Source: an uncultured Thermus sp.
Lineage (GTDB): Bacteria; Deinococcota; Deinococci; Deinococcales; Thermaceae
Assembly: GCA_947085095.1 (NCBI GenBank)
Contig: CAMTVD010000022.1
Location: 32,001 to 96,000, forward strand
Reading direction: 5' to 3'
DNA: 64,000 bases
Positions 1 to 64,000 of the stretch are shown here, one piece after another. The number at the start of each line of letters is the position of its first letter. Within the stretch, counting starts at the first letter, position 1. The translations under genes and the position numbers were made by a program. The notes under the pieces were generated by a model, which was given only the letters and a program-made list of their open reading frames with translations, was not told the origin of the DNA and did no database searches.

Positions 1-1230
1 ATCGTAAGGGAGCTTTCCAAGCACATCGTAGGCCAGGAGGCGGCCAAGAAGGCGGTGGCCGTGGCCCTAAGGAACCGCTACCGCCGCAAGAAGCTCCCCC
101 CCGAGGTGGCCCGGGAGGTGACGCCCAAGAACATCCTCATGATCGGGCCCACGGGGGTGGGGAAGACGGAGATCGCCAGGCGCCTGGCCCGCTTGGCTGG
201 GGCTCCTTTTGTGAAGGTGGAGGCCACCAAGTTCACCGAGGTGGGCTACGTGGGCCGGGACGTGGACGCCATCGTGCGCGATCTGGCCGAGGCCAGCTAC
301 CAGCTGGTGCTGGAGGAGATGAAGAAGGAGGTGGAGGAGAAGGCCCTGGCCTTCGCCGAGGAGGAGCTGGCCACCCTGCTCCGCGCCTCCATCGCCGAGG
401 TGCGCTCGGGCCGCCTGGACGGGCTTTCCGTGGAGGTCCAGGTGGAGGAGGAGGTGGGCCTCCCCTTCATGGGGGTCCTGGGGGGAGAGGCCTTCGGCGG
501 CATGGGCGAGATGCTCAAGGGCCTCCTGCCCAAGCGCCCCGTGCGCAAGCGCATGACCGTGAAGGAGGCGCGGGAGGTCCTCAAGAACCAGCATGCGGAA
601 CGCCTCATAGACAAGGAGGAACTCAAGGAGGAGGCGAGGCGCCGGGCCCAGGAGGAGGGCATCGTCTTCATTGACGAGATTGACAAAGTAGCCCGTCGCG
701 AGGGGACCGTGGGGCCCGATGTGTCCGGGGAGGGGGTACAGCGGGACCTCCTGCCCATCGTGGAGGGAACGGTGGTCTCTACCCGGATTGGCCCCGTTTC
801 CACGGAGCACGTCCTCTTCATCGCCGCCGGGGCTTTCCACGTGGCCAAGCCCTCGGACCTGATCCCCGAGCTCCAGGGGCGTTTCCCCATCCGGGTGGAG
901 CTTTCCCCCTTAGGCCCCGGGGAGTTCTACCGCATCCTGAAGGAGCCCGAGAACTCCCTCATCCGGCAGTACACGGAGCTTCTCCGCGCCGATGGCACCG
1001 AGCTCGTCTTTGAGGACGAAGCCCTTTGGGCCATCGCCCAGGCGGCTCACCGGGCCAACCAGGAGCTGGAGGACATCGGGGCCAGGAGGCTGGCCACGGT
1101 GTTGGAGCGGGTGCTGGAGGAGGTGAGCTTCCAGACCGACCTGGGCCGGGTGGAGATCACCCGGGCCTATGTGGAAAAGCGCTTGGAGGCGGTTTTCGCC
1201 TCTCCGGACCTGACGCGGTTTGTCTTGTAG
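1..1230 (+). CDS. hslU: ATP-dependent protease ATPase subunit HslU (5' end outside window)
   Basis: Frame open from base 1 ([23 protein letters not shown]); [23 protein letters not shown]alker [11 protein letters not shown]alker [20 protein letters not shown]. Confidence 0.97.
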
Positions 1231-1240
1231 GAGGAAGGAT

Positions 1241-2305
1241 ATGCGCTGGTTTCTCTTGAGTCTAGGCTTGTTGGCGACTTCCGTTCTGGCCCAGACCCCC
1301 CCACCCCCCCCCGGTCAGGTGCAGCAGGACTCCTTGAAGATGGGGGTGCAGCTTTACGCTCTGGGGCGGTACGAGGCGGCCCTAGCCTTCTTTGAGCGGG
1401 CGGTCAGGGAGAGCCCTCAGAACCCCGATGCCCTTTACTGGTTGGCCCGGGCCCAGCTGAAGATGGGCCTTCTCAACCCCGCTTTGGAGAACGCCAAGGG
1501 TTTGGTGGCTAGGAACCCCCGCTATACCGGGGGGTACATGGTCCTCGCCGAGGCCTACGTGGCCCTCTACCGGGCCGCGGAGGACCGGGAAAAGGGGAAG
1601 GTTCACCTGGAGCAGGCCCTTTCCGTACTGCGGGATGCGGAAAGGATCAATCCTCGGTACGCCCCCATCTTTGCCCAGCGGGGCCTGGTTTACGCCTTCC
1701 TGGGGCAGATGGACAGGGCCGAGGAGGCCTTTAAGCGGGCCCTGGCCCTCGAGGACACCCCCGAGGTGCGCTCGGCCTTGGCTGAGGTCTACTTGGCCAC
1801 AGGCCGCCTGGACGAGGCCTTGGAGCAGTACGCCAAGGCGGTGGGCCTGGCCCCCAAGAACCTGGACCTCCGGGTGCGCTACGCCTCGGCCCTGCTCCTC
1901 AAGGGGAGGCCGGAGGAGGCCGCGAAGGTCCTGGAGGAGGGGCACAGGCTCAAGCCCCTGGACGCCGAGGGCTGGTATACCTTGGGGCAGGCCTATCTGG
2001 CCCTGGGGCGGGCCAAGGAGGCTGGGGTAGCCCTGGAAAACGCCGTGGCCCTGGCTCCCTTGCGCTTCCCCGCCGCCTACTACTACTTGGGCCAGGTCTA
2101 TTTGGCCTTGGGGGAACACGAGAAGGCCAGGGGCCGCCTCACGGTGGCGGTGCGCCTCGAGCCCAAGAGGGCGGAGTACCGCTACCTCCTCTGCCTGGCC
2201 AATGAGCGGCTGGGGGACAAGGAGGGGGCCCGGTACCAGTGCCAGGAGGCCCTCAAGCTGAAGCCTGGCTACAAGGAGGCGGAGGAGGTCCTGAGGCGCC
2301 TGTAG
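1241..2305 (+). CDS. Exported tetratricopeptide-repeat protein
   Basis: ATG at 1241 after GGAGGAAGG; signal peptide MRWFLLSLGLLATSVLAQ; repeated TPR helices (ALYWLARAQLKMG, AYYYLGQVYLALG). Confidence 0.88.
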   Translation: MRWFLLSLGLLATSVLAQTPPPPPGQVQQDSLKMGVQLYALGRYEAALAFFERAVRESPQNPDALYWLARAQLKMGLLNPALENAKGLVARNPRYTGGYMVLAEAYVALYRAAEDREKGKVHLEQALSVLRDAERINPRYAPIFAQRGLVYAFLGQMDRAEEAFKRALALEDTPEVRSALAEVYLATGRLDEALEQYAKAVGLAPKNLDLRVRYASALLLKGRPEEAAKVLEEGHRLKPLDAEGWYTLGQAYLALGRAKEAGVALENAVALAPLRFPAAYYYLGQVYLALGEHEKARGRLTVAVRLEPKRAEYRYLLCLANERLGDKEGARYQCQEALKLKPGYKEAEEVLRRL

Positions 2306-2352
2306 CCTTGGGCTTCCCCTTGGGATGGGCCTGGGCTAAGGTGGGAAGGTCC

Positions 2353-3084
2353 ATGTGGCGGTACCAGGGCGGCGCCTTTTTCCCCGAGGCCTTTCCCCTT
2401 CCGGAGGAGGCCAGCCTGCTCCTGGTGCTGAACGGGACCCCGTGGACCTCCCTGAGCTACACCCCAGGAGAGGAGGCCTACCTGGTCTTGGGCCACCTCT
2501 TTCTGAGCGGGGTGCTGGAGGGCCTCGAGGGGGTTCGCCTCCAGGTGGGGGAGGGGGTGGTTCTGGTGGAGCTGCCCTCCCTGCCGGAGAAGGGGTTGGG
2601 CGCACGGGATGCGGGGTGTGCGGCGGGGTTGCGCTATGGGGAGCCCAGGCTGGCCCTCCTACCCCGGGTGCCCTTGGACCCCAGGCTTCCCCTCCAGCTC
2701 ATGGCGGAGCTTCGTGCCCGCTCGCGGCGGTATCCGGAAACCCGGGGCATTCACGGGGCGGCCCTTTTTGACCTCGAGGGCAGGTTGCTTTACCTGAACG
2801 AGGACATTGGCCGCCACAACGCTGTGGACCGGCTGGCGGGCTTCATGCTCCTTGAGGGCATCCGTCCCCCGGTTCTCTTGGCCTCCACCGGCCGGGTGAG
2901 CCGGGAGATGGCCGCCAAGGCCATCGGCCTGGGGGCGGTGCTCCTGGCTACCCGCACCGGGGCCACGGCCCCAGCGGTGAAGCTAGCCCAGGACTACGGG
3001 CTGGCCCTGGCCACCTACGTGCGCCCCGGGAGCTACCGTCTTTATGCCCCCGGAGGGATTTTCCAGGAAGCTCCTAAGCCTTAG
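2353..3084 (+). CDS. fdhD: Formate dehydrogenase accessory sulfurtransferase FdhD
   Basis: [41 protein letters not shown] motifs; start chosen at ATG 2353. Confidence 0.9.
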
Positions 3085-3238
3085 GCTCTTCCTTCTTCTC
3101 CTCCCCCTCTTGCAGGCCCTTTTTAAACTCCCGGGCCGACTGGCCGATGCCCCGAGCCAGCTCGGGTAGCTTCTTGGCGCCAAAGAGGAGCAGGATGACC
3201 AGGAGGATGAGGATGATTTCCAGCGGTCCTAGGTGCAT
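3074..3238 (-). CDS. tatA: Twin-arginine translocase subunit TatA/E
   Basis: [47 protein letters not shown] -10 six nt before ATG. Confidence 0.95.
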
Positions 3239-3257
3239 GGGGCCATAATAGCACGCC

Positions 3258-3286
3258 TTGACCCTCCTTGGGTGAGGTGCTATCGT
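3258..3286 (+). promoter_or_regulatory. Sigma-A type promoter of the tRNA operon
   Basis: TTGACC-17nt-TATCGT with a TG extension, 22 nt upstream of tRNA-Pro. Confidence 0.7.
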
Positions 3287-3308
3287 GGCCTGTGGGTGGC
3301 CACGGCCC

Positions 3309-3385
3309 CGGGGCGTAGCGCAGGCCGGTAGCGCACCTGCTTTGGGAGCAGGGGGTCGCCCGTTCAAATCGGGCCGCCCCGACCA
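3309..3385 (+). tRNA. tRNA-Pro (TGG)
   Basis: CGGGGCG/CGCCCCG acceptor stem, anticodon arm CCTGC-TTTGGGA-GCAGG, TTCAAAT T-loop, CCA end. Confidence 0.97.
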
Positions 3386-3386
3386 C

Positions 3387-3463
3387 GCGGGAGTAGCTCA
3401 GTTTGGTAGAGCATCGGCCTTCCAAGCCGAGGGTCGCGGGTTCGAGTCCCGTCTCCCGCTCCA
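3387..3463 (+). tRNA. tRNA-Gly (TCC)
   Basis: GCGGGAG/CTCCCGC acceptor stem, TCGGC-CTTCCAA-GCCGA anticodon arm, TTCGAGT, TCCA end. Confidence 0.97.
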
Positions 3464-3496
3464 CAAAGCCGGGGCTTTGGCCCCGGTGCCTTTCTT

Positions 3497-3572
3497 GGGC
3501 CCGTAGCTCAGGGGACAGAGCAGCCGCCTTCTAAGCGGTAGGTCGGGGGTTCGAATCCCTCCGGGCCCGCCA
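3497..3572 (+). tRNA. tRNA-Arg (TCT); integration target
   Basis: GGGCCCG/CGGGCCC acceptor stem, GCCGC-CTTCTAA-GCGGT anticodon arm, TTCGAAT, GCCA end. Confidence 0.97.
3527..3572 (+). repeat. attL (3' half of tRNA-Arg)
   Basis: CCTTCTAAGCGGTAGGTCGGGGGTTCGAATCCCTCCGGGCCCGCCA; 44/46 identical to 10453-10498. Confidence 0.95.
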
Positions 3573-3613
3573 CCTTCTGAAGGCAAAGCTTCCGCACTCG
3601 GAAGCTTAGGAAT

Positions 3614-3713
3614 GGGTCAAGCTGACCCCCATACTTGACCCCCAAAGGAAGGGCAAACCTCTCCCCCGGCCTCGAGGCCGGGGGGCGGTTTTGGGGGTCA
3701 GCTTTAGGGGTCA
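3614..3713. repeat. TGACCC(CC) repeats, left arm (putative integrase arm-type sites)
   Basis: Direct copies at 3623 and 3636; inverted copies at 3614, 3693 and 3707. Confidence 0.7.
3663..3692. terminator. Perfect 22-bp palindrome between tRNA operon and integrase; probable terminator
   Basis: CCCCCGGCCTCGAGGCCGGGGG followed by GCGGTTTT. Confidence 0.6.
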
Positions 3714-4853
3714 GGCCTGAGGCCTGGGGCCCGCCACCAGGTCCTCCGGGTCAAAGGTCCAGGCCTCCCTCTCCCGGGCCAGCAGGTGGCGGTAAATGTC
3801 CAGCGTGATGGAGGGCCGCGCATGGCCCAGGCGGGCCGCCACCACCTCCGGCGGTGCCCCTTCGGCCAGGAGCATGGAGGCGAAGGTGTGCCGGAGGTCG
3901 TGGGGCCGTATGGGGGGCAGGCCCACACGGGCCACAATCTTCCGAAGGGCGTGGGCCAGGCTATGGGGGTTGAGGGGCTGGGAGGGGTCCTTGGCGCTCG
4001 GGAACACCCAGGCCTCCCGAAGGTCCAGGGGGTCCATACCCGTTTCCACCAGGGCCTCCCACCGGGCCCGCAAGTGCTCCAGGGTCTTGGGGGGAACGGG
4101 AATGGTGCGCAGGCTGGAGGGGGTCTTGGGGGCGGTGAGAAGCCCTTTGCCTCCGAGGTTGGTCCAGGCCCGGCGCACGGCCAGGGTCCCCGCCCTAAAG
4201 TCCAGGTCCCCCCACTTGAGCCCCAGGGCCTCCCCAGGCCGGAGGCCCACCGCCAGGCAAAGGCGCAGGGCCGTGCCTACCTCCCAGGTGGGCCAGGCGT
4301 CCAGGGCCTGAAGGAGGGCGGCCACCTCGTGGGGCTCCAAGGTCCTCCCGGCGGTGCGGCGCGTGGGGGCCTCGAGGCGGATGGAGGCCGTGGGGTCCCG
4401 GTGCACGACTTCCAGGGCCAGGGCCTCCCTGAAGATGGCCCGCAAGTGGGTCAGCGCCTTGCGGATGGCCCTCGGGCCTAGCCCCTGGGCGGCCATGCGG
4501 TCCAAGGCCTCCCGGATATCGGCAGGCCTGATGGCCTGGAGCCGCTTTTCCCCCAAGTGGGCCAGGAGGTAGCCCACTTCCCGCTGGTAGTTGACGAAGG
4601 TCTTGGGGGCCAGGGTGGCCCGCTTGCGGGCAAGCCACCCTTCCGCGAAGGCGGCCAGGGTGGCGGCGCTCTTGGCGGGCAGGAGGCCTTTTTCGTGCTG
4701 GGCCACAAGCTCCCGCGCCTTGCGCAGGGCCTCCTCGGCAGTCTTGCCGAAGACGCTCACCCGCCTATACCGCCCATCGGGCTCCCGGAGGTAAGGGCGC
4801 ACCTCCCAGCGCCCATCCTTACGCTTGCGGGCCTTCAATCCTTTCTTGGGCAT
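3711..4853 (-). CDS. int: Tyrosine recombinase / site-specific integrase
   Basis: N-terminal arm-binding segment (RKDGRWEVR..FGKT); GLRPGEALGLKW, PKT, HDLRHTFAS, LGHARPSITLDIYRH; GGAGG before ATG 4853. Confidence 0.96.
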   Translation of the reverse strand: MPKKGLKARKRKDGRWEVRPYLREPDGRYRRVSVFGKTAEEALRKARELVAQHEKGLLPAKSAATLAAFAEGWLARKRATLAPKTFVNYQREVGYLLAHLGEKRLQAIRPADIREALDRMAAQGLGPRAIRKALTHLRAIFREALALEVVHRDPTASIRLEAPTRRTAGRTLEPHEVAALLQALDAWPTWEVGTALRLCLAVGLRPGEALGLKWGDLDFRAGTLAVRRAWTNLGGKGLLTAPKTPSSLRTIPVPPKTLEHLRARWEALVETGMDPLDLREAWVFPSAKDPSQPLNPHSLAHALRKIVARVGLPPIRPHDLRHTFASMLLAEGAPPEVVAARLGHARPSITLDIYRHLLAREREAWTFDPEDLVAGPRPQA

Positions 4854-4879
4854 AACCTCCTCTACCCTACCATTCCACG

Positions 4880-4990
4880 GGGGGGCGGCGTGGGCTTCGC
4901 GAAAGTTTTGTTTCGCGAAGGTTGCCGGGGGCAACCCGTCAACCCATGACGCGAAGGGGGAGTAGCCTGGGGGTTCGCCCCCGGGTTTTT
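4880..4990 (+). ncRNA. Candidate structured antisense RNA of the integrated element
   Basis: Possible TTGGGC-16-TACCAT promoter (4846-4873); four consecutive hairpins, the last with a TTCG loop followed by TTTTT. Confidence 0.35.
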
Positions 4991-5095
4991 CCCGGCGAAA
5001 GTTTGCGCCATTTCCCCCACGCTGAGGGGAAGGCTCCTCCCCCTCGTGTGGGGAAGGTTCTGGGGCTTTCTAGCCCTGCCGTTTTCCAAAGAGGG

Positions 5096-5377
5096 CTACC
5101 CCTCCTCGTCCAAGGGCCACTCCGCCGCGGTGAAGGAGAGGGGATGGGGCTCCGCCTTCGGCGCGGCGGCCAGGGCCAGCTTGAGGGCCAGGGCGGCCAC
5201 CCGGGCCTTGTGCTCCGGGTTGAGGCCTTCCGCCTCCTCCAGGGCCTTCTCCAGGACCGCCACGGCCTTGCCCCCAAGCCCGGCCAGGCGCGTGCGCCAG
5301 GCCTCGGCCTCCTCCCACCGGGCGCGGGCGGCCTCGTACCGCTCAGTCCACTTCGGCTTCGCCTTCGCCTTCCTCAT
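5096..5377 (-). CDS. Hypothetical small helical protein of the element
   Basis: MRKAKAKPKWTERYEAARARW...; GGAGGTGG before ATG; overlaps end of the upstream ORF. Confidence 0.65.
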   Translation of the reverse strand: MRKAKAKPKWTERYEAARARWEEAEAWRTRLAGLGGKAVAVLEKALEEAEGLNPEHKARVAALALKLALAAAPKAEPHPLSFTAAEWPLDEEG

Positions 5378-5912
5378 CTTCCACCTCCTTGAGCTTGAGC
5401 CCGGAGAAGAGGGCTTCCAGCGCCTTGCGGAAGTCTTTGCCCAGGTCCTCGGCCAGGGCCTCGGGGAAGGCCCGGAGGGCGTACCTCCCCCACATGGGCA
5501 GGCCAAGGTCCAGGGCCCGGTCCTTCCCCCCTCTCCGGGCCTGTGAGAGGTAGCCCAGGTGGGCGCACTTCCTGCAGAGGAGCCCCCGGTGGACCAGGTA
5601 GAGCACCCGGCGGTTCCCCCCGCACCCGGGGCAGACGAAGACCCACTCCACCCCGAAGGGGTGCCTCACCCCCTTTAGGCTCACCACTTGCTCCCCGAAG
5701 GCCAGGCAAACGGGCGGCCTCTCGGGGAGGGGGCGGCCCGTCTTCATCCGCCACCACTCCGCCAGCCACGCGGCCCAGATTTGGGGGGTTCGTTCGGCAA
5801 TCCCCTCCCAGGGCCTTCCCGGTCCCCTCCCCAGCCCGGGGAGAGGGCCGCGCCTTCCCGCCCCGAGGGCGGCCCTAAGCGCCAGGTCCAAGTCCCTGAT
5901 TTCCTCCATCAT
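5343..5912 (-). CDS. Hypothetical zinc-finger protein (CxxC...CxxC)
   Basis: WVFVCPGCGGNRRVLYL...CRKCAHLGYLSQ; Thermus-like codon usage. Confidence 0.75.
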   Translation of the reverse strand: MMEEIRDLDLALRAALGAGRRGPLPGLGRGPGRPWEGIAERTPQIWAAWLAEWWRMKTGRPLPERPPVCLAFGEQVVSLKGVRHPFGVEWVFVCPGCGGNRRVLYLVHRGLLCRKCAHLGYLSQARRGGKDRALDLGLPMWGRYALRAFPEALAEDLGKDFRKALEALFSGLKLKEVEDEEGEGEAEVD

Positions 5913-5937
5913 CGTCTAACCCCCATGCCGAACGGGC

Positions 5938-6273
5938 TTACGCCCCCACCTCCTCACGCCGCTTCACCCGGGCCCGGGCGATGGGCTCAAGCCGGGGCGG
6001 GTTCCCGGCCCAAACTCCCAGAAGCTCCACCTCCTGGGCTTCCGGCCAGGCCTCCTCCAGGAAGCTCAACCGCTCCACCAGCCAGGCCTCGAGGCTCGGG
6101 GCGTTCTGCCCAGGCCAGGCGGCGTGGGCCTCCAGGTCCTCCTCCTCCGGCATGGCCAGAGCCCAGTAGAGCACCCGGCCATCGGCCACCACCCGGACCT
6201 TAGGCGGGCGCATGGCGCGCACCTTGGCCGCGAGGTCCGGGGCCAGGGTGATGAGCTTCCGCCAGGGGCTCAC
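5938..6273 (-). CDS. Hypothetical protein of the element
   Basis: 111 aa; GTGA start/stop overlap with the helicase gene. Confidence 0.7.
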   Translation of the reverse strand: MSPWRKLITLAPDLAAKVRAMRPPKVRVVADGRVLYWALAMPEEEDLEAHAAWPGQNAPSLEAWLVERLSFLEEAWPEAQEVELLGVWAGNPPRLEPIARARVKRREEVGA

Positions 6274-8183
6274 AGCTCCACCTCCACCTCGTCCTCCTCT
6301 TCCCCCCGGGCCGTTTTAGAAAGAGGAGGGGCAACACCTCCCGCATCCCCCGCATCCCCCGCAAACGGCGTCCTGGAGCCGTTTAGTACGCGCGGGGGTT
6401 GTGCGGGGGTTGCGGGGGATTGCGGGGGTTGTGCGGGGGGTTGCGGGGGTTGCCCCTTCCATCCCCCGCGCTCAGGAGTGTCGTCCTGGAGCCGGGTTAC
6501 GGGGGTTGCGGGAGTTGCGGGGGATGCGCCGCTACTCCTTTCTAAAACCCAGAGGAGGCGCTTGACCCGGGCGTCCCGCACCCCCTCCACCTTCAGCCCC
6601 ACCCCCCGGAGGGCGGCCTGGACGCGGGGAAGATGTTTGCCCAGCCCGGCGGGGGTGCGGGGCCACCCTTCGGGCTTGACCCGGGCGTCCTTGAGGCCCA
6701 TCGCCTCCTCCAGGGCGGCCAAGAGTTCCGATGCGGAAAACACGGCCCGGTGCCCCTCCGGCCAGTCGGCGGTGAAGAGGAGGAGGGCCTGGGCCACGGG
6801 GTCGTTGTCCAGAAGGTCCTGGTTGAGCCCGGCCTGCACCGCGTAGAAGGCCGCCACCACCTCCCCGGCCTCAAGGCCCAGGGCGGGGGCGGCGGCCTCA
6901 GCCCAGATGGCCCAATCGGCTAGGCGGGGCAAGGAGGGCAGGGCCTTCCGCGCCACCTCCCAGCGCCTCAGGGCCAGGACCACGGCGTCCAGGAGGGCCC
7001 CCAGGGCCTGGGGGTGGGCCCGGGCAAAGGCCTCCCAAATCTCCCGTTCGGGGCGGCGCTCCCCGTCCTCCAGCCGCACCAGGTTGACCATCGCCACCCG
7101 GTCGGCCAAGTCGTCCCGGAGGATGCCGAAACCTATCCCCGTGAGGATGACGGGCCGTTGCGCCTCCAGGACGTGCTCTTCCGAGTCCGAGTAAAGCTCC
7201 CTCTTGCCCAGCCCGCCCCCGGTGGAAAGGCGGCATAGGGCGTCCGAAAGCCAGGTGGGTATCTTGGAAAGGTTGTCAAAGGCCAGTACCCAGGACCCCT
7301 TGGCGCCCACCATCAGCGCCTCCACGTCCTTGGGCTCAGCCCGTAGGGCGGCCTCCTGGGGGTCCACCAGGGCCTTGAGCACCCTCGCGGCGGTGCTCTT
7401 CCCCGCCCCCTTCTCCCCGGCCAGGACCAGGATGGGGTACGGGCCTTGAGGGGAGAGGGCCCCCACCAGCCACCCCAGGACCAGGGCCACGTCCCGGCGC
7501 TCCCTCAGGGGCAGGAGTTCCAGGAGGGGGGCTAGACTGCCGCCACGCTCAGGGAGGGGGAGGGGCTTCTGGTGCCGCCCCCGGCGGAAACGCACCGGGG
7601 CCTCATGGGCCGGGATGATGCGCCACCCCGAGGGGTCTACCTCCACCACGCTCCAATCGGGCCGGGCCAGGTCCAGGTACACCTTGCCCTCCCACCCGGC
7701 CAGGCGTGTGTGCACCTCGTGCTCCTCCCCCTCAAAGAGGGCCTTCGCCTCCAGGACGGCCAGGGCGTCTTGGAGGGCCTGGGCGTAGAGAGGCTTGCCC
7801 CTTTCCGCGTAGTAGAGCCCGGCGAGCCAGGTGCGAAACTCCTTGCCCCGCAGGGGATGATGCTCCACGTGCCCCTCCCGGGACAGGGTGGCCCAGGCCT
7901 CCTTGCTGGGGGTGTGCCAGAGCTTAGGGCCGGCCTTCAGGGCCAGGTCTACGGCGTCCTTGGCGGCGGTGGCGTCCTCCTTCTTGGGGCCCAAGAAGTC
8001 CTGCCAGGCCAGCCGCACCGCCTGCAGGGTGGCCCCCACCCGCTTGGCGGCCTCCCGCAAGACGGCTTCCGCCTCCACGGCGTCCAGGCCCGCCTCCACG
8101 ATGGCCTCAAAGAGGGACTGCCTGACCCGGCCCCAGTTCTCAGGGGCCAAGCCCTCCAAGATGGCGCGGATGGCCTCACTCAT
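6270..8183 (-). CDS. P-loop ATPase, probable replicative helicase
   Basis: Walker A GEKGAGKST, Walker B-like VLAFDN, RPVILTG, DLADR; directly downstream of Prim-Pol. Confidence 0.85.
   Translation of the reverse strand: MSEAIRAILEGLAPENWGRVRQSLFEAIVEAGLDAVEAEAVLREAAKRVGATLQAVRLAWQDFLGPKKEDATAAKDAVDLALKAGPKLWHTPSKEAWATLSREGHVEHHPLRGKEFRTWLAGLYYAERGKPLYAQALQDALAVLEAKALFEGEEHEVHTRLAGWEGKVYLDLARPDWSVVEVDPSGWRIIPAHEAPVRFRRGRHQKPLPLPERGGSLAPLLELLPLRERRDVALVLGWLVGALSPQGPYPILVLAGEKGAGKSTAARVLKALVDPQEAALRAEPKDVEALMVGAKGSWVLAFDNLSKIPTWLSDALCRLSTGGGLGKRELYSDSEEHVLEAQRPVILTGIGFGILRDDLADRVAMVNLVRLEDGERRPEREIWEAFARAHPQALGALLDAVVLALRRWEVARKALPSLPRLADWAIWAEAAAPALGLEAGEVVAAFYAVQAGLNQDLLDNDPVAQALLLFTADWPEGHRAVFSASELLAALEEAMGLKDARVKPEGWPRTPAGLGKHLPRVQAALRGVGLKVEGVRDARVKRLLWVLERSSGASPATPATPVTRLQDDTPERGGWKGQPPQPPAQPPQSPATPAQPPRVLNGSRTPFAGDAGDAGGVAPPLSKTARGEEEDEVEVEL
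6314..6547. repeat. Iteron-like (T)GCGGGGG repeat array; putative replication origin
   Basis: About a dozen GCGGGGG/CCCCCGC-type units in both orientations, bounded by inverted TTTTAGAAAG / CTTTCTAAAA. Confidence 0.65.
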
Positions 8184-9066
8184 GGGCCACCCCCTTCGCC
8201 CGGGCCCGGCGGTTCAAGGCCCAGCGCATCCGAGGGGGGAGGGGGTGAGGGTCCTCTAGGATGAGCGGCCTCGCCTCTCCTACCCTCAGCCCCCACCGCG
8301 CCGCATCCCGGGCCTCCCGCTCAGGTAGCCCGGCCCGCATAGCGGCGGCTACCAGGGCCTCTTCCGCCTCCTCCGGGGAGAGTCCATGGGGGATTAGCCC
8401 CCCCGCGGCCACGGCGTAACGGATGAGGGTGTTGTGCCTCTGCCCCTCCGGGGTGCGGGCCACTTGGGCGGCGTAGGCCTGGAGAAGGGCCTGCAGGCGC
8501 TTGGGGCTCGTCCCCCCCTCGGGAGTCCACACGCTCCTGGGAGGAGGAGGCGGCGGGGGGAGGAGCTTCAAGAGGAGGCCCCGGGGCACCGGGGGAAGCC
8601 CCTCCGGCCTCACCAGGGGCACCTCCCACTCGTAGCCCCTCCCGTCCTTGAGCCCGGTAGGCGCGGCCACCACATAAGCCCGACCCATGCCCCGGAGGTC
8701 TACCCCCTCCAAAACCCGCACGCTGGCGGAAAGCCTCACCCCCTCGGGAAGCCGGAGGAAAAGGTGTACCCCTCCCTTGGGAGTCCTTTGCCTTGGGGCG
8801 GCCTCGAGGGCGGGGTGCTCCTGCCTCAACCCCTCCCAGGCCGTGGGGTCGTCAAAGTCCAGGACCAAGACCCCCTCCGGGGCCAAGAGCCCCACCCCGG
8901 CCTCGGGGCAGGCCCGCCACCAGGCCTCGAGGGTGGCGGGGTCCTGGGAGGCCTCCTTGAGCCCGTGGGGCACCAGCCGGGGGTGGGGGCGCTTCTCCCC
9001 GGGGAGGAGGGGAAGGACGGCGTAGCCCAGACGGGCGTAGCCCAGGACGTGCTCAATCGGCCTCAT
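8176..9066 (-). CDS. Bifunctional DNA primase/polymerase (Prim-Pol) with C-terminal PriCT-like domain
   Basis: YARLGYAVLPL..EKRP, VLVLDFD, TPKGGVHLF, VDLRG..YVVAAP; poly-Pro linker; EGQRHNTL. Confidence 0.9.
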   Translation of the reverse strand: MRPIEHVLGYARLGYAVLPLLPGEKRPHPRLVPHGLKEASQDPATLEAWWRACPEAGVGLLAPEGVLVLDFDDPTAWEGLRQEHPALEAAPRQRTPKGGVHLFLRLPEGVRLSASVRVLEGVDLRGMGRAYVVAAPTGLKDGRGYEWEVPLVRPEGLPPVPRGLLLKLLPPPPPPPRSVWTPEGGTSPKRLQALLQAYAAQVARTPEGQRHNTLIRYAVAAGGLIPHGLSPEEAEEALVAAAMRAGLPEREARDAARWGLRVGEARPLILEDPHPLPPRMRWALNRRARAKGVAHE

Positions 9067-9247
9067 TACTCACCTCCTCCTCCTGGGCCAGGGCCGCATC
9101 AATGAGGAGGTCAATGCGCTTGCGGGCGTCAATGCGCTCCCCCCAGGGAAGGGCCAGGAAGATAGCTTGAAAAGCGTCTAGCAAGATGGCGGTTTCCTCT
9201 TTGGCCCCCTCGGGCGTTATGATGACCACAACGGCACGCACGGCCAC
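9053..9247 (-). CDS. Small hypothetical protein
   Basis: 64 aa packed between xis-like and Prim-Pol genes; carries the Prim-Pol RBS (GGAGGTGA). Confidence 0.55.
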   Translation of the reverse strand: MAVRAVVVIITPEGAKEETAILLDAFQAIFLALPWGERIDARKRIDLLIDAALAQEEEVSNEAD

Positions 9248-9250
9248 CCC

Positions 9251-9457
9251 CTACCGCCCCCGAGGCCCCCCCTCGGGGCTCGCCTCCTCGTCCAGGGGCA
9301 TCCCCAGCAGGCGCTCCAGCTCCTTCCTGGGGATGATGAGCCTCGCCCCCAGGCGGGCCGCCCTCAGCTCCCCCCGCCAGACCAGCCGATAAATGTGGTT
9401 TGGATGGACTCCAAGTGCCGAAGCCGCTTCCTTGACGCTCAGTCCAAGCTTACGCAT
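9251..9457 (-). CDS. Excisionase/AlpA-like helix-turn-helix protein
   Basis: LSVKEAASALGVHPNHIYRLVWRGELRAARLGARLIIPRKELERLL is a typical excisionase-family wHTH. Confidence 0.88.
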   Translation of the reverse strand: MRKLGLSVKEAASALGVHPNHIYRLVWRGELRAARLGARLIIPRKELERLLGMPLDEEASPEGGPRGR

Positions 9458-9536
9458 GTTTTTGCCCCGCTTTTCCGCGCCCAGGGAGGGGCACCCTGGA
9501 CGGGCCTGACGACCTAAAGCCGCAAAACCTACGGCT

Positions 9537-10205
9537 TCAGGCCGCCAGGGGCGGGGCAACAGGGGCGATGACCAGGCTTCGGGTCAGGTTTTGCGTGGGG
9601 TCTTTTGGCGGTGCCCTTTCCTGGTAGCTTTCGGAAAGGGTCTTCTGGGGTTCGTGAGTCAGGCGGATGAGGTCAAAGACCAGAATAAGGAGCGCGCTCA
9701 GAGCTTTAAGTGCGGCTTTAAGAGCTTCGTTAAGCGTCTTGCCGCGCCTTAGGCTCTGCAGGTAAACGAAGAAGAGCTTAAGCACCCGCTCATGGGGCAA
9801 CCTCCGGAAGCGGATCCGCGTCCCCCCGCGCTTGGCGGCCCTCCCCCTGAAGAAAACACCTTGAGCAAGGTGCCGCCCTACTAAAGAGAGGTAGTTCAAT
9901 AGAGGCCTAAGTGCCTCAAAAAGGTTATCCCGCGCGTCTTGCAGACTTCTGATTACAGCCCCTGCCTCTCCGGCCAGGGGGGCCATCGCCTCAAGTGTCT
10001 GGTGTAGCGTCCTCCTGGCGGGTTCCGCCGCCTTAAGTGCCTGGTGTAGAGTCCTCCTAGCGGTTTCCACCGCCTCGTTAAGGTTCCTTAAGGTTTCCTG
10101 GGGAAGGGTCCAGGTGGCGGCGTAGGCCTCAACAGAGGCCTGAAGGTTCCTCACGGCTTCGCTTTGGGCGAAGTGTTGTAGCTTGGCCGTGAGTCCCCCT
10201 TGCAT
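9537..10205 (-). CDS. Hypothetical protein, first gene of the element operon; atypical composition
   Basis: 222-aa ORF with its own promoter; internal ARRTLHQ duplication. Confidence 0.7.
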   Translation of the reverse strand: MQGGLTAKLQHFAQSEAVRNLQASVEAYAATWTLPQETLRNLNEAVETARRTLHQALKAAEPARRTLHQTLEAMAPLAGEAGAVIRSLQDARDNLFEALRPLLNYLSLVGRHLAQGVFFRGRAAKRGGTRIRFRRLPHERVLKLFFVYLQSLRRGKTLNEALKAALKALSALLILVFDLIRLTHEPQKTLSESYQERAPPKDPTQNLTRSLVIAPVAPPLAA

Positions 10206-10214
10206 CTTGCCCCT

Positions 10215-10243
10215 ACCATAGCACGCCCCCTCTTCACTCGCAA
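10215..10243 (-). promoter_or_regulatory. Sigma-A promoter driving the element operon
   Basis: Minus strand TTGCGA-17nt-TATGGT with TG extension, 9 nt before ATG 10205. Confidence 0.65.
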
Positions 10244-10310
10244 TACCATGACATCACCCCACAAAACCTTTTCTTGCAAAGGGTTCTTTTCGTGGGATAG
10301 CTTCACGGGT

Positions 10311-10353
10311 TGACCCCCAAACTTGACCCCCATTGACCCCCAAAACTGACCCC
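10311..10353. repeat. Four direct TGACCCC repeats, right arm (putative arm-type sites)
   Basis: Copies at 10311, 10324, 10334 and 10347. Confidence 0.75.
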
Positions 10354-10452
10354 TAACCGGAGGTAATCCAAGGTAATGCCATCCCGGGGAAAACGCGTGT
10401 AGGACGCCGATTTTTGCAATAACGGGTTATCGGAGGTTAGGGGTCTTCGCCT

Positions 10453-10498
10453 CCTTCTAAGCGGTAGGTCGGGGGTTCAAATCCCTCCGGGCCCACCA
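10453..10498 (+). repeat. attR (displaced tRNA-Arg 3' half)
   Basis: CCTTCTAAGCGGTAGGTCGGGGGTTCAAATCCCTCCGGGCCCACCA. Confidence 0.95.
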
Positions 10499-10652
10499 GG
10501 TCAGGGACGCAAAACTTTACCCCTCGGTAGCGTGGCCGGGGGTGCTTTGCTGGTGGAAGGCCTCCCCCAGGAGGGCTGGTCTGGCTGGGGAAGGGGCGTT
10601 TGTAGCTTGCGAGCCCTTGCCCCAAGGGGTAGGCTTGCGGGTGGAGGTTGGT

Positions 10653-11771
10653 GTGGAAACCCTCGAGGCGGTTCGCGAGCTGGCGCGGCGCTTCGCCCGG
10701 GAGAGGGTTCTGCCCGAGGCCCTGAGGCTGGACCGGGAGGCCCGCTTTCCCCGGGAGCTTTTCCGGGAGGCCGCGGCTTTGGGCTTTCCCGCCCTGGTGG
10801 TGCCCGAGGCCTTTGGCGGCGCGGGGCTTGGGCCCAAGGCCTTGGCCCTGGTGGCGGAGGAGCTGGCCTACGCCTGCCCTGGGGTGGCGGCGGCCCTCCT
10901 CCTCAACAACCTGGTGGCCGACGCCCTCCTCCTCTCCGGTAGCCCGTACGCCCAGGCCTTCTTGCCCCGCCTGAAGGAAGAGGTGGCCTCCTACGCCCTG
11001 ACCGAGCCCCATGCGGGCTCGGACGTGGCGGCCATCCGCACCCGGGCGGAGAAGGCTCCGGGGGGCTTCCGGCTTTTTGGGCGCAAGACCTGGATCAGCC
11101 ACGCCCCTGAGGCCAGCTTTTTTGTGGTCTTTGCCAAGGTGGCCGAGGGGCGGGAGGGCATCGCCGCCTTCTTGGTGGAGCGGAAGGAGGGGGTGGAGGT
11201 GGGCCCGCCCCTGCCCAAGATGGGGCAGAAGGCCTCCCCCGCAGCCGAGGTGGCCCTGGAGGGGGTCTTCGTCCCCGAGGAGGCCCTCATCGCCCGGGAG
11301 GGTTTCCGCCTGGCCATGAGGGTCTTTGACCGCTCCCGGCCCATGGTGGCGGCCATGGCCGTGGGCCTCCTGCGCCGGGCCTTGGACGAGGCTCTGGCCT
11401 ACGCCAGGGTGCGGGAAGCCTTCGGCAAGCCCCTTTTTGAGCACCAGGGGGTGGGGTTCAAGCTGGCGGAGATGGCCATGGACCTCGAGGCCGCCCGCCT
11501 CCTCACCCACCGGGCCGCCGGCCTGGCGGAGAGGGGAGAGGCCAACGCTCTGGAGGCGGCCATGGCCAAGGCCTTCGCCGCGGACGCCGCGGTGCGGGGG
11601 GTGTCGGAGGCCCTCCAGGTCTTCGGGGGGAACGGCTACTCGGAGGAGTACCCCATGGCCAAGCTCTACCGGGACGCCAAGGTGCTCCAGATCTACGAGG
11701 GCACCTCGGAGATCCAGCGGGTGATTGTGCTTAGAGAGCTCCTTAGGAGGGAAAGATGGGAGAGCCGGTGA
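10653..11771 (+). CDS. Acyl-CoA dehydrogenase
   Basis: YALTEPHAGSDV, GRKTWIS, REAFGKPL, QVFGGNGY, IYEGTSEIQR; GTG start after GGAGG. Confidence 0.95.
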   Translation: METLEAVRELARRFARERVLPEALRLDREARFPRELFREAAALGFPALVVPEAFGGAGLGPKALALVAEELAYACPGVAAALLLNNLVADALLLSGSPYAQAFLPRLKEEVASYALTEPHAGSDVAAIRTRAEKAPGGFRLFGRKTWISHAPEASFFVVFAKVAEGREGIAAFLVERKEGVEVGPPLPKMGQKASPAAEVALEGVFVPEEALIAREGFRLAMRVFDRSRPMVAAMAVGLLRRALDEALAYARVREAFGKPLFEHQGVGFKLAEMAMDLEAARLLTHRAAGLAERGEANALEAAMAKAFAADAAVRGVSEALQVFGGNGYSEEYPMAKLYRDAKVLQIYEGTSEIQRVIVLRELLRRERWESR

Positions 11772-12910
11772 TCCTCGAGGCGGTGCGCACCCCCATCGGC
11801 AAGCGGAACGGGGCCCTAAGGGAATGGCGGCCCGATGCCCTGTACGCCAGGGTCTTGGACGCCCTTCTTGAACGCACGGGAGTGGACCCAGGCCTCATCG
11901 GGGACGTGGTCACGGGTTGCGTGACCCAGGTGGGGGAGCAGGGGGCCAACGTGGGGCGGCTCGCCGTCCTTCTCTCCCGGCTTCCGAAAGAGGTCCCCGC
12001 CGTCACCCTGAACCGGATGTGCGGCTCCAGCCAGCAGGCCATCCACTTCGCTTCCCAGGCCATCGCCGCAGGTGACCTGGACTTCGCCATCGCCGGGGGG
12101 GTGGAGAGCATGACCCGGGTGCCCATGTTCTCGGATATCGGCGGGGGGTTTTCCACCCTTAACCCGGAACTCTTCCAGCGCTACGAGCTCGTTCACCAGG
12201 GGGAGAGCGCCGAGCGCATCGCCGAGCGGTACGGGTTTTGCCGGGAGGAGCTGGACGAGTGGGGCTACCTCTCCCATAAGCGGGCGGCCCAGGCGGAGCG
12301 GGAAGGCCGCTTTCTAGGGCAGATGCTCCCGCTGGAGGGGCTGGACCCGGAAGGAAGGCCCTTCCTCCTCACCCGGGACGAGGGGGTACGCCCCGACGCG
12401 GACTACGGGAAGATGCTCTCCCTCAAACCCGTTTTCCGGGAAAATGGCGTGGTCACCGCGGGGAACTCCAGCCAGGTATCCGACGGGGCCGCAGCGGTCC
12501 TCCTGGGGGACCGGGAGAAGGCCCTGGCCCTGGGCCTCAAGCCCCGGGCCCGCTTCCTGGCCCGGGTGGTGGCGGCGGGGGACCCTACCCTGCAGCTTCT
12601 GGAGGTGATCCCCGCGGCCAAGAGGGCCCTGGAAAAGGCCAGGCTCTCCATCCGGGACGTGGACGTCATAGAGGTCAACGAGGCCTTCGCCAGCGTGGTT
12701 CTGGCCTTCTTGAGGGAGCTTGGCCCCGACCCGGAAAGGCTTAACCCCAACGGCGGGGCCATCGCCCACGGCCACCCCCTGGGGGCCACGGGGGCCGTCC
12801 TCATGACCAAGCTCCTTCACGAGCTGGAGCGGACCGGCGGGGAGTTCGGCCTCCAGGTGATGTGCATCGGCCACGGCCAGGCTACGGCCACGGTCATCCA
12901 GAGGATTTAG
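11756..12910 (+). CDS. Thiolase (acetyl-CoA C-acyltransferase)
   Basis: NRMCGSS, NEAFA, GGAIAHGHPLGATG, CIGHGQ. Confidence 0.95.
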   Translation: MGEPVILEAVRTPIGKRNGALREWRPDALYARVLDALLERTGVDPGLIGDVVTGCVTQVGEQGANVGRLAVLLSRLPKEVPAVTLNRMCGSSQQAIHFASQAIAAGDLDFAIAGGVESMTRVPMFSDIGGGFSTLNPELFQRYELVHQGESAERIAERYGFCREELDEWGYLSHKRAAQAEREGRFLGQMLPLEGLDPEGRPFLLTRDEGVRPDADYGKMLSLKPVFRENGVVTAGNSSQVSDGAAAVLLGDREKALALGLKPRARFLARVVAAGDPTLQLLEVIPAAKRALEKARLSIRDVDVIEVNEAFASVVLAFLRELGPDPERLNPNGGAIAHGHPLGATGAVLMTKLLHELERTGGEFGLQVMCIGHGQATATVIQRI

Positions 12911-12919
12911 GAGGAGCCT

Positions 12920-13648
12920 ATGGAAAGGAGCGCTTTGGTGACGGGCGGGGCCTCGGGCCTGGGCCGGGCGGCGGCTTTGGCCCTGAAGGCCAAGGGGTAC
13001 AAGGTGGTGGTCCTGGACCTCAGGCGGGGGGAGGAGGACCTCCGCTATGTGGAGGGGGACGTGGCCCGGGAAGGGGATGTGGAGCGGGCGGTGGCGGAGG
13101 CCGTGGCCCAAGGCCCCCTCTTTGCCGTGGTGAACGCCGCGGGGATCGGCCTGGCCAGGAAAATCCTGGGCCGGGACGGCCCCCACGACCTGGAAGGCTT
13201 CCGCAAGGTCATTGAGGTGAACCTGGTGGGCACCTTCAACGTCCTGCGCCTCGCCGCTTGGGCCATGCGGGAGAACCCCCCGGATGGGGAGGGGCAACGC
13301 GGGGTCATCGTGAACACCGCCAGCGTGGCCGCCTACGAGGGGCAGATCGGCCAGGCGGCCTACGCCGCCAGCAAGGGGGGCGTGGCGGCCCTCACCCTGC
13401 CCGCCGCCCGGGAGCTTGCGGACTGGGGCATCCGGGTGGTAACCCTCGCCCCCGGCCTCTTTGACACCCCCCTCCTCCAGGGGCTTCCCGAGAAGGCTAA
13501 GGCCTCCTTGGCGGAGCAGGTGCCCTTTCCCCGGCGCCTGGGCCGCCCCGAGGAATACGCCTCCCTGGTCCTCCACATCCTGGAAAACCCCATGCTGAAC
13601 GGGGAGGTGATCCGGCTGGATGGCGCCCTCCGCATGGCCCCCCGGTAG
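12920..13648 (+). CDS. SDR-family 3-hydroxyacyl-CoA dehydrogenase (type II)
   Basis: [39 protein letters not shown]. Confidence 0.92.
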
Positions 13649-14453
13649 GGTCCTGGACCTGACCCGCCTTCTCCCCGGGCCCCTGGCGGGGAAGCTCCTT
13701 TTGGAGATGGGCTTTCCCGTCCTCAAGGTGGAGCCCCCCGGGGGGGAGCCCCTGAGGGCCCTCGCCCCCCAGGTCTACGCCTTTCTCAACGGGGGGAAGG
13801 GGGTCCTGGAGCTAGACCTGAAGACCCCAGAGGGGTGGGAGCGGCTTCTTGCCCTGGTGCGGGAAAGCGCCCTCCTCCTGGAGTCCAACCGCCCTGGGGT
13901 CATGGAGCGGCTCGGCCTTGGCCCCGAGGTGCTCCTTGCCGAGAACCCCCGCCTGGTCTACGTGCGCCTCCGGGGCTACCCGGACTCCCCGGACGCTGGC
14001 CACGACCTCACCTACCTGGCGGAGGCGGGGCTTCTTGGCCGCTTTCCCTGGCAGGCCTTCCAGTTTGCCGACCTGGCGGGGGCCTACGCCCTGGCCCTCA
14101 CCGCCCTAAAGGGCCTCCTCCTGGGAGGGGGCTTCTACGAGGTGGCCCTCTCGGAGGCGGTGAAGAGCGTGGCCTACCCCCCCATCCCCTTTCTGGACGG
14201 CTCCGTCCTCTGCTACGGGGTCTACCCCGCCAAGGAGGGGGAGGTGGCCCTGGGGGCCCTCGAGGCCCACCTCTGGGCCCGGTTTTGCGAAAAGGCAGGC
14301 CTTCCCGAACTCAAGGGGGCAGCCTTCAGCCCTGCTTTGGAGGAGAACCCCGCCTATAGGAGGCTTCGCGCCCGCTTCCTGGAGGAAACCGCCGAGGCCT
14401 GGGAGGCCTGGGCCCGGGAGGAGGGGCTTCCCTTGAGGAAGGTGCGGGGGTAG
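13620..14453 (+). CDS. Family III (CaiB/BaiF) CoA-transferase, short form
   Basis: [46 protein letters not shown]. Confidence 0.85.
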
Positions 14454-14499
14454 GGCCTCTCCTGTGGTATCCTCACCCCGGGCCCGCTGGGGCCTTCCC

Positions 14500-15225
14500 A
14501 TGTTGCGGCTGGAAAACATCACCAAGCGCTTTGGCCCGGTGGTGGCCAACCGGGGGGTGAGCCTGGAGGTCCGCAAAGGGGAAGTCCTGGCCCTTTTAGG
14601 GGAGAACGGGGCGGGAAAAACTACCCTGGTGAGCATCCTCTACGGCCTCTACGCCCCCGACGAGGGACGGATCCTCCTAGAGGGCAAGGAGGTGCGCATC
14701 CCTTCTCCCAGGGCCGCCCAGCGGCTTGGCATCGCCCTGGTGCCCCAGCACCCCGAGCTCATAGAGGCCCACAGCGTGGCGGAGAACCTGGCCTTGCGCA
14801 CCTATCCCCGCTACGCCCGCCTTGGGCTTTTGGACTACCGGGCCATGGAGAAGGACGCTGAAGACCTCATCGCCCGCCACCGCATCCAGACCCCTTCCCC
14901 CAAAACCCCGGTGCGGTTCCTTTCGGGAGGCAACGTGCAGAAGGTGATCCTGGCCCGGGAGCTTCGGGAAGGCCCGCGGCTCCTTCTGGCCATGCACCCC
15001 ACCTACGGGGTGGACGTGGGAGCGGCGGAGGAGGTCCACGCCAGGCTTCTGGGCCTGGTGAGGGAGGGGGCGGCGGTGCTCCTGGTAAGCGAGGACCTGG
15101 ACGAGATCCTGGCCCTGTCCCATCGGGTGGCGGCCATGTACCGGGGGCGGCTGGTGGGGCCCATTCCCCGGGAGGCGGCGAGCCCGGAGCGCCTGGGCCG
15201 CATGATGACAGAGGGGCGGGCATGA
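14500..15225 (+). CDS. Nucleoside/sugar (CUT2-type) ABC ATPase, apparently internally deleted; possibly non-functional
   Basis: First-NBD start (GENGAGKTT) joined at SVAENLAL to second-NBD end (LSGGNVQK, HPTYGVDVG, VSEDLDE); 241 aa. Confidence 0.75.
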   Translation: MLRLENITKRFGPVVANRGVSLEVRKGEVLALLGENGAGKTTLVSILYGLYAPDEGRILLEGKEVRIPSPRAAQRLGIALVPQHPELIEAHSVAENLALRTYPRYARLGLLDYRAMEKDAEDLIARHRIQTPSPKTPVRFLSGGNVQKVILARELREGPRLLLAMHPTYGVDVGAAEEVHARLLGLVREGAAVLLVSEDLDEILALSHRVAAMYRGRLVGPIPREAASPERLGRMMTEGRA

Positions 15226-16271
15226 GGCTGGAGCTGGACCCAAACCCCACTTCCGGGAAGGTCTTCGCCGCCTACGGCCTTTTTCTCCTCCTGGCCCTTT
15301 TCCTCCTCGGGGTCCTGTTCCTGGCCTACGGGGTTTCCCCCCTTCGGGCCTACGGCCTCCTCTTTTCCCCTCTCGCCGACCCCCTGGGCCTGGCGGAGAT
15401 CGCCCGGCGCACCATCCCCCTTCTCCTCATCGGAGCGGGGCTTGCCCTGGCCTTCCGGGTGGGGTTTTTCAACATCGGGGCGGAGGGGCAGCTCCTCATG
15501 GGGGCCGTGGGGGCGGCCTATGCCGCCCTCTTCCTGCCCGTGGGGCCTTGGACCCTCCCCCTCATGTTCCTCCTGGGCGGGGGGCTTGGGGCCTTGTGGG
15601 CGGGGTTTGCCGCGTGGCTTAGGGTGCGCTTTGGCGCCAGCGAGATCCTCACCACCCTGATGCAGAACTACCTGGCCTACTACCTGGTGGTCTACCTGGT
15701 GGCGGGGCCTTGGAAGGGAAAACTGGTTTTCGGCTTCCTCTACACCGACCGCTTCCCAGAGGAGGCCCAGCTTCCCCGCCTGGGGGATACCCTGGTCCAC
15801 TGGCCCACCCTGCTTCTGGGGGTGGCGGCGGCCGCCCTGCTCCAGGCCTTGCTTTTCCGCACCCCCTTGGGCTTCGCCTGGCGCGTCCAGGGGGAGAACC
15901 CCTTGGCCGCCCGCTACTTGGGCCTGCCGGGGGGGAGGCTTCTCCTCCTTGCCGCCCTTTTCTCCGGCCTCCTCGCCGGCTTCGCCGGGGTGGGGGAGGT
16001 GGCGGGGATCCACCTGAGGCTTCTGGAGCCCGCCCAGATCTCTCTGGGCTACGGCTTTACCGCCATCCTGGCCGCCTGGCTGGCCCGGGGGAGGCCGCTT
16101 TTTGTCCTTCTCACCGCCCCCCTTCTGGGCTTGATCCTGGCGGGGGGGGATGCCCTGAAGATGGCCCTCTCCATGCCCTTTAGGGTGGTGGACGTGGTGA
16201 GCGGGCTTTTGCTCTTGGCCCTGGTAGGGGCCGAAGCCCTGAGCCGGCACCGCATCCTCTGGAGGCGCTGA
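15222..16271 (+). CDS. Nucleoside/sugar ABC permease
   Basis: FNIGAEGQ, SEILTTLM, GYGFTAI; multiple TM segments. Confidence 0.9.
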   Translation: MRLELDPNPTSGKVFAAYGLFLLLALFLLGVLFLAYGVSPLRAYGLLFSPLADPLGLAEIARRTIPLLLIGAGLALAFRVGFFNIGAEGQLLMGAVGAAYAALFLPVGPWTLPLMFLLGGGLGALWAGFAAWLRVRFGASEILTTLMQNYLAYYLVVYLVAGPWKGKLVFGFLYTDRFPEEAQLPRLGDTLVHWPTLLLGVAAAALLQALLFRTPLGFAWRVQGENPLAARYLGLPGGRLLLLAALFSGLLAGFAGVGEVAGIHLRLLEPAQISLGYGFTAILAAWLARGRPLFVLLTAPLLGLILAGGDALKMALSMPFRVVDVVSGLLLLALVGAEALSRHRILWRR

Positions 16272-17104
16272 TGGAAGAAGCCCTTTTCCGCGCGGTCCTC
16301 TTCGGCACGCCCATTCTGTTGGCCTCCCTGGGAGCCCTCCTCGCTGAGCGGAGCGGGGTGGTGAACCTGGGGGTGGAGGGGATCATGGCCCTTGCCGCCT
16401 TGGTGGCCTTTGGGGTGGCCCTGGGCTTTACCCCCCTCCTGGGCCTTTTGGCGGGGGTGGGGGTGGGGGTCTTAGGCGGGGTCATCCTGGGGGTTTTTGC
16501 CGTGACCCTGCGGGCCAACCAGTTCGTGGCCGGCCTGGCCGTGGCCGCCTTGGGCCTGGGGGCCTCGGGGCTTCTGGGCAAGCGGTACGAGGGGGTGCCC
16601 CTAGACCACCCCCTTCCCGAGGGGGGCTTGGCCCTTCTCGCCCTGTTTCTGGCCTTTTCCCTCCACCACTTCCTGTACCGCACCCGCTTCGGCCTTTACC
16701 TGAGGAGCGTGGGGGAAAACCCCAAGGCCGCGGACCTCTTCGGGGTGAGCGTGGACGGAGTCCGCTACGGGGCCCTGGCCTTGGGGGGCGGGCTCATGGG
16801 GATGGCCGGGGCCTACCTTTCCCTGGCCTACCGCCCCTCCTGGACGGACGGCATGACCGGGGGGCTAGGGTGGGTGGCCATCGCCTTGGTGATCCTGGCC
16901 GCCTGGGAGCCCCTTAGGGCGATCTTCGGGGCCTACCTTTTTGGCCTCCTCTTCTTCCTGCAGTTCCGCCTGCAGGGCAGTGTACCTATACCGAGCGAGG
17001 CTTTTGCCGCCATGCCCTACCTGTTGGTTATCCTGGTCCTGGCCCTTTCGGGCCGCACCCGGGCCCCCAAGGCCCTGGGTGTGCCCTTTGAGCGGGGGAG
17101 GTAA
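16271..17104 (+). CDS. Nucleoside/sugar ABC permease
   Basis: ERSGVVNLGVEG, GENPKAA, GWVAIALV, PYL. Confidence 0.9.
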   Translation: MEEALFRAVLFGTPILLASLGALLAERSGVVNLGVEGIMALAALVAFGVALGFTPLLGLLAGVGVGVLGGVILGVFAVTLRANQFVAGLAVAALGLGASGLLGKRYEGVPLDHPLPEGGLALLALFLAFSLHHFLYRTRFGLYLRSVGENPKAADLFGVSVDGVRYGALALGGGLMGMAGAYLSLAYRPSWTDGMTGGLGWVAIALVILAAWEPLRAIFGAYLFGLLFFLQFRLQGSVPIPSEAFAAMPYLLVILVLALSGRTRAPKALGVPFERGR

Positions 17105-17109
17105 GGCGT

Positions 17110-18249
17110 ATGCGGAGACTTTTGGTTTTCCTTTTGGCGGCCCTAGGCCTTTCCCTGGCCCAGGGCGAAAAGCTGAAGGCCTGCTTCATTTATGTGGGCC
17201 CCATCGGGGATGCGGGCTGGACCTATGCCCACGATGTGGGCCGGAAGAAGGCGGAGGCCGCTTTGCCCTGGCTGGAAACGCGCTATGTGGAAAGCGTGCC
17301 CGAGGCCCAGGCCCTTCCCGTCATCGACCGCTTTGTGAGGGAGGGGTGCCAGGTGATCTTTGCCACCAGCTTTGGGTACGGAGAGGCGGTCCTCGAGGCC
17401 GCCAAGAAGTACCCGAACATCATCTTCGCCCACGCCACCGGGATCAAGCGGGCTCCCAACGTGGCCACCTACATGGCGGACTTCTACCAGGTCTACTACC
17501 TCAATGGCCTGGCCGCTGGAGCCCTTTCCAAGACGGGTAAGGTGGGGTACGTGGCGGCCTTCCCCATTCCCGAGGTGAAGCGGCACATCAACGCCTTCAC
17601 CCTGGGGGTTCGGGCGGTGAACCCCAAGGCCCAGGTCCTGGTGCGCTGGATCAACGCCTGGTACGACCCCGCCAAGGCCCGCGAGGCCACCGAGGCCCTC
17701 CTGGCCCAGGGGGCCGACGTCTTCGCCTTCACCGAGGACACGCCCACGGTGATCCAGACCGCCGCCAGGAAGGGGGCCTACTCCTTTGGCCACTACACCC
17801 CCATGCTCAAGTTCGCCCCCGACCATGTGGTCTCCGGGCAGATCGTGCATTGGGACGTCATCTACATTGACTTCCTCAAGAAGGTGAAGGAGGGTGTCTA
17901 CACCGCCAAGAACCTGGAGAACGTGGACTACTTCTGGCTCCTCCAGCACAAGGCGGTGGAGGTGGGGGCCGATTACGGGGTGCCCATCAACCCCAAGCAC
18001 GTGCCCCTCTTGCAGAAGGCCCAGATGACCGTGGGAAACAAGAAGGTTTCCGTGTACGAGCGCACCATGGCCCTTCTCAAGGATATGGGGAGCCCCAGGC
18101 CCACCTTTGATCCCTTCACCGGGCCCATCAAGGACCGCAAGGGGGTGGTGCGGATCCCGGCGGGGAGGAAGGCCTCGCTCCAGGAGCTCCTCACCATGGA
18201 GTGGGCGGCCCCCGGGGTGGTGGGGGACTGGCCAGGGGAGCCCAAGTAA
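17110..18249 (+). CDS. BMP-family ABC substrate-binding protein (purine/nucleoside type)
   Basis: Signal peptide; FIYVGPIGDAGWTYAH, FATSFGY, INAF, WYDP. Confidence 0.9.
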   Translation: MRRLLVFLLAALGLSLAQGEKLKACFIYVGPIGDAGWTYAHDVGRKKAEAALPWLETRYVESVPEAQALPVIDRFVREGCQVIFATSFGYGEAVLEAAKKYPNIIFAHATGIKRAPNVATYMADFYQVYYLNGLAAGALSKTGKVGYVAAFPIPEVKRHINAFTLGVRAVNPKAQVLVRWINAWYDPAKAREATEALLAQGADVFAFTEDTPTVIQTAARKGAYSFGHYTPMLKFAPDHVVSGQIVHWDVIYIDFLKKVKEGVYTAKNLENVDYFWLLQHKAVEVGADYGVPINPKHVPLLQKAQMTVGNKKVSVYERTMALLKDMGSPRPTFDPFTGPIKDRKGVVRIPAGRKASLQELLTMEWAAPGVVGDWPGEPK

Positions 18250-18253
18250 TCCC

Positions 18254-18280
18254 AGGGGCCGGGGGTTTCCCGGCCCCTTT
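18254..18280. terminator. Hairpin terminator between convergent genes
   Basis: AGGGGCCGGG-GGTTT-CCCGGCCCCT then TT. Confidence 0.7.
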
Positions 18281-18283
18281 GCC

Positions 18284-19582
18284 TTACAGGCTTCGGAGGA
18301 CGGCCTCGAGGATCTCCAGGCCCATGGCCGCCTCCTCCCGGGAGAGGATCAGGGGCGGGGCCAGGCGCAAAGCGGAAGGACCGGCCGCCAGGGTGAGTAG
18401 GCCCTTCTCAAAGGCCAGCCGCTGGGCCTTGTCCCTCAGGTCCGGCCTCGCCTCCTCCGGGCTCCCGAAGTCCAGGCCGATCATCAGGCCCCGGCCCCGC
18501 ACGTCCCCCAGGGAGGGGAAGCGCTTCTGCATCTCCTTGAGCTCCGAGAGGAGGAAGCCCCCCACCTCCTTGGCGTTTTCCATGAGGCCGCCCTCGAGGA
18601 GGTCCAAGGTGGCGTGGGCCGCCGCCGCCGCCACCGCTTGGCCGCCGAAGGTGGTGCCGTGGGCCCCGGGCCGCCAGCTCCCAAGCTCCTCCCGGAAGAG
18701 GAGGGCGCTTAGGGGGTAGCCGGAGGCCAGGCCCTTGGCCAGGACGTAGACGTCTGCCTCCACCCCCTCGTGCTCCAGGGCAAGGAAGCGCCCCGTGCGC
18801 CCGGCCCCGGTCTGGACCTCGTCCGCCACCAGGAGGATGCCGTGCCGCTCCAGGAGGGCCTTAAGCTTGGGAAGGAAACCAGGCGGGGGCAGGACGTACC
18901 CCCCTTCCCCCTGGATAGGCTCCAGGAAAAAGGCGGCCACCTCCTCCGGGGGTACCACGGTGCGGAAGAGGTGCTCCAGGTGGTCCAAGACCGCCTCCCC
19001 CACCGCCTCGGGCCGGGCCCCCAGGGGGGGGCGGAAGGGGTTGGGGAAGGGGATATGGAGCACCCCGGGGAGGAGGGGGCTGAAGCCCTTGCGGTAGGCG
19101 CTCTTGCTGGCGGTGAGGGAGAGGGCCCCCAGGCTTCGCCCGTGAAAGGCCCCGGTGAAGGCCAGGAGGTAAGGCCTTCCCGTGTGGTGGCGCACCAGCT
19201 TGATGGCGGCCTCAATCCCCTCGGTGCCCGAGTTGCCGAAGAAGACCCGGTAGCCCCCGCCCACCTTGGCCACCAGGCGCTCGGCCAGGGAGAGGGTGGG
19301 CTCGTGGGTGAAGTCGGAGAAGCAGACGTGGGCGAAGCGCTCCGCCTGGGCCCTCACCGCCTCCAATACCTTGGGGTGGGCGTAGCCGGTGGTGTTCACG
19401 GCGATGCCCGCCATGAAGTCCAGGAAGACGTTCCCGTCCACGTCCTCCAGGAAGACCCCTTCCCCCCGGGCGGGGACGAAGGGATAGGGGCGGACATAGG
19501 AGGGGGAAAGCACCCTCTCCCCCCGGTTTAGGAGTTCCTTCGCCCTGGGGCCCGGTAAAGGCGTGGTGACGCTGGGTTTCAT
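18284..19582 (-). CDS. Class III PLP aminotransferase (4-aminobutyrate/acetylornithine family)
   Basis: NSGTEG, FHGR, EPIQGEGGY, DEVQTG, AKGLASG, HGTTFGG. Confidence 0.92.
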   Translation of the reverse strand: MKPSVTTPLPGPRAKELLNRGERVLSPSYVRPYPFVPARGEGVFLEDVDGNVFLDFMAGIAVNTTGYAHPKVLEAVRAQAERFAHVCFSDFTHEPTLSLAERLVAKVGGGYRVFFGNSGTEGIEAAIKLVRHHTGRPYLLAFTGAFHGRSLGALSLTASKSAYRKGFSPLLPGVLHIPFPNPFRPPLGARPEAVGEAVLDHLEHLFRTVVPPEEVAAFFLEPIQGEGGYVLPPPGFLPKLKALLERHGILLVADEVQTGAGRTGRFLALEHEGVEADVYVLAKGLASGYPLSALLFREELGSWRPGAHGTTFGGQAVAAAAAHATLDLLEGGLMENAKEVGGFLLSELKEMQKRFPSLGDVRGRGLMIGLDFGSPEEARPDLRDKAQRLAFEKGLLTLAAGPSALRLAPPLILSREEAAMGLEILEAVLRSL

Positions 19583-19655
19583 ACGGGGCCAGTCTACCAG
19601 GGCCTGGAGGGCTTTCCCAGGCCAACTTTATGCGCTCTTTTGCTGGAGTTTTGCG

Positions 19656-20204
19656 CTAGAGGAGGCCCCTTTCCCGCAGGTGGGGCCTGGCGTAGAAGAG
19701 GGTAAGGGCGGTGGAGGCGTCCAACACCTCGCCCCTTTCCAGGAGGGCGTAGAGCTCTTTCAGGGGAATCTCTAGGGTTTCCAAAAGCTCGCCGTCCTCG
19801 AGGGCCGGCTGGCCCACCCGCCTCGCCCCCAGGGCCAAAAAGGGGTGGAAGACCACGGCGGTGAAGGAGGGCTGGGGGTGGAAGGGGGGGAGGGCCAGGT
19901 AGGTGCTGGCCTCCGCCCCCACCTCCTCCAGAAGCTCCCGCCTCGCCGCCTCCAAGGGGCTTTCCCCTGCGTCCACCTTGCCCGCGGGCACCTCCAGGAG
20001 GAACTTCCCCGTGGGGTGGCGGTACTGGCGGATGAGGAGGGCGGTGGCCCCTTCGGTCACCGGCAGGACGAAGCTGGCCGCCACCGGCCCTGGGCGGTAG
20101 ATGTAGGTGATCTCCTTGCCCGTGTGGGTCTTTAGACGCTCTCTGACCAGGCGCACGGGCTCGGAGAGGATCTCCTCTAGGGACAACCGCTTCCAGGGGC
20201 TCAT
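19656..20204 (-). CDS. Nudix hydrolase (ADP-ribose pyrophosphatase-like; resembles Thermus Ndx2)
   Basis: Nudix box GKVDAGESPLEAARRELLEEVG; RQYRHP. Confidence 0.9.
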   Translation of the reverse strand: MSPWKRLSLEEILSEPVRLVRERLKTHTGKEITYIYRPGPVAASFVLPVTEGATALLIRQYRHPTGKFLLEVPAGKVDAGESPLEAARRELLEEVGAEASTYLALPPFHPQPSFTAVVFHPFLALGARRVGQPALEDGELLETLEIPLKELYALLERGEVLDASTALTLFYARPHLRERGLL

Positions 20205-20587
20205 CGCGTCATGCGCTCAATGACCCGGCGCACCCTCTCCCCGGGGGCCCTGGGCCCTAAGGCCTTGGTCACCGCCCCGATGGCCGCCAGCGGGGTCTTG
20301 AACTGGGCGAAGTCAATGTTCTCCCGGATCCAGGCCTCGAGCTCCTCCTCGGACATCTCCTTAGGGAGGAAGCGGTCCAAGAATTCCACCTCAAAGGCGT
20401 TTCCCTGCTCTAAGGCGATCTCCTTGAGGGCTCTTAGGACCTTCACCGCCTCCTCGTCGGGGAGGGGTTTGCCGTCCCCCTTGCGGTCCAGCTCCGCCTT
20501 CACCACCCGGGCGAAGTCCAGGGTCTTCTGGTCCCGGGCCTTCATGGCCTCCTTGATGGTCTCCTTCAGGGCCTCGTAGATGCTCAT
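20201..20587 (-). CDS. GatB/YqeY domain protein
   Basis: MSIYEALKETIKEAMKARD...FLPKEMSEEEL. Confidence 0.85.
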   Translation of the reverse strand: MSIYEALKETIKEAMKARDQKTLDFARVVKAELDRKGDGKPLPDEEAVKVLRALKEIALEQGNAFEVEFLDRFLPKEMSEEELEAWIRENIDFAQFKTPLAAIGAVTKALGPRAPGERVRRVIERMTR

Positions 20588-20618
20588 CCCCTCCAGTCTA
20601 GCGGGTACAATCCCCCTT

Positions 20619-22109
20619 ATGTGGGCGCTCCTTTCCGTTTCCGACAAGAGGGGGCTTCTCCCCTTTGCGGAAGGGCTGTTGCGGCTTGGGTTCCGCCTTT
20701 TGGCCACCGGGGGCACGCACCAGGCCTTGAAGGAGGCGGGGCTTCCCGTCACCTACATCTCCGACTTCACCGGCTTCCCCGAGGTCCTTGCGGGCCGGGT
20801 CAAGACCCTCCACCCCAAGGTCCACGCCGCCCTTCTGGCCCGGCCGGACCAGGAGGCGGAACTCAAGGACCTGGGGTTTGAGCGCATCGGGGTTTTGGCG
20901 GTGAACCTCTACCCCTTCCGGGAGACCGTGGCCCGGGGGGCCTCCTGGGAGGAGGCTTTGGAGCAGATTGACATCGGGGGGCCCGCCATGCTGCGGGCCG
21001 CCGCCAAGAACCACCAGGCCGTCCTGCCCGTCTGCGACCCCGGGGACTACGGGAAGGTTCTGGAGGCCTTGGAGAAGGGTCCCACCCCGGAGTTCCGAAA
21101 GGAACTGGCCCGCAAGGCCTTCGCCCACACGGCGGCCTACGACGCCGCCATCGCCGAGTGGCTTTCCGGGGAGAAGTTCCCCGAGGACAAGTTCCTGGCC
21201 CTGAAGCGCGTGTCTCCCCTCCGCTACGGGGAGAACCCCCACCAGGAGGCGGCCCTCTACGGGGTGGCGGGGGAGGAGGGACCCCTTCTTAGGGCCCAGG
21301 TCCTCCAGGGGAAGGCCATGAGCTTCAACAACTACCTGGACGCGGAGGCCGCCTGGAACCTGGTCTCCGAGTTCGCCGAGCCCGCCTGCGTGGCCGTGAA
21401 GCACCAGAACCCCTGCGGCGTGGCCCTGGGCCGGGATGCCCTCGAGGCTTACCAGGGGGCCTACGAGGCCGACCCCGTCTCCATCTTCGGAGGGATCGTG
21501 GCCTTCAACCGCCCGGTGGACGGCCCCACCGCCATGGCCATGCGGGAGGTCTTTTTGGAGGTGGTCCTGGCCCCGGACTTCACGGAGGAGGCCCTGGCCG
21601 CCTTTGCCAAGAAGAAAAGCCTGAGGCTCCTTCGGGTGCCCCACCCCGCCCAGGGGCCCTACCTGGACCTGCGGCGGCTTCGGGGGGGGCTCCTCCTCCA
21701 GGATGCGGACACCTCGGACCCGGTGGAGCCCAGGGTGGTCACGGGGAGGGCCCCCACGGAGGCCGAGTGGAATGACCTCTGGTTCGCCTGGAAGGTGGTG
21801 AAGCACGTGCGCTCCAACGCCATCGTGGTGGCCAAGGGGGGGAAGACGCTGGGGATCGGGGTGGGGCAGACCAACCGCTTTGCCGCCGCCAAGCATGCCC
21901 TGAAAACGGCCAAGGAGAAGGCCCGGGGAGCGGTGCTGGCCTCGGACGCCTTCTTCCCCTTTGACGACGTGGTGCGCCTAGCGGCGGACTTCGGCATCGC
22001 CGCCATCATCCAGCCCGGGGGGAGCGTGCGGGACGAGGACTCCATCAAGGCCGCCGACGAGCTCGGCCTGGCCATGGTCTTCACCGGCGTGCGGCACTTC
22101 CGTCACTAG
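20619..22109 (+). CDS. purH: Bifunctional AICAR transformylase / IMP cyclohydrolase
   Basis: ALLSVSDK, GRVKTLHP, IDIGGP, LRYGENPHQ, ASDAFFPF, GVRHFRH. Confidence 0.97.
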   Translation: MWALLSVSDKRGLLPFAEGLLRLGFRLLATGGTHQALKEAGLPVTYISDFTGFPEVLAGRVKTLHPKVHAALLARPDQEAELKDLGFERIGVLAVNLYPFRETVARGASWEEALEQIDIGGPAMLRAAAKNHQAVLPVCDPGDYGKVLEALEKGPTPEFRKELARKAFAHTAAYDAAIAEWLSGEKFPEDKFLALKRVSPLRYGENPHQEAALYGVAGEEGPLLRAQVLQGKAMSFNNYLDAEAAWNLVSEFAEPACVAVKHQNPCGVALGRDALEAYQGAYEADPVSIFGGIVAFNRPVDGPTAMAMREVFLEVVLAPDFTEEALAAFAKKKSLRLLRVPHPAQGPYLDLRRLRGGLLLQDADTSDPVEPRVVTGRAPTEAEWNDLWFAWKVVKHVRSNAIVVAKGGKTLGIGVGQTNRFAAAKHALKTAKEKARGAVLASDAFFPFDDVVRLAADFGIAAIIQPGGSVRDEDSIKAADELGLAMVFTGVRHFRH

Positions 22110-23133
22110 CAAGTTTTCCCGCCTCCCGAAGCCGCCTCGCTGCCTCCTTGAAGCCCACCAGCTTCCGGGTTTCCTCGTCGTGGAGGTGCATGTCGGCGAA
22201 GGCGATCTTGAAGGCGTCCTTCAGGGTGACCGTGGGGGCCACCTTCACCAGGTCCACCTCCTCCTGCACCTTGGGCAGGTGGTAGTTGGGGATCTTGGGG
22301 GCCAGGTGGTGGATGTGGTGGAAGCCGATGTTGCCCGTGAGCCACTGCAGGACCTTGGGGAGCTTCAGGTAGGTGCTCCCCTCCATGGCCGCCTTCAGGT
22401 ACTCCCAGCGGGGGTCGTGCTCCCAGTAGGCGTCCTCAAACTGGTGCTGGACGTAGAAAAGGAAGATGCCCACCATGCCGGCGAAGTACTGGATGGGCAG
22501 GTAGACCAAGAGGAGGGTCTTCAGGCCGAAGGCCAGGTAGATGCCCGCCCAGAGGAGGACCAAAAAGAGGTTGGTGAGGGCCACGGAGTTGCGCACCGAG
22601 GGCTTGTCCGCCCCGTAGCCCAAGGGCAGGCGGTAGGAGAGCATGAAGACGTAGATGGGCCCGAGGAAGAACATGACGAAGGGGTTGCGGTAGATGCGGT
22701 AGGTGAAGCGCTGCCAGGGGCTGGCCTTCAGGTACTCCTCCAGGGTCATGGTGTAGATGTCCCCCACCCCCCGCTTGTCCAGGTTGCCGCTGGTGGCGTG
22801 GTGCCGGGCGTGGGAGAGCTGCCAGTGGTGGTAGGGCACCAGGGTCAGGACCCCGGTGAAGAAGCCCAGGAGGTCGTTCATCCACTTCTTGGGAAAGAAG
22901 GAGCCGTGCCCGGCATCGTGTTGCAGGATGAAAAGCCTGACCAGGAAGAGGGCGGCCACGAAGTCCAGGGCCAGGGTGAGGAGGAGGGAGTAGGAGAGGG
23001 AAAGGTGGGCCAGGTAGAAGAGGCCCAAAAGGGGCAGGAGGGTGTCCGCCACCTGGCGGAGGCTTCGGAGGGTATTGGGTTTGGCGTAGGGTTTGATGAG
23101 GGGGATCCAGTCCTTGGGTTCTACTTTGTTCAT
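22081..23133 (-). CDS. Membrane fatty-acid desaturase (Des-like)
   Basis: Three His boxes HDAGH, HARHH, HHIHH plus QHQFE; TM segments; start taken at MNKVEPKDW. Confidence 0.9.
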   Translation of the reverse strand: MNKVEPKDWIPLIKPYAKPNTLRSLRQVADTLLPLLGLFYLAHLSLSYSLLLTLALDFVAALFLVRLFILQHDAGHGSFFPKKWMNDLLGFFTGVLTLVPYHHWQLSHARHHATSGNLDKRGVGDIYTMTLEEYLKASPWQRFTYRIYRNPFVMFFLGPIYVFMLSYRLPLGYGADKPSVRNSVALTNLFLVLLWAGIYLAFGLKTLLLVYLPIQYFAGMVGIFLFYVQHQFEDAYWEHDPRWEYLKAAMEGSTYLKLPKVLQWLTGNIGFHHIHHLAPKIPNYHLPKVQEEVDLVKVAPTVTLKDAFKIAFADMHLHDEETRKLVGFKEAARRLREAGKLASDGSAARR

Positions 23134-23361
23134 CTTCACCACGCGCTTTTTAGGAGCGCAACTTATTGTAGGCCTTTTTGAATGAAACACATGAGAGGCG
23201 GGACCGCGGACCTACCCACGATCCCAAGGAGCACGCCGCCCTGATTGAGCTGGATGGGGAAATCGCCACCTTGCGGGGTTTCCGCTTCTACCGGGTCCGG
23301 GCGGGAAAGGGAATCCAGGTGAAGAGGTGGGGGAAGCCCTGGGCCTGGCGGTGCCGACGCC

Positions 23362-23820
23362 CTAGCGGGGCTTAAGGCGGTCTTCCGAGTCCAGGATGAG
23401 GGTTACGGGGCCGTCGTTCACCAGGTGGACCCGCATGTGGGCCCCGTAGACCCCGGTTTCCACGTGCACGCCTTGGGCCAGAAAGGCCTCGAGGGCCGCC
23501 TCGTAGAGGCGCCTGCCCAGGTCCGGGGGGGCGGCCTGGAGGAAGGAGGGGCGGTTGCCCTTGCGGGTGTCGGCGTAAAGGGTGAACTGGCTCACCAGGA
23601 GCACCTCCCCCCCCACCTCCTTCAGGGAGAGGTTCATCTTCCCCTCCTCGTCGGGGAAGATGCGCAGCTGGGCGATTTTCCGGGCCAGGTAAAGGGCATC
23701 CTCCCGGGTGTCCTTTTGCCCCACCCCCAGGAGGACCAAAAGCCCCAGGCCGATTCGGCCCACCTCCTCCCCTCCCACCTCCACGAAGGCCCCGGCCACC
23801 CTCTGGACCACCGCCCGCAC
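23362..23820 (-). CDS. dtd: D-aminoacyl-tRNA deacylase
   Basis: MRAVVQRV, SQFTL, GNRPSF, NDGPVT. Confidence 0.96.
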
Positions 23821-23823
23821 CCC

Positions 23824-24666
23824 TCACCTCCGAGGACCGGCGAAGAAGGCGATGGTGCCGGGGCCGGTGTGCACGCTCACCGCCGCCCCGGCCTGCAGGG
23901 TGGAGAGGATCTGCACCCCCTCGGCTCTAAGGAGCTCCCCCAGGGCCCTGGCCCCCTCGGGGTTGGCCGCGTGGGCCAGGTGGACCAGGGCCCCCTCGGG
24001 GAAGTCCTTGCGGAAGAGCTCCACCATCTTGTGCATCCCTTCGCTGAAGCCCCGCACCTTGGGCCCCGCCTCCACCTGGCCCCTTTTCACCAAGAGGACC
24101 GGGAGGATGCGCAGGAGGCTACCCACGAAGCGCTGGAGCCCCCCGATCCGGCCTGAGCGGTGGAGGTAGGTGAGGGTCTTGGGGAGGACGTAGCCCAAGA
24201 CCCGCTCCCGGTAAGGGGCCACCGCCGCCTCCAGGCGCTCCCAGGCCACCCCTTGTTGGAGGAGGCGGCGGGCCTCCTCGAGGACCAGCCAAAGCCCCCC
24301 ATTCACGGACCAGGAGTCCAGCACCTTGACCCTTTCCCCGTACTCCTGGGCCACGGCCTCGGCGGTGGCCACGGTGCCGGAGAGCTTCCCCGAAACGTGC
24401 ACGGAGAGCACCCGGTCGTGGTCCTCTAGGAGCTTCTCGTAGGTGGCCCTGAGGTCCCCGGGGGCCACCTGGCTGGTGGAGAGCTTCTCCCCCTTGGCCA
24501 AAAGGGCCAGGACCTCCTCGGGGGTGATCTCCAGAAGGTCCCGGTAGCTCTTTCCCCCGTGGATCACCTGCTGGGGCACCAGGTGGATGCCGTGCTCCAG
24601 GGCCTCCTCTGGGGAAAGCCCTAAGGTGGAGTCGGCGACGAAAGCGGTCTTAGAGGCTGTAGGCAT
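23824..24666 (-). CDS. DegV-family fatty-acid-binding protein
   Basis: VADST, STSQ, SGKLSGT, SGRIG, HTGPG. Confidence 0.92.
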   Translation of the reverse strand: MPTASKTAFVADSTLGLSPEEALEHGIHLVPQQVIHGGKSYRDLLEITPEEVLALLAKGEKLSTSQVAPGDLRATYEKLLEDHDRVLSVHVSGKLSGTVATAEAVAQEYGERVKVLDSWSVNGGLWLVLEEARRLLQQGVAWERLEAAVAPYRERVLGYVLPKTLTYLHRSGRIGGLQRFVGSLLRILPVLLVKRGQVEAGPKVRGFSEGMHKMVELFRKDFPEGALVHLAHAANPEGARALGELLRAEGVQILSTLQAGAAVSVHTGPGTIAFFAGPRR

Positions 24667-25492
24667 AAAACCCGTAGGTGCCGGGGCCGGTGTGGCTGGC
24701 GATCACCGCCCCCAGCTCGCTCACCAGGGCCTCCTCCACGGGAAGCCCCGAGGCCAGGACCATCTCCCTAAGCTCCCGCACCGCCTCTTCCTCCCCGCTG
24801 AAGAGGAAAAAGGCCCGGATGCGCCCTCTTCCCGCTGCCCAGGTGCGGAAGTCCTTGGCGATCTCTTCCCGGGCCTTCTTCTCCCCCCGGGCCCGGCCAG
24901 CGGTCTCCACCCGGCCCTCCTTCAGGGTGAGGATGGGCTTGATGTTGAGGAGGGTGCCGAGGAGGGCCTGGGCACCCCCGATGCGCCCGCCCCGCTTCAG
25001 GAACTCCAGGGTGGCCACGGTGAAGCGCACGAAGTGGTCGTCGCGGATGCGCTCCAGCTCCTTGAGGACCTCGGCCAGGCCCTGCCCCTGCTCCAGGAGC
25101 TCGTGGGCCCTCAGGACCATCATGCCAATGCCCAGGGAGGCGGCCTGGGAGTCAAAGACCGTGACCCGTCCCCCAAAGCCTTCCGCCGCCAGCAGGGCGG
25201 ACTGGACCGTACCCGAGAGCTTGGAGGAGATGTGGATGGAAAGGACGTGGTCTGCCTCCTTCAGGACCTCCCCGTACACCCTGGTGAAGTCCTCAGGGGA
25301 GGGTTGGCTGGTGGTGGGGAAGGCCTCCCCCGACCGCACCTTCTGGAAAATCTCCGTAGGGGTGATCTCCTCCCAGTCCCGGTAGACCTTGCCTCCCAGG
25401 TTCACGTAAAGGGGGACCACCCGCACCGAGAGGCGCTCCCTCAGGGGCTTGGGCAGGTCGGCGGTAGAGTCGGTTACCAAGGCTACTTTCAT
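24650..25492 (-). CDS. DegV-family fatty-acid-binding protein
   Basis: VTDSTADL, PTTSQPS, SSKLSGT, GGRIG, HTGPG. Confidence 0.94.
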   Translation of the reverse strand: MKVALVTDSTADLPKPLRERLSVRVVPLYVNLGGKVYRDWEEITPTEIFQKVRSGEAFPTTSQPSPEDFTRVYGEVLKEADHVLSIHISSKLSGTVQSALLAAEGFGGRVTVFDSQAASLGIGMMVLRAHELLEQGQGLAEVLKELERIRDDHFVRFTVATLEFLKRGGRIGGAQALLGTLLNIKPILTLKEGRVETAGRARGEKKAREEIAKDFRTWAAGRGRIRAFFLFSGEEEAVRELREMVLASGLPVEEALVSELGAVIASHTGPGTYGFYAYSL

Positions 25493-25592
25493 AAGCCCTC
25501 CTTTTGGTCTGGACTAGGATACCACAAGGCCCCGGTGTAGTGTACGGGCCGCCTTGCCGCAAGGGCTTTTCCCGTGCTAGGGTCAAGGGTAT

Positions 25593-27158
25593 ATGTGGCG
25601 GGTGCTCGTTTCCGATGACATGCGCCTGGGGGATGTGAGGTACCCCGGGGTCCTCCTGGACTACCGCCCGGGGATCGGCCGGGAAGAGCTTTTGCAGGTC
25701 ATCCCCGCCTACGATGCCCTCATCACCCGGAGCCGCACCCAGGTGGATGCGGAGCTTCTAAAGAAGGGCAGGCGCCTCAAGGTGGTGGGCCGGGGTGGGG
25801 TGGGGGTGGACAACGTGGACCTCGAGGCCGCAAGCCGCCTGGGCATCCTGGTGGTCAACGTGCCCGAGGCCAACACCCGCTCCGCCGCCGAGCTCGCCTT
25901 CGGCCTCCTCCTCTCGGCCGCCCGGGGCATCGCCCTTTCCGACCGCAAGATCCGTGCCGGGGAGTGGGACCGCAAGTTCCTGGGCGTGGAGCTCAAGGGC
26001 AAGACCCTGGGCATCGTGGGCCTGGGGCGGATCGGCGGCCAGGTGGCCCGCTTCGCCAAGGGGTTTGAGATGCGGGTCCTGGCCTACGACCCTTACATCC
26101 CCCGGACCCGGGCACAGAGCCTGGGGGTGGAGCTTCTGGAGCAGCTGGAAGACCTCCTGCGCCAGAGCCACTTCCTCAGCGTGCACACCCCCCTCACCGA
26201 GGAAACCCGGGGGATGATCGGCCGCCGGGAGCTCTACCTCCTTCCCCGGGGGGCGGTGGTGGTGAACGCCGCCCGGGGCGGGATCGTGGACGAGAGGGCC
26301 CTTCTGGAGGTCCTGGAGGAGGGCCACCTCTTCGCCGCAGGCCTGGACGTCTTCACGGTGGAGCCCCCGCCCAAGGACCACCCCCTCCTCCACCATCCCC
26401 GGGTGGTCCTCACCGCCCACCTGGGGGCCAACACCCTGGAAGCCCAGGAGCGGGTGGGGGAGGCCATCCTGGAGAGGGTGGTGCGCACCCTGGAGGGGGA
26501 CCTCTCCTACGCCCTGAACACCGGCTTTGACCCCGAGGCCCTCGAGGCCCTAAAAGGGTTTTTGCCCCTGGGGGAGGCCTTGGGCAAGCTCCTGGCCCAG
26601 ATCACCCGGGGAAGGCCCCAGGTGCTGGAGGTGGGCTTTTTGGGCCAGTACGAGAAGGACCCCGAGCCCGTGGCCAGCGCAGTGGCCAAGGGCTTCCTCT
26701 CCCGGGTCCTGGGCCAGGAGGCGGTGAACCTGGTCTCCGCCCGGCCCCTCTTGAAGGACCGGGGCATAAGGCTCATCACCCACAGGCAGGAGGAGGCGGG
26801 GGAGTACACCCGGCTTCTGGAGGTGCGCCTCACCACCGACCAGGAGACCCGCCGGGCCCGGGGGGTGGTCATCGGGAGCAAGCCCCGGTTGGTGGGCATT
26901 GACGACTACGCTCTGGAGGTGGTGCCCGAGGGGTACATGCTGGTCTGCGTCAACTACGACCGCCCGGGGGTGGTGGGCCAGGTGGGGACCCTTCTGGGCG
27001 AGGCCGGGGTCAACATCGCCGGGATGCAGCTGGGGCGGGACGTGCCCGGGGGGCGGGCCCTTTTCGTCCTCACCGTGGACCAGAAGCCCAGCCCCGAGGT
27101 GGTGGAGGCCCTAAGGGCCCTCCCCGTCTTGGAGCGGGTGGACCTGGCCGAGCTTTAG
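25593..27158 (+). CDS. serA: D-3-phosphoglycerate dehydrogenase
   Basis: GVGVDNVD, GLGRIG, NAARGG, HLGANT; C-terminal ACT domain DRPGVVG. Confidence 0.95.
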   Translation: MWRVLVSDDMRLGDVRYPGVLLDYRPGIGREELLQVIPAYDALITRSRTQVDAELLKKGRRLKVVGRGGVGVDNVDLEAASRLGILVVNVPEANTRSAAELAFGLLLSAARGIALSDRKIRAGEWDRKFLGVELKGKTLGIVGLGRIGGQVARFAKGFEMRVLAYDPYIPRTRAQSLGVELLEQLEDLLRQSHFLSVHTPLTEETRGMIGRRELYLLPRGAVVVNAARGGIVDERALLEVLEEGHLFAAGLDVFTVEPPPKDHPLLHHPRVVLTAHLGANTLEAQERVGEAILERVVRTLEGDLSYALNTGFDPEALEALKGFLPLGEALGKLLAQITRGRPQVLEVGFLGQYEKDPEPVASAVAKGFLSRVLGQEAVNLVSARPLLKDRGIRLITHRQEEAGEYTRLLEVRLTTDQETRRARGVVIGSKPRLVGIDDYALEVVPEGYMLVCVNYDRPGVVGQVGTLLGEAGVNIAGMQLGRDVPGGRALFVLTVDQKPSPEVVEALRALPVLERVDLAEL

Positions 27159-27182
27159 GGGGAGGCCGGCCTCCCCCTTTTT
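27158..27182 (+). terminator. Intrinsic terminator of serA
   Basis: GGGGGAGGCCGGCCTCCCCC palindrome followed by TTTTT. Confidence 0.8.
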
Positions 27183-27191
27183 GGTCCAAAA

Positions 27192-27227
27192 GTTCAGACT
27201 TGACAGAACAAATGGAACACTTAAAAT
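27192..27227 (+). promoter_or_regulatory. Strong sigma-A promoter with putative operator over the -35
   Basis: TTGACA (27200)-16nt-TAAAAT (27222), GTG 6 nt later; GTTC-N10-GAAC dyad spans the -35. Confidence 0.7.
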
Positions 27228-27233
27228 GAGGAC

Positions 27234-27677
27234 GTGGGCTCTCCCTTGAAGGCCTGGGTAGAGGAGACCGCCCTCCTCTTTGAGGGGGTGGGCCTTCCCC
27301 GGATGGCGGGCCGGGTGCTGGCCTGGCTCCTGGTGGCCGACCCGCCGGAGCAGACCCTTCGGGAGATGGGGGAGGCGCTGGGGGTCAGCAAGGGCGCTCT
27401 GAGCCCGGCCCTGCACCTCCTCCTCCGCCTGGGCCTGGTGGAACGGGTCCGCAGGTCCGGGGAGCGCTCCGACCGGTATTTGGTGCGGCCCGGGGCTTGG
27501 AAAAGGCTCCTCATGGAGAAGGCCAGGGCCATGGGCCTCTACCGGGAGGCGGCGGAAAAGGGGCTCGCCCTTCTCCCTCCGGAAAAGGGGGAGCGGCTAA
27601 GGGAGATGCACCGCCTCTACGCCTTTTTTGAGAAGGCCCTTCCCGAGCTTTTGCGGCGCTACGAGGAGGAAGTATGA
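27234..27677 (+). CDS. GbsR/MarR-family transcriptional regulator
   Basis: GLPRMAGRVLAWLLVADPPEQT..LGVSKGALS..GLVER. Confidence 0.88.
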   Translation: MGSPLKAWVEETALLFEGVGLPRMAGRVLAWLLVADPPEQTLREMGEALGVSKGALSPALHLLLRLGLVERVRRSGERSDRYLVRPGAWKRLLMEKARAMGLYREAAEKGLALLPPEKGERLREMHRLYAFFEKALPELLRRYEEEV

Positions 27678-28858
27678 CCCTCTTGCGTCTCGCTTGGCGG
27701 AACGTGCTGCGCCAGAGACGGCGCACCGCCTTGCTCTCCTTGGTGGTGATTTACGTCACTGTGGCTATCCTCTTCATGCTGGGTTTTCTGGACGGCTACG
27801 GGGAGAGCCTGGTGGAAAGCTACGCCGAGTACGTGGAAGCCCCGGTGGTGGTGGCTCCTCTGGCCTGGTGGGAGGACCCTGATCCAGAAAACGGCTTTAG
27901 CGCCCTTCCCCAGGTGGACCACCCCAGGGTTCTGGCCAGGACCCCCAGGCTTTCCCTCTACGCCCTCCTCCGCTCCCCCTATAGGGCCCAGGGGGGTGTG
28001 GTCTTGGGCGTGGACCCGGAAGGCGAAAAGGCTCTCTCCCGGGTACCTTTCAAGGTGGCGGAGGGGCGCTGGCTAGCGGCTCCTGGGGAGGTGGTCTTGG
28101 GCTACCGCCTGGCCCAGCGCCTGGACCTGAAGGTGGGGGAGAGGCTGGTGGTGGAAACGGGGAAGGGGGCCTTGGGCCTCACCGTGGTGGGCCTCGTGAA
28201 GGCAGGGGTTTCCAACGTGGACTTCGCTGGCGTCTACCTCCACCTCCAGGATGCCCAGGCCCTCACCGGGGTTTTGGCCACCCACCTGGCCTTGAAGGTG
28301 CAAAGGGGCCAGGAGGAGGCGGTGGCCCGGGAGCTGAACAAGACGCTTCGCCAGGGGCTAGAGGCCCGGGGGGTCTGGAGCCTTATGGGCCCCATCCGGG
28401 CGGACTACGAGGGAAGCCGCCTCTTCCTGCTGCCCCTCCTGGCCCTCTTCCTCCTTTTAGCGGCCTTGGCCGTGGTGAGCACCGCCTACGTGAGCGTGCG
28501 GGAGAGGCTCAAGGAGTTCGCCGTGGCCGAGAGCCTGGGCCTCACCCCGGGAAAGCTTGCGCTCCAGGTGGCCCTCGAGGCCGCCATAGCCAGCGGCCTC
28601 GGTTTCCTCCTGGGCCTCCTCTTGGGCTACGCCCTCCTCCTGTACACCGCCACTCACGACGTCTTCGGTCCCCTCATGCGCCTTTCCGTGGAGCTCCTCC
28701 CCGAGGCGGGCCTGGCCGAGCACCTGTACACCTCGGTGCGGCCAAGTTACGCCTTCTTCGCCGCCTTGGTGGTGCTCCTCTCTGCCCTCCTGGCCTTCCT
28801 TTTCCCCGGGCGGCTCCTGCTCAGGTTGGAGGTTTCCCGCTACCTAAAGGAGGCTTGA
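27674..28858 (+). CDS. FtsX/LolE-like ABC permease
   Basis: LAWRNVLRQRRRT, large periplasmic loop, ERLKEF, three C-terminal TMs. Confidence 0.88.
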   Translation: MTLLRLAWRNVLRQRRRTALLSLVVIYVTVAILFMLGFLDGYGESLVESYAEYVEAPVVVAPLAWWEDPDPENGFSALPQVDHPRVLARTPRLSLYALLRSPYRAQGGVVLGVDPEGEKALSRVPFKVAEGRWLAAPGEVVLGYRLAQRLDLKVGERLVVETGKGALGLTVVGLVKAGVSNVDFAGVYLHLQDAQALTGVLATHLALKVQRGQEEAVARELNKTLRQGLEARGVWSLMGPIRADYEGSRLFLLPLLALFLLLAALAVVSTAYVSVRERLKEFAVAESLGLTPGKLALQVALEAAIASGLGFLLGLLLGYALLLYTATHDVFGPLMRLSVELLPEAGLAEHLYTSVRPSYAFFAALVVLLSALLAFLFPGRLLLRLEVSRYLKEA

Positions 28859-28859
28859 G

Positions 28860-29555
28860 ATGCCGAGAACCCTCTCCCTGGTCCTTTTCCTCCTAGCCCT
28901 GGCCCTGGCCCAGACCCCTTTGGATAAGCTAAAGGCCGCCCTGGACCGCCTGCGGGGCCCGGCCCACCAGGCGGTGTACCTTATCCGGGTGGAGCGGCCA
29001 GGCTCGGAGAAGGTTTACCGCCTCAAGGTCTACGCTGATGGGGAGCGGGCCCACCTCCGGGTGCTGGAGCCTAAGGCGGAGGTCGGGCAGGCCTACCTTT
29101 CCTTGGGGCAGGACCTCTACCTCTACGACCCCCGCCTGGGCCGCACCCTGCGCCTACCCCCCTCGGGGCGGGGCGAGCGCTTTCTGGGTTCGGACCTCAC
29201 GTACCAGGACCTGATGGGCCGGGACCTGGAGGAGCAGTTCCAGGTGGTGGAGGAGAAGGGGGTCCTCCTCCTCACCCCAAAGCCTGGGGCCCCCACCCCC
29301 TATGGGAGGGTGGAGGTCCACCTGAGGGAGGGGCTCGTGGAGCGGGTGGTCTACTACGACCAAAGGGGCCAGGCGGTGCGGGAGCTTCTCCTCAAGGGGT
29401 ACCAGCGCCTGGAGGGGGTCTACCTGCCCCGGGCCATGGAGCTACGGGACCTCCTCCGGACGGGGTATCGGACCCTGGTGGAGGTCCTCGAGGTCCGGGT
29501 GGGCCCCGTGCCTGAGCGCTGCTTCAACCCCCTGTACCTGGAAAGGGGGTGTTAG
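28860..29555 (+). CDS. LolA-like outer-membrane lipoprotein-sorting family protein
   Basis: Signal peptide; LYLYDP, FLGSDLTYQDL, YYDQRG. Confidence 0.8.
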   Translation: MPRTLSLVLFLLALALAQTPLDKLKAALDRLRGPAHQAVYLIRVERPGSEKVYRLKVYADGERAHLRVLEPKAEVGQAYLSLGQDLYLYDPRLGRTLRLPPSGRGERFLGSDLTYQDLMGRDLEEQFQVVEEKGVLLLTPKPGAPTPYGRVEVHLREGLVERVVYYDQRGQAVRELLLKGYQRLEGVYLPRAMELRDLLRTGYRTLVEVLEVRVGPVPERCFNPLYLERGC

Positions 29556-29556
29556 G

Positions 29557-30753
29557 TTGCTCAGGATGGCCTGGCGGAACCTCTTCCGCGCCCCCGGGCG
29601 GAACCTGACCACGGGGGGCGTGGTGGCCCTGGTGGTCTTCCTCTCCTTGGTTTTCCTCTCCCTCTATGGAGGGGCCATGGACGCCTTTTTCCGGCTCCTC
29701 CTGGAGCGCACGGGCCAGCTGGTGGTGCGGGTGGAGGGGTACGGGGAAAAGGAGGACCTGGAGAGCCTGGCCTTCCTTCCCCCGGCCCTGGAGCTTCCTC
29801 CTGGGGCCTGGGCGGAGGGGGTTTTGGAGGGGGCGGCCCTCCTCATCGCCGGGGAGCGGAGCCGCCCGGTCCTCCTCACGGGCCTGGAGGCCCAGGGCTT
29901 CGCCCGACACCAGAGGTTCTTGGCGGCCGGGAGGCTTCCCGCAGCCGCTGGAGAGGCCCTTCTCGGGGAGGCCCTGGCCCGGGCCCTCCAGGTGGGCCTT
30001 GGGGAGGAGGTGGTGGCCTACGCCCCGGGGGGGATGGGTCTCGGGGTGTACGCCTTCCGGGTGGTGGGGCTTTTGGACCTACCGGAGACCCTTTTGGAGG
30101 CCCGCACCCTCCTGGTGCCCCTGGAGGATGCCCAGGCCCTCCTCTTCCCCGGGCGGGTGACCCGGCTGGAGGTGCGGCTTTCCGGGGTGGGGCTTTACGA
30201 GACCGCACCCTTGGAAGCCCTGAAGGAGGAGCTCGCCTCCCGCCTCCCCGGCCTGGCGGTGGAAACCTGGCTGGAGGCCAACCCCGCCTACGCCGCCGTC
30301 CTCCCCCTTTACGACCTGGTGATGGCGGTCTACGTGGGCTTCTTCTTCCTCCTCGGGGGCCTGATCCTGCTCAACGCCCTCTACCTCTCGCTGGTGGAGC
30401 GGGTGCGGGAGTTTGGCCTCCTCCACGCCCTGGGCCTCACCGGGGGGCGGGTGGTGGGCCTGGTGCTCTGGGAGAGCCTCTTCCTGGTGGGGGCGGCGAC
30501 CCTGGTGGGTCTGGGCTTGGGCCTTCTCGTCCACCTGGAGATGGCGGACGGCTTCCGCCTGCCCTTGCCGGACTGGGTTTTGGAGCAGTATCGGGAGTTT
30601 GGCCTTCCGGAGGTCCTCTATGGGCGGCTTGGGGCGAAGGAGGTCCTCCTCACCCTGGGCTACGCCTTCGGGGTAGCCCTCTTGGCGGCTCTCTGGCCCG
30701 CCTGGGTGGCCTCGAGGCTGGAGGCGGTGGAGGCCATGCGCTACGTGCCCTGA
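29557..30753 (+). CDS. FtsX/LolC-like ABC permease
   Basis: MAWRNLFR, ERVREFGLLHALG, PAWVASRLEAVEAMR. Confidence 0.88.
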   Translation: MLRMAWRNLFRAPGRNLTTGGVVALVVFLSLVFLSLYGGAMDAFFRLLLERTGQLVVRVEGYGEKEDLESLAFLPPALELPPGAWAEGVLEGAALLIAGERSRPVLLTGLEAQGFARHQRFLAAGRLPAAAGEALLGEALARALQVGLGEEVVAYAPGGMGLGVYAFRVVGLLDLPETLLEARTLLVPLEDAQALLFPGRVTRLEVRLSGVGLYETAPLEALKEELASRLPGLAVETWLEANPAYAAVLPLYDLVMAVYVGFFFLLGGLILLNALYLSLVERVREFGLLHALGLTGGRVVGLVLWESLFLVGAATLVGLGLGLLVHLEMADGFRLPLPDWVLEQYREFGLPEVLYGRLGAKEVLLTLGYAFGVALLAALWPAWVASRLEAVEAMRYVP

Positions 30754-30763
30754 AGGAGGGGGT

Positions 30764-31447
30764 ATGCCTATTCTGGAAGCCAAAGGCGTGCGCAAGGTGT
30801 ACCGGGGGGATGGCGTGGAAACCGAGGCCCTCCGGGGGGTGGACCTGAAGGTGGAGGCGGGGGAGTTCGCTGCCCTGGTGGGGCCTTCGGGGAGCGGCAA
30901 GAGCACCCTCTTGCACCTCCTGGCGGGGCTGGACCTGCCCACGGAGGGGGAGGTCTGGGTGGGCGGGGTGGCCATCTCCCGGCTTTCCCGGGCTCAAAGG
31001 GCCCGCTTCCGGCTGGAGAGGATGGGCCTGGTCTTCCAGGCCTATAACCTCTTTCCCGTCCTCACCGCCCTGGAGAACGCCGCCTTCGTCCTGGAGGCCC
31101 GGGGGGTGCCCAAGGCGGAGCGGGAGCGGCGGGCGCTTGAATTCTTGGAGGTCTTGGGCCTCAAGGAAAAGGCCCACCGCTACCCCCGGCAGCTTTCCGG
31201 AGGGGAGCAGCAGCGGGTGGCCGTGGCCCGGGCCCTGGCGGCGGAGCCCCTCATCGTCCTGGCGGACGAGCCCACCGCCAACCTGGACTCCAAGACCGGC
31301 TTGGCCCTGATTGAACGCATGAAGGCCCTAAACCGGGAGCGGGGGGTCACCTTCCTCTTCTCCACCCACGACCCCCGCCTCCTGGAGCACGTGGGCCGGG
31401 TGGTGCGCCTGGAGGATGGGCGCATCGTGGGGGAGGAGTGGCGCTGA
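30764..31447 (+). CDS. LolD/MacB-type ABC ATPase
   Basis: [31 protein letters not shown]. Confidence 0.93.
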   Translation: MPILEAKGVRKVYRGDGVETEALRGVDLKVEAGEFAALVGPSGSGKSTLLHLLAGLDLPTEGEVWVGGVAISRLSRAQRARFRLERMGLVFQAYNLFPVLTALENAAFVLEARGVPKAERERRALEFLEVLGLKEKAHRYPRQLSGGEQQRVAVARALAAEPLIVLADEPTANLDSKTGLALIERMKALNRERGVTFLFSTHDPRLLEHVGRVVRLEDGRIVGEEWR

Positions 31448-32214
31448 GGGCCTGGGCCTTGGCGGCCCTCCTCTCCCTGGCGGCGGCCCAGGGGTACCAG
31501 GTGGGGGGTTACGGCCTCGGGGGGACGGCCACCCTCTACCTGGGGCTTTATGGGGTCTGGCCCTGGGAAGGGGGGCGTCTCACCTTGAGCCTGGCCCCCT
31601 ACCTGAGGCTTCCCGGGGGCGAGGCGGGCCTGAGCGTGGAACGCCTTTTCCTCTCCCTCTTTGAGGGGCCATGGGGCCTCGAGGTGGGCCGCTTCCCCCT
31701 GAGCCTCGGGGTGGGGCGGCTTTTTCCCTTCGCCCTAGGTGAGCCTTCCCCCGGCCTGGGGGAGGTGGGGGTGGTGGGGGGAAGCCTCACCTGGTACGGG
31801 GAGAGGGGGGCGGTGCGGGCGGGCCTCGCCTGGAAGGAGGGCGGGTTCTTGGAGGTCCGCCTGCCTCCCTTCCGGGCCTACGCCTACTCCCGGGGCCTCG
31901 GGCTTGTGGCTGAGGCCCTCTGGGAAGGGGTGGTCCTCTACGGGGAAGGGCGGCTGGCCTCCCTTCAGGCGCAGGGCCTCCTGGGGGCTGCCTGGCGCTG
32001 GGAGGAAGCCCTCTTCACCCTGGAGGCCCGTTATCCCTTTGCCCTAGGGCTCGGGGTGGAGGCAGGTCTGGAGGGGTTAGGGGTGGCGGTGCAGGCCCTT
32101 TACCAAGGGGGCTTGCGCGTAGGCCTGGGCCTTTTGGGGGAAGGGTGGCGGGGTTGGGTGGGCTCTGGGCCGGGGGGGCTGTCCTGGGGGTTTGCGGTTA
32201 GCGGAGACCGCTAG
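31438..32214 (+). CDS. Hypothetical exported protein, probable outer-membrane beta-barrel
   Basis: Signal peptide ending AAAQ; Gly/aromatic-rich alternating beta strands. Confidence 0.6.
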   Translation: MALRAWALAALLSLAAAQGYQVGGYGLGGTATLYLGLYGVWPWEGGRLTLSLAPYLRLPGGEAGLSVERLFLSLFEGPWGLEVGRFPLSLGVGRLFPFALGEPSPGLGEVGVVGGSLTWYGERGAVRAGLAWKEGGFLEVRLPPFRAYAYSRGLGLVAEALWEGVVLYGEGRLASLQAQGLLGAAWRWEEALFTLEARYPFALGLGVEAGLEGLGVAVQALYQGGLRVGLGLLGEGWRGWVGSGPGGLSWGFAVSGDR

Positions 32215-32241
32215 CACAAGCGGGTGATATCGTGATATCAA

Positions 32242-32670
32242 TCACTTACGTTTCCCGAAGGCGTAGACCAGCTCATCCCCCTTCCGAACCACCAGAAGCA
32301 AGGCGGGCCGACCCAGGCCGTCCTTGAGCACGTACTTGGTGCGGACCTCCCCATCCACCACCTTCTCCTCCTGGCTTTCCAAAAAGTACCCCGCCGCGGC
32401 GAAGGCGGTGAGGACCTGCTGGACGAAGGCGGCGTGGAGGCGGCTCGCCAGGCCCCTGGCGGCGTAGGCCTCGAGGGCGTACCCCCGGGCCTCGGGAAAG
32501 CGGGCCAGGATGGGTTCCGGGCTCCTGGCCTTGTAGCTCCCCGCGGGCAGGCGCACCGCTGGGTCCAGGCTCGAGGCCACCGCCACCACCGTGGTCACCT
32601 CCACCAGGGTCTGGGCTAGGCCTCCCCCGAGGAGGGCCAGGAAGAGGAGAACAGCCCTGAGTTGGGTCAT
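32242..32670 (-). CDS. Hypothetical exported protein
   Basis: Signal peptide ending GLAQ; TAAGAT -10 six nt before ATG. Confidence 0.75.
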   Translation of the reverse strand: MTQLRAVLLFLALLGGGLAQTLVEVTTVVAVASSLDPAVRLPAGSYKARSPEPILARFPEARGYALEAYAARGLASRLHAAFVQQVLTAFAAAGYFLESQEEKVVDGEVRTKYVLKDGLGRPALLLVVRKGDELVYAFGKRK

Positions 32671-32725
32671 GCCTTCATCTTACGTGGGCGGGCCTGGCGA
32701 AAACATGGGTTAGCATGGGAGGGGT

Positions 32726-34063
32726 ATGTACATCGTCATCGCCGGGGGCGGGGAGGTGGGGGGGGAGCTGGCCCGTACCCTGGAGAAGGCCCACGAGGTC
32801 GTGGTCATAGACCGCAACCCCCAGGCCCGGGAGCGCTTCGCTTCCTTGGATGTGAAGGTGGTGGTGGGCGGGGCCACGGACCCCGACACCCTGCGGGAGG
32901 CGGGGGTGGACCAGGCGGACCTCTTCATCGCCAGCACCGACTCCGACGAGGTCAACCTCCTGGCCTCCCTTCTCGCCAAGGGCCTGGGGGCCAGGCAGGT
33001 CCTTTGCTTCGTGGGCAAGGGGGGGTACGTGGACGTCCTGGCCGACCCCAGGACGGCGGAGATCCTGGGCACCCGCATAGACAAGGTCCTCTGGCCCCAG
33101 CGGGCCATGGCCCGGGAGATCGTGGAGGTCATCCTGGTGCCGGAGGCGGTGGACGTGGAGTTTTTGGCCGAAGGGCGGCTCCGCTTCGTGGAGTACCGGG
33201 TGAAGGAGAGGGGGGATTACGCCCACCGCCTCCTCGCCGAGCTGGCCTGGCCTGAAGGGATTTTGGTGGTGGGGGCGGTGCGGGATGGGAACTTTTTGAG
33301 CTTTGCCCACCCGGGGTTTCCTGAGCTCGTCCTGGAACCTGGGGATAAGCTCCTCTTCCTCACCACTGCCCGGGCCTTTCCTGAGCTGGAGGCCCACTTC
33401 GCCGTGGGGCGGGGGGTGCGCCGGGTCATGATCCTGGGCGGGGGGAATGTGGGCTTCATGGTGGCCCAGGAGCTTATTCGGCGTCGGGTGGAGGTGGTGG
33501 TCATTGAGGCCAGCCGCGCCCGGTGCGAGTGGCTCTCCCAGGAGCTCCCCGAGGCCTTGGTGATCCACGGGGACGGGACAGACATTGAGCTTCTGGAGGC
33601 CGAGGGCATTACGGAAGCGGACGCGGTAGTGGCCGTGACCGACAACGAAGAGAAGAACCTCCTGGCTTCCCTTCTGGCCAAGCAGCTGGGGGTGAGCAAG
33701 GTCATCACCCGGGTTTCCCGCTCGGAGACCCGCAGGCTCTTTGAGCAGGTGGGGATTGACCTGGCCCTGGCTCCCCGGCAGGCGGCGGTGCGCTCGGTCT
33801 TGGACTTCCTGGGGCCGGAGAACGTGGAGCACGTTTCTACTATGGACGAGAACATTGAGCTTCTGGAAGTGGAGCTATCAGAGAGCTTCCGGCCAAGGCC
33901 CCTGAAGGCGCTGGCCTTTCCCGAGATGGTCCCCGTGGCCCTGGAACGGGACCACCGGGTGATGCTCTACCGGGAGGGCCTCGAGGCCCTCCCAGGGGAC
34001 CGGCTCTTCCTGGTGGCGGCCCGGGAGGTGGCGGATGAGGCCCTGGCCAAGATCCTCCGCTAG
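32726..34063 (+). CDS. trkA: Trk potassium uptake NAD-binding subunit
   Basis: Two RCK-N domains (IAGGGEVG; ILGGGNVG), GDGTD. Confidence 0.93.
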   Translation: MYIVIAGGGEVGGELARTLEKAHEVVVIDRNPQARERFASLDVKVVVGGATDPDTLREAGVDQADLFIASTDSDEVNLLASLLAKGLGARQVLCFVGKGGYVDVLADPRTAEILGTRIDKVLWPQRAMAREIVEVILVPEAVDVEFLAEGRLRFVEYRVKERGDYAHRLLAELAWPEGILVVGAVRDGNFLSFAHPGFPELVLEPGDKLLFLTTARAFPELEAHFAVGRGVRRVMILGGGNVGFMVAQELIRRRVEVVVIEASRARCEWLSQELPEALVIHGDGTDIELLEAEGITEADAVVAVTDNEEKNLLASLLAKQLGVSKVITRVSRSETRRLFEQVGIDLALAPRQAAVRSVLDFLGPENVEHVSTMDENIELLEVELSESFRPRPLKALAFPEMVPVALERDHRVMLYREGLEALPGDRLFLVAAREVADEALAKILR

Positions 34064-35507
34064 GCGGGGTCTGGGGGCCAGTCTCTACCTCTTGGGCCTC
34101 ACCTACCAGGGGATGGGCCTCCTTCTGGCCCTCTTCGCCCTGGGGGCTTTCCTTTGGGACGAGGACCCCCGGGGCTTCGCCCTGGCGGCCCTTTTAGGGG
34201 TGGGCTTAGGCCGGCTCCTCCAAGGCCTGGGACACCCCCAGGCCCAGCCCAGAAGGGCCGAGGTCTTCGCCAGCGTGGCCCTTTTGTGGTTTTCCGTGCC
34301 CGCCCTGGGAGCTGTGCCCTACTGGATCTCTGGCGGGCTTAGCTACCTGGACGCCCTCTTTGAGGCCATGTCTGGCTTCACTACCACGGGGGCCACGGTC
34401 CTGGCGGACTTTGGCCAGTTCAGCCAAAGCCTCTTCCTCTGGCGAAGCCTCACCCAGTGGATGGGGGGCATCGGCATCGTGGTGCTCTTTTTGGTGGTCT
34501 TCCCCCAGCTTCGGGTGGCGGGCCGCCAGGCCTTCTTCGCCGAAACCACCGGAGTGGAGAAGGAAAAGCTCACTCCCAGGCTGCGGGAGACGGCCCAGGC
34601 GGTGCTGAGGGTCTACGCCCTCCTCACCCTTCTGGCCTTTTCCGCCTACGTGGCGGCGGGTATGCCCCTGTTTGAGGCCCTGGCCAACGCCCTTACCACC
34701 ACGCCCGCTGGGGGGTTCAGCCCCAACCCCCAGAGCTTCGCCGCCTATGGGCCGCTGGTCCAGTGGGCGGCCGTTTTCTTCATGTTTTGGGCTGGGGTAA
34801 ACCTTCTCCTCCAGTACCGCCTTTTGTTCCGCCGCGAGGCCAGGCCTCTTTTCCGGGATGCGGAGTTCCGGGCCTATCTGGGGATCGTGCTTTTGGCGGC
34901 GTCGGGGCTGGCCTTCTTTCTTTACACCCATCACGGGTACGAGCTTGAGGAAAGCCTCCGCCACGCTTTTTTCCAGACCCTGTCCCTTCTCACCGGCACC
35001 GGCTATGCCAGCGCCGACTTTGCCGCTTGGACTATTCCAGCCCAGGCCATACTAGTGGCCCTGATGTTTATTGGGGGTAGCGCGGGGTCTGCCGCTGGGA
35101 GCATCAAGATGGTGCGCTGGCTTCTCCTCTTTGGCTTCCTGCGCCGGGAGATCACCCGCACCCTCCACCCCCAGGCGGTCCTGCCCCTGCGGCTTGGCGG
35201 GCGGGTGGTGGGGGAGGAGGCCCTGAGGCAGGTTTCCGTTTTCGTCTTCCTTTACACCCTCTTGTTCGGCGTGGGAGCAGTGATCATCGCCCTGCTGGAA
35301 AAGGACTTCGTGGTGGCCTTCACCGCCAGTGCCCAGGCCATCGGCAACATCGGTCCTGGGCTTGGCGAGGTGGGGCCCTTTGGTTCCTACGCTGGGCTTC
35401 ATCCCCTTTCCAAGGTGGTCCTCATCTTCCAGATGTGGGCGGGCCGGATAGAGATCCTCCCCGTGGTCCTCCTCTTCAGCCCCGAGCTTTGGCGTAGGCT
35501 CAGGTGA
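34035..35507 (+). CDS. trkH: Trk potassium uptake membrane subunit
   Basis: FEAMSGFTTTGAT, QWMGGIG, GNIGPG, GRIEI. Confidence 0.93.
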   Translation: MRPWPRSSARRGLGASLYLLGLTYQGMGLLLALFALGAFLWDEDPRGFALAALLGVGLGRLLQGLGHPQAQPRRAEVFASVALLWFSVPALGAVPYWISGGLSYLDALFEAMSGFTTTGATVLADFGQFSQSLFLWRSLTQWMGGIGIVVLFLVVFPQLRVAGRQAFFAETTGVEKEKLTPRLRETAQAVLRVYALLTLLAFSAYVAAGMPLFEALANALTTTPAGGFSPNPQSFAAYGPLVQWAAVFFMFWAGVNLLLQYRLLFRREARPLFRDAEFRAYLGIVLLAASGLAFFLYTHHGYELEESLRHAFFQTLSLLTGTGYASADFAAWTIPAQAILVALMFIGGSAGSAAGSIKMVRWLLLFGFLRREITRTLHPQAVLPLRLGGRVVGEEALRQVSVFVFLYTLLFGVGAVIIALLEKDFVVAFTASAQAIGNIGPGLGEVGPFGSYAGLHPLSKVVLIFQMWAGRIEILPVVLLFSPELWRRLR

Positions 35508-35531
35508 GGGGCAGGCGTATAATCCTTTCTT

Positions 35532-37988
35532 GTGAGAACGTTAGGGCACATCACCGCCATGCCCCAGCTCCCGGAGCCCCTCCAGGGGCTGAAGGAGCTG
35601 GCCTATAACCTCTGGTGGAGCTGGAACCCAGAGGCGGCGGAGCTTTTCCAGGAGATAGACCCCGTGCTTTGGAAGCGCTTCCGGGGGAACCCCGTGAAGC
35701 TCCTCCTCGAGGCCGACCCCGCCCGGCTTTTGGCCCTGGCCGCCACCAGCTACCCCGTCCGGGTCCAGGCGGTCCTCAAGGCCCAGCGGGACTACCTGAA
35801 GGAGCGGGAGACGAAAAAGGGCCCCCTCACCGCCTATTTTTCCGCGGAGTACGGCTTCCACAGCTCCCTGCCCATCTACTCGGGGGGGCTTGGGGTCCTG
35901 GCGGGGGACCACGTGAAGGCCGCCAGCGACCTGGGCCTCAACCTGGTGGGGGTGGGGATCTTCTACCACGAGGGCTACTTCCACCAGCGCCTCTCCCCTG
36001 AGGGGGCCCAGATAGAGGTGTACGAGACCCTGCGCCCCGAGGAGCTCCCGCTTTTGGAGGTGGCGGACCAAAAAGGCCGCCCGCTCCGGGTGGCGGTGGA
36101 GTTCCCGGGGCGCCTGGTGTGGCTCGCCGCCTACCGGGTCCAGGTGGGGGCGGTGCCCGTCTACCTCCTCACCTCCGACCTCCCCGAGAACGCCCCCGAG
36201 GACCGGGCCATCACCGCCAGGCTCTACGATGCGGGCCAGGAGATCCGCATCCAGCAGGAGCTGGTCCTGGGGATCGGGGGGGTGCGCCTCCTGCGGGCCC
36301 TGGGGCTCTCCCCGGAGATATTCCACATGAACGAGGGACACTCCGCCTTTTTGGGCCTGGAGCGGGTGCGGGAGCTGGTGGCCGAGGGCCATCCCTTTCC
36401 CGTGGCCCTGGAGCTGGCCCGGGGCGGGGCCCTCTTCACCACCCACACTCCCGTCCCCGCGGGGCACGATGCCTTTCCCTTGGAGCTTGTGGACCGCTAC
36501 CTGGGGGGGCTGTGGGAGAAGCTGGGCACGGACCGGGAGAGCTTCCTGGGGCTGGGCCTCGAGGAGAAGCCCTGGGGCCAGGTCTTTTCCATGTCCCGCC
36601 TGGCCCTTTCCACCAGCGCCCAGGCCAACGGGGTGAGCCGCCTCCATGGGGAGGTCTCCCGGGGGATGTTCCACCACCTCTGGCCTGGCCTCCTCCAGGA
36701 AGAGGTGCCCATCGGCCACGTGACCAACGGGGTTCACACCTGGACGTTCCTCCATCCCCGCCTGCGCCGCCACTACGCGGAGGTCTTCGGCCCCGAGTGG
36801 CTCAAGCATCCCGAGGACCCGGCCACCTGGAAGGTGGAGGGCCTGGGGGAGGAGTTTTGGCGCATCCACAAGGACCTCAGGGCAGGGCTGGTGCGGGAGG
36901 TGCGGCAACGGGTCTACGAGCAGCGCCGCCGCAACGGGGAAAGCCCAAGCCGCCTGCGGGAGGTGGAGCGCCTCCTGGACCCTGAGGTCCTCACCCTGGG
37001 CTTCGCCAGGCGCTTTGCCACCTACAAGCGGGCGGTCCTCCTCTTCAAGGATCCGGAGAGGCTTTTGAAGATCCTCCGGGGGCCCTACCCGGTGCAGTTC
37101 GTCTTTGCCGGCAAGGCCCACCCCAAGGACGAGCCCGGGAAGGCCTATCTTCGGGAACTGGTGGCCAAGATCAAGGAGTACGGCCTCGAGGACCGCATGG
37201 CGGTTCTGGAGGACTACGACATGTACCTGGCCCGGATCCTGGTTCACGGCTCCGATGTCTGGCTCAACACTCCCCGCCGCCCCATGGAGGCCAGCGGCAC
37301 CAGCGGGATGAAGGCGGCCTTGAACGGGGTTCTCAACCTCAGCATCCTGGACGGCTGGTGGGCCGAGGCCTATAACGGCAAAAACGGCTTCGCCATCGGG
37401 GACGAGCGGGTTTACGAGAACGAGGAAGCCCAGGACATGGCGGACGCCCAGGCCCTTTACGACGTGCTGGAGGCGGAGGTGCTCCCCCTCTTCTACGCCA
37501 AGGGGCCTGAGGGGTACTCCTTGGGGTGGCTCTCCATGGTCCACGAGAGCCTGCGCACCGTGGGCCCCCGCTTTAGCGCCGCCAGGATGGTGGGGGATTA
37601 CCTGGCCCTTTACGAAAGGGGGGCGGGGATGGCCCTCAGGGCCAGGGAGTCCAGGGATCTCCTCCTGGCCTTTCACCAGGCCCTCCCCGCTTTTCAGGCC
37701 CTCGCCCTAAGGGTGGAGGCCCCCAGCCACCTCACCCTGAACGGGGAACCCCTGAGGGTGCGGGCCTTTTTGGAAGGGGAGGTGCCCACGGCCCTAAGGC
37801 CTTTCCTCGAGGTCCAGCTGGTGGCCAGAAGGAGCACCGGGGAGGTGGAGGTGGTGCCCCTTGCCCCCACAGGGGAAGGGTACGAGGCCCTCTACCGCCC
37901 CTCCCGCCCCGGAAGCTACAGCTACGGGGTGCGCCTGGCCTTGCGCCACCCGGTCACCGGCCGGGTGAACTGGGTGCGCTGGGCCTGA
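35532..37988 (+). CDS. glgP: Alpha-glucan (glycogen/maltodextrin) phosphorylase
   Basis: YSGGLGVLAGD, HMNEGH, FARRFATYKR, EASGTSGMK. Confidence 0.95.
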   Translation: MRTLGHITAMPQLPEPLQGLKELAYNLWWSWNPEAAELFQEIDPVLWKRFRGNPVKLLLEADPARLLALAATSYPVRVQAVLKAQRDYLKERETKKGPLTAYFSAEYGFHSSLPIYSGGLGVLAGDHVKAASDLGLNLVGVGIFYHEGYFHQRLSPEGAQIEVYETLRPEELPLLEVADQKGRPLRVAVEFPGRLVWLAAYRVQVGAVPVYLLTSDLPENAPEDRAITARLYDAGQEIRIQQELVLGIGGVRLLRALGLSPEIFHMNEGHSAFLGLERVRELVAEGHPFPVALELARGGALFTTHTPVPAGHDAFPLELVDRYLGGLWEKLGTDRESFLGLGLEEKPWGQVFSMSRLALSTSAQANGVSRLHGEVSRGMFHHLWPGLLQEEVPIGHVTNGVHTWTFLHPRLRRHYAEVFGPEWLKHPEDPATWKVEGLGEEFWRIHKDLRAGLVREVRQRVYEQRRRNGESPSRLREVERLLDPEVLTLGFARRFATYKRAVLLFKDPERLLKILRGPYPVQFVFAGKAHPKDEPGKAYLRELVAKIKEYGLEDRMAVLEDYDMYLARILVHGSDVWLNTPRRPMEASGTSGMKAALNGVLNLSILDGWWAEAYNGKNGFAIGDERVYENEEAQDMADAQALYDVLEAEVLPLFYAKGPEGYSLGWLSMVHESLRTVGPRFSAARMVGDYLALYERGAGMALRARESRDLLLAFHQALPAFQALALRVEAPSHLTLNGEPLRVRAFLEGEVPTALRPFLEVQLVARRSTGEVEVVPLAPTGEGYEALYRPSRPGSYSYGVRLALRHPVTGRVNWVRWA

Positions 37989-38025
37989 GTGTATAATCTT
38001 CCCGTGCGTTTTAAGGAGGTGGACC

Positions 38026-38790
38026 ATGCGTAAACTTTTGCTGTTCCTCGGCGTGTTGGCCCTTGGCCTTGGCCTGGCCCAGGTGCGGACCCTGGACCAG
38101 ATCAAAAGGAGCGGGGAGATCCGCATCGGCACCGAAGGGGCCTTTCCCCCCTTCAACTACTTTGATGCCAAGAACCAGCTCACGGGCTTTGAGATAGACC
38201 TGGGCAACGCCATCGCCAAAAAGCTGGCCCTAAAGCCGGTCTGGATCGCCCAGTCCTTTGACAGCCTCCTTATCCAGCTTGGCCAGGGGCGGTTTGACTT
38301 CGTCATCGCCTCCCACGGCATCACCGAGGAGCGGGCCAAGGCGGTGGACTTCACCAACCCCCACTACTGCACGGGAGGCATTATCGTCAGCAGGAAGGGG
38401 GGCCCCAAGACCTCCAAGGACCTTCAGGGCAAGGTGGTGGGGGTGCAGATCGGCACCACCTACATGGAGGCGGCCCAGAAGATTCCCGGGGTCAGGCAGG
38501 TGCGCACCTACCAGAAGGACCCCGACGCCCTCCAGGACCTGTTGGCGGGCCGGGTGGATGCCTGGATCACCGACCGCTTCGTGGCCAAGGAGGCCATCAA
38601 GGAAAGGAAGCTGGAGGGCACCCTCCAGCTGGGCGAGCTGGTCTTCCAGGAGCGGGTGGCCATGGCGGTGGCCAAGGGCAACAAGAGCCTGCTGGACGCC
38701 CTCAATAAGGCCCTGGCCGATCTGATGAAGGACGGCACCTACGCCCAGATCTCCAAGAAGTGGTTCGGGGAGGACGTGCGCTGCAAGTAA
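38026..38790 (+). CDS. Polar amino-acid ABC substrate-binding protein
   Basis: Signal peptide; GTEGAFPPFNY, GITEER, KWFG. Confidence 0.92.
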   Translation: MRKLLLFLGVLALGLGLAQVRTLDQIKRSGEIRIGTEGAFPPFNYFDAKNQLTGFEIDLGNAIAKKLALKPVWIAQSFDSLLIQLGQGRFDFVIASHGITEERAKAVDFTNPHYCTGGIIVSRKGGPKTSKDLQGKVVGVQIGTTYMEAAQKIPGVRQVRTYQKDPDALQDLLAGRVDAWITDRFVAKEAIKERKLEGTLQLGELVFQERVAMAVAKGNKSLLDALNKALADLMKDGTYAQISKKWFGEDVRCK

Positions 38791-38798
38791 TCCCTTTT

Positions 38799-38832
38799 GG
38801 GCCTGGGATGGAACGTCCCGGGCCCTTCTTTT
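38799..38832 (+). terminator. Intercistronic stem-loop after the SBP gene
   Basis: GGGCCTGGGATG-GAA-CGTCCCGGGCCC then TTCTTTT. Confidence 0.65.
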
Positions 38833-38837
38833 GACCC

Positions 38838-39629
38838 ATGATCCCCTTTTGGCTCCGCCTCTTCCTCTATGCCGCCCTTTTCGCCTTGGGGTACCTGGCC
38901 TTCTTCGCCCTTTTGGGGGCGGCCTTAGAGCGCTACTTCCTTCTCACCGGCTTCGGTCCCGATCGGGCCCTTTCCGCAGGCCAGGCCATGGCCCTGGGGG
39001 CGGAGGTTACCCTGAAGCTCACCCTGATCTCCGGCCTCGCTGGCCTTTTCATCGGCGTTTTTGCCGGGATGTCCCGTCTTTCCAGCCGGGCCTGGGTGCG
39101 CCTTCCCGCCACCTTTTACATCTGGGTCACCCGGGGCACCCCTCTTTTGGTACAGATCCTCTTCGCCTACAACGCCTTGCCCTTCCTCCTCCAGCCCCTA
39201 TGGCCGGGGGCGCAGCAGGCTCTCACCCCCTACTGGGCCGCCTTCATCGCCCTCTCCTTTAACGTGGGGGCCTACAACGCCGAGGTGGTGCGGGCGGGCA
39301 TCCAGGCCATCCCCAAGGGGCAGTGGGAGGCCGCCTGGTCCTTGGGCCTTTCCCCGGTGGACACCATGCGCTTCGTGGTCCTGCCCCAGGCCCTGCGCAT
39401 CGTGGTCCCGCCCCTGGTCAACAACCTGGTGGCCCTTCTCAAGGACTCCTCCTTGGCCAGCGTCATCACCCTGGCGGAGCTGGCGCTTTCTGGGCAACGC
39501 ATCATCTCCGCCACCTTCCGGCCCGTGGAGGTGTACCTGGCGGTGGCCGCCATCTACCTTCTTCTCACCACGGTGCTGACTTTATTCACCAACCGCCTGG
39601 AGGAGAGGCTCAAGATGGTGGGCCGTTAG
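38838..39629 (+). CDS. Polar amino-acid ABC permease
   Basis: RGTPLLVQ, AEVVRAGIQAIPKGQWEAA, LKDSSL. Confidence 0.93.
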   Translation: MIPFWLRLFLYAALFALGYLAFFALLGAALERYFLLTGFGPDRALSAGQAMALGAEVTLKLTLISGLAGLFIGVFAGMSRLSSRAWVRLPATFYIWVTRGTPLLVQILFAYNALPFLLQPLWPGAQQALTPYWAAFIALSFNVGAYNAEVVRAGIQAIPKGQWEAAWSLGLSPVDTMRFVVLPQALRIVVPPLVNNLVALLKDSSLASVITLAELALSGQRIISATFRPVEVYLAVAAIYLLLTTVLTLFTNRLEERLKMVGR

Positions 39630-39687
39630 GGCTTGCGGGGCCTGGGGGCGTGGGGTATACTTCTTGCGGTCTGAAGGAGGTGGGTTT

Positions 39688-40638
39688 ATGCGGATAAAAA
39701 GCGTGCTCTTGGCGGGGTTGGCCTTCCTGGGCCTAGGCTTGGCCCAGGAGTTCCTCACCATCGGCTCCGGGGCCACCACGGGGGTCTACTTCCCGGTAGC
39801 CACCGGCATGGCCAAGCTGGTGAACGATGCCAATGTGGGCATCCGGGCCAACGCCCGCTCCACGGGTGGGAGCGTGGCCAACATCAACGCCATCGCCGCG
39901 GGCGAGTTTGAGATGGCCCTGGCCCAGAACGACATCAGCTTCTACGCCTTCCAGGGGTGCTGCATCACCGCCTTTGACGGCAGGCCGGTGAAGGGCATCC
40001 GGGCCCTGGCCGCCCTCTACCCCGAGGTGGTCCACGTGGTGGCCCGGGCGGACGCGGGCATCCGCACCGTGGCCGACCTCAAGGGCAAGCGGGTGGTGGT
40101 GGGGGATGTGGGCTCGGGCACGGAGCAGAACGCCCGGCAGATCCTCGAGGCCTACGGCCTGCGCTTTGAAGACCTGGGCCAGGCCATCCGGGTGGGCGCC
40201 ACCCAGGGCATCCAGCTCATGCAGGACAAGCGGGCAGACGCCCTCTTCTACACCGTGGGCCTGGGGGCTTCTGCCATCCAGCAACTGGCCCTGACCACCC
40301 CCATCACCCTGGTGGCGGTGGACCTGGATAGGGTCCAGGCCATCGCCAAGAAGTACCCCTTCTACGTGCGCTTCAACATCCCGGGGGGCACCTACAAGGG
40401 TGTGGAGGTCGTCACCCCCACGGTGGCGGTCCAGGCCATGCTCATCGCCTCGGAGAAGCTCTCCGCCGACACCGTCTACCGGTTCATGAAGGCGGTCTTC
40501 GGCAACCAGGAGGCCTTCAAGAAGATCCACCCCAACCTGGAGCGCTTCTTCAGCCTGGAGAGAGCGGTTAAGGGCCTGCCCATCCCCCTCCACCCTGGGG
40601 CGGAGCGCTTCTATAGGGAGCTGGGGCTTCTGAAGTAG
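39688..40638 (+). CDS. TAXI-family TRAP solute receptor (glutamate-binding-protein like)
   Basis: TIGSGATTGVYFP, STGGSVAN, LYPEVVH, PLHPGAERFY; GGAGG RBS. Confidence 0.92.
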   Translation: MRIKSVLLAGLAFLGLGLAQEFLTIGSGATTGVYFPVATGMAKLVNDANVGIRANARSTGGSVANINAIAAGEFEMALAQNDISFYAFQGCCITAFDGRPVKGIRALAALYPEVVHVVARADAGIRTVADLKGKRVVVGDVGSGTEQNARQILEAYGLRFEDLGQAIRVGATQGIQLMQDKRADALFYTVGLGASAIQQLALTTPITLVAVDLDRVQAIAKKYPFYVRFNIPGGTYKGVEVVTPTVAVQAMLIASEKLSADTVYRFMKAVFGNQEAFKKIHPNLERFFSLERAVKGLPIPLHPGAERFYRELGLLK

Positions 40639-40654
40639 GCTAGCGTCAGCGCCC

Positions 40655-40678
40655 AGGGGGCCCCACCTGGGGCCCCCT
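40655..40678 (+). terminator. Intercistronic GC hairpin after the TAXI gene
   Basis: AGGGGGCCCCA-CC-TGGGGCCCCCT. Confidence 0.55.
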
Positions 40679-40693
40679 TCGCCTGGAGGCGGT

Positions 40694-42667
<1,974 letters not shown>

Positions 42668-42673
42668 CCGGAA

Positions 42674-43408
42674 GTGGAGCCCATTATCCGCATCCGTAAC
42701 CTGCACAAGTGGTTTGGCCCCCTCCACGTCCTAAAGGGGATCTCCCTGGAGGTGGCCCCCGGGGAGAAGCTGGTCATCATCGGCCCCTCGGGTTCGGGGA
42801 AGAGCACCCTGATCCGCACCATCAACCGCCTCGAGGACTTCCAGGAGGGGGAGGTGGTGGTGGACGGGATGAACGTAAAGGACGATCGGGCCCTCCGGGC
42901 GGTGCGGCGGGAGGTGGGGATGGTCTTCCAGCAGTTCAACCTCTTCCCCCACATGACGGTTTTGGAAAACATCACCCTGGCCCCCATGCGGGTGCGGGGG
43001 TGGCCTCGGGAGAGGGCGGAGGGGAAAGCTTTAGAGCTTTTGGAGCGGGTGGGGATTTTGGACCAGGCCAGGAAGTACCCGGGGCAGCTGTCCGGGGGGC
43101 AGCAGCAGCGGGTGGCCATCGCCCGGGCTCTCGCCATGGAGCCCAAGGTGATGCTCTTTGACGAGCCCACGAGCGCCCTGGACCCGGAGATGGTGGGGGA
43201 GGTGTTGGACGTGATGCGGGACCTGGCCCGGGGGGGCATGACCATGCTGGTGGTGACCCATGAGATGGGGTTTGCCCGGGAGGTGGCGGACCGGGTGGTG
43301 TTCATGGACGGGGGGCAGATCGTGGAGGAGGGGAGGCCGGAGGAGATCTTCAGCCGCCCCAAGGAGGAGAGGACCAAAAGCTTCTTGCAAAGGGTCCTGC
43401 ACCACTAG
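42674..43408 (+). CDS. Polar amino-acid ABC ATPase (GlnQ-like)
   Basis: [47 protein letters not shown]. Confidence 0.95.
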
Positions 43409-43410
43409 GT

Positions 43411-43809
43411 ATGGAGGGGCTTTTCCGGGCCCTTTTAGACCCCAAGGGGGACCCTGGCCTTAGGCGGCTTGGCCTCAGGCTCTACGCCCTTGGGCTTCTG
43501 GCCTTCCACGGGGTGGCCTTGGCGGTCCTGAGCCTCCTTCTGCCTCAGGCCTCCCACCCCCTTCTCTGGGCCCTGGCCTTCTTGGGAGCGGGGTGGCTCT
43601 ACCTCCAGGCCCAGGGGGCCTTGCGGGCGGAAAAGGGGCCTTTAGCCCCTTTGCTGGCCGTGGGCCTGGGGGCCTCGGCCTTTTTCTTTTTGGGGGTGAT
43701 GGGGCTTCTCCTAAGGCCCTTGGGGCTCCTTCTTCTCCCCTTGGGCCTGGGGCTTTTCCTCATCCTCCTCCACCGAGGGGAGGCCTGGCTTGTAAAAGAA
43801 GGTCCTTGA
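43411..43809 (+). CDS. Hypothetical membrane protein
   Basis: About four hydrophobic segments; starts 2 nt after the ATPase stop. Confidence 0.7.
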   Translation: MEGLFRALLDPKGDPGLRRLGLRLYALGLLAFHGVALAVLSLLLPQASHPLLWALAFLGAGWLYLQAQGALRAEKGPLAPLLAVGLGASAFFFLGVMGLLLRPLGLLLLPLGLGLFLILLHRGEAWLVKEGP

Positions 43810-44614
43810 GGCGGGGCCGGGCCAGGGCCTGGATCTCTTTCAGGCGCTCCCAGGCCCGCTTCTGCCCGAGCTGGTAGACCAGGGGAAGCTTCTCGTGGTC
43901 AAAGGTGTCTATGGGGAAGGGGGGGTCCAGGGGGATGACCAGGTCGGCCTCCTTCAGGGCCAGCTCCTTGAGGCGGCGCCGGCTGGCTTCCCCCGCCAGG
44001 AGGGCGGCCTCGAGGGCCGTCTTGGGCGATTCCTTGGGCGGGGGGTTGGACACGTCCACGGCCACCACCTTGGGGAAGAGGGCCTTGGCCGCCCGCACGG
44101 GCACCTTCTCCGCCACGTCCCCGTCCACCAGAAGCCGCCCCTCCCACTCCACGGGCGGGAAGAGGCCGGGGATGGCCATGCTGGCCAGGACCGCTTTAAA
44201 GACCGGGCCCCGCCTCAGGACCACCCCCTCCCCCGTGAGGAGGTCGGCCGCCTGGATGGCTAAGGGGATGGGGCTTTCTTCCAAGAGGGCTTCGCCGAAG
44301 AGCTTTCTGAGCCTCGCCTCCAGACCCTTGTCCTCCGCCAGGTGGGGACGGCGAAGGGCGCCTAAGAGACGGGCCAGGGCCCTGAGGCCGCCGCCTTGGG
44401 CCACGCGGACGATTTCTGGGTCAAAGATGGCCTCGTGGACCCTGTAAGGGTCCCGGTGACCAAAGGCAAAGCAGGCGGCGGCCAAAGCCCCGGCGGAACT
44501 GCCGGAGAGGGCCCGGATGGGCACCCCTGCCTTTTCCAGGACCTCGAGGACCCCCAGGTGGGCGTACCCCCGCACGCCCCCACCGCCCAAAGCCAAGGCC
44601 ACGCCCCGCTTCAA
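43760..44614 (-). CDS. Patatin-like phospholipase
   Basis: LGGGGVRG, GSSAG nucleophile motif, VDG. Confidence 0.9.
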   Translation of the reverse strand: MKRGVALALGGGGVRGYAHLGVLEVLEKAGVPIRALSGSSAGALAAACFAFGHRDPYRVHEAIFDPEIVRVAQGGGLRALARLLGALRRPHLAEDKGLEARLRKLFGEALLEESPIPLAIQAADLLTGEGVVLRRGPVFKAVLASMAIPGLFPPVEWEGRLLVDGDVAEKVPVRAAKALFPKVVAVDVSNPPPKESPKTALEAALLAGEASRRRLKELALKEADLVIPLDPPFPIDTFDHEKLPLVYQLGQKRAWERLKEIQALARPRLKDLLLQARPPLGGGG

Positions 44615-45024
44615 TACCCGAGCCCCAACTCCTGGGCTTCCGCCGTCAGCCGGTCCAAGAGGTCCTTACCTTGCTGGCGGGAGCGCTCCAGGTAGTCCAA
44701 AAGATCCTTGGCCCGAATGCGCCGATGCGTTCCCACCTTGTGGTAGGGGATGGTGCCTTCCTCCAGAAGCCGGACCAGGTAGGGCCGGGACACCCCAAGA
44801 ATGTCCGCCGCTTCTCCTGTGGTGAGCTCGGCTTCCAAGGGTACCACCCTTACGGGGATCCCGTGGGCAAGGGATTCCAGGATTTGCCGGAGAAGGTTTT
44901 CCAGTTCACGAGTCATTGTCAGGGAAACCTCTCCCAGGCGTATCTGCTTTCCTGGGGCTAGGTTTTTGAGGAAGAGACGAATCTCCTCCTTTGCTTCCTG
45001 TTGGGTGAAGACTAGGCCTGCCAT
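44611..45024 (-). CDS. Excisionase-family HTH protein, probable antitoxin
   Basis: ELTTGEAADILGVSRPYLVRLLEEGTIPYHKVGTHRRI...AQELGLGY; start taken at ATG 45024. Confidence 0.85.
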   Translation of the reverse strand: MAGLVFTQQEAKEEIRLFLKNLAPGKQIRLGEVSLTMTRELENLLRQILESLAHGIPVRVVPLEAELTTGEAADILGVSRPYLVRLLEEGTIPYHKVGTHRRIRAKDLLDYLERSRQQGKDLLDRLTAEAQELGLGY

Positions 45025-45034
45025 ACCCAAGAAC

Positions 45035-45063
45035 AGGATACCCCACAAACGAAATAAACGCAA
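45035..45063 (-). promoter_or_regulatory. Promoter of the HTH gene with direct-repeat operator
   Basis: Minus strand TTGCGT-17nt-TATCCT; plus-strand AAACGAAAT/AAACGCAAC repeats overlap the -35. Confidence 0.6.
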
Positions 45064-45107
45064 CAGGGGTTTTGGATGCCGGAGCTGAAAGCAGGTAAAC
45101 GAAGGGC

Positions 45108-45728
45108 CTAGAGGCGATTTTTGTACTGCTGTAAGAGACTGGCAAATCTCCTTAGCCCTATATGTGCAAATCTATCTAAGAAATCTTCCCTATCCAAGGG
45201 AGGGTTCTTGAGCGCCTCCCTTTGCTCTTTGAGTAGCTGAAGGAGGGGTTCAGGCAAGCTGCTCCTTCGGATTAGGGCCTCTGCCAACTCCAAGAGGTAT
45301 TCATCGGGGTGGATGACCACCAGGTCCCAGGGTTCCAGGGCTTCCTCTGGGAAGTCTTGGAGGTTGAAGGTGAGGATGGCCTCGGCTCCGCCCCAGTAAG
45401 CGGCGGCCACTACATGGCGGTCATCGGCATCGGGCAGGTGTACCTGGGGGACCAGGTGCTCGTACCCTTCCACGAGGGGTTCCTGGAAGGCAAGAGCTTG
45501 CACCATGCGGGCCGGAGTCTGCCGCAAGCGGTTCCGCTGGTCCTCATCCAGATCCGCCCGATTTTCTAGGAGGTGGGATAGCCACTCTTCTTGCACTCGC
45601 CGGCTCCACTTGAGGCGAAGTCCTAGCCTTGGGTCTAAAGCCAGGCGCATGAAGAGGTCGCGGGTGGGGGCCGGGTACAGGACGCATGCATCCAAAAAAA
45701 GCACGCGTGGAAGATGAAAAGGACTCAT
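45108..45728 (-). CDS. PIN-domain protein (VapC-like toxin)
   Basis: [46 protein letters not shown]. Confidence 0.88.
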
Positions 45729-45748
45729 TTGGATTTAGAATAGCCCAT

Positions 45749-46513
45749 ATGCGGCCTGACCTTTCCCGTGTGCCCGGAGTCTTGGGGGAGATCGCCAGAA
45801 GGAGGGCTAGGGAGATCGCCCCTTACCCCCTTCCAGAGCCGCCGCCTGTGCCCTCCTTTAGCCAGGCCCTTGCCCTGCCTGGCCTTTCCCTCATCGCCGA
45901 GGTGAAGCGGCGAAGCCCCTCCGAGGGCCTCATCCGGGAGGTGGACCCCGTGGAGGCCGCCCGGGCCTACGAGCGGGGCGGGGCCCGGGCGATAAGCGTC
46001 CTCACCGAGCCCCACCGCTTCGGGGGAAGCCTGGAGGACCTAAAGAGGGTGCGCCAGGCGGTGGAGCTTCCCCTCCTCCGTAAGGACTTCGTGGTGGACC
46101 CCTTCATGCTGGAGGAGGCCCGGGCCTATGGGGCCAGCGCCGCGCTCCTCATCGTGGCCCTTTTGGGGGAGCTGACCGGGGCCTACCTGGAAAGGGCCAA
46201 CGCCTTGGGCCTGGAAGCCTTGGTGGAGGTGCACACGGAAAGGGAGCTGGAGCTGGCCTTGGAGAGCGGGGCGGAGATTCTAGGCATCAACAACCGGGAC
46301 CTGGTGAGCCTGAGGGTGGATCTCGCCACCGCTCCAAGACTGGGCAGGCTGGCCCGGGAGCGGGGCTTTAGGGGCCTCTTGGTGGCGGAGTCGGGGTACG
46401 CCAGGAGGGAGGACCTAAAGGGTCTGGAGGGGCTTTTTGATGCGGTGCTGGTGGGCACGAGCCTCATGAAGCGGCCCGATTTGGCCGAGGCGGTGCGGGA
46501 GCTTGTAGGATAG
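45749..46513 (+). CDS. trpC: Indole-3-glycerol phosphate synthase
   Basis: [31 protein letters not shown]. Confidence 0.96.
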
Positions 46514-46517
46514 GACC

Positions 46518-47225
46518 ATGCTTCTCATCCCCGCCGTGGACCTAAAAGGAGGCCGGGCGGTGCGCCTTCTGGAGGGGGACCCTTCCCGGGAGACCCCCTA
46601 TGGGGACCCGGTGGCGGCCGCCTTGCGCTTCCAGGAGGAGGGGGCCCGCTACCTCCACCTGGTGGACCTGGACCGGGCCCTGGGCAGCGGGGAGAACCGG
46701 GAGGCCCTCCTAAGGATCCGGGAGGCCCTTAGGGTCCCCTTTGAGCTCGCCGGGGGGATCCGGAGCCTGGGGGCCCTCCAGGAGGCCCTGGCCCTGGGGG
46801 CGGATCGGGCGGTGGTGGGCACGGTGGCCGTCAAGGACCTGGCCCTATTGCAGAGGATGCTCGCCGAGGCAGGCCCCGAGCGTCTGGCCGTGGCCCTGGA
46901 CGCCCGGGGGTTAGAGGTAGTGGTCGCGGGCTGGCAGGAAAGGACCCCGGTTTCCGCCCTGGACCTCCTCAGGGTCTGGGCGGAGATGGGGGTGCGCACG
47001 GTGATCTACACCGATGTGCGGCGGGACGGGACCCTTTTGGGCCTGGACCTCGAGGTGGTGGGAAGGGTGCGGGAGGCCTGGCCCCACGCCCTCATCGCCG
47101 GGGGCGGGATCGCTGGGCTTCAAGACCTCCTGGGCCTGAAGCGCCTGGGCGTGGAGGGGGCCATCCTGGGAAAGGCCCTTTACGAGGGAAGGATTCGGCT
47201 ACGGGAAGCTTTGGAGGTGGTATGA
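46518..47225 (+). CDS. hisA: ProFAR isomerase
   Basis: IPAVDLKGGRAVRL, HLVDLD, GGIR, TDVRRDG, GKALY. Confidence 0.95.
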   Translation: MLLIPAVDLKGGRAVRLLEGDPSRETPYGDPVAAALRFQEEGARYLHLVDLDRALGSGENREALLRIREALRVPFELAGGIRSLGALQEALALGADRAVVGTVAVKDLALLQRMLAEAGPERLAVALDARGLEVVVAGWQERTPVSALDLLRVWAEMGVRTVIYTDVRRDGTLLGLDLEVVGRVREAWPHALIAGGGIAGLQDLLGLKRLGVEGAILGKALYEGRIRLREALEVV

Positions 47226-47545
47226 AGTTCGCAGGGTGGGTTTTCCTTCTGGTGAGCCTGGGCGTGGGGGCGGCGGGGGTCTACCTCTTCTACGCCTACC
47301 CTTTTTTGGAGGTGCCCTCCCCCCTTGGCCCCTGGCCCCTTTACTACCTCCTTCCCGGGGTCTACCTCCTGGGACTCCTGGTAGGGGGGCTTTTCGTCCT
47401 GGCCCTCTGGCTCAGGGGGGTGGGGGAGAGGGGGCGGCTTCTAAGGGAGATAAGGCGGCTTCAGGGGGAGGTGAACGCCCTGAAGCGGGAGCGGATTGAG
47501 GAGATCCCCAAAATCCCTGACCGCGCGGTGGACGAGGAAGCATGA
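47222..47545 (+). CDS. Small membrane protein with C-terminal coiled coil (LapA-like topology)
   Basis: Two TMs followed by RLLREIRRLQGEVNALK. Confidence 0.65.
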   Translation: MKFAGWVFLLVSLGVGAAGVYLFYAYPFLEVPSPLGPWPLYYLLPGVYLLGLLVGGLFVLALWLRGVGERGRLLREIRRLQGEVNALKRERIEEIPKIPDRAVDEEA

Positions 47546-49539
47546 GCCGTCTCCGCTGGCGTCTCCTTTCCCTTCCCCCCCTCGCGGAGTGGCGGGAGGT
47601 GATGGCCGCCTTTGGGGTGGGGCCTGAGGCGGCCTTGGCCCTCTGGCACCGGGGGGTGCGGAGGCCCGAGGACCTGGACCCGCCCTTGCGCCTCCTGCCC
47701 CTAAAGGGCCTGGAGGAGGCCACCGACCTCCTCCTCAAGGCCATTCGGGAGGGGAAGCGGATCCGCATCCACGGGGACTACGACGCCGACGGCCTCACGG
47801 GCACGGCCATCCTGGTGCGGGGCCTTTCCGCCTTGGGGGCCAAGGTCCACCCCTTCATCCCCCACCGCCTGGAGGAGGGCTACGGGGTCCTCAGGGAGCG
47901 GGTCCCCGAGCACCTCCTGGCCGCCGAGGTCTTTCTCACCGTGGACTGCGGCATCGCCAACCACGCGGAGCTTGGGGAGCTTTTGGAAAACGGAGTGGAG
48001 GTTTTGGTCACCGACCACCACACCCCCAGGGACACACCTCCCCCCGGGGTGGTCCTCCACCCCGCCTACACCCCGGGCCTGGGGGAGCACCCCACGGGGG
48101 CGGGGGTGGCCTTCCTCCTCCTTTGGGCTCTTTACGAGAGGCTTTCCCTTCCCCCTCCCCTGGAGTACGCCGACCTAGCCGCCATGGGCACCATCGCCGA
48201 CGTGGCTCCCCTTTGGGGCTGGAACCGGGCCCTGGTCAAGGAGGGCCTGGGCCGGATACCCGCCTCTTCCTGGGTGGGCCTCAGGCTCCTGGCCCAGGCC
48301 GTGGGGTACACGGGGAAGGCCGATGAGGTGGCCTTCCGCCTCGCCCCCCGCATCAACGCCGCAAGCCGCCTGGGGGAGGCGGAAAAGGCCCTGCGGCTCC
48401 TCCTTACGGACAGCGAAGAGGAGGCCCGCGCCTTGGTGGAGGAGCTAAACCGCCTCAACGCCCACCGCCAGGCCATAGAGGAGAAGATGCTCCAGCGCCT
48501 CCTGCCCCAGGTGGACCCGGAGGAGCGGGCCATCGTCCTCCGGGACGAGGAGGGGCACCCCGGGGTCATGGGGATTGTGGCGAGCCGGATCCTGGAGGCC
48601 ACCCAGAGGCCCGTCTTCCTGGTGGCCCGGGGTAAGGGTACGGTGCGGAGCCTTCCCCCCATCAGCGCCGTGGAGGCCCTGAGGAGCGTGGAGGACCTCC
48701 TCCAGCGCTTTGGGGGGCATAGGGAGGCCGCGGGCTTCGCCATGGACGAGGCCCGCTTTCCCGAGCTGAAAAAGAGGCTTCTGGAATACGCCGCCCGCTT
48801 CCCTGATCCCAGGCCGGAGGTTCCTATCCTCGCTCCCCTGCCCACGCTTTCCCTCCTCCCCCAGGTCTACCGGGAGCTTAGGTCCCTGGAGCCCCACGGG
48901 GCGGGAAACCCCGAGTCCCTCTTCCTCCTTTCCGGGACCCCGGAGGAGGTGCGCACCCTGGGGGAGGGGAGGCACCTGGCCTTCCGGCTCCAGGGGGTGC
49001 GGGTGGTGGCCTGGCGCATGGGGGGGGTGGAGGTGCCTATGGAGGTGGAGGTGGCGGGGCTCCTCACGGAAAACGCCTGGAACGGGAGCGTGAGCTACGA
49101 GGTCCAGGCGGCCCACCTGCGGGAGCCCGGGGAGCTATTGGGAGGCGTGGAGCCCTTCGCCTTTCCCCTCTCCCTGCCCGAGGCCCTGGCCCGGGCCAGG
49201 ATGGGGGAGGGGGTGTACGTTCCCGAGGAGAACCGGGAGGGCCTGGAGTACGCCAGAAGCGCGGGCTTCCGCCTCCTTCCCCCGGAGGAGGCCCCTCTCT
49301 GGCTTGGCCTTCCCCCCCATAGGGTGGCCGTGGGCCGGGTGGAGGTGGCCTTGGGCCGGGAGACCCGGGCCAGGCTGGCTTCGCCTCCGATCCTGGCCAC
49401 GGCGGCGGAGAGGCTCAGATCCCTGATCGCCCGCCGCCTCCTCCTGGCCTACGAGAAGGGGCACGCCCCCCTTTTCAGCGAGGCCCTTTTGGCCTACTGG
49501 GAGGTGCACCGTGTACAAGCAGCCGCGGGAAGCCCATGA
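47542..49539 (+). CDS. recJ: Single-stranded DNA exonuclease RecJ
   Basis: HGDYDADG, TVDCG, TDHH, PRINAASR, GGHREAAG. Confidence 0.95.
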   Translation: MSRLRWRLLSLPPLAEWREVMAAFGVGPEAALALWHRGVRRPEDLDPPLRLLPLKGLEEATDLLLKAIREGKRIRIHGDYDADGLTGTAILVRGLSALGAKVHPFIPHRLEEGYGVLRERVPEHLLAAEVFLTVDCGIANHAELGELLENGVEVLVTDHHTPRDTPPPGVVLHPAYTPGLGEHPTGAGVAFLLLWALYERLSLPPPLEYADLAAMGTIADVAPLWGWNRALVKEGLGRIPASSWVGLRLLAQAVGYTGKADEVAFRLAPRINAASRLGEAEKALRLLLTDSEEEARALVEELNRLNAHRQAIEEKMLQRLLPQVDPEERAIVLRDEEGHPGVMGIVASRILEATQRPVFLVARGKGTVRSLPPISAVEALRSVEDLLQRFGGHREAAGFAMDEARFPELKKRLLEYAARFPDPRPEVPILAPLPTLSLLPQVYRELRSLEPHGAGNPESLFLLSGTPEEVRTLGEGRHLAFRLQGVRVVAWRMGGVEVPMEVEVAGLLTENAWNGSVSYEVQAAHLREPGELLGGVEPFAFPLSLPEALARARMGEGVYVPEENREGLEYARSAGFRLLPPEEAPLWLGLPPHRVAVGRVEVALGRETRARLASPPILATAAERLRSLIARRLLLAYEKGHAPLFSEALLAYWEVHRVQAAAGSP

Positions 49540-50074
49540 GGCGAGGATCTACACCGGGGCCTACCGGGTCTACGGCCTCATCCACCTGGTGCCGGGCTCG
49601 GGCACCGGGGACCTCCTCAACGTGGAAAAGGCCTACCTGCCGGTGACCGGGGCCTTGGTCTACACCCCCGGCTTCCACCACCCCCCCAGGGCGGAGGAGC
49701 TCAAGGCCAGCACCGGCTTTCTCGCCCTGAGGAAGGAAAGGATCCAGTGGGTGGTGGGCGGCAGGCCAGCTGAACCCCGCACCAGCCCCGGCCTTCTGGA
49801 GAGGCGCCGCCTGGCCTTCCTCTTCGGGGACTGCCTCTTGGCGGGCGAGCTCCGAGTGCCCAAGGGGGCGCGGCTTTCCGACTTCCTCTCCCAGGCCAAG
49901 CCCTTCCAGACCCTCCTCGAGGCCAGCCTCTATGCCCTGACCCCGGATAAGCCCATCGTGGACCTGGAGCCCTTGGAGCGCTTCCCCTTCCTCACCGTGA
50001 ACCTGCGCCTGGCGGAGGGGGTGGCCGAGGCCCCCGGGGAACCCCACCACCCCAGGCTCACCCTATTTGGCTGA
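49511..50074 (+). CDS. Hypothetical protein with two tandem homologous domains
   Basis: GLIHL...DLLN..YLPV and GELRV...SDFL..FQTL halves. Confidence 0.7.
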   Translation: MYKQPREAHEARIYTGAYRVYGLIHLVPGSGTGDLLNVEKAYLPVTGALVYTPGFHHPPRAEELKASTGFLALRKERIQWVVGGRPAEPRTSPGLLERRRLAFLFGDCLLAGELRVPKGARLSDFLSQAKPFQTLLEASLYALTPDKPIVDLEPLERFPFLTVNLRLAEGVAEAPGEPHHPRLTLFG

Positions 50075-52646
50075 GGGCCTCGCGGATCCTTTCCGCCTGG
50101 GCCAGGTTTTCCCTTAGCCTGGCCTCCTCGGCCTCCACCACCTCCCTTGGCGCCTTCTCCCGGAAACCAGGGGCGGAGAGCTTCCTTTGGCTCCTTTCCG
50201 CCAGCTCCCATAGCTCCTGGAGGCGCTTCTCCTGGCGGCGCTTCCACTCCTCCACGTCCAGAAGGCCCTCTAAGGGCATCCTCACCGTCACCCGGGGCAT
50301 GGCCTTGACCAGGGCCTTTTCCGGGCGCTTTTCTAGAAGCTCGGCCCGGGCCAGGAAGCGGAAGACGGGAAGATTTTCCCTGACCGGGGCGGCATCCCCT
50401 TCTAGGTAGACCCTGACCTCGGCCCCCTGGGGAAGCCCCGCCTCCGCCTTCAGAGCCCGCACCGCCGTCACCGCCTGCTTCAGAACCTCAAACTGGGCCT
50501 CGGCTAGGGGGTCTTTCTCCCCGGGTTCGGGCCAGGGCTCCAGGGCCAGCTCCTCCTTCCCCGTGAGGGCCTGGTAGAGCTCGCTGGTGAGGAAGGGCAT
50601 GATGGGGTGGAGGAGCTTGAGGAGGGCGGCCAGGGTCTCCTCCAAAGTCCTCAGGGTGTGGGCGTTCCCCGCCTTCAGGGCGGGCTTGGAGGCCTCCAGG
50701 TACCAGTCGCAGAACTCGCTCCAGATGAGCTCGTAGGCCTCCCGGGCCGCCTGGGCCAGGTCCAGGGCCTCGTAAAGGGCGGTGATCTCCTCAATCCCCC
50801 GGGCGAGGCGGCTTTTCATGAAGCGGTCCGCCAGGGTGGGGGCGTCCTCCTTGGTGGCGAATCCCTCCCGGGAGAGGAGGACGAAGCGGGCGGCGTTGAA
50901 GAGCTTGTTGGCGAAGTTCCTGGCCATCTCCAGCCAGCGGAGGTCCAGCCTCACATCCTGCCCCCCCGTGGCCAGGTAGGTGAGGGCGAAGCGGAGGGCA
51001 TCGGCCCCGTAGCGCTCCACCATTTCCAGGGGGTCAATGACGTTCCCCTTGGACTTGGACATCTTCTGCCCCTTCTCGTCCAGGACCAGGCCGTGGAGGA
51101 GGACGGTCTTGAAGGGCCTTTCCCCCAGGAAGTGGTAGCCGGAGACCTCCATGCGGGAAACCCAGAGGAAGAGAATATCGTACCCCGTGACCAGGACGTC
51201 CCCGGGGTAGAAGGCCTTCAGGTCCTCGGTTTCCTCGGGCCAGCCCAGGGTGGAAAGGGGCCAGAGGGCAGAGGAGAACCAGGTGTCAAAGACGTCCTCG
51301 TCGCGCCTCAGGTTCTGGCTTCCGCAGGCCTCGCAGGCCGTGGGGTCCTCCAGGTAGCTTTCCGGCTTGGGGACGTTCACCGCCTGGCAGTTCTGGCAGT
51401 ACCAGGCGGGAATCTGGTGCCCCCACCAGAGCTGCCTGGATACGTTCCAGTCTTTGACGTTCCTGAGCCAGTCTATGTTGACCTTCTTCCACCTTTCGGG
51501 GACGAAGGCGATCTCGTTCGCCTCGAGGCCCCTCAGGACCTCCTCCGCCAGGGGCTTCATCCGGAGCCACCACTGGGGGAATTGAGCGTACTCCAATGGG
51601 GTGCCGCAACGGGAGCAGGTGGCGAGGGCGATGGTGTAGTCCTCCTCCCTCACCAGGTGGCCCGCCTCCCGGAAGAGCTCCACCGCCTTCCTCCGGGCCT
51701 CAAAGCGGTCCAGGCCCCTCAGGGCCTCGGGGACCCTCTCCCCCTCCATCCGGCCCTCGAGGTTGATGACGGAGACGGGCTTGAGGCCGTGCCTTTCCCC
51801 GATCTCGTAGTCCAGGGGGTCGTGGGCCGGGGTGACCTTCAAGGCTCCGGTGCCGAACTCCCGCTCCACGGCGGGGTCGGCCAGGATGGGGATCCAGATC
51901 TCCGTGAGGGGGATGCGGGCCTTTTTGCCCACGAGGCCCTGGTAGCGCTCGTCCTCGGGGTGGACGGCGATGGCCTGGTCGGCGAAGACGGTCTCAGGGC
52001 GAACGGTGGCGATCTCAATGAGGCCGCCCCCCTCCACCTCGTAGCGGAGGGTGTAGAGCCTGCCCGGGGTGGGCTCGGTTTCCACCTCCAGATCGGAGAG
52101 GGTGGTCTCGCACCGGGGGCACCAGTTGACCAGGCGGGGGGCCCGGTAGGCCAGGCCCTCGTGGTAGTAGCGGCAGAAGGCGTAGCGCACCGCCCGGGAG
52201 CGGGCTTCGTCCATGGTGAAGGCCTCCCGGCTCCAGTCGGCGCTGGCCCCCAGGCGCTTGAGCTGCCTCAAGATGGTCCCCCCGGACTCCTCCTTCCACT
52301 GCCAGACCCGCTTTAAAAACTCCTCCCGCCCCAGGTCGTGCCGGGTCTTGCCCTCCTTGAGGAGGAGCCTTTCCACCACCACCTGGGTGGCGATGCCGGC
52401 GTGGTCGGTGCCGGGAAGCCAGACCGCTTCAAACCCCCGCATGCGCTTGTAGCGGATGAGGGCGTCCTGGAGGGAGTTGTCCAGGGCGTGGCCCATGTGC
52501 AGGCTTCCGGTGACGTTGGGGGGCGGCATGAAGATGACAAAGGGGGGCTTGCCGCTTTTGGGGTTGGCCACGAAGGGGTTTTCCGCCCACTTCTTGGCCC
52601 ACTTGGGTTCCACGGACTTGGGGTCGTAGGCCTTGGGCAGGTCCAT
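50058..52646 (-). CDS. valS: Valine--tRNA ligase
   Basis: MDLPKAYDP, PPPNVTGSLHMGH, DTWFSS, KMSKS. Confidence 0.97.
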   Translation of the reverse strand: MDLPKAYDPKSVEPKWAKKWAENPFVANPKSGKPPFVIFMPPPNVTGSLHMGHALDNSLQDALIRYKRMRGFEAVWLPGTDHAGIATQVVVERLLLKEGKTRHDLGREEFLKRVWQWKEESGGTILRQLKRLGASADWSREAFTMDEARSRAVRYAFCRYYHEGLAYRAPRLVNWCPRCETTLSDLEVETEPTPGRLYTLRYEVEGGGLIEIATVRPETVFADQAIAVHPEDERYQGLVGKKARIPLTEIWIPILADPAVEREFGTGALKVTPAHDPLDYEIGERHGLKPVSVINLEGRMEGERVPEALRGLDRFEARRKAVELFREAGHLVREEDYTIALATCSRCGTPLEYAQFPQWWLRMKPLAEEVLRGLEANEIAFVPERWKKVNIDWLRNVKDWNVSRQLWWGHQIPAWYCQNCQAVNVPKPESYLEDPTACEACGSQNLRRDEDVFDTWFSSALWPLSTLGWPEETEDLKAFYPGDVLVTGYDILFLWVSRMEVSGYHFLGERPFKTVLLHGLVLDEKGQKMSKSKGNVIDPLEMVERYGADALRFALTYLATGGQDVRLDLRWLEMARNFANKLFNAARFVLLSREGFATKEDAPTLADRFMKSRLARGIEEITALYEALDLAQAAREAYELIWSEFCDWYLEASKPALKAGNAHTLRTLEETLAALLKLLHPIMPFLTSELYQALTGKEELALEPWPEPGEKDPLAEAQFEVLKQAVTAVRALKAEAGLPQGAEVRVYLEGDAAPVRENLPVFRFLARAELLEKRPEKALVKAMPRVTVRMPLEGLLDVEEWKRRQEKRLQELWELAERSQRKLSAPGFREKAPREVVEAEEARLRENLAQAERIREALSQIG

Positions 52647-52688
52647 GCTACCCACCACTTTACCCGCGAGTGCTAGGATGGGGCTAGC

Positions 52689-53236
52689 ATGGGAGAAGCG
52701 GCCCGGGTTCTTCCCATGAGCCTCGAGGCCTACCTGGAGTGGGAGGCGCAAAGCCCCGAGCGCCACGAGCTGGTGGAGGGGATTCCCTACGCCATGGCCG
52801 GGGCCAGCCAGGCCCAGAGCCTCCTGGTGCAGAACCTGGCCTTTCTCCTGAGGGCCCCTGCCCGGGCCAAGGGTTGCCGCTTCTACACGGAAACGGTGAA
52901 GCTGAAGGCTTCCCAAAGCACCCTCTACTACCCGGACCTCATGGTGGTGTGCGGGTCCTTCTCCTCCCATCCCCTTTACGAGGAGGCCCCTTGCCTGGTG
53001 GCCGAGGTGGGGAGCGCCTGGACCGGGGAGAGAAGCGCCTCGCTTACCTGAGCCTGCCTTCCCTGAAGGCCTACCTCCTGGTGAGCGCCCAAGAGCCCCT
53101 GGTGGAGGTCTACCGAAAGACCGAAGGGGGTGTGGTTCACGAGGTCTATACCGAGGGCCAGGTACCCCTGGCCTGCCTCGAGGCCAGCCTGGACCTCCTC
53201 ACCCTCTACGAGGGGGTGGAGCCCGAGAGGGCGTAG
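52689..53236 (+). pseudogene. Uma2-family endonuclease, frameshifted
   Basis: N-half (ERHELVEG..AMAG, YYPDLMV, CLVAEV) and C-half (LDRGEKRLAYLSLPSLKAYLLV) lie in different frames, switching near 53010. Confidence 0.85.
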
Positions 53237-53850
53237 AGGTAGTACCGCCCCTCCCCCAGGGGGAAGAAGGCCTCCTCGTAGGCCAGGCCCTCTATGGGGG
53301 TGTCTGGTGGAAGGGGGAGATGGAAGCCCCCCACCCTTATCCCCTCGGGGAGGACCTCTAGAACGCCTTGGGCCACTTCCTGGCTTTCCCCTTCGGGGTC
53401 GTTCAAAGGGGTGTAGAGGAGACGCACGGGAAGGCCCTTTAGGCTTTGGAGTACGTTGCTTTCCTCCCGGAAAAGGGCCCGGTGGAGGAGCCTCTCCTCC
53501 GCCTCGGCCACCTCGCCCAAAAGGGCGTAGCGGTCCAGGGGCAAAAGGGCCTTTCCCCCTTCCAGGAGGAGCAAGAAGCGGGTGCGGTCCTCCTGGGAGA
53601 GGAGGACGGGGGCCTTGCCCCGGCCCACTTGGGGATCCTGGTCCAGGTTTCCCTGGAGGAGGGCCTTGGCGGCCTCCAGGGCCTCCTCCCGGGTGGGGTA
53701 GAGGCTGTAGGGGTTCACCTTGAAGAGGAGGTCGTAGCCCCTGGGTCCTTGGACCAGCCAGGCCAGGTGAAGCTCATAGAACCGTTTCTTCTGCCACTGG
53801 GGGTACACCTGCGAGTATAGATGAAAACTGTGAGGTCGTGCCTTGCTCAA
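53206..53850 (-). CDS. Hypothetical protein
   Basis: 214-aa ORF with host-like codon usage, divergent from mrp; start uncertain. Confidence 0.7.
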   Translation of the reverse strand: MSKARPHSFHLYSQVYPQWQKKRFYELHLAWLVQGPRGYDLLFKVNPYSLYPTREEALEAAKALLQGNLDQDPQVGRGKAPVLLSQEDRTRFLLLLEGGKALLPLDRYALLGEVAEAEERLLHRALFREESNVLQSLKGLPVRLLYTPLNDPEGESQEVAQGVLEVLPEGIRVGGFHLPLPPDTPIEGLAYEEAFFPLGEGRYYLYALSGSTPS

Positions 53851-53880
53851 AACTTTCCCCTGGTATACCCTAGCGGCGGT

Positions 53881-54933
53881 ATGGCGCTATCCGAAGAGCG
53901 GGTCCTCGAGGCCCTGAGAGGGGTCATGGACCCCGAGCTGGGCAAAGACCTGGTCTCCCTGGGCATGGTGGGGGAGATCCACCTGGAGGGGCAGAAGGTG
54001 GACCTCCTCATCCACCTCACCACCCCGGCCTGTCCCCTGAAGGGGCAGATAGAGGCGGACATCCGGCGGGCCCTCATGCCCCTGGGCCTAGAGGAGGTGC
54101 GGGTGCGCTTTGGCGGCGGGGTGCGCCCTCCCGAGCAGTACCCCATCCCTGGGGTCAAGCACGTGGTGGCCGTGGCCTCGGGCAAGGGGGGGGTGGGGAA
54201 GAGCACCGTGGCCGCCAACCTGGCCCTGGCCCTGAGCCGGGAGGGAGCCCAGGTGGGCCTCCTGGACGCTGACCTCTACGGACCCAGCCAGGCCAAGATG
54301 TTTGGCCTCGAGGGGGAGAGGCTCAAGGTGGACGGAAACCGCCGCATCCTGCCCCTTTTGGCCCACGGGATCAAGGTCCTCTCCATGGCCAACATCGTTC
54401 CCCCGGGCCAGGCCATGATCTGGCGGGGGCCCATCCTCCACGGGACCCTCAAGCAGTTCCTGGAGGACGTGAACTGGGGGGAGCTGGACTATTTGGTGGT
54501 GGACCTGCCCCCGGGCACCGGGGACGTGCAACTCTCCCTCACCCAGCTCACCCGGGTCTCCGGGGGGGTGATCGTCACCACCCCCCAGGAGGTGGCCCTC
54601 ATAGACGCGGAGCGGGCCGCGGACATGTTCAAGAAGGTCCAGGTGCCCGTCCTGGGGGTCCTGGAGAACATGAGCGCCTTCCTTTGCCCCCATTGCGGCA
54701 AGCCCACCCCCATCTTCGGGGAAGGGGGTGGGAGGAGGCTTTCGGAGAAGCTGAAGGCCCGCTTTCTGGGGGAGATCCCCCTCACCCTCCCCCTTAGGGA
54801 GAGCGGGGACCGGGGCGTTCCCATCGTGGCCGCCGACCCCGAGGGCCTCGAGGCCCAGGCCTTCATGGGGGCAGCTCGGGAACTCGCCGCCGCCCTCAGC
54901 GTCCAGGCCTTCATCGCCCTACCCATGGCCTAA
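53881..54933 (+). CDS. mrp: Mrp/ApbC Fe-S cluster carrier ATPase
   Basis: DPELGKDLV, TTPACP, SGKGGVGKST, DLPPGTGD, ENMSAFLCPHC. Confidence 0.93.
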   Translation: MALSEERVLEALRGVMDPELGKDLVSLGMVGEIHLEGQKVDLLIHLTTPACPLKGQIEADIRRALMPLGLEEVRVRFGGGVRPPEQYPIPGVKHVVAVASGKGGVGKSTVAANLALALSREGAQVGLLDADLYGPSQAKMFGLEGERLKVDGNRRILPLLAHGIKVLSMANIVPPGQAMIWRGPILHGTLKQFLEDVNWGELDYLVVDLPPGTGDVQLSLTQLTRVSGGVIVTTPQEVALIDAERAADMFKKVQVPVLGVLENMSAFLCPHCGKPTPIFGEGGGRRLSEKLKARFLGEIPLTLPLRESGDRGVPIVAADPEGLEAQAFMGAARELAAALSVQAFIALPMA

Positions 54934-54934
54934 C

Positions 54935-55531
54935 ATGGCTCTTCTTTTGGAAGGCACCAAGGAAAAGGTCCTGGAGCTCCTCAGGGCCCATCCCCTCACC
55001 GCCAAGGAGGTGGCCGAGACCCTGGGCCTAAGCCGGGCCGCCATCGGCAAGCACCTCCAGGACCTGGAGGCCCGGGGCCTGGTGCGCTCCGAGGTGAAGC
55101 GGTGCCCAAGCCGGGGGCGCCCCTACCGCCTCTACCGGGCCCAGGACGGGGAAAGCCCCTACGCCCTCCTCTGCGGGGACGTGCTCAAGGGTATGGAGGC
55201 GGCTCTGGGACGGGAGGGGGTGGTGGCCTTCCTCCTGGAGCGGAACCGGAGCCGCCTGGCCCCCTTGCGCCTCGAGGCCCTTCCCTTAAGGGAGAAGCTC
55301 CGCCGCCTGGCCCAGCACCTGAGGGAAGAGGGGTACGAGGCGGAGGTGGTGGAGGAGGAGGGGCGGCTTTACCTGTGCCAGAGGCGTTGCCCGAAGCTCG
55401 CCCTTTCCCGGGAGCACGAGGCCCTTTGCCAAAGCGAGCTCTTGGCCTACCAGGAGGTTTTAGGCCTGCCCCTTTTGCGGGAGGAGCGGATCGCCGAAGG
55501 GGGAAGTTGCTGCCGCTACCGGGTAGAATAG
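54935..55531 (+). CDS. HTH regulator with C-terminal Cys cluster (SufR-like)
   Basis: N-terminal wHTH, GRP motif, CQRRCP...LCQSE...CC. Confidence 0.8.
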   Translation: MALLLEGTKEKVLELLRAHPLTAKEVAETLGLSRAAIGKHLQDLEARGLVRSEVKRCPSRGRPYRLYRAQDGESPYALLCGDVLKGMEAALGREGVVAFLLERNRSRLAPLRLEALPLREKLRRLAQHLREEGYEAEVVEEEGRLYLCQRRCPKLALSREHEALCQSELLAYQEVLGLPLLREERIAEGGSCCRYRVE

Positions 55532-55535
55532 CGGG

Positions 55536-56294
55536 GTGTGGGTCTACCGCCTGAAGGGCACCCCGTGGGAGCTGGACGCCCTCATCCCCGAGCTCTTTGA
55601 CCGGGGGGCCCGGGGGCTTCTGGAGGGGGAGGGGGAGGTCCTGGCCTACTTCCCCGCCCCAAGGGACCTCCCCTATGGCGGGGAGTGGGAGGAGCTTCCC
55701 GATGAGGACTGGCTAGAGGCCTGGCGGCGGGACCTGAAGCCTGCCCTGGCCCCTCCTTTTGTGGTCCTGGCCCCCTGGCATGTCTGGGAGGGGGAGGGAA
55801 TCCCCCTGGTCCTGGAGCCTGGCATGGCCTTCGGCACCGGGCACCACGAGACCACCCGCCTGGCCCTCATGGCCCTGGCCCGGCACCTTTCCCCGGGGGA
55901 GAAGGTTCTGGACCTGGGCACGGGGAGCGGCATCCTGGCCATCGCCGCCGAGAAGCTGGGGGGAAAGGCCTTGGGCGTGGACATAGACCCCGCCGTCCTC
56001 CCCCAGGCGGAGGTGAACGCCAAGGCCAACGGGGTCGCCCCGCGGTTTCTCCTGGGGAGCCTCGAGGCCGCCCTCCCCTTCGCCCCCTTCGGCCTCATCG
56101 TGGCCAACCTCTTCGCCGAGCTCCACGCCGAGCTTGCCCCCCTCTACCGCGGGGCCCTGGCCCCTGGGGGGAGGCTCCTCCTCACGGGGATCCTCAAGGA
56201 GAAGGCCCACCTGGTAAGGGCCGCCCTGGAGGACCTTCCCCTTGTGGAGGAGGAGGCCGAGGGGGAGTGGGTCCTTCTGGCCTACCGGAGGTGA
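55536..56294 (+). CDS. prmA: Ribosomal protein L11 methyltransferase
   Basis: PGMAFGTGHHETT, LDLGTGSGILAI, VANL. Confidence 0.95.
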   Translation: MWVYRLKGTPWELDALIPELFDRGARGLLEGEGEVLAYFPAPRDLPYGGEWEELPDEDWLEAWRRDLKPALAPPFVVLAPWHVWEGEGIPLVLEPGMAFGTGHHETTRLALMALARHLSPGEKVLDLGTGSGILAIAAEKLGGKALGVDIDPAVLPQAEVNAKANGVAPRFLLGSLEAALPFAPFGLIVANLFAELHAELAPLYRGALAPGGRLLLTGILKEKAHLVRAALEDLPLVEEEAEGEWVLLAYRR

Positions 56295-56297
56295 GGC

Positions 56298-56984
56298 GTG
56301 AGGCCCCACCGCGCCTTCAGCCCCGGCCTCACCGGCCTCCTCCCCCTGGAGGAGGGCCGCCACCTGGTGGAGGTCCTTAGGGCCAAGGTGGGGGACCGGT
56401 TCACCGTATTTGACGAAAGCCGCGAGGCCCTGGCCGAGGTGGTGGACCTGGGCCCCCCGGTCCGCTACCGCCTTTTGGAGGAGCGGAGGCCGGAGCGGGA
56501 GGTGGGGGTGGAGGTGGTCCTCTACATGGCCCTCCTCAAGGGGGACAAGCTTTCCGAGGTGGTGCGGGCGGCCACGGAGCTTGGGGCCACCAGGATCCAG
56601 CCCCTCATCACCCGCCACGCTGTGCCCAAGGAGATGGGGGAGGGGAAGCTGAGGCGGCTCCAGGCCATCGCCAAGGAGGCGGCCAAGCAGTCGGGGAGGC
56701 TTGCCGTCCCCGAGGTCCTTCCCCCCATCCCCCTGGAGGCGGTGCCGGAAGTGGCCCAGGGCCTGGTGGCCCATGTGGGGGCCAGAGCCCTGGTGCGGGA
56801 GGTCTTGGACCTGGACAAGCCCCTGGCCCTGGCGGTGGGGCCGGAGGGAGGGTTCGCTGCAGAGGAGGTGGCCCTCCTGCGGGAGCGGGGCTTTACCCCG
56901 GTGAGTCTGGGGCGGCGGATCCTCAGGGCGGAGACGGCGGCCCTCGCCCTTCTGGCCCTGGTCACCGCCGGGGAGGGGAGATGA
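56298..56984 (+). CDS. rsmE: 16S rRNA m3U1498 methyltransferase
   Basis: HLVEVLR, ATELG, EAAKQSGR, VGPEGG, LGRRILRAETA. Confidence 0.95.
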   Translation: MRPHRAFSPGLTGLLPLEEGRHLVEVLRAKVGDRFTVFDESREALAEVVDLGPPVRYRLLEERRPEREVGVEVVLYMALLKGDKLSEVVRAATELGATRIQPLITRHAVPKEMGEGKLRRLQAIAKEAAKQSGRLAVPEVLPPIPLEAVPEVAQGLVAHVGARALVREVLDLDKPLALAVGPEGGFAAEEVALLRERGFTPVSLGRRILRAETAALALLALVTAGEGR

Positions 56985-57367
56985 GGGGGCTTGTCCTGTT
57001 GCTCCTTTTGCTTTCCGCCTGCCGCTACACCTTCCTGCCCCTGGACCCGGGAAGGCCGGGGGTCCCGCAAAGGCCCTTCCTGGTGGCCCGGCTCTTCCCG
57101 GAAGGGGAGGAGGCCAGGCTCGTCCTAAAGGTGGAGCGGCTTCCCCAGGCGGGCTACCTCCACCTCAAGTGGTACCGGGAGGCGGAGCTCCTGAAGGAGA
57201 GGGCCCTCTTCCTGGAGGGGCCTGGGGTCCTCGAGGCCCGCTTTCCCCTTTCTGAGGGGTACCACCGCCTGGTGGGGTTTTGGGGGGAGCGGGTCCTCTT
57301 CCAGCTGGACCTGGGCACCCCCGCCCTACCGGAGGCCGATGAGGAGGAGGACCAGGGGAACCGTTAG
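56981..57367 (+). CDS. Hypothetical lipoprotein
   Basis: Lipobox LSAC after a hydrophobic signal. Confidence 0.75.
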   Translation: MRGLVLLLLLLSACRYTFLPLDPGRPGVPQRPFLVARLFPEGEEARLVLKVERLPQAGYLHLKWYREAELLKERALFLEGPGVLEARFPLSEGYHRLVGFWGERVLFQLDLGTPALPEADEEEDQGNR

Positions 57368-58219
57368 GAAGGCCAAAAAGGTGGAGACCACCACGCTCCG
57401 CGCCATGCGGGCCGCGTCCTTGCCGAACTCCTGGGAGAGCAAAAAGGCGTTCACGGCGATGGGGGTGGCGGACTGGAGGACCAAAACCTGGTGTTCCAGC
57501 CTGGAAAGGCCCAGGAGGAGGCCCACCAGGTAGGCGAAAAGGGGGGCCAAAAGGAGGCGGAGGGTGCTCGCCGTAAGCTCAAAAGCCCCGAGCCGGAAGG
57601 GGGTTTTGGCCATCTGCATCCCCAGGGTGAGGAGGAGGACGGGAATGGCCGCCTGGCCCATGAGGCGCACGCCCTCGTCCAGGCGGAAGGGGAAGGTGAC
57701 CTCCAGGGTCCGTAAGAGGAGGCCCAGGAGGAGGGCGTAGAAGAGGGGGAGGCGCAGGGTGAAGCGGAGGCCCTCGAGGACTCCTCCCCCCCGGATGAAG
57801 GCGGGCCCCAGGCCGAACATGAGGGCGCTGGAGAGGATGAAGTAGACCACGGCGAGCCCGAGCCCCGCCTCCCCCAGGGCGAAGTAGGCGAGGGAAAGCC
57901 CCATGTTGCCGGAGTTGGGGAAAAGGGCCGAGACGACAAGGCTCTTCCCCGCCTCCTGGCTTAGACGGAGGAGGCGGCCAAGGAGGGCCACGAAGAGGTA
58001 AAGACCCAGGTAGGTGAGGAGGAAGCCCAGGGTGAGGCCCAAAAGCCCCTCCCGGGTGAAGCTGGCCCGGTACATGGCATCAAAGATCAGGGCGGGCACC
58101 AGGAGGTAGACGGTGAGGCGGGAGAGGGTGGGGAGGTCCACGGGCACCCGCTTGCCCAAGAGGTAACCGGAAAGGACCACCAGGGCCACGGGAAAGACGG
58201 TGTTGAAGAGGGCTTCCAT
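57326..58219 (-). CDS. AEC (auxin efflux carrier) family transporter
   Basis: PALIF, NSGNMGL, ATPIAVN, VVST; about 10 TMs. Confidence 0.88.
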   Translation of the reverse strand: MEALFNTVFPVALVVLSGYLLGKRVPVDLPTLSRLTVYLLVPALIFDAMYRASFTREGLLGLTLGFLLTYLGLYLFVALLGRLLRLSQEAGKSLVVSALFPNSGNMGLSLAYFALGEAGLGLAVVYFILSSALMFGLGPAFIRGGGVLEGLRFTLRLPLFYALLLGLLLRTLEVTFPFRLDEGVRLMGQAAIPVLLLTLGMQMAKTPFRLGAFELTASTLRLLLAPLFAYLVGLLLGLSRLEHQVLVLQSATPIAVNAFLLSQEFGKDAARMARSVVVSTFLAFLTVPLVLLLIGLR

Positions 58220-58237
58220 GTGGGGCATTCTAGGGGC

Positions 58238-59062
58238 ATGGTGGGGTACAGGGCTTTAGCCGAGGCCATCCGCGGGGTCCTCCTCCGGGGAGGGGTGGCC
58301 CCCAGGCGCCAGGTCCTCCCCCTCCCCGGGGGGGAGTTTCTGGTCATGCCGGCGGCGGACGAGGAGGTGGCGGTCTGCAAGCTGGTCACGGTGGAGGCCC
58401 ACCGCCAGCCCATGGTGCAGGCGGAGGTCTGGGCCAGGCGCCTTTCCACGGGGGAGGTCTTCCACCTCCCCGGGGAGGAGATCACGAGAAGGCGCACCGC
58501 CGCCCTCTCCCTCCTGGCCGCCCAGGTCCTGGCCCCAAGGCGGGAGGGGGCTTTCCTCCTGGTGGGCCCCGGGGCCCAGGGGGAGGCCCACCTGGAGGCC
58601 TTCCACGAGGCTTTTCCCCTAAGCCGGGTTTACGTGCGGGGCAGGGGGAGGGAAAGGGTGGAGGCCCTCCTAAGGAAGGCCAGGGGGATGGGCCTCGAGG
58701 CGGAGGAGTGGCTGGGGGAGGAGGTCCCGGAAGAGGTGGCCTTCCTCGTCACCGCCACCCATAGCCCCACCCCGGTCCTGCCCGAAAGAGTGCCCCCCGG
58801 GGTCTTTGTGGCGGCCGTGGGCTCCTACCGCCCGGGGATGCGGGAGGTGCCAGGGGCCCTGGTGGAGCGGGCCGCCCTCTACGTGGACACGGAGGATGCC
58901 CTTTTGGAGGCCGGGGAGCTCCAGGGGGTGCAAAGACCCGCCATCCCCCTCAAGGAGGCCCTTTTGGGGCGGCGGGGCGAGGGGGAGTTCGTCCTCTTCA
59001 AGAGCGTGGGCCACGCCCTCTTTGACCTGGCGGCGGTTCGGGCCTATCTGGGGCTAGCCTAG
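58238..59062 (+). CDS. Ornithine cyclodeaminase / mu-crystallin family protein
   Basis: TRRRTAALS, GPGAQG, AVGSYRPGMRE, FKSVG..DLAA. Confidence 0.85.
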   Translation: MVGYRALAEAIRGVLLRGGVAPRRQVLPLPGGEFLVMPAADEEVAVCKLVTVEAHRQPMVQAEVWARRLSTGEVFHLPGEEITRRRTAALSLLAAQVLAPRREGAFLLVGPGAQGEAHLEAFHEAFPLSRVYVRGRGRERVEALLRKARGMGLEAEEWLGEEVPEEVAFLVTATHSPTPVLPERVPPGVFVAAVGSYRPGMREVPGALVERAALYVDTEDALLEAGELQGVQRPAIPLKEALLGRRGEGEFVLFKSVGHALFDLAAVRAYLGLA

Positions 59063-59967
59063 AGACGGACCACGATCTTCCCCGTGTGCCCCCGGTCCAA
59101 GAGGGCCTGGAAGGCGGCCTCGGCCTCGGTAAAGGGGAAGACCGCCCCCACCACGGGCCGCATCTCCTTGCCAAGACGGGGGAGCAAGAAGTCCAGGGCC
59201 TCCTGCAGAAGGGGCCTTTCCCGCAGGAGGGGGGCCAGCCAGAAGCCCAGGACGGCCAGGTTCTTGCGCATGAGGCGCAAGGGGTGGATGGGGGCCATCT
59301 CCCCCTCGGCGGCCCCGATGTAGACCAGGCGGCCCCTGGCCTTGAGGAAGTCCAGGCTTTCCTCCACCGCCTTGCCCCGCACCTCCAAGACGAGGTCCAC
59401 GCCCCCTATTTCCCGCATCCTTTCCGGCAGGGCCTCGTAGGTGGCCACGGCATCCGCCCCCAGGGTTTGGACCAGGGGGAGCTTCTCCGCCCTCGAGGCC
59501 GCCCCCAACACCCTAAGCCCCAGGGCCTTGGCGACCTGTACCGCCGCGGTGCCCAAGGCCCCCGCCGCCGCCTGGACCAAGACCCACTCCCCGGGCTTTG
59601 CCCGGGCCTCCCTTAGGGCCAAATAGGCGGTGAGGAAGGAGACGGGGAAGGCGGCGGCCTCCTCGGGGGAAAGGCCTTCCGGGAGGGGAAGGAGGGCCTC
59701 TTGGGGCACGGCCACCCGCTCCGCCAGGGTCCCGTGGGGCATGAGGGCCGCGTACCGCTTTCCCCCCACTCTGCCCACAGCCTCCATCCCCGGGGTAAAG
59801 GGGGGGCGGGCCCGGGTCAGGTAGCCCCCCAGGCGCATGAGGTGGTCGGCGAAGTTGAGCCCCACCGCCTCCACCTCCATCGCTACCTCCCCTGGGCCCG
59901 GCGCCGGCTCCGGCACCTCCTTCAAGACCATGGGCCCCCCTAACCTTTCCTGCACCCAAGCGCGCAT
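59059..59967 (-). CDS. NADPH:quinone oxidoreductase (MDR family)
   Basis: GLNFAD, PGME, AAAGALG, GKIV. Confidence 0.9.
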   Translation of the reverse strand: MRAWVQERLGGPMVLKEVPEPAPGPGEVAMEVEAVGLNFADHLMRLGGYLTRARPPFTPGMEAVGRVGGKRYAALMPHGTLAERVAVPQEALLPLPEGLSPEEAAAFPVSFLTAYLALREARAKPGEWVLVQAAAGALGTAAVQVAKALGLRVLGAASRAEKLPLVQTLGADAVATYEALPERMREIGGVDLVLEVRGKAVEESLDFLKARGRLVYIGAAEGEMAPIHPLRLMRKNLAVLGFWLAPLLRERPLLQEALDFLLPRLGKEMRPVVGAVFPFTEAEAAFQALLDRGHTGKIVVRL

Positions 59968-59976
59968 AGGCTCAGT

Positions 59977-60783
59977 TTATCCCTTTACTGAGCCCGCCAG
60001 GAGGCCTCGCAAGAAGTAGCGTCCCAGGAATATGTAGACCAAGAGCGTGGGCAAGGCCGCCAGGATGGCCCCGGCCATGGGCAGGTTCCACTTCACCGCC
60101 TCGCCTCCCGCCAACTGGGCTAGGGCTACGGTGATGGGCTGGCTCTCGGGCCGGGTGAGGGTAACAGCGAAAAGAAACTCGTTCCAGATCTGCGTGAACT
60201 GCCAGATGGCTACCACCACGAAGGCGGGGGCGGAAAGGGGCAGGATCACGTGGCGGAAGACCCCGAAGAAACCGGCCCCGTCTATGCGGGCCGCTTCCAC
60301 GAGCTCATCGGGGATCTCACTGTAATAGTTCTTGAAGATAAGGGTGACGATGGGAATGCCGTAGACCACGTGCACCAGGACCAGGCCCCAGAGGGATCCA
60401 TAAAGCCCGATAGCCTTCACAAACTGGAAAAGGGGGATGAGGATGCTCTGGTAGGGGATGAACATCCCGAAGAGCATGAGGGCGAAGAGGAGGCCCGACC
60501 CCCTAAAGGGCCACTTGGCCAGGACGTAGCCGTTCAGGGCCCCCACCAGGGCCGAGAGGAGGGTGGCGGAGGTGGCCAGCACCAGGCTGTTTTGGAACTT
60601 GGGCCGGAAGGCTTCCCAGGCGATGCGGAAGCTTTCCCAGTAGACGGGGTCTGGCCAGCGCCAGACGGCATCCAGGGTGATTTTGGCCGGCTCCTTGAGG
60701 GCGGTGAGGAGGACCAGGTAGACGGGAAGGAGGAAGAACAGCGTGACCAGGACAAGGAAGGCGTAGAGCAGCACACGGCCCAT
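59977..60783 (-). CDS. Carbohydrate ABC permease
   Basis: [20 protein letters not shown]. Confidence 0.93.
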
Positions 60784-61892
60784 CAGCGCCGCACCTCCTT
60801 TCTCAGCTGACTTGCCAGGTAAGGGATCACCACTACCGCCACCAGGAGGAGGAGCAGGATGCCGATGGCCGCGCCTTTGGCGAACTGGTTGCCCCGGAAG
60901 GCCAAGAGGTACATGTAGATGGCCGGCACGTCGGTGGGGGCGTAGTCCAGGCCAGCCATGGCGAAGATCAGGTCAAAGATCTTGAGGGCGATGTGCCCCA
61001 GGACGATCATGGCGGCGAGGGTGATGGGGGCCAACATGGGGAAGATCACCCTGCGGAAAAGCTGCCACTCGCTGGCCCCATCCACCTTGGCGGCCTCAAT
61101 GACCTCTACGGGTATGCCCCGGAGGCCCGCCAGGTAGAGGGCCATGGTGTAGCCGGACATCTGCCAGATGGAGGCCAGGATGACCCCGATCAGGGCCAGG
61201 CTGAAGCCGTGGGGTTCGGGGTAGGGAAGGAGCTGGACCCGCTGCCCTAGGGTGAGGGCCCACAGGAGGAGCACCCCCCCCGATACCAGGCCCCATGACA
61301 TCCGCCTTCGCTCCCCCTCCCGGTAGGCCCTCCAGGCCAAGTAGAGAAAGGCAAGGCCCACCACCAGCGCGGTGTAGAAGGGAAGCTGGTTCCAGTCAAA
61401 GACCCAGACTTGTTCCCGGGTGGTGAGCCAGGGGAGGCGGAGAGGAGGCAGGCCGAAAAGGTTGGGGAGGACGTTTACCCCCCCCTGGGGTTGCAGGAGC
61501 CAGCGCCAGATGGTTCCCGTGACCACGAAGGAGAGGGCCATGGGGAAGAGGAAGACGGTGCGGAAGAAGCTCTCCCCCTTGGGGGCCCGGTCCAGGGCTA
61601 GGGCCAGGAGGAGGCCCAGCCCCAGGCTTCCCGCCATGAAGAAGACCGTGAAGAAGATGAGGTTGACGACGCTTTGCCGGAAGCGCACGTCCACGAATCC
61701 GGTGAAAAGCTCCCGGTAGTTTTCCAAGCCCAGGAAGCGGAGCTGGGGGTGGAGGGCCAGGGCCTGGGCGGGGTCCTTTCCCCAGTCGGTCATGGACACC
61801 CAGAGGTTCTGCCCGATAAAGCCGTAGACGAAGATGCCCACAGCTACCAAGGAAGGGAGAAGGACCAAAAAGGCCGCGATCCGGTCGCGCAC
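60783..61892 (-). CDS. Carbohydrate ABC permease
   Basis: [20 protein letters not shown] start after GGAGG. Confidence 0.92.
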
Positions 61893-61910
61893 GTTCCCTC
61901 CAGGGAGAAA

Positions 61911-61937
61911 CCCGCGGGGGCCAGGGGCCCCCACGGG
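61911..61937 (-). terminator. Intercistronic stem-loop after the sugar SBP gene
   Basis: Imperfect inverted repeat CCCGCGGGGGC-CAGGG-GCCCCCACGGG. Confidence 0.55.
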
Positions 61938-61947
61938 CTGCAGGGGG

Positions 61948-63183
61948 TCAGCGCCCGAGGCCCACCTGGTTGGCGATGGCCTGGGCGGCGTTGGCTGCTG
62001 CCTGCGGGCTCCTGCTCTGCAGGTAGATCTCCATCACGGTGCCGAACTGGCTCATGAAGCTCTCGGAAGCCACAGCCCCGTGGACCAGGGAGCCCACGAT
62101 GCGGTTGGACTTCCAGTCCCTCATGGCGGACTGGCCATAGGCGTTGTACTTGGCGGAGTCGGAGTCCAGCCGGGCGGCGATGGAGCCCTTGAGGGGGTTG
62201 AAGGTGTCTTGGCCCTCCTTGGAGCCCACCAGCCTAAGCCAGTTGATGGCGTTTTGCCGGTTTTTCGCGCCCTTGGGCAGGCCGAAGGAGTCGGAGAGCA
62301 TCATGAAGACCCCTGAGGTGCCAGGAGAAGGCACCCAGGCGAAGTCGGTTCCGGGCTTCAGTTTCAGGGTCGTGGTCATGTAGCCTGCGGCCCAGTCCCC
62401 CATGACGTTGAAGGCCGCCTGGCCCTGGACCACCCGGTCCACGGCCTGCTGCCAGGAGAGGCCCGCCGCGTCTTTGTTGGCGCAGTCCAGTACCTTGCCG
62501 AAGGTTTCCCAAACGGCTACCGCCTTGGGGTCGGTGAACTTCAGCTTGCCATTCCAGAGGTTGTTCCAACCCTCAGGGCCCAGGATACCCAGGGCCACGC
62601 TCTCCCAGAGGTGCTGTTGCGTCCAGTTCTCTCCCAGGGCCAGGGGGGCCTCGAGGCCCTTCCTCTTGAGGGTCTGGCAGGTGGCTAGGAACTCGGCCCA
62701 GGTTTTGGGCGGCGTGACCCCCCACTCCTTGAGCTTGGCGGGCAGGTACCACATGACGTTGGAGCGGTGGATGTTCACCGGCACGCTCCAGATGCCCCCC
62801 TTGTAGGAAATCAGGTCCAAAAGCCCCTTGGGGAAGGCCTGGAGCCAACCCTCCTGCCGGAAGAGGGGGGTCAGGTCCTCCATGCGCTCCGCCACCACCC
62901 AGGTGCCAATGAGCTCCATTCCCGCGTGGACCTGGAAGGTGTCGGGGGGGTTCCCCCCTAGCATGCGGGTTTTGAGGACCGCCTTGGCGTTGACCCCCGC
63001 CCCCCCGGTCACGGTGGCGTTGATGACCTCCACCCCCGGGTACTTCTGCTTGTAGAGCCGGATGAGGGCCTCGAGGGCCGGGCCCTCGTCCCCCGCCCAC
63101 CAGGAGAAGATCTCCAGCTTGCCCGTCTGGGCCAGGGCGCTAAACCCCAAGGCCACCCCGATCGCCAAAAGCCACTTCCTCAT
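61948..63183 (-). CDS. Glucose-type sugar ABC substrate-binding protein
   Basis: [36 protein letters not shown]; resembles the Thermus glucose-binding protein as I recall it. Confidence 0.9.
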
Positions 63184-64000
63184 ACCTTACCTCCATTGCG
63201 ACGTGGGCTTTCCGCCCACAGGCCGCCCAACTCAAAGAAGCGGGCCAAAAAGAGGCCCGCTCCACCCACCGCCGGGGCCAGATGGCCGTAGGCAGAGGGT
63301 TGCACGGGAAGGCCCTGGTGGGCTTCCAAAAAGGCGTGAGCTTTCAGGGAGAGGCGCAAGGAGTGTTCCAGGTAAGGGAAGAGCTCGGCCACCTTGCCCC
63401 CCACCACCACCCGGGCGGGATCGTAGGCCACGGCCAGGTTGGCCAGGAGGCGGCCCAGGAGCTCCCCTAGGTGGCCTAAGGCCTCCAGGCTCGCAACGTC
63501 CCCTTCCTGGGCAAGGTTGCGGAGGGCCTCGAGGCTCCTAGCTTTGCCGCCTAGGGCCTGGTGGTGCTTGAGGAGGGTCCCCAAGCCCAGCTCGGTTTCC
63601 AGGCACCCTTGGCGGCCACAGGCGCAAGCCCTCTGCCCCGTTCCCAGCCAGTGGCCCAGCTCCCCCGCTGCCCCGTTGGCCCCCCGCAGGAGGCGGCCCT
63701 CGGCCACCACGCCCACGCCGAGCCCGGTGCTCAGGACCAGGTAGGCCAGGTTGGCCTCCCTGTGGAAGAGGACCTCAGAGAGGACCGAGGCCTTGGCGTC
63801 GTTTTCAAAGGCCACGGGCAGGGGAAAGTCCCCCAAGAGGGCCTGAAGGTCCAGCCCCCGCCAACCCAGGTTGGGGGCGAAGAGGAGGCGCGGGCTTTCC
63901 ATGACCCCGGGAACGGTGATGCCGAGGCCCAGGGCCTCGCCAATGTGGGGAAGCGCCCTTTCCCTCAGCTGCTCCAGCCGGGTCCGGGGGCTTTCCTCCT
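63180..64000 (-). CDS. ROK-family regulator/kinase (5' end outside window)
   Basis: [27 protein letters not shown]. Confidence 0.9.

Follow-up and report, generated by a model that had tools for sequence, protein, structure and literature searches.

A compact tRNA-integrated element of Thermus very probably belongs to the ICETh2-like family

A 6,926-bp insertion in a tRNA-Arg(TCT) gene of a hot-spring Thermus genome, a metagenome-assembled genome (MAG), is very probably an intact member of the ICETh2-like family of Thermus, from a lineage specific for tRNA-Arg(TCT), and probably excises and copies itself. It extends from attL (3527-3572) to attR (10453-10498) of the 64,000-nucleotide stretch of DNA analyzed here, referred to as the window. 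Nine genes, all on the minus strand, read from attR to attL as o222, an HTH_17 excisionase (Xis), o64, a Prim-Pol (Ppol), a P-loop helicase (Hel), o111, o189, o136 and an integrase (Int). This is the order given by an earlier sequence-only reading, and the frames it regarded as intact are all open, at full length when compared with their counterparts in three other elements. Scans against Pfam and PHROGs (10 ORFs) and against NCBIfam and PADLOC (9 ORFs) yielded no match to capsid, tail, structural, terminase, lysis, relaxase or T4SS families, in agreement with the same reading. Its description of an intact int/xis/Prim-Pol/helicase element integrated at a tRNA gene and free of structural and conjugation genes holds, but its remark that no such element had been characterized in Thermus does not: the same core is present in ICETh2 of T. 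thermophilus HB27, which was shown to excise and integrate. The family is already known and the element is a very small new member, not a new kind. New are an integrase lineage that targets tRNA-Arg(TCT) and has TGACCCCCA arm sites of its own, a predicted SF3 (D5/SaPI-Rep-like) fold for the helicase, a palindromic, iteron-rich origin candidate beneath the helicase's disordered tail and an apparent mosaic of blocks 98-100% identical to elements of two other Thermus species. What is established directly is the anatomy of the element, its intact frames and family ties, the way arm sites vary together with Int and iterons with Hel, and the near-identity of blocks across species.

ICETh2 resides at tRNA-Val, is reported to excise at 1e-4 to 1e-5 in a UV-inducible manner and integrates via its own integrase (PMC7693054, PMC9751324). 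Shorter homologues of 7.6-8.7 kb are described from T. aquaticus Y51MC23, T. oshimai JL-2 and T. thermophilus SG0.5JP17-16 (Garcia-Quintans et al., 2020, PMC7693054). [quoted passage not shown] Both also have an excisionase, a Prim-Pol gene followed by hel, conserved small ORFs downstream of hel, the order int...hel-ppol...xis and no conjugation genes. Ppol is 83% and 78% identical to the proteins of two of the named homologue hosts, JL-2 and SG0.5JP17-16, respectively, and 92% identical to that of T. scotoductus. The element differs in its target (tRNA-Arg(TCT) instead of tRNA-Val), in an integrase only ~40% identical to the tRNA-Val-type integrase compared, that of T. arciformis, with its own arm-site motif, in size (6.9 kb vs 7.6-11.3 kb), in lacking peptidase, transposase and toxin-antitoxin cargo, and in its first gene, o222, which is limited to Arg-type elements (72-100% identity). 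ICETh2 and its short homologues are reportedly also treated by Baquedano et al. in 2020. A search of Thermus for a conserved gene set at tRNA loci, as proposed in the sequence-only reading, recovered a compact 6.9-7.9-kb set in another genome (G004) and twice in T. arciformis.

Attachment sites, integrase and excisionase

The intact tRNA-Arg(TCT) gene (3497-3572, plus strand; ARAGORN; Rfam tRNA, 69.7 bits) is preceded by tRNA-Pro and tRNA-Gly genes, and its 3' 46 nt constitute attL. This 46-mer is identical in 24 of 29 other Thermus loci examined. attR, on the plus strand, is a displaced 3' fragment of tRNA-Arg. The 46-bp att repeats proposed earlier are present, though imperfect, with 44 of 46 positions identical; the two differences affect the T-loop and the discriminator base, while the first 26 bp, spanning the anticodon loop, are identical. 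G019, G012 and G011 carry the A variant of the attR T-loop as their native allele. A native-type flank follows attR, as 10499-10538 resembles the sequence directly 3' of the intact tRNA in at least nine other loci. The att sites lie within a longer direct repeat (D2, 3523-3605 and 10449-10531; 83 nt, 81% identical, spacing 6,926 bp) which also contains an element-borne copy of the tRNA-following hairpin (GCTTCCG-CACT-CGGAAGC; 3573-3605, plus strand).

Repeat and motif searches showed the arm repeats to be genuine, with two direct and two inverted sites (TGACCCCCA / TAGGGGTCA) at 3623-3713 and four direct TGACCCC(C/T)A sites at 10311-10355. Both other Arg-type elements (L010, L011) retain arm sites and none were found in the tRNA-Val-type element L009. 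The tyrosine integrase (3711-4934, minus strand; PF00589, 7.6e-29; Phage_int_M and SAM-like domains; phrog_1, 2.4e-78) probably starts at the ATG at 4853 (MPKKGL...). Its identity is 100% with the G004 copy and 87% and 40% with the T. arciformis Arg-type and Val-type integrases, respectively. Xis is an HTH_17/excisionase-family DNA-binding protein (9251-9559, minus strand; PF12728, 1.4e-13; phrog_66; TIGR01764, 4.2e-11, 43 bits against a cut-off of 28.8) with a probable start at the ATG at 9457. An integrase or integrase fragment is found 3' of tRNA-Arg(TCT) in 7 of 30 Thermus loci, and in G000, G005 and G019 inserts of 6.9, 13.3 and ~2.3 kb, respectively, separate this tRNA from one and the same acyl-CoA dehydrogenase gene.

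Predicted replication proteins and a candidate origin

Hel (6270-8183, minus strand; Walker A GEKGAGKST) is predicted to be a P-loop replicative helicase of the SF3 (D5-like) class. Its AF2 model (pLDDT 82, residues 554-637 disordered) matches ASFV PrimPol (3e-10) and the SaPI5 primase-helicase (7ola, 2.4e-8) in Foldseek searches, as well as SCCmec Cch, NrS-1 and poxvirus D5/E5, pointing to an SF3 fold of the D5/SaPI-Rep/Cch type. More than 3,180 homologues were identified, many fused to Prim-Pol (and PriCT domains), and Theos_1692 of T. oshimai JL-2 is 59% identical. The neighboring Ppol gene (8176-9066, minus strand) encodes a primase-polymerase of the Prim-Pol (AEP) type (PF09250, 4.8e-30). 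Its translation contains the motifs DxD (as LDFDD), GGVHLF and DLRG. Replicons combining a Prim-Pol with an SF3 helicase are described among archaeal and bacterial AEP-carrying plasmids and integrated elements (Kazlauskas et al., 2018, PMC5862659). The element shares this two-enzyme replication module with them, with SCCmec Cch and with NrS-1, but carries the enzymes as separate genes and couples them, in a thermophilic bacterium, to a tRNA-specific integrase and excisionase module.

A candidate replication origin is located at 6313-6548, where GCGGGGGWT iteron arrays in both orientations lie within an imperfect palindrome with 65-nt arms and inverted repeats I1, I4, I5 and I8. Nine of the 12 window-wide matches to GCGGGGGWT fall at 6345-6525 (~180 bp), with 4.3 expected in all 64 kb. 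The cluster at the 3' end of hel is kept in all three elements whose Hel is at least 84% identical (L009, L010 and L011, with 8, 10 and 10 copies), and none was found in the four loci with Hel at most 67% identical (L012-L015).

We infer excision, replication and transfer of the element by analogy, leaning on the ICETh2 experiments in HB27. Int, a tyrosine recombinase, would bind at the att core and at the TGACCCCCA arm sites and, with the HTH_17 excisionase, recombine attL and attR within the 26 identical bp that span the anticodon loop, freeing a 6.9-kb circle and restoring the tRNA. Hel may recognize the iteron palindrome beneath its own 3' coding end and, together with Ppol, prime and drive replication of the circle. 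Int would then reinsert the circle at tRNA-Arg(TCT), the new 3' half of the tRNA coming from the element. Possessing no transfer or packaging machinery of its own, the element would rely on host-encoded or foreign systems to spread. As the route, natural transformation or transjugation has somewhat less than an even chance, and packaging by a helper phage is appreciably less probable. A TdtA-like gene was not detected in the genome (93% complete), in which only one FtsK/HerA-type translocase gene was found. Excised ICETh2 is reported to barely replicate in HB27, where Ppol is dispensable for its copy number (PMC7693054, PMC9751324), so a replicon role is only putative for the family. No direct sign of excision or replication emerged from the probable source run, in which element depth (758-1,020) equals that of the flank (~830) and the only att-to-att joints have 20-21-letter sides and are flagged as unreliable by the tool. 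The two differences between attR and attL and the low (40%) identity of Int to a tRNA-Val-type integrase also count against our preferred reading.

An apparent mosaic of blocks shared with two other Thermus species

Positions 3580-5880 and 8780-10450 match the G004 element at 98-100% identity in each 100-bp bin (mostly 100%), positions 5880-6380 are 99-100% identical to the T. arciformis Arg-type element and positions 6380-8980 are 96-100% identical per bin to the T. arciformis tRNA-Val element (98.7% over 6281-9004). The chromosomal flanks of the compared elements are only 66-92% identical and a neighboring gene 82-86%. Near-identical blocks in species with diverged chromosomes indicate recent transfer and exchange of modules, although the block joins could be assembly artefacts given that the window derives from a MAG.

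It is rather improbable that an assembler created the three-donor mosaic by fusing pieces of at least two co-occurring elements where they share short stretches; the true element would then be, for example, wholly G004-like. Every run holding the sequence is a metagenome, and Logan contigs of the probable source run break near the joins (5766-5893, 6623-6652, 7878-7907 and 8884-8913). Next to tRNA-Val(CAC) the same MAG also encodes an integrase, on a contig ending 1.4 kb upstream, so a tRNA-Val-type element may be incompletely assembled in it. On the other hand, depth is uniform over the eight tiling contigs with no doubling at shared junction segments, the MAG has only one hel copy, and run X6 of an independent study holds the backbone and Val-type hel segments at ≥99% identity, without bridging contigs. 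Such an artefact would affect only the mosaic and leave the identity of the element untouched. The shared blocks and diverged flanks, together with the exchange of modules, favor active mobility over domestication and argue against a host-retained defence or DNA-maintenance island in which Ppol, with Hel, limits incoming DNA or aids replication restart and mobility is secondary. This role, which we consider rather improbable but compatible with an ICETh2-like element, would fit reports that Ppol is a barrier to transformation in HB27, that its loss raises transformability 100-1000-fold, that it interacts genetically with AddAB, with every ppol mutant having gained addAB loss-of-function mutations, and that element copy number does not depend on it (PMC7693054, PMC9751324). 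Yet none of the nine ORFs matches a PADLOC defence family at a meaningful score and of 31 other Thermus species genomes only 6 have Hel homologues. It is very improbable that the element is an inactive remnant, left by a larger prophage or ICE whose structural or transfer genes were lost. Decayed cases do exist at the tRNA-Arg site (an integrase without its first ~100 residues in G019, an 80-aa fragment in G024), and the attR mismatches and absent excision signal would suit one. Against decay stand the nine full-length frames, the presence of the compact gene set between perfect 44-bp att repeats in one G004 element and two T. arciformis elements, and the recent transfer implied by near-identity across species. 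Lalka phage genomes share only int, an HTH gene and a C-terminal segment of Ppol with the element, and no homologous gene set was found inside any complete prophage.

A true phage satellite, excised upon infection by or induction of a helper Thermus phage (a Lalka-like one, or the myovirus-type prophage on contig C3 of this genome), replicated by Hel and Ppol and packaged in the helper's capsids, is unlikely though less so than these alternatives, and helper packaging would account for the spread of the element between species. According to a preprint, tRNA-integrated int+ppol+helicase elements of 6-15 kb are widespread in Thermus and most Lalka Cas12r spacers match such elements in tRNA genes; its authors propose that the elements may be satellites of Lalka phages; 'tRNA-Arg' does not occur in its main text (Trofimova et al., 2026, 10.64898/2026.04.20.719267). 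Like the Lalka-targeted elements described there, ours has a 42-46-bp partial tRNA copy upstream, ppol and a helicase gene and a size in the same range; its integrase is related to that of Lalka27a, the closest phage integrase (45.5% identity), but is not 'very similar' to it. The element lacks transfer genes, and its 6.9 kb correspond to ~9.7% of the 71,251-bp Lalka27a genome. A prophage of the same MAG has TerL, portal, protease, MCP, sheath, TMP and baseplate genes. Its integrase is 67% identical to that of Lalka27a and is matched, with 2 mismatches and beside an AGG, by one IMG/VR Lalka-type spacer. In contrast, none of 13 unique Lalka-type spacers (6 from Lalka8, 1 from Lalka27a and 6 from an IMG/VR contig; 13 of the 25 published) matches the element at ≤5 mismatches, and the sole match, with 6, lies in a conserved catalytic motif of the integrase. 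Apart from integrase homology, the element has no DNA in common with Lalka27a, with Lalka8 or with the C3 prophage, and there is consequently no common cos/pac candidate. Satellite behavior of the family is a proposal, and a literature search for Thermus phage satellites turned up only the preprint. SaPIs carry iterons at the 3' end of the helicase gene as their origin. The candidate origin of the element has the same position, and integrase, excision HTH protein, a primase-helicase of the same predicted SF3 fold and the lack of structural genes are further features shared with SaPIs and PICIs. Differences are the separate AEP Prim-Pol protein, about half the PICI size, and the lack of a known helper and of a divergent Stl-like repressor, TerS, capsid-size or remodelling and interference genes recognizable in Pfam, PHROGs and PADLOC scans. 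The PICI-type core suggested by the sequence-only reading is present as int, xis and rep with no further PICI hallmark found, which makes the satellite label hypothetical.

Remaining open reading frames and a putative promoter

The remaining genes of the ICETh2-like element encode proteins with no known function, all on the minus strand. o222 (9537-10205), the first gene of the operon, contains an internal 42-bp tandem duplication at 9978-10061 (repeat D19) and has only one homologous representative, 93% identical, among 1.84 billion proteins. o64 (9053-9247) is a small acidic protein conserved at 98-100% in L010 and L011. o111 (5938-6273) is 100%, 92% and 79% identical to its T. arciformis Arg-type, G004 and G005 counterparts, respectively. 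o136 (5096-5506), conserved in L009, L010 and L011 at 52-99%, probably starts at the internal ATG at 5377, giving 93 aa. Profile scans gave no family match for o136, o64 or o111. o189 (5343-5912) has a zinc-ribbon-like CxxC...CxxC arrangement and only eight homologue clusters (45-90% identity); in an eight-sequence alignment the first CPxC pair is invariant and the second is missing in two gapped sequences. Its AF2 model (pLDDT 60.6) returned no meaningful fold match. The promoter listed in the sequence-only reading corresponds, by eye, only to a weak sigma-70-like match (TTGCGA, 17 nt, TATGGT; 10243-10215, minus strand) that falls below the threshold of a consensus scan, which found none. If used, this putative promoter, 9 nt before the o222 ATG, would produce a near-leaderless mRNA.

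The element is intact and a probable member of the ICETh2-like Thermus integrative elements

The element adjoins a tRNA-Pro, tRNA-Gly, tRNA-Arg(TCT) cluster at window 3309-3572. The 46-nt end of the tRNA-Arg(TCT) gene at 3527-3572 (attL) recurs at 10453-10498 (attR) with a copy spacing of 6,926 bp, and the repeat extends imperfectly to 83 nt. Nine ORFs lie between the att copies, all on the minus strand and in exactly the order given by the sequence-only reading, which had also described att repeats, arm repeats and an upstream promoter. The arm repeats were borne out as eight TGACCCCCA-type copies located just inside the two element ends. The att copies do recur as described but are identical at 44 of 46 positions and not perfect, and the promoter is a weak match that was not called by the automatic scan. 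The int gene (3711-4934) ends 139 bp past tRNA-Arg(TCT) on the opposite strand, with attR 6.9 kb away. An Rfam search of the window returned tRNAs only.

Int is a tyrosine integrase (PF00589, 7.6e-29; phrog_1, 2.4e-78), Xis an HTH_17/excisionase-family protein (1.4e-13; TIGR01764 above its cut-off), Ppol (8176-9066) a Prim-Pol (PF09250, 4.8e-30) and Hel (6270-8183) a 637-aa P-loop protein for which no model scored above its cut-off. The remaining ORFs, o222, o64, o111, o189 and o136, have no match in Pfam, PHROGs or NCBIfam and none above threshold in PADLOC. In agreement with the sequence-only reading, no capsid, tail, terminase, lysis, relaxase or T4SS genes were found among the element ORFs in Pfam, PHROGs, NCBIfam and PADLOC searches. 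Defence families are absent from the same ORFs, PADLOC yielding two sub-threshold matches only. The o222 protein has one representative among 1.84 billion proteins, and the ESM Atlas held nothing usable for o222 or o189. The predicted fold of o189 (pLDDT 60.6) reached a best VIA Z of 3.4 and a best BFVD E-value of 0.15. Within o222, a tandem 42-bp duplication (window 9978-10061, 81% identical) encodes a repeated RRTLHQ(A/T)L... peptide.

The tRNA cluster is present in all 32 Thermus species genomes searched. An integrase or integrase fragment with 43-100% identity to Int directly follows tRNA-Arg(TCT) in 7 of the 30 loci returned, the window included, so tRNA-Arg(TCT) is a recurrent integration hotspot in Thermus. 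Judged by the flanking acyl-CoA dehydrogenase gene (93%), the closest genomes are G005 and G019, in which the gap between the tRNA and this gene holds other integrase-bearing DNA of 13.3 kb and ~2.3 kb, respectively. In at least nine other genomes, the intact tRNA is followed by sequence similar to that just right of attR (10499-10538). Genomes G019, G012 and G011 carry the T-loop A of attR as their native allele, as would be expected if attR were the displaced 3' end of the host gene and attL had come with the element. Two decayed relatives occupy the same att site beside tRNA-Arg(TCT): an integrase lacking its first ~100 residues in G019 (71% identical) and an 80-residue integrase fragment in G024.

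Although the sequence-only reading knew of no such element characterised in Thermus, this is a known architecture, found in ICETh2 of T. thermophilus HB27 and in the tRNA-integrated elements of a recent preprint. ICETh2 is described as an 11,276 bp element with 47-nt att repeats at tRNA-Val that encodes Int2, Exc2, Hel and Ppol, the commercial TthPrimPol of which this family is the source (PMC7693054, PMC9751324). Its reported excision frequency is 1e-4 to 1e-5 with a 5-7-fold induction by UV, integration proceeds via Int2, and shorter homologues of 7.6-8.7 kb are described from T. aquaticus, T. oshimai JL-2 and T. thermophilus SG0.5JP17-16 (PMC7693054, PMC9751324). Despite their name, these elements are described as not conjugating on their own, HB27 ICETh2 depending on ICETh1, and the T. 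oshimai and HB27 Ppol proteins are given as 83% identical (PMC7693054). The search that delimits the family there asks for a homologue of Ppol (minimum 40% identity, 60% coverage), Hel within 10 kb of ppol, an Int2 homologue of at least 40% within 20 kb, and a tRNA on the integrase side whose 3' end is repeated over 45-50 bp at the far side of the element (PMC7693054).

With the JL-2 and SG0.5JP17-16 proteins as proxies for that of HB27, Ppol shows 83% identity at 88% coverage and 78% at 92%, respectively. Hel, whose gene adjoins ppol, aligns over 98% of its length with T. oshimai JL-2 Theos_1692 at 59% identity, and we take Theos_1692 to be the Hel homologue counted in the family description. 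Int is 40% identical to the integrase of a T. arciformis tRNA-Val(CAC) element, a stand-in for Int2 that places it at the borderline of the 40% threshold; the Ppol-Hel pair of that element is 97-98% identical to the pair in the window. The tRNA and its 46-nt repeat are likewise present, the tRNA being Arg(TCT) and not Val. No relaxase, coupling protein, T4SS or TraB/FtsK-type translocase, the features of a self-transmissible ICE, was found among the element ORFs scanned. Overall, this is a real and intact mobile element that falls within an already described group, the ICETh2-like integrative elements of Thermus. It is distinguished by its specificity for tRNA-Arg(TCT), its minimal size, arm sites particular to its lineage, a candidate iteron origin and an apparent three-donor mosaic. 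A literature search, with term matches judged by title and supplementary tables outside its scope, returned no paper on a Thermus tRNA-Arg element.

Hel and Ppol form a putative replication module with a candidate iteron origin

The start of hel overlaps the end of ppol by 8 bp. Hel carries the Walker A motif GEKGAGKST, and all 32 sequences compared share the residues G259, K262, D303 and N304. An AlphaFold model built from a 32-sequence alignment (mean pLDDT 82) gave a Foldseek probability of 1.00 for 8iqi, 7ola, 5dgk, 6lrb and 8hwh. Its matches include ASFV PrimPol (E 3e-10) and the SaPI5 primase-helicase (2.4e-8; TM 0.56 on target) as well as SCCmec Cch, NrS-1 and poxvirus D5/E5. With its P-loop core and a predicted fold shared with D5, SaPI Rep and Cch, Hel is, on the basis of this model, an SF3 (D5-like) helicase of the primase-helicase type. 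The Hel family is very large, with 3,180 proteins at an E-value of 1e-5 or better among 8,000 scored, and its members are often fused to Prim-Pol and PriCT domains. By sequence, a PDB search gave no match for Ppol and only P-loop noise for Hel. Contigs from RNA libraries (X15, X16), a type of record that does not show transcription, cover only ~6338-8434 of the element at 95-98% identity.

The last 84 residues of Hel are predicted to be disordered, and the underlying DNA (6313-6548) forms an imperfect palindrome dense with GCGGGGGWT iterons. The 64-kb window has 12 iteron matches in all, where 4.3 would be expected, and nine of them fall within 180 bp. The iteron cluster is kept at the same place in three elements with Hel at least 84% identical (8, 10 and 10 copies) and is absent from four loci with Hel at most 67% identical (L012-L015). 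We read this palindrome as the candidate cognate origin of Hel. The main text of the ICETh2 paper uses neither the word "iteron" nor the phrase "origin of replication".

Both other Arg-type elements, with Int at 87-100% identity, retain the TGACCCCCA arm sites; the tRNA-Val-type element, with Int at 40%, lacks them. Since their presence follows Int identity among the elements, they fit the role of candidate Int/Xis arm-binding sites. What the analysis shows is the anatomy and the co-variation. The cycle that we infer would begin with excision by Int and Xis within the 26-bp anticodon-loop stretch at which the att copies are identical; Hel and Ppol would then replicate the circle from the iteron origin, the element would spread on machinery encoded elsewhere and Int would reinsert it at tRNA-Arg.

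Individual proteins of the element also resemble those of Lalka27a and Lalka8, Thermus phages carrying Cas12r-CRISPR. The C-terminal part of Ppol (residues 176-263) is 39-40% identical to a small "primase" protein of both phages, the gene of which adjoins their DnaB-like helicase gene. The HTH of Xis shows 45% identity over 51 residues to a Lalka early transcriptional regulator.

The element is an apparent mosaic of blocks shared with elements of other Thermus species

Homologues of Hel are found in 6 of 31 other Thermus species genomes. The elements compared here are located at tRNA-Arg in genome G004 (7,206 bp), in T. arciformis (6,897 bp) and in G005 (13,322 bp) and at tRNA-Val(CAC) in T. 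arciformis (7,913 bp), each with perfect 44-bp att repeats. Identities computed in 100-bp bins divide the element into blocks. The outer parts, window 3580-5880 and 8780-10450, are 98-100% identical per bin to the G004 element, with most bins at 100%. Window 5880-6380 is 99-100% identical to the T. arciformis Arg-type element, and window 6380-8980 is 96-100% identical per bin to the T. arciformis Val-type element, or 98.7% over 6281-9004. The chromosome to the left of the element shows 66-92% identity to the G004 and T. arciformis genomes alike, and the neighbouring gene is 82% identical in G004 and 86% in T. arciformis. By this comparison each element block is far younger than the host genomes. 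Block identity so far above flank identity argues for recent horizontal transfer and for an exchange of the Hel-Ppol-origin module among elements whose integrases differ.

The window comes from a metagenome-assembled genome (MAG), and the mosaic joins could represent chimeric assembly. Logan contigs of the probable source run do end near the joins, at 5766-5893, 6623-6652, 7878-7907 and 8884-8913. However, source-run depths are uniform (758-1,020) and do not double at shared segments, and the MAG contains a single hel, which favours a genuine mosaic. The apparent exchange of replication modules between tRNA-Arg and tRNA-Val elements would, if borne out on single molecules, show how the family diversifies.

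Possible routes of transfer

Integrated int, ppol and helicase elements of 6-15 kb at tRNA genes are described as widespread in Thermus, as the main targets of Lalka-phage Cas12r-CRISPR spacers and as possible Lalka satellites (preprint 10.64898/2026.04.20.719267), so a satellite role is a hypothesis that has been put forward before. A literature search for Thermus and "phage satellite" returned this preprint only. The element shares the layout of these targets, with Int beside the tRNA, attR at the 6.9 kb distance, a Prim-Pol and a predicted SF3 helicase. Its small size, lack of transfer genes and SaPI-Rep-like helicase speak for a satellite, as do the nearest phage integrase being that of Lalka27a (45.5%) and the presence in the same MAG of a myovirus-type prophage on contig C3, whose integrase is 67% identical to Lalka27a's and matches a Lalka-type spacer from an IMG/VR contig with 2 mismatches beside AGG. 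Nevertheless, none of 13 unique Lalka-type spacers (7 from Lalka8 and Lalka27a and 6 from a single IMG/VR and JGI contig with the repeat; 25 unique spacers are published) matches the element at up to 5 mismatches, and the sole 6-mismatch match falls in the integrase catalytic motif. Beyond integrase homology, the element has no DNA in common with Lalka27a, Lalka8 or the C3 prophage in which a helper cos or pac site could lie, and in the source sample it is sequenced to the same depth as the chromosome. Among 50,697 phage records, megablast matched the element only to a tRNA-Arg in phage phiLo. Of 21 spacers from four host CRISPR arrays in the MAG, none matches the element, its relatives or the Lalka genomes, and no homologue of the Lalka MCP, portal or TerL that would indicate a Lalka-like prophage was found in the MAG. 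Like PICI and SaPI, the element combines an integrase, an excision function and a primase-helicase initiator with its own, here candidate, origin, but all nine genes are co-oriented whereas those satellites have a divergent master repressor that is relieved by a helper-encoded protein. No repressor or capsid-redirection gene was recognised, TerS and cpm/ppi-like packaging genes have no Pfam or PHROG match among the element ORFs, five of which lack an assigned function, and no plus-strand ORF of at least 55 aa inside the element has a family match. We regard a phage satellite with phage-borne spread as rather unlikely.

Spread by transformation or transjugation is, in our estimate, a little short of an even prospect. 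For ICETh2, the excised form is described as moved by transjugation or by constitutive competence uptake (PMC7693054, PMC9751324). Searches of the 93%-complete MAG with the FtsK_SpoIIIE and DUF87 families did not find an ICETh1/TdtA-like translocase; the sole locus returned encodes a 910-aa ORF, presumably FtsK. The remaining probability falls to an undecided route or an immobile element. In public data (Logan contigs), att-to-att joints occur at 3560>10469 (X16) and 3561>10457 (X6) with sides of 20-21 letters, too short to interpret as excision, and the 9278>3527 (X15) and 10485>3663 (X6) records do not have attP geometry.

A more specific proposal, which we consider unlikely, is a bona fide minimal satellite, the smallest of a thermophile-specific family that would hijack Lalka-like or other Thermus myoviruses and that has no recognisable packaging or capsid-remodelling gene. 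If the satellite reading were true, at least one of o222, o64, o111, o189 and o136 would act in helper sensing or packaging redirection as a factor of a novel type. The ICETh2 family is central to a proposed conflict between phages and elements in Thermus, and the element, with nine genes and no cargo, is a near-minimal version with separable modules, namely Int, Xis and arm sites, and Hel, Ppol and iterons. Blocks 98-100% identical to elements of other species would make it a convenient test object for which the candidate origin and arm sites provide concrete sequences. The element leaves the textbook view unchanged, and interest would rise sharply only if helper-dependent packaging were true.

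The same genome carries other mobile DNA

Outside the window, the MAG contains a near-complete myovirus-type prophage at C3:1-29438. It encodes an integrase, an S24 LexA-like repressor, a UvrD-like helicase, DUF4326, TerL, portal, head protease, major head protein, sheath, tape measure and baseplate. The Lalka-type spacer match in its integrase, with 2 mismatches, lies at C3:399-430 and is preceded by AGG.

A second Prim-Pol element of 7,755 bp is located at C21:20120-27951, also outside the window, at tRNA-Val(TAC) with a 6-mismatch att copy. Its Prim-Pol is 53% and its integrase 40% identical to those of the element, and a 581-aa AAA_16 + wHTH ATPase takes the place of Hel. This ATPase resembles Hel only over its own first ~63 residues (30% identity), and this common segment may serve in Ppol docking.

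Two further tyrosine integrases are encoded outside the window, at C28:1423-2675 and C15:17365-21415. One adjoins tRNA-Val(CAC), with the contig ending 1.4 kb upstream of the integrase. The other is 32% identical and is accompanied by an HTH_17-like gene and a LexA-like regulator 48% identical to that of Lalka27a. At C2:57298-60282, likewise outside the window, there are homologues (29-40%) of the Lalka27a vWA-domain protein, gp13 hypothetical protein and AAA-ATPase, the genes of which are located between the head and terminase genes in the phage.

Follow-up and report, generated by a model that had tools for sequence, protein, structure and literature searches.

We analyzed a 64,000-nt stretch of DNA from an uncultured Thermus sp., referred to here as the window, which contains a 6.9-kb mobile element bounded by a direct repeat of the 3' half of a tRNA-Arg(TCT) gene (3523-3572 and 10449-10500). 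Compared over 3523-3605 and 10449-10531, the two repeat copies are 81% identical. All of the element's genes lie on the minus strand: int, three small open reading frames (ORFs) that belong to no family, a 637-aa P-loop protein, PrimPol, an HTH_17 protein and a 222-aa ORF. The closest named relative of int is found in T. arciformis (91%); beyond this protein and one from a Meiothermus (40%), the search for integrase relatives gave 78 loci with distant Firmicutes and Actinomycetota integrases, which were set aside. The main features of the element are:

3497-3572, plus strand: tRNA-Arg(TCT), found with ARAGORN and Rfam; the left att repeat is formed by its 3' half (3523-3572)
3711-4853, minus strand: int, a 380-aa tyrosine integrase (Pfam Phage_integrase, 5.9e-29; N-terminal SAM-like domains; PHROG 1)
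4864-4872, minus strand: likely int promoter, read from the sequence, with the extended -10 box TGGTAGGGT 10 nt before the ATG
5096-5377, minus strand: 93-aa gene without a family, the last of the PrimPol-helicase operon; near-identity to a related element, G037, begins at ~5078
6270-8183, minus strand: 637-aa P-loop protein with weak P-loop matches, presumed to form a replication module with PrimPol
8176-9066, minus strand: PrimPol (Pfam Prim-Pol, 4.8e-30), presumed part of the same replication module
10311-10500, no strand assigned: right end of the element, with four TGACCCCC repeats (10311-10350) and the att repeat (10449-10500)

In size and content the element matches the published description of the ICETh2 family of T. 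thermophilus HB27 and its relatives, whose members span 7-12 kb, reside in a tRNA gene between direct repeats of 45-50 nt and encode an integrase, Ppol and a helicase or P-loop protein (PMC7693054). Unlike ICETh2, which is described in a tRNA-Val gene, it occupies tRNA-Arg, and it carries no excisionase gene beside int; its HTH_17 gene is found at the opposite end. Packaging genes (capsid or terminase) are absent from the element; the earlier suggestions of a cos- or pac-like site or a single-strand origin in its non-coding DNA were set aside.

The sole internal non-coding stretch of the element is a 241-nt gap (4855-5095) between the start of int (4853) and the stop of the 93-aa ORF (5096). 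A role for this gap as attP was considered and rejected. Further TGACCCCC repeats lie at 3615-3716, so that these repeats, presumed from their sequence to be integrase arm sites, flank the att repeat at both ends of the element, and none occurs in the gap. Because the att core and the arm-type repeats sit at the element ends, attP lies outside the hairpin-rich gap. A word search of the ICETh2 papers covered here returned no instance of palindrome, hairpin, intergenic or oriT, and 'origin of' appeared solely in unrelated senses.

The original prediction described the gap as a run of hairpins that could encode a regulatory RNA of about 110 nt. Every motif it named lies where it was placed, as read from the sequence: CTTCGCGAAA-GTTTTG-TTTCGCGAAG (4895-4920), GTTGCC-GGG-GGCAAC (4921-4935), CGTCA-ACCCA-TGACG (4937-4951), CCTGGGGG-TTCG-CCCCCGGG (4966-4985) followed by TTTTT (4986-4990), a long imperfect stem (~5012-5055) and GGGC-TTTCTA-GCCC (5063-5076), together with the repeat GCGAAAGTTT at 4899 and 4995 and CGCGAAG at 4950. 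We describe these elements as follows:

4896-4919, no strand assigned: hairpin 1, a 9-6-9 palindrome, TTCGCGAAA-GTTTTG-TTTCGCGAA; candidate Xer (dif-like) core site
4921-4935, no strand assigned: hairpin 2, GTTGCC-GGG-GGCAAC; lost in G037 and in locus L305, with the weakest claim to function
4937-4951, no strand assigned: hairpin 3, the palindrome CGTCA-N5-TGACG; arms conserved, center variable
4966-4990, plus strand: hairpin 4, CCUGGGGG-UUCG-CCCCCGGG followed by UUUUU; resembles an intrinsic terminator and is canonical on the plus strand only
4994-5009, no strand assigned: 16-mer GGCGAAAGTTTGCGCC, identical in an allele of 70% identity and located in the least G+C-rich stretch of the gap
5012-5060, no strand assigned: hairpin 5, a long imperfect stem by folding; the stretch can also be read as the direct repeats TGAGGGGAAGGCTC and TGTGGGGAAGGTTC, separated by 24 nt
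5063-5076, no strand assigned: hairpin 6, GGGC-TTTCTA-GCCC, 20 nt past the stop of the upstream operon; G037 has another small hairpin here

We compared the folding energy of each stretch with that of 200 dinucleotide shuffles. Folded as RNA, the plus strand of 4855-5095 reaches -128.6 kcal/mol (z -4.15) and the minus strand -115.2 kcal/mol (z -3.61), values equaled by none of the 200 shuffles in either case. Folded as DNA, the plus strand has a z of -3.64 (1 of 200 shuffles equal), and the candidate RNA itself (4881-4992, plus strand) has a z of -3.37 (2 of 200). The excess structure of the gap in the window copy is therefore real. It is also not strand-specific, as both strands fold better than their shuffles.

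Relatives of the gap allowed us to ask which of its parts are kept. When 68 genomes of the family were searched with the gap DNA, only G038 (100%), G040 (96%) and G037 (72%) yielded full-length relatives; three other Thermus genomes gave short matches confined to gap positions 41-67, which correspond to hairpin 1. The G037 element is practically identical to the window from ~5078 to ~5900 (0-4 differences per 40 nt), but the two are only ~70% identical over 4921-5077. This juxtaposition marks the 160-bp piece as a separate allele. Within it, G037 keeps CGTCA-N5-TGACG, a weaker hairpin 4 whose stem is shifted and 7 bp long, with UUUU, the 16-mer GGCGAAAGTTTGCGCC with the T-run preceding it and, judged by eye, a pair of GGGG(A/T)AGG(C/T)TC-like direct repeats. 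Structure beyond that of shuffled controls, observed in the window copy on both strands, does not extend to this allele: its plus strand folds no better than shuffles (z -0.82, 34 of 200 equal), and its minus strand gives a z of -1.81 (9 of 200). Among four sequences from two lineages, a sample with little power to detect covariation, only 3 of 54 predicted pairs show changes on both sides. A metagenome scan recovered a conserved 25-mer at two loci only.

These comparisons bear on the proposed RNA, which would run on the plus strand from ~4881 to 4990, end at the UUCG/U-run hairpin and regulate int or the operon. Hairpin 4 is its best feature. On the plus strand it has the G+C stem (8 bp), short loop and U-run (five U) of an intrinsic terminator, and its U.G pair (G.U in G037) becomes a mismatch on the other strand, which also lacks a U-run. 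A consensus terminator scan missed this hairpin, probably because the extension of its stem uses up two of the T residues. Read-through from the tRNA was considered as a reason for hairpin 4 and rejected, since a T-run hairpin at ~3662-3695 already follows tRNA-Arg.

The remaining evidence for an RNA is less favorable. The largest stem of the candidate, hairpin 1, behaves as a DNA site (see below). The promoter suggested for it, TTGGGC-16-TACCAT, exists as a string at 4846-4873, but TACCAT is the mirror image of the int -10 box (minus strand, 4872-4864) and so offers no independent evidence. A consensus scan called 0 promoter-like sites in 3400-10700. Several int -10 boxes are, by eye, nearly symmetrical and could fire in both directions. 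A gathering-threshold Rfam search of the whole window returned three tRNAs only, and complementarity between the candidate RNA and the rest of the element reaches at most 12 nt, in a G+C-rich match inside a coding region. Moreover, the RNA would miss the int mRNA if int uses its own promoter. The original prediction likened it to P4 CI RNA and plasmid countertranscripts, in which case a small structured RNA would replace the missing repressor; the promoter, target complementarity and covariation that this comparison calls for were not found in the gap. What survives is a terminator-like hairpin on the plus strand, weakly retained in G037. We therefore regard a regulatory RNA of this kind, including a variant in which an Rcd-like RNA is embedded in an Xer site, as unlikely. 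RNA runs of another organism (n=6) matched 12-18% of words; the four that were aligned covered ~5082-5600 only, and the matched RNA came from a related operon (~93-95% identity) and short G+C-rich fragments. The hairpin gap, which differs in that organism's element, is not covered, so these runs weigh neither for nor against an RNA.

Hairpin 1 has a far wider distribution than the rest of the gap. With up to 2 mismatches allowed, 31 of 32 Thermus genomes contain between 1 and 7 copies of the pattern TTCGCGAAA-N6-TTTCGCGAA, compared to one match in one genome for a reversed-pattern control. Across more than 70 copies the arms are conserved and the 6-bp center varies, and the arms are preserved in contexts as unrelated as the chromosome, plasmids and other elements. 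One common variant, TTCGCCAAA-N6-TTTTGCGAA, retains an arm mismatch on both strands in at least 9 copies with different centers, which is the behavior of a protein site and not of an RNA or DNA stem. Positions 4896-4919 also have the build of a dif or cer core site, namely inverted arms of ~9-11 bp around a center of 6-8 bp. Exact-pattern scans of large collections returned at least 119 stretches from many phyla in genome contigs and 29 in viral contigs; with 16 specified bases such matches are at chance level, and only the Thermus loci among them (L136 and L168) were used.

The palindrome keeps company with tyrosine recombinases. A tyrosine recombinase ORF is present in 38 of 75 fetched palindrome loci, a count in which some places appear twice. 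The window genome has three copies, each upstream of such a gene: hairpin 1 before int, a contig 21 copy that precedes a 75-aa gene and a 394-aa integrase gene whose end adjoins a tRNA gene, and a contig 38 copy that abuts a 312-aa recombinase gene. Some plasmid copies lie away from recombinase genes. Sites with the same center also occur 9-10 kb apart on contigs of 14-20 kb, which suggests small plasmids with one site each that were assembled as dimers.

The copy beside the 312-aa gene belongs to the chromosome. Among the matches listed, a chromosomal copy with the center GGTACA is present in 20 of 25 genomes, and it abuts the extended -10 box of the Xer-like gene. Along its full length, the 312-aa protein aligns with XerC (173 bits), XerD (162 bits) and archaeal XerA (135 bits), all below the family cut-offs, and scores 63 bits against XerS. 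Of the six Phage_integrase hits in the window genome, the other two that were scored (380 and 394 aa) match XerC/D less well, at ~80-86 bits, and the remaining three are, by eye, phage-type integrases of ~380-400 aa. The XerD cut-off is not exceeded by any protein of five finished Thermus genomes; the best chromosomal XerD hit is the 312-aa Xer-like gene in all five.

In these five finished chromosomes, the palindrome lies 47.6, 49.2, 45.4, 49.7 and 47.1% of the contig away from dnaA along the shorter arc, a terminus position as judged from dnaA. Its contact with the promoter of the sole Xer-like gene and its location opposite dnaA in all five make this copy the likely Thermus dif site. The genomes are related and amount to fewer than five independent observations, so the terminus and distribution counts overstate the support. 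No chromosomal-type site with the TTCGCGAAA-N6-TTTCGCGAA pattern was found in three of the genomes (G050, G056 and G059). We found no description of a Thermus dif in the open literature searched, and the words 'Thermus' and 'Deinococc' are absent from the Xer review PMC5357621.

On the gene side of the chromosomal copy, an extended -10 box (for example TGTTATAAT or TGATATAAT) begins 2-5 nt from the palindrome; on the far side, the sequence is wholly different between species from the first base past the arm. An orthologue in another genus of the same family (60% identity) is preceded by TTATGGAAA-TCGGCA-TTTCCATAA, again a 9-6-9 palindrome, 5 nt before a TGCTAGGAT box, and a plasmid paralogue (46-50% identical) accompanies TTCGCCAAA-N6-TTTTGCGAA. 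Judged from these sequences, the arms co-vary with the adjoining recombinase. This arrangement shares the logic of XerS/difSL in streptococci and lactococci, described as a single dedicated recombinase whose site and gene form one module (PMC1914069), with the Thermus copy opposite dnaA. It differs in that the Thermus protein scores best against XerC, XerD and XerA rather than XerS, and in that the site, whose function is predicted, has 9-6-9 symmetry and overlaps the promoter of the gene.

On mobile elements the palindrome is placed with similar regularity. It precedes the first gene of the int cassette (int or exc) at 13 int-linked loci, whose promoters represent at least six different sequences. 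A strict TGnTAnnnT box lies 4-12 nt before the ATG at nine of these loci, with 25-37 nt between the palindrome and the start of the box; at the remaining four, the box is of the TAGCAT type and lacks the TG. In the window, hairpin 1 lies 26 nt upstream of the int -10 box, over the -35 zone.

A plain operator could account for this regular location before int promoters too: a transcription factor other than Xer, from the host or the element, would bind the palindrome and control recombinase genes, and no recombination would take place there. In favor of this, the palindrome keeps a constant place relative to xer, int and exc-int promoters, either at the promoter or shortly before it, and all three copies in the window genome precede recombinase genes. 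A regulon beyond recombinase genes was not seen in that genome, however, and an operator leaves unexplained the terminus position, the co-variation of arms and recombinase, the plasmid copies away from recombinase genes and the breaks in homology at the palindrome edges. We consider it quite improbable.

The breaks emerged from a comparison of 150-nt flanks at 70 sites (2415 pairs). Both flanks were at least 80% alike in 23 pairs; in 45 pairs one flank was at least 80% alike and the other less than 60%. When sites are aligned, identity ends at the outer edge of an arm. Loci L006, L276, L259 and L305, for instance, have the left flank, left arm and center in common and diverge totally right after the right arm, and L286 combines the left side of L008 with the right arm and flank of L287. 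The center of L286 is no clean hybrid of the two relatives, so this locus is not a clean crossover product, and between L305 and the window the break falls ~30 nt to the right of the palindrome rather than inside it. As far as these alignments indicate, homology between relatives often breaks exactly at the palindrome.

Given this pattern, our preferred reading is that hairpin 1 mimics the Thermus dimer-resolution site and serves the excised 6.9-kb element much as cer serves ColE1, a proposal that we hold to be about evenly balanced. Its two inverted 9-bp arms would be bound by the host's single Xer-type tyrosine recombinase, with the 6-bp center as the crossover region. Int would excise the element as a circle; the host Xer would then bind the arms and exchange strands across the center, resolving circle multimers. 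Occasional Xer recombination with the same site on other elements or plasmids may also take place, and such exchange would explain module swaps that break at the palindrome. Since the site covers the -35 zone, 26 nt from the -10 box, bound Xer may in addition damp int. The sequences show arm identity, distribution, terminus position, Xer adjacency and breakpoints; binding, catalysis, multimer resolution and any effect on int are inferences. How much the element needs multimer resolution is uncertain: its PrimPol and P-loop genes suggest replication, but ICETh2 is described as replicating little or not at all after excision (PMC7693054).

The closest parallel is cer, in which, as described for ColE1, a XerCD site contains a promoter and the 70-nt Rcd RNA (PMC5357621, PMC4393325). 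Both cer and the Thermus site place a dif-type core of the host on a small mobile replicon beside ~100-200 bp of conserved non-coding flank. Thermus has one Xer-like recombinase, whereas cer uses XerC and XerD; the Thermus carrier integrates in a tRNA gene with its own integrase and has the site at the upstream edge of the int promoter. Because cer itself encodes Rcd, the Xer-site and RNA readings could meet. In a more elaborate and rather unlikely version, a dif mimic at the int promoter would make host Xer the 'missing repressor' of int as well as the multimer resolver, the site would be the point at which int cassettes are swapped between unrelated elements, and a cer/Rcd-like RNA on the plus strand ending at 4990 could report the multimeric or excised state.

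IMEX elements, such as the CTX and TLC phages and the gonococcal genetic island, also bear a host dif copy and depend on the host's Xer. They are mentioned in the introduction of PMC4763002. The window element resembles them in carrying a dif mimic, but IMEX elements lack an integrase and insert into dif. With Int, arm-type repeats and an att site in tRNA-Arg, the window element would not use the dif mimic as its integration site.

If the reading of hairpin 1 as a dif mimic is correct, one Xer-like gene and a 24-bp site make up a candidate chromosome dimer-resolution system for Thermus. It would also give the ICETh2 family a cis-acting part in non-coding DNA that the ICETh2 literature searched does not discuss and, given the frequent breaks at the palindrome, a mechanism for the mosaic structure of ICETh2-like elements. 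For Thermus genetics, it would provide a native thermostable recombinase/site pair and a plasmid-stability site.

The remainder of the gap calls for a separate explanation. Hairpins 3-6, the 16-mer and the direct repeats fit an origin or an insulator at least as well as an RNA. One reading, compatible with an Xer site at hairpin 1, is that they are the start point for replication of the excised circle by PrimPol and the P-loop helicase. No other internal stretch of the element is non-coding, and the gap immediately follows the replication operon. The archaeal plasmid pRN1 is described as requiring a 100-nt stem-loop downstream of orf904, beside a putative terminator (PMC4234260), and in both cases a hairpin-rich stretch with a putative terminator lies downstream of a prim-pol/helicase operon. 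Position therefore fits an origin of the pRN1 type. The two stretches share no sequence likeness, conservation of the stems is weak and the function of the gap is a prediction.

Related elements lend this reading some support. Iteron-like direct repeats occur at the same place in several of them, for example as three 23-nt copies in L006. CGTCA-N5-TGACG, which with its N5 spacer has a single copy in the 2.08-Mb window genome, is found in the flanks of 8 of the 70 palindrome sites, representing four different right-hand modules, where it recurs beside iteron-like repeats, including two modules in addition to the window and G037 alleles. Additionally, an allele of ~70% identity over 4921-5077 beside ~800 nt of near-identity is typical of specificity determinants such as origins. 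On the other hand, the window has two 14-nt repeats and no clear iteron array, the gap has no A+T-rich unwinding stretch by usual standards, and overall hairpin stability is lost in the G037 allele. ICETh2, moreover, is described as replicating little, with Ppol dispensable (PMC7693054). An origin is thus a doubtful though real possibility.

Alongside a dif mimic at hairpin 1, CGTCA-N5-TGACG, hairpin 4, the 16-mer and the direct repeats may act as an origin, as an insulator for the replication operon or as both, with the role of hairpin 4 limited to insulation. As for the gap as a whole, we see roughly equal grounds for and against regarding the DNA between the PrimPol-helicase operon and int as a maintenance and control region that works at the DNA level, rather than as a single RNA gene. 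The 16-mer resembles one arm of hairpin 1, with CCGGCGAAAGTT 75% identical to TTCGCGAAAGTT. In the flanks of the palindrome sites, GCGAAA/TTTCGC is enriched (21 occurrences observed versus 5.1 expected, spread over 20 of the 70 sites); given the kinship among many of them, the enrichment is only a hint of accessory Xer half-sites.

When we aligned the window with its counterpart in the Thermaceae genome G037 (locus L004), identity jumped sharply from about 70% to about 100% at position ~5078. The hairpin segment at 4921-5077 is a separate allele, whereas the operon next to it is nearly identical over roughly 800 nt. At window position ~5936, G037 has ~280 additional bases.

Other ICETh2-like elements have iteron-like direct repeats in the same position as hairpins 3-6 of the window, and these repeat stretches are likely to be origins:

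L006:1560-1750, iteron-like repeats, three 23-nt copies
L258, iteron-like repeats ~70-130 nt from the palindrome of that locus
L287:1915-1975, iteron-like repeats

RNA libraries of another organism, coded organism B (runs X15, X17, X18 and X19), contain a related operon. RNA-seq contigs from these runs include sequence homologous to both the 93-aa and the 189-aa gene (window 5082-5600) at ~93-95% identity, with homology to the window beginning at 5082.

Elsewhere in the source genome, contig C38 contains a candidate for the Thermus dif site, together with a Xer-like gene:

C38:23476-23499 (= L268:3001-3024), candidate dif, palindromic over 24 bp around the centre GGTACA
L268:2063-3001, minus strand, 312-aa Xer-like gene whose promoter adjoins this palindrome

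The GGTACA-centre palindrome lies opposite dnaA in all five finished Thermus chromosomes, and no canonical XerC or XerD was found in these five. Its far flank is different in each species. A paralogous Xer-like gene (46-50% identity) occurs on plasmid-like contigs of several Thermaceae (L253, L275, L281, L291-L293, L297, L299, L301 and L310). This paralogue has its own variant palindrome, TTCGCCAAA-N6-TTTTGCGAA, which keeps a fixed mismatch between its arms. Gene and site look like plasmid-borne recombinase-and-site modules.

At the ends of the window's element, the att repeat is flanked by TGACCCCC repeats, presumably the integrase arm-type sites of attP, and a hairpin is found at the left end:

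3615-3645 and 3691-3716, left end, direct and inverted TGACCCCC copies
3662-3695, between tRNA-Arg and the int stop, G+C-rich hairpin CCCCCGGCC-TCGA-GGCCGGGGG, then GCGGTTTTGG
10311-10350, right end, four direct TGACCCCC copies

The hairpin is likely the terminator of the tRNA operon; on the other strand, it is positioned just beyond the end of int.

The same genome holds a second integrative element at C21:26207-27797 (= L269:3008-4598), in the order palindrome, TGCTATAAT box, leaderless 75-aa gene, 394-aa integrase and tRNA gene. The 75-aa gene occupies an excisionase-like position, and the element shares the Int2/Exc2-like layout described for ICETh2.
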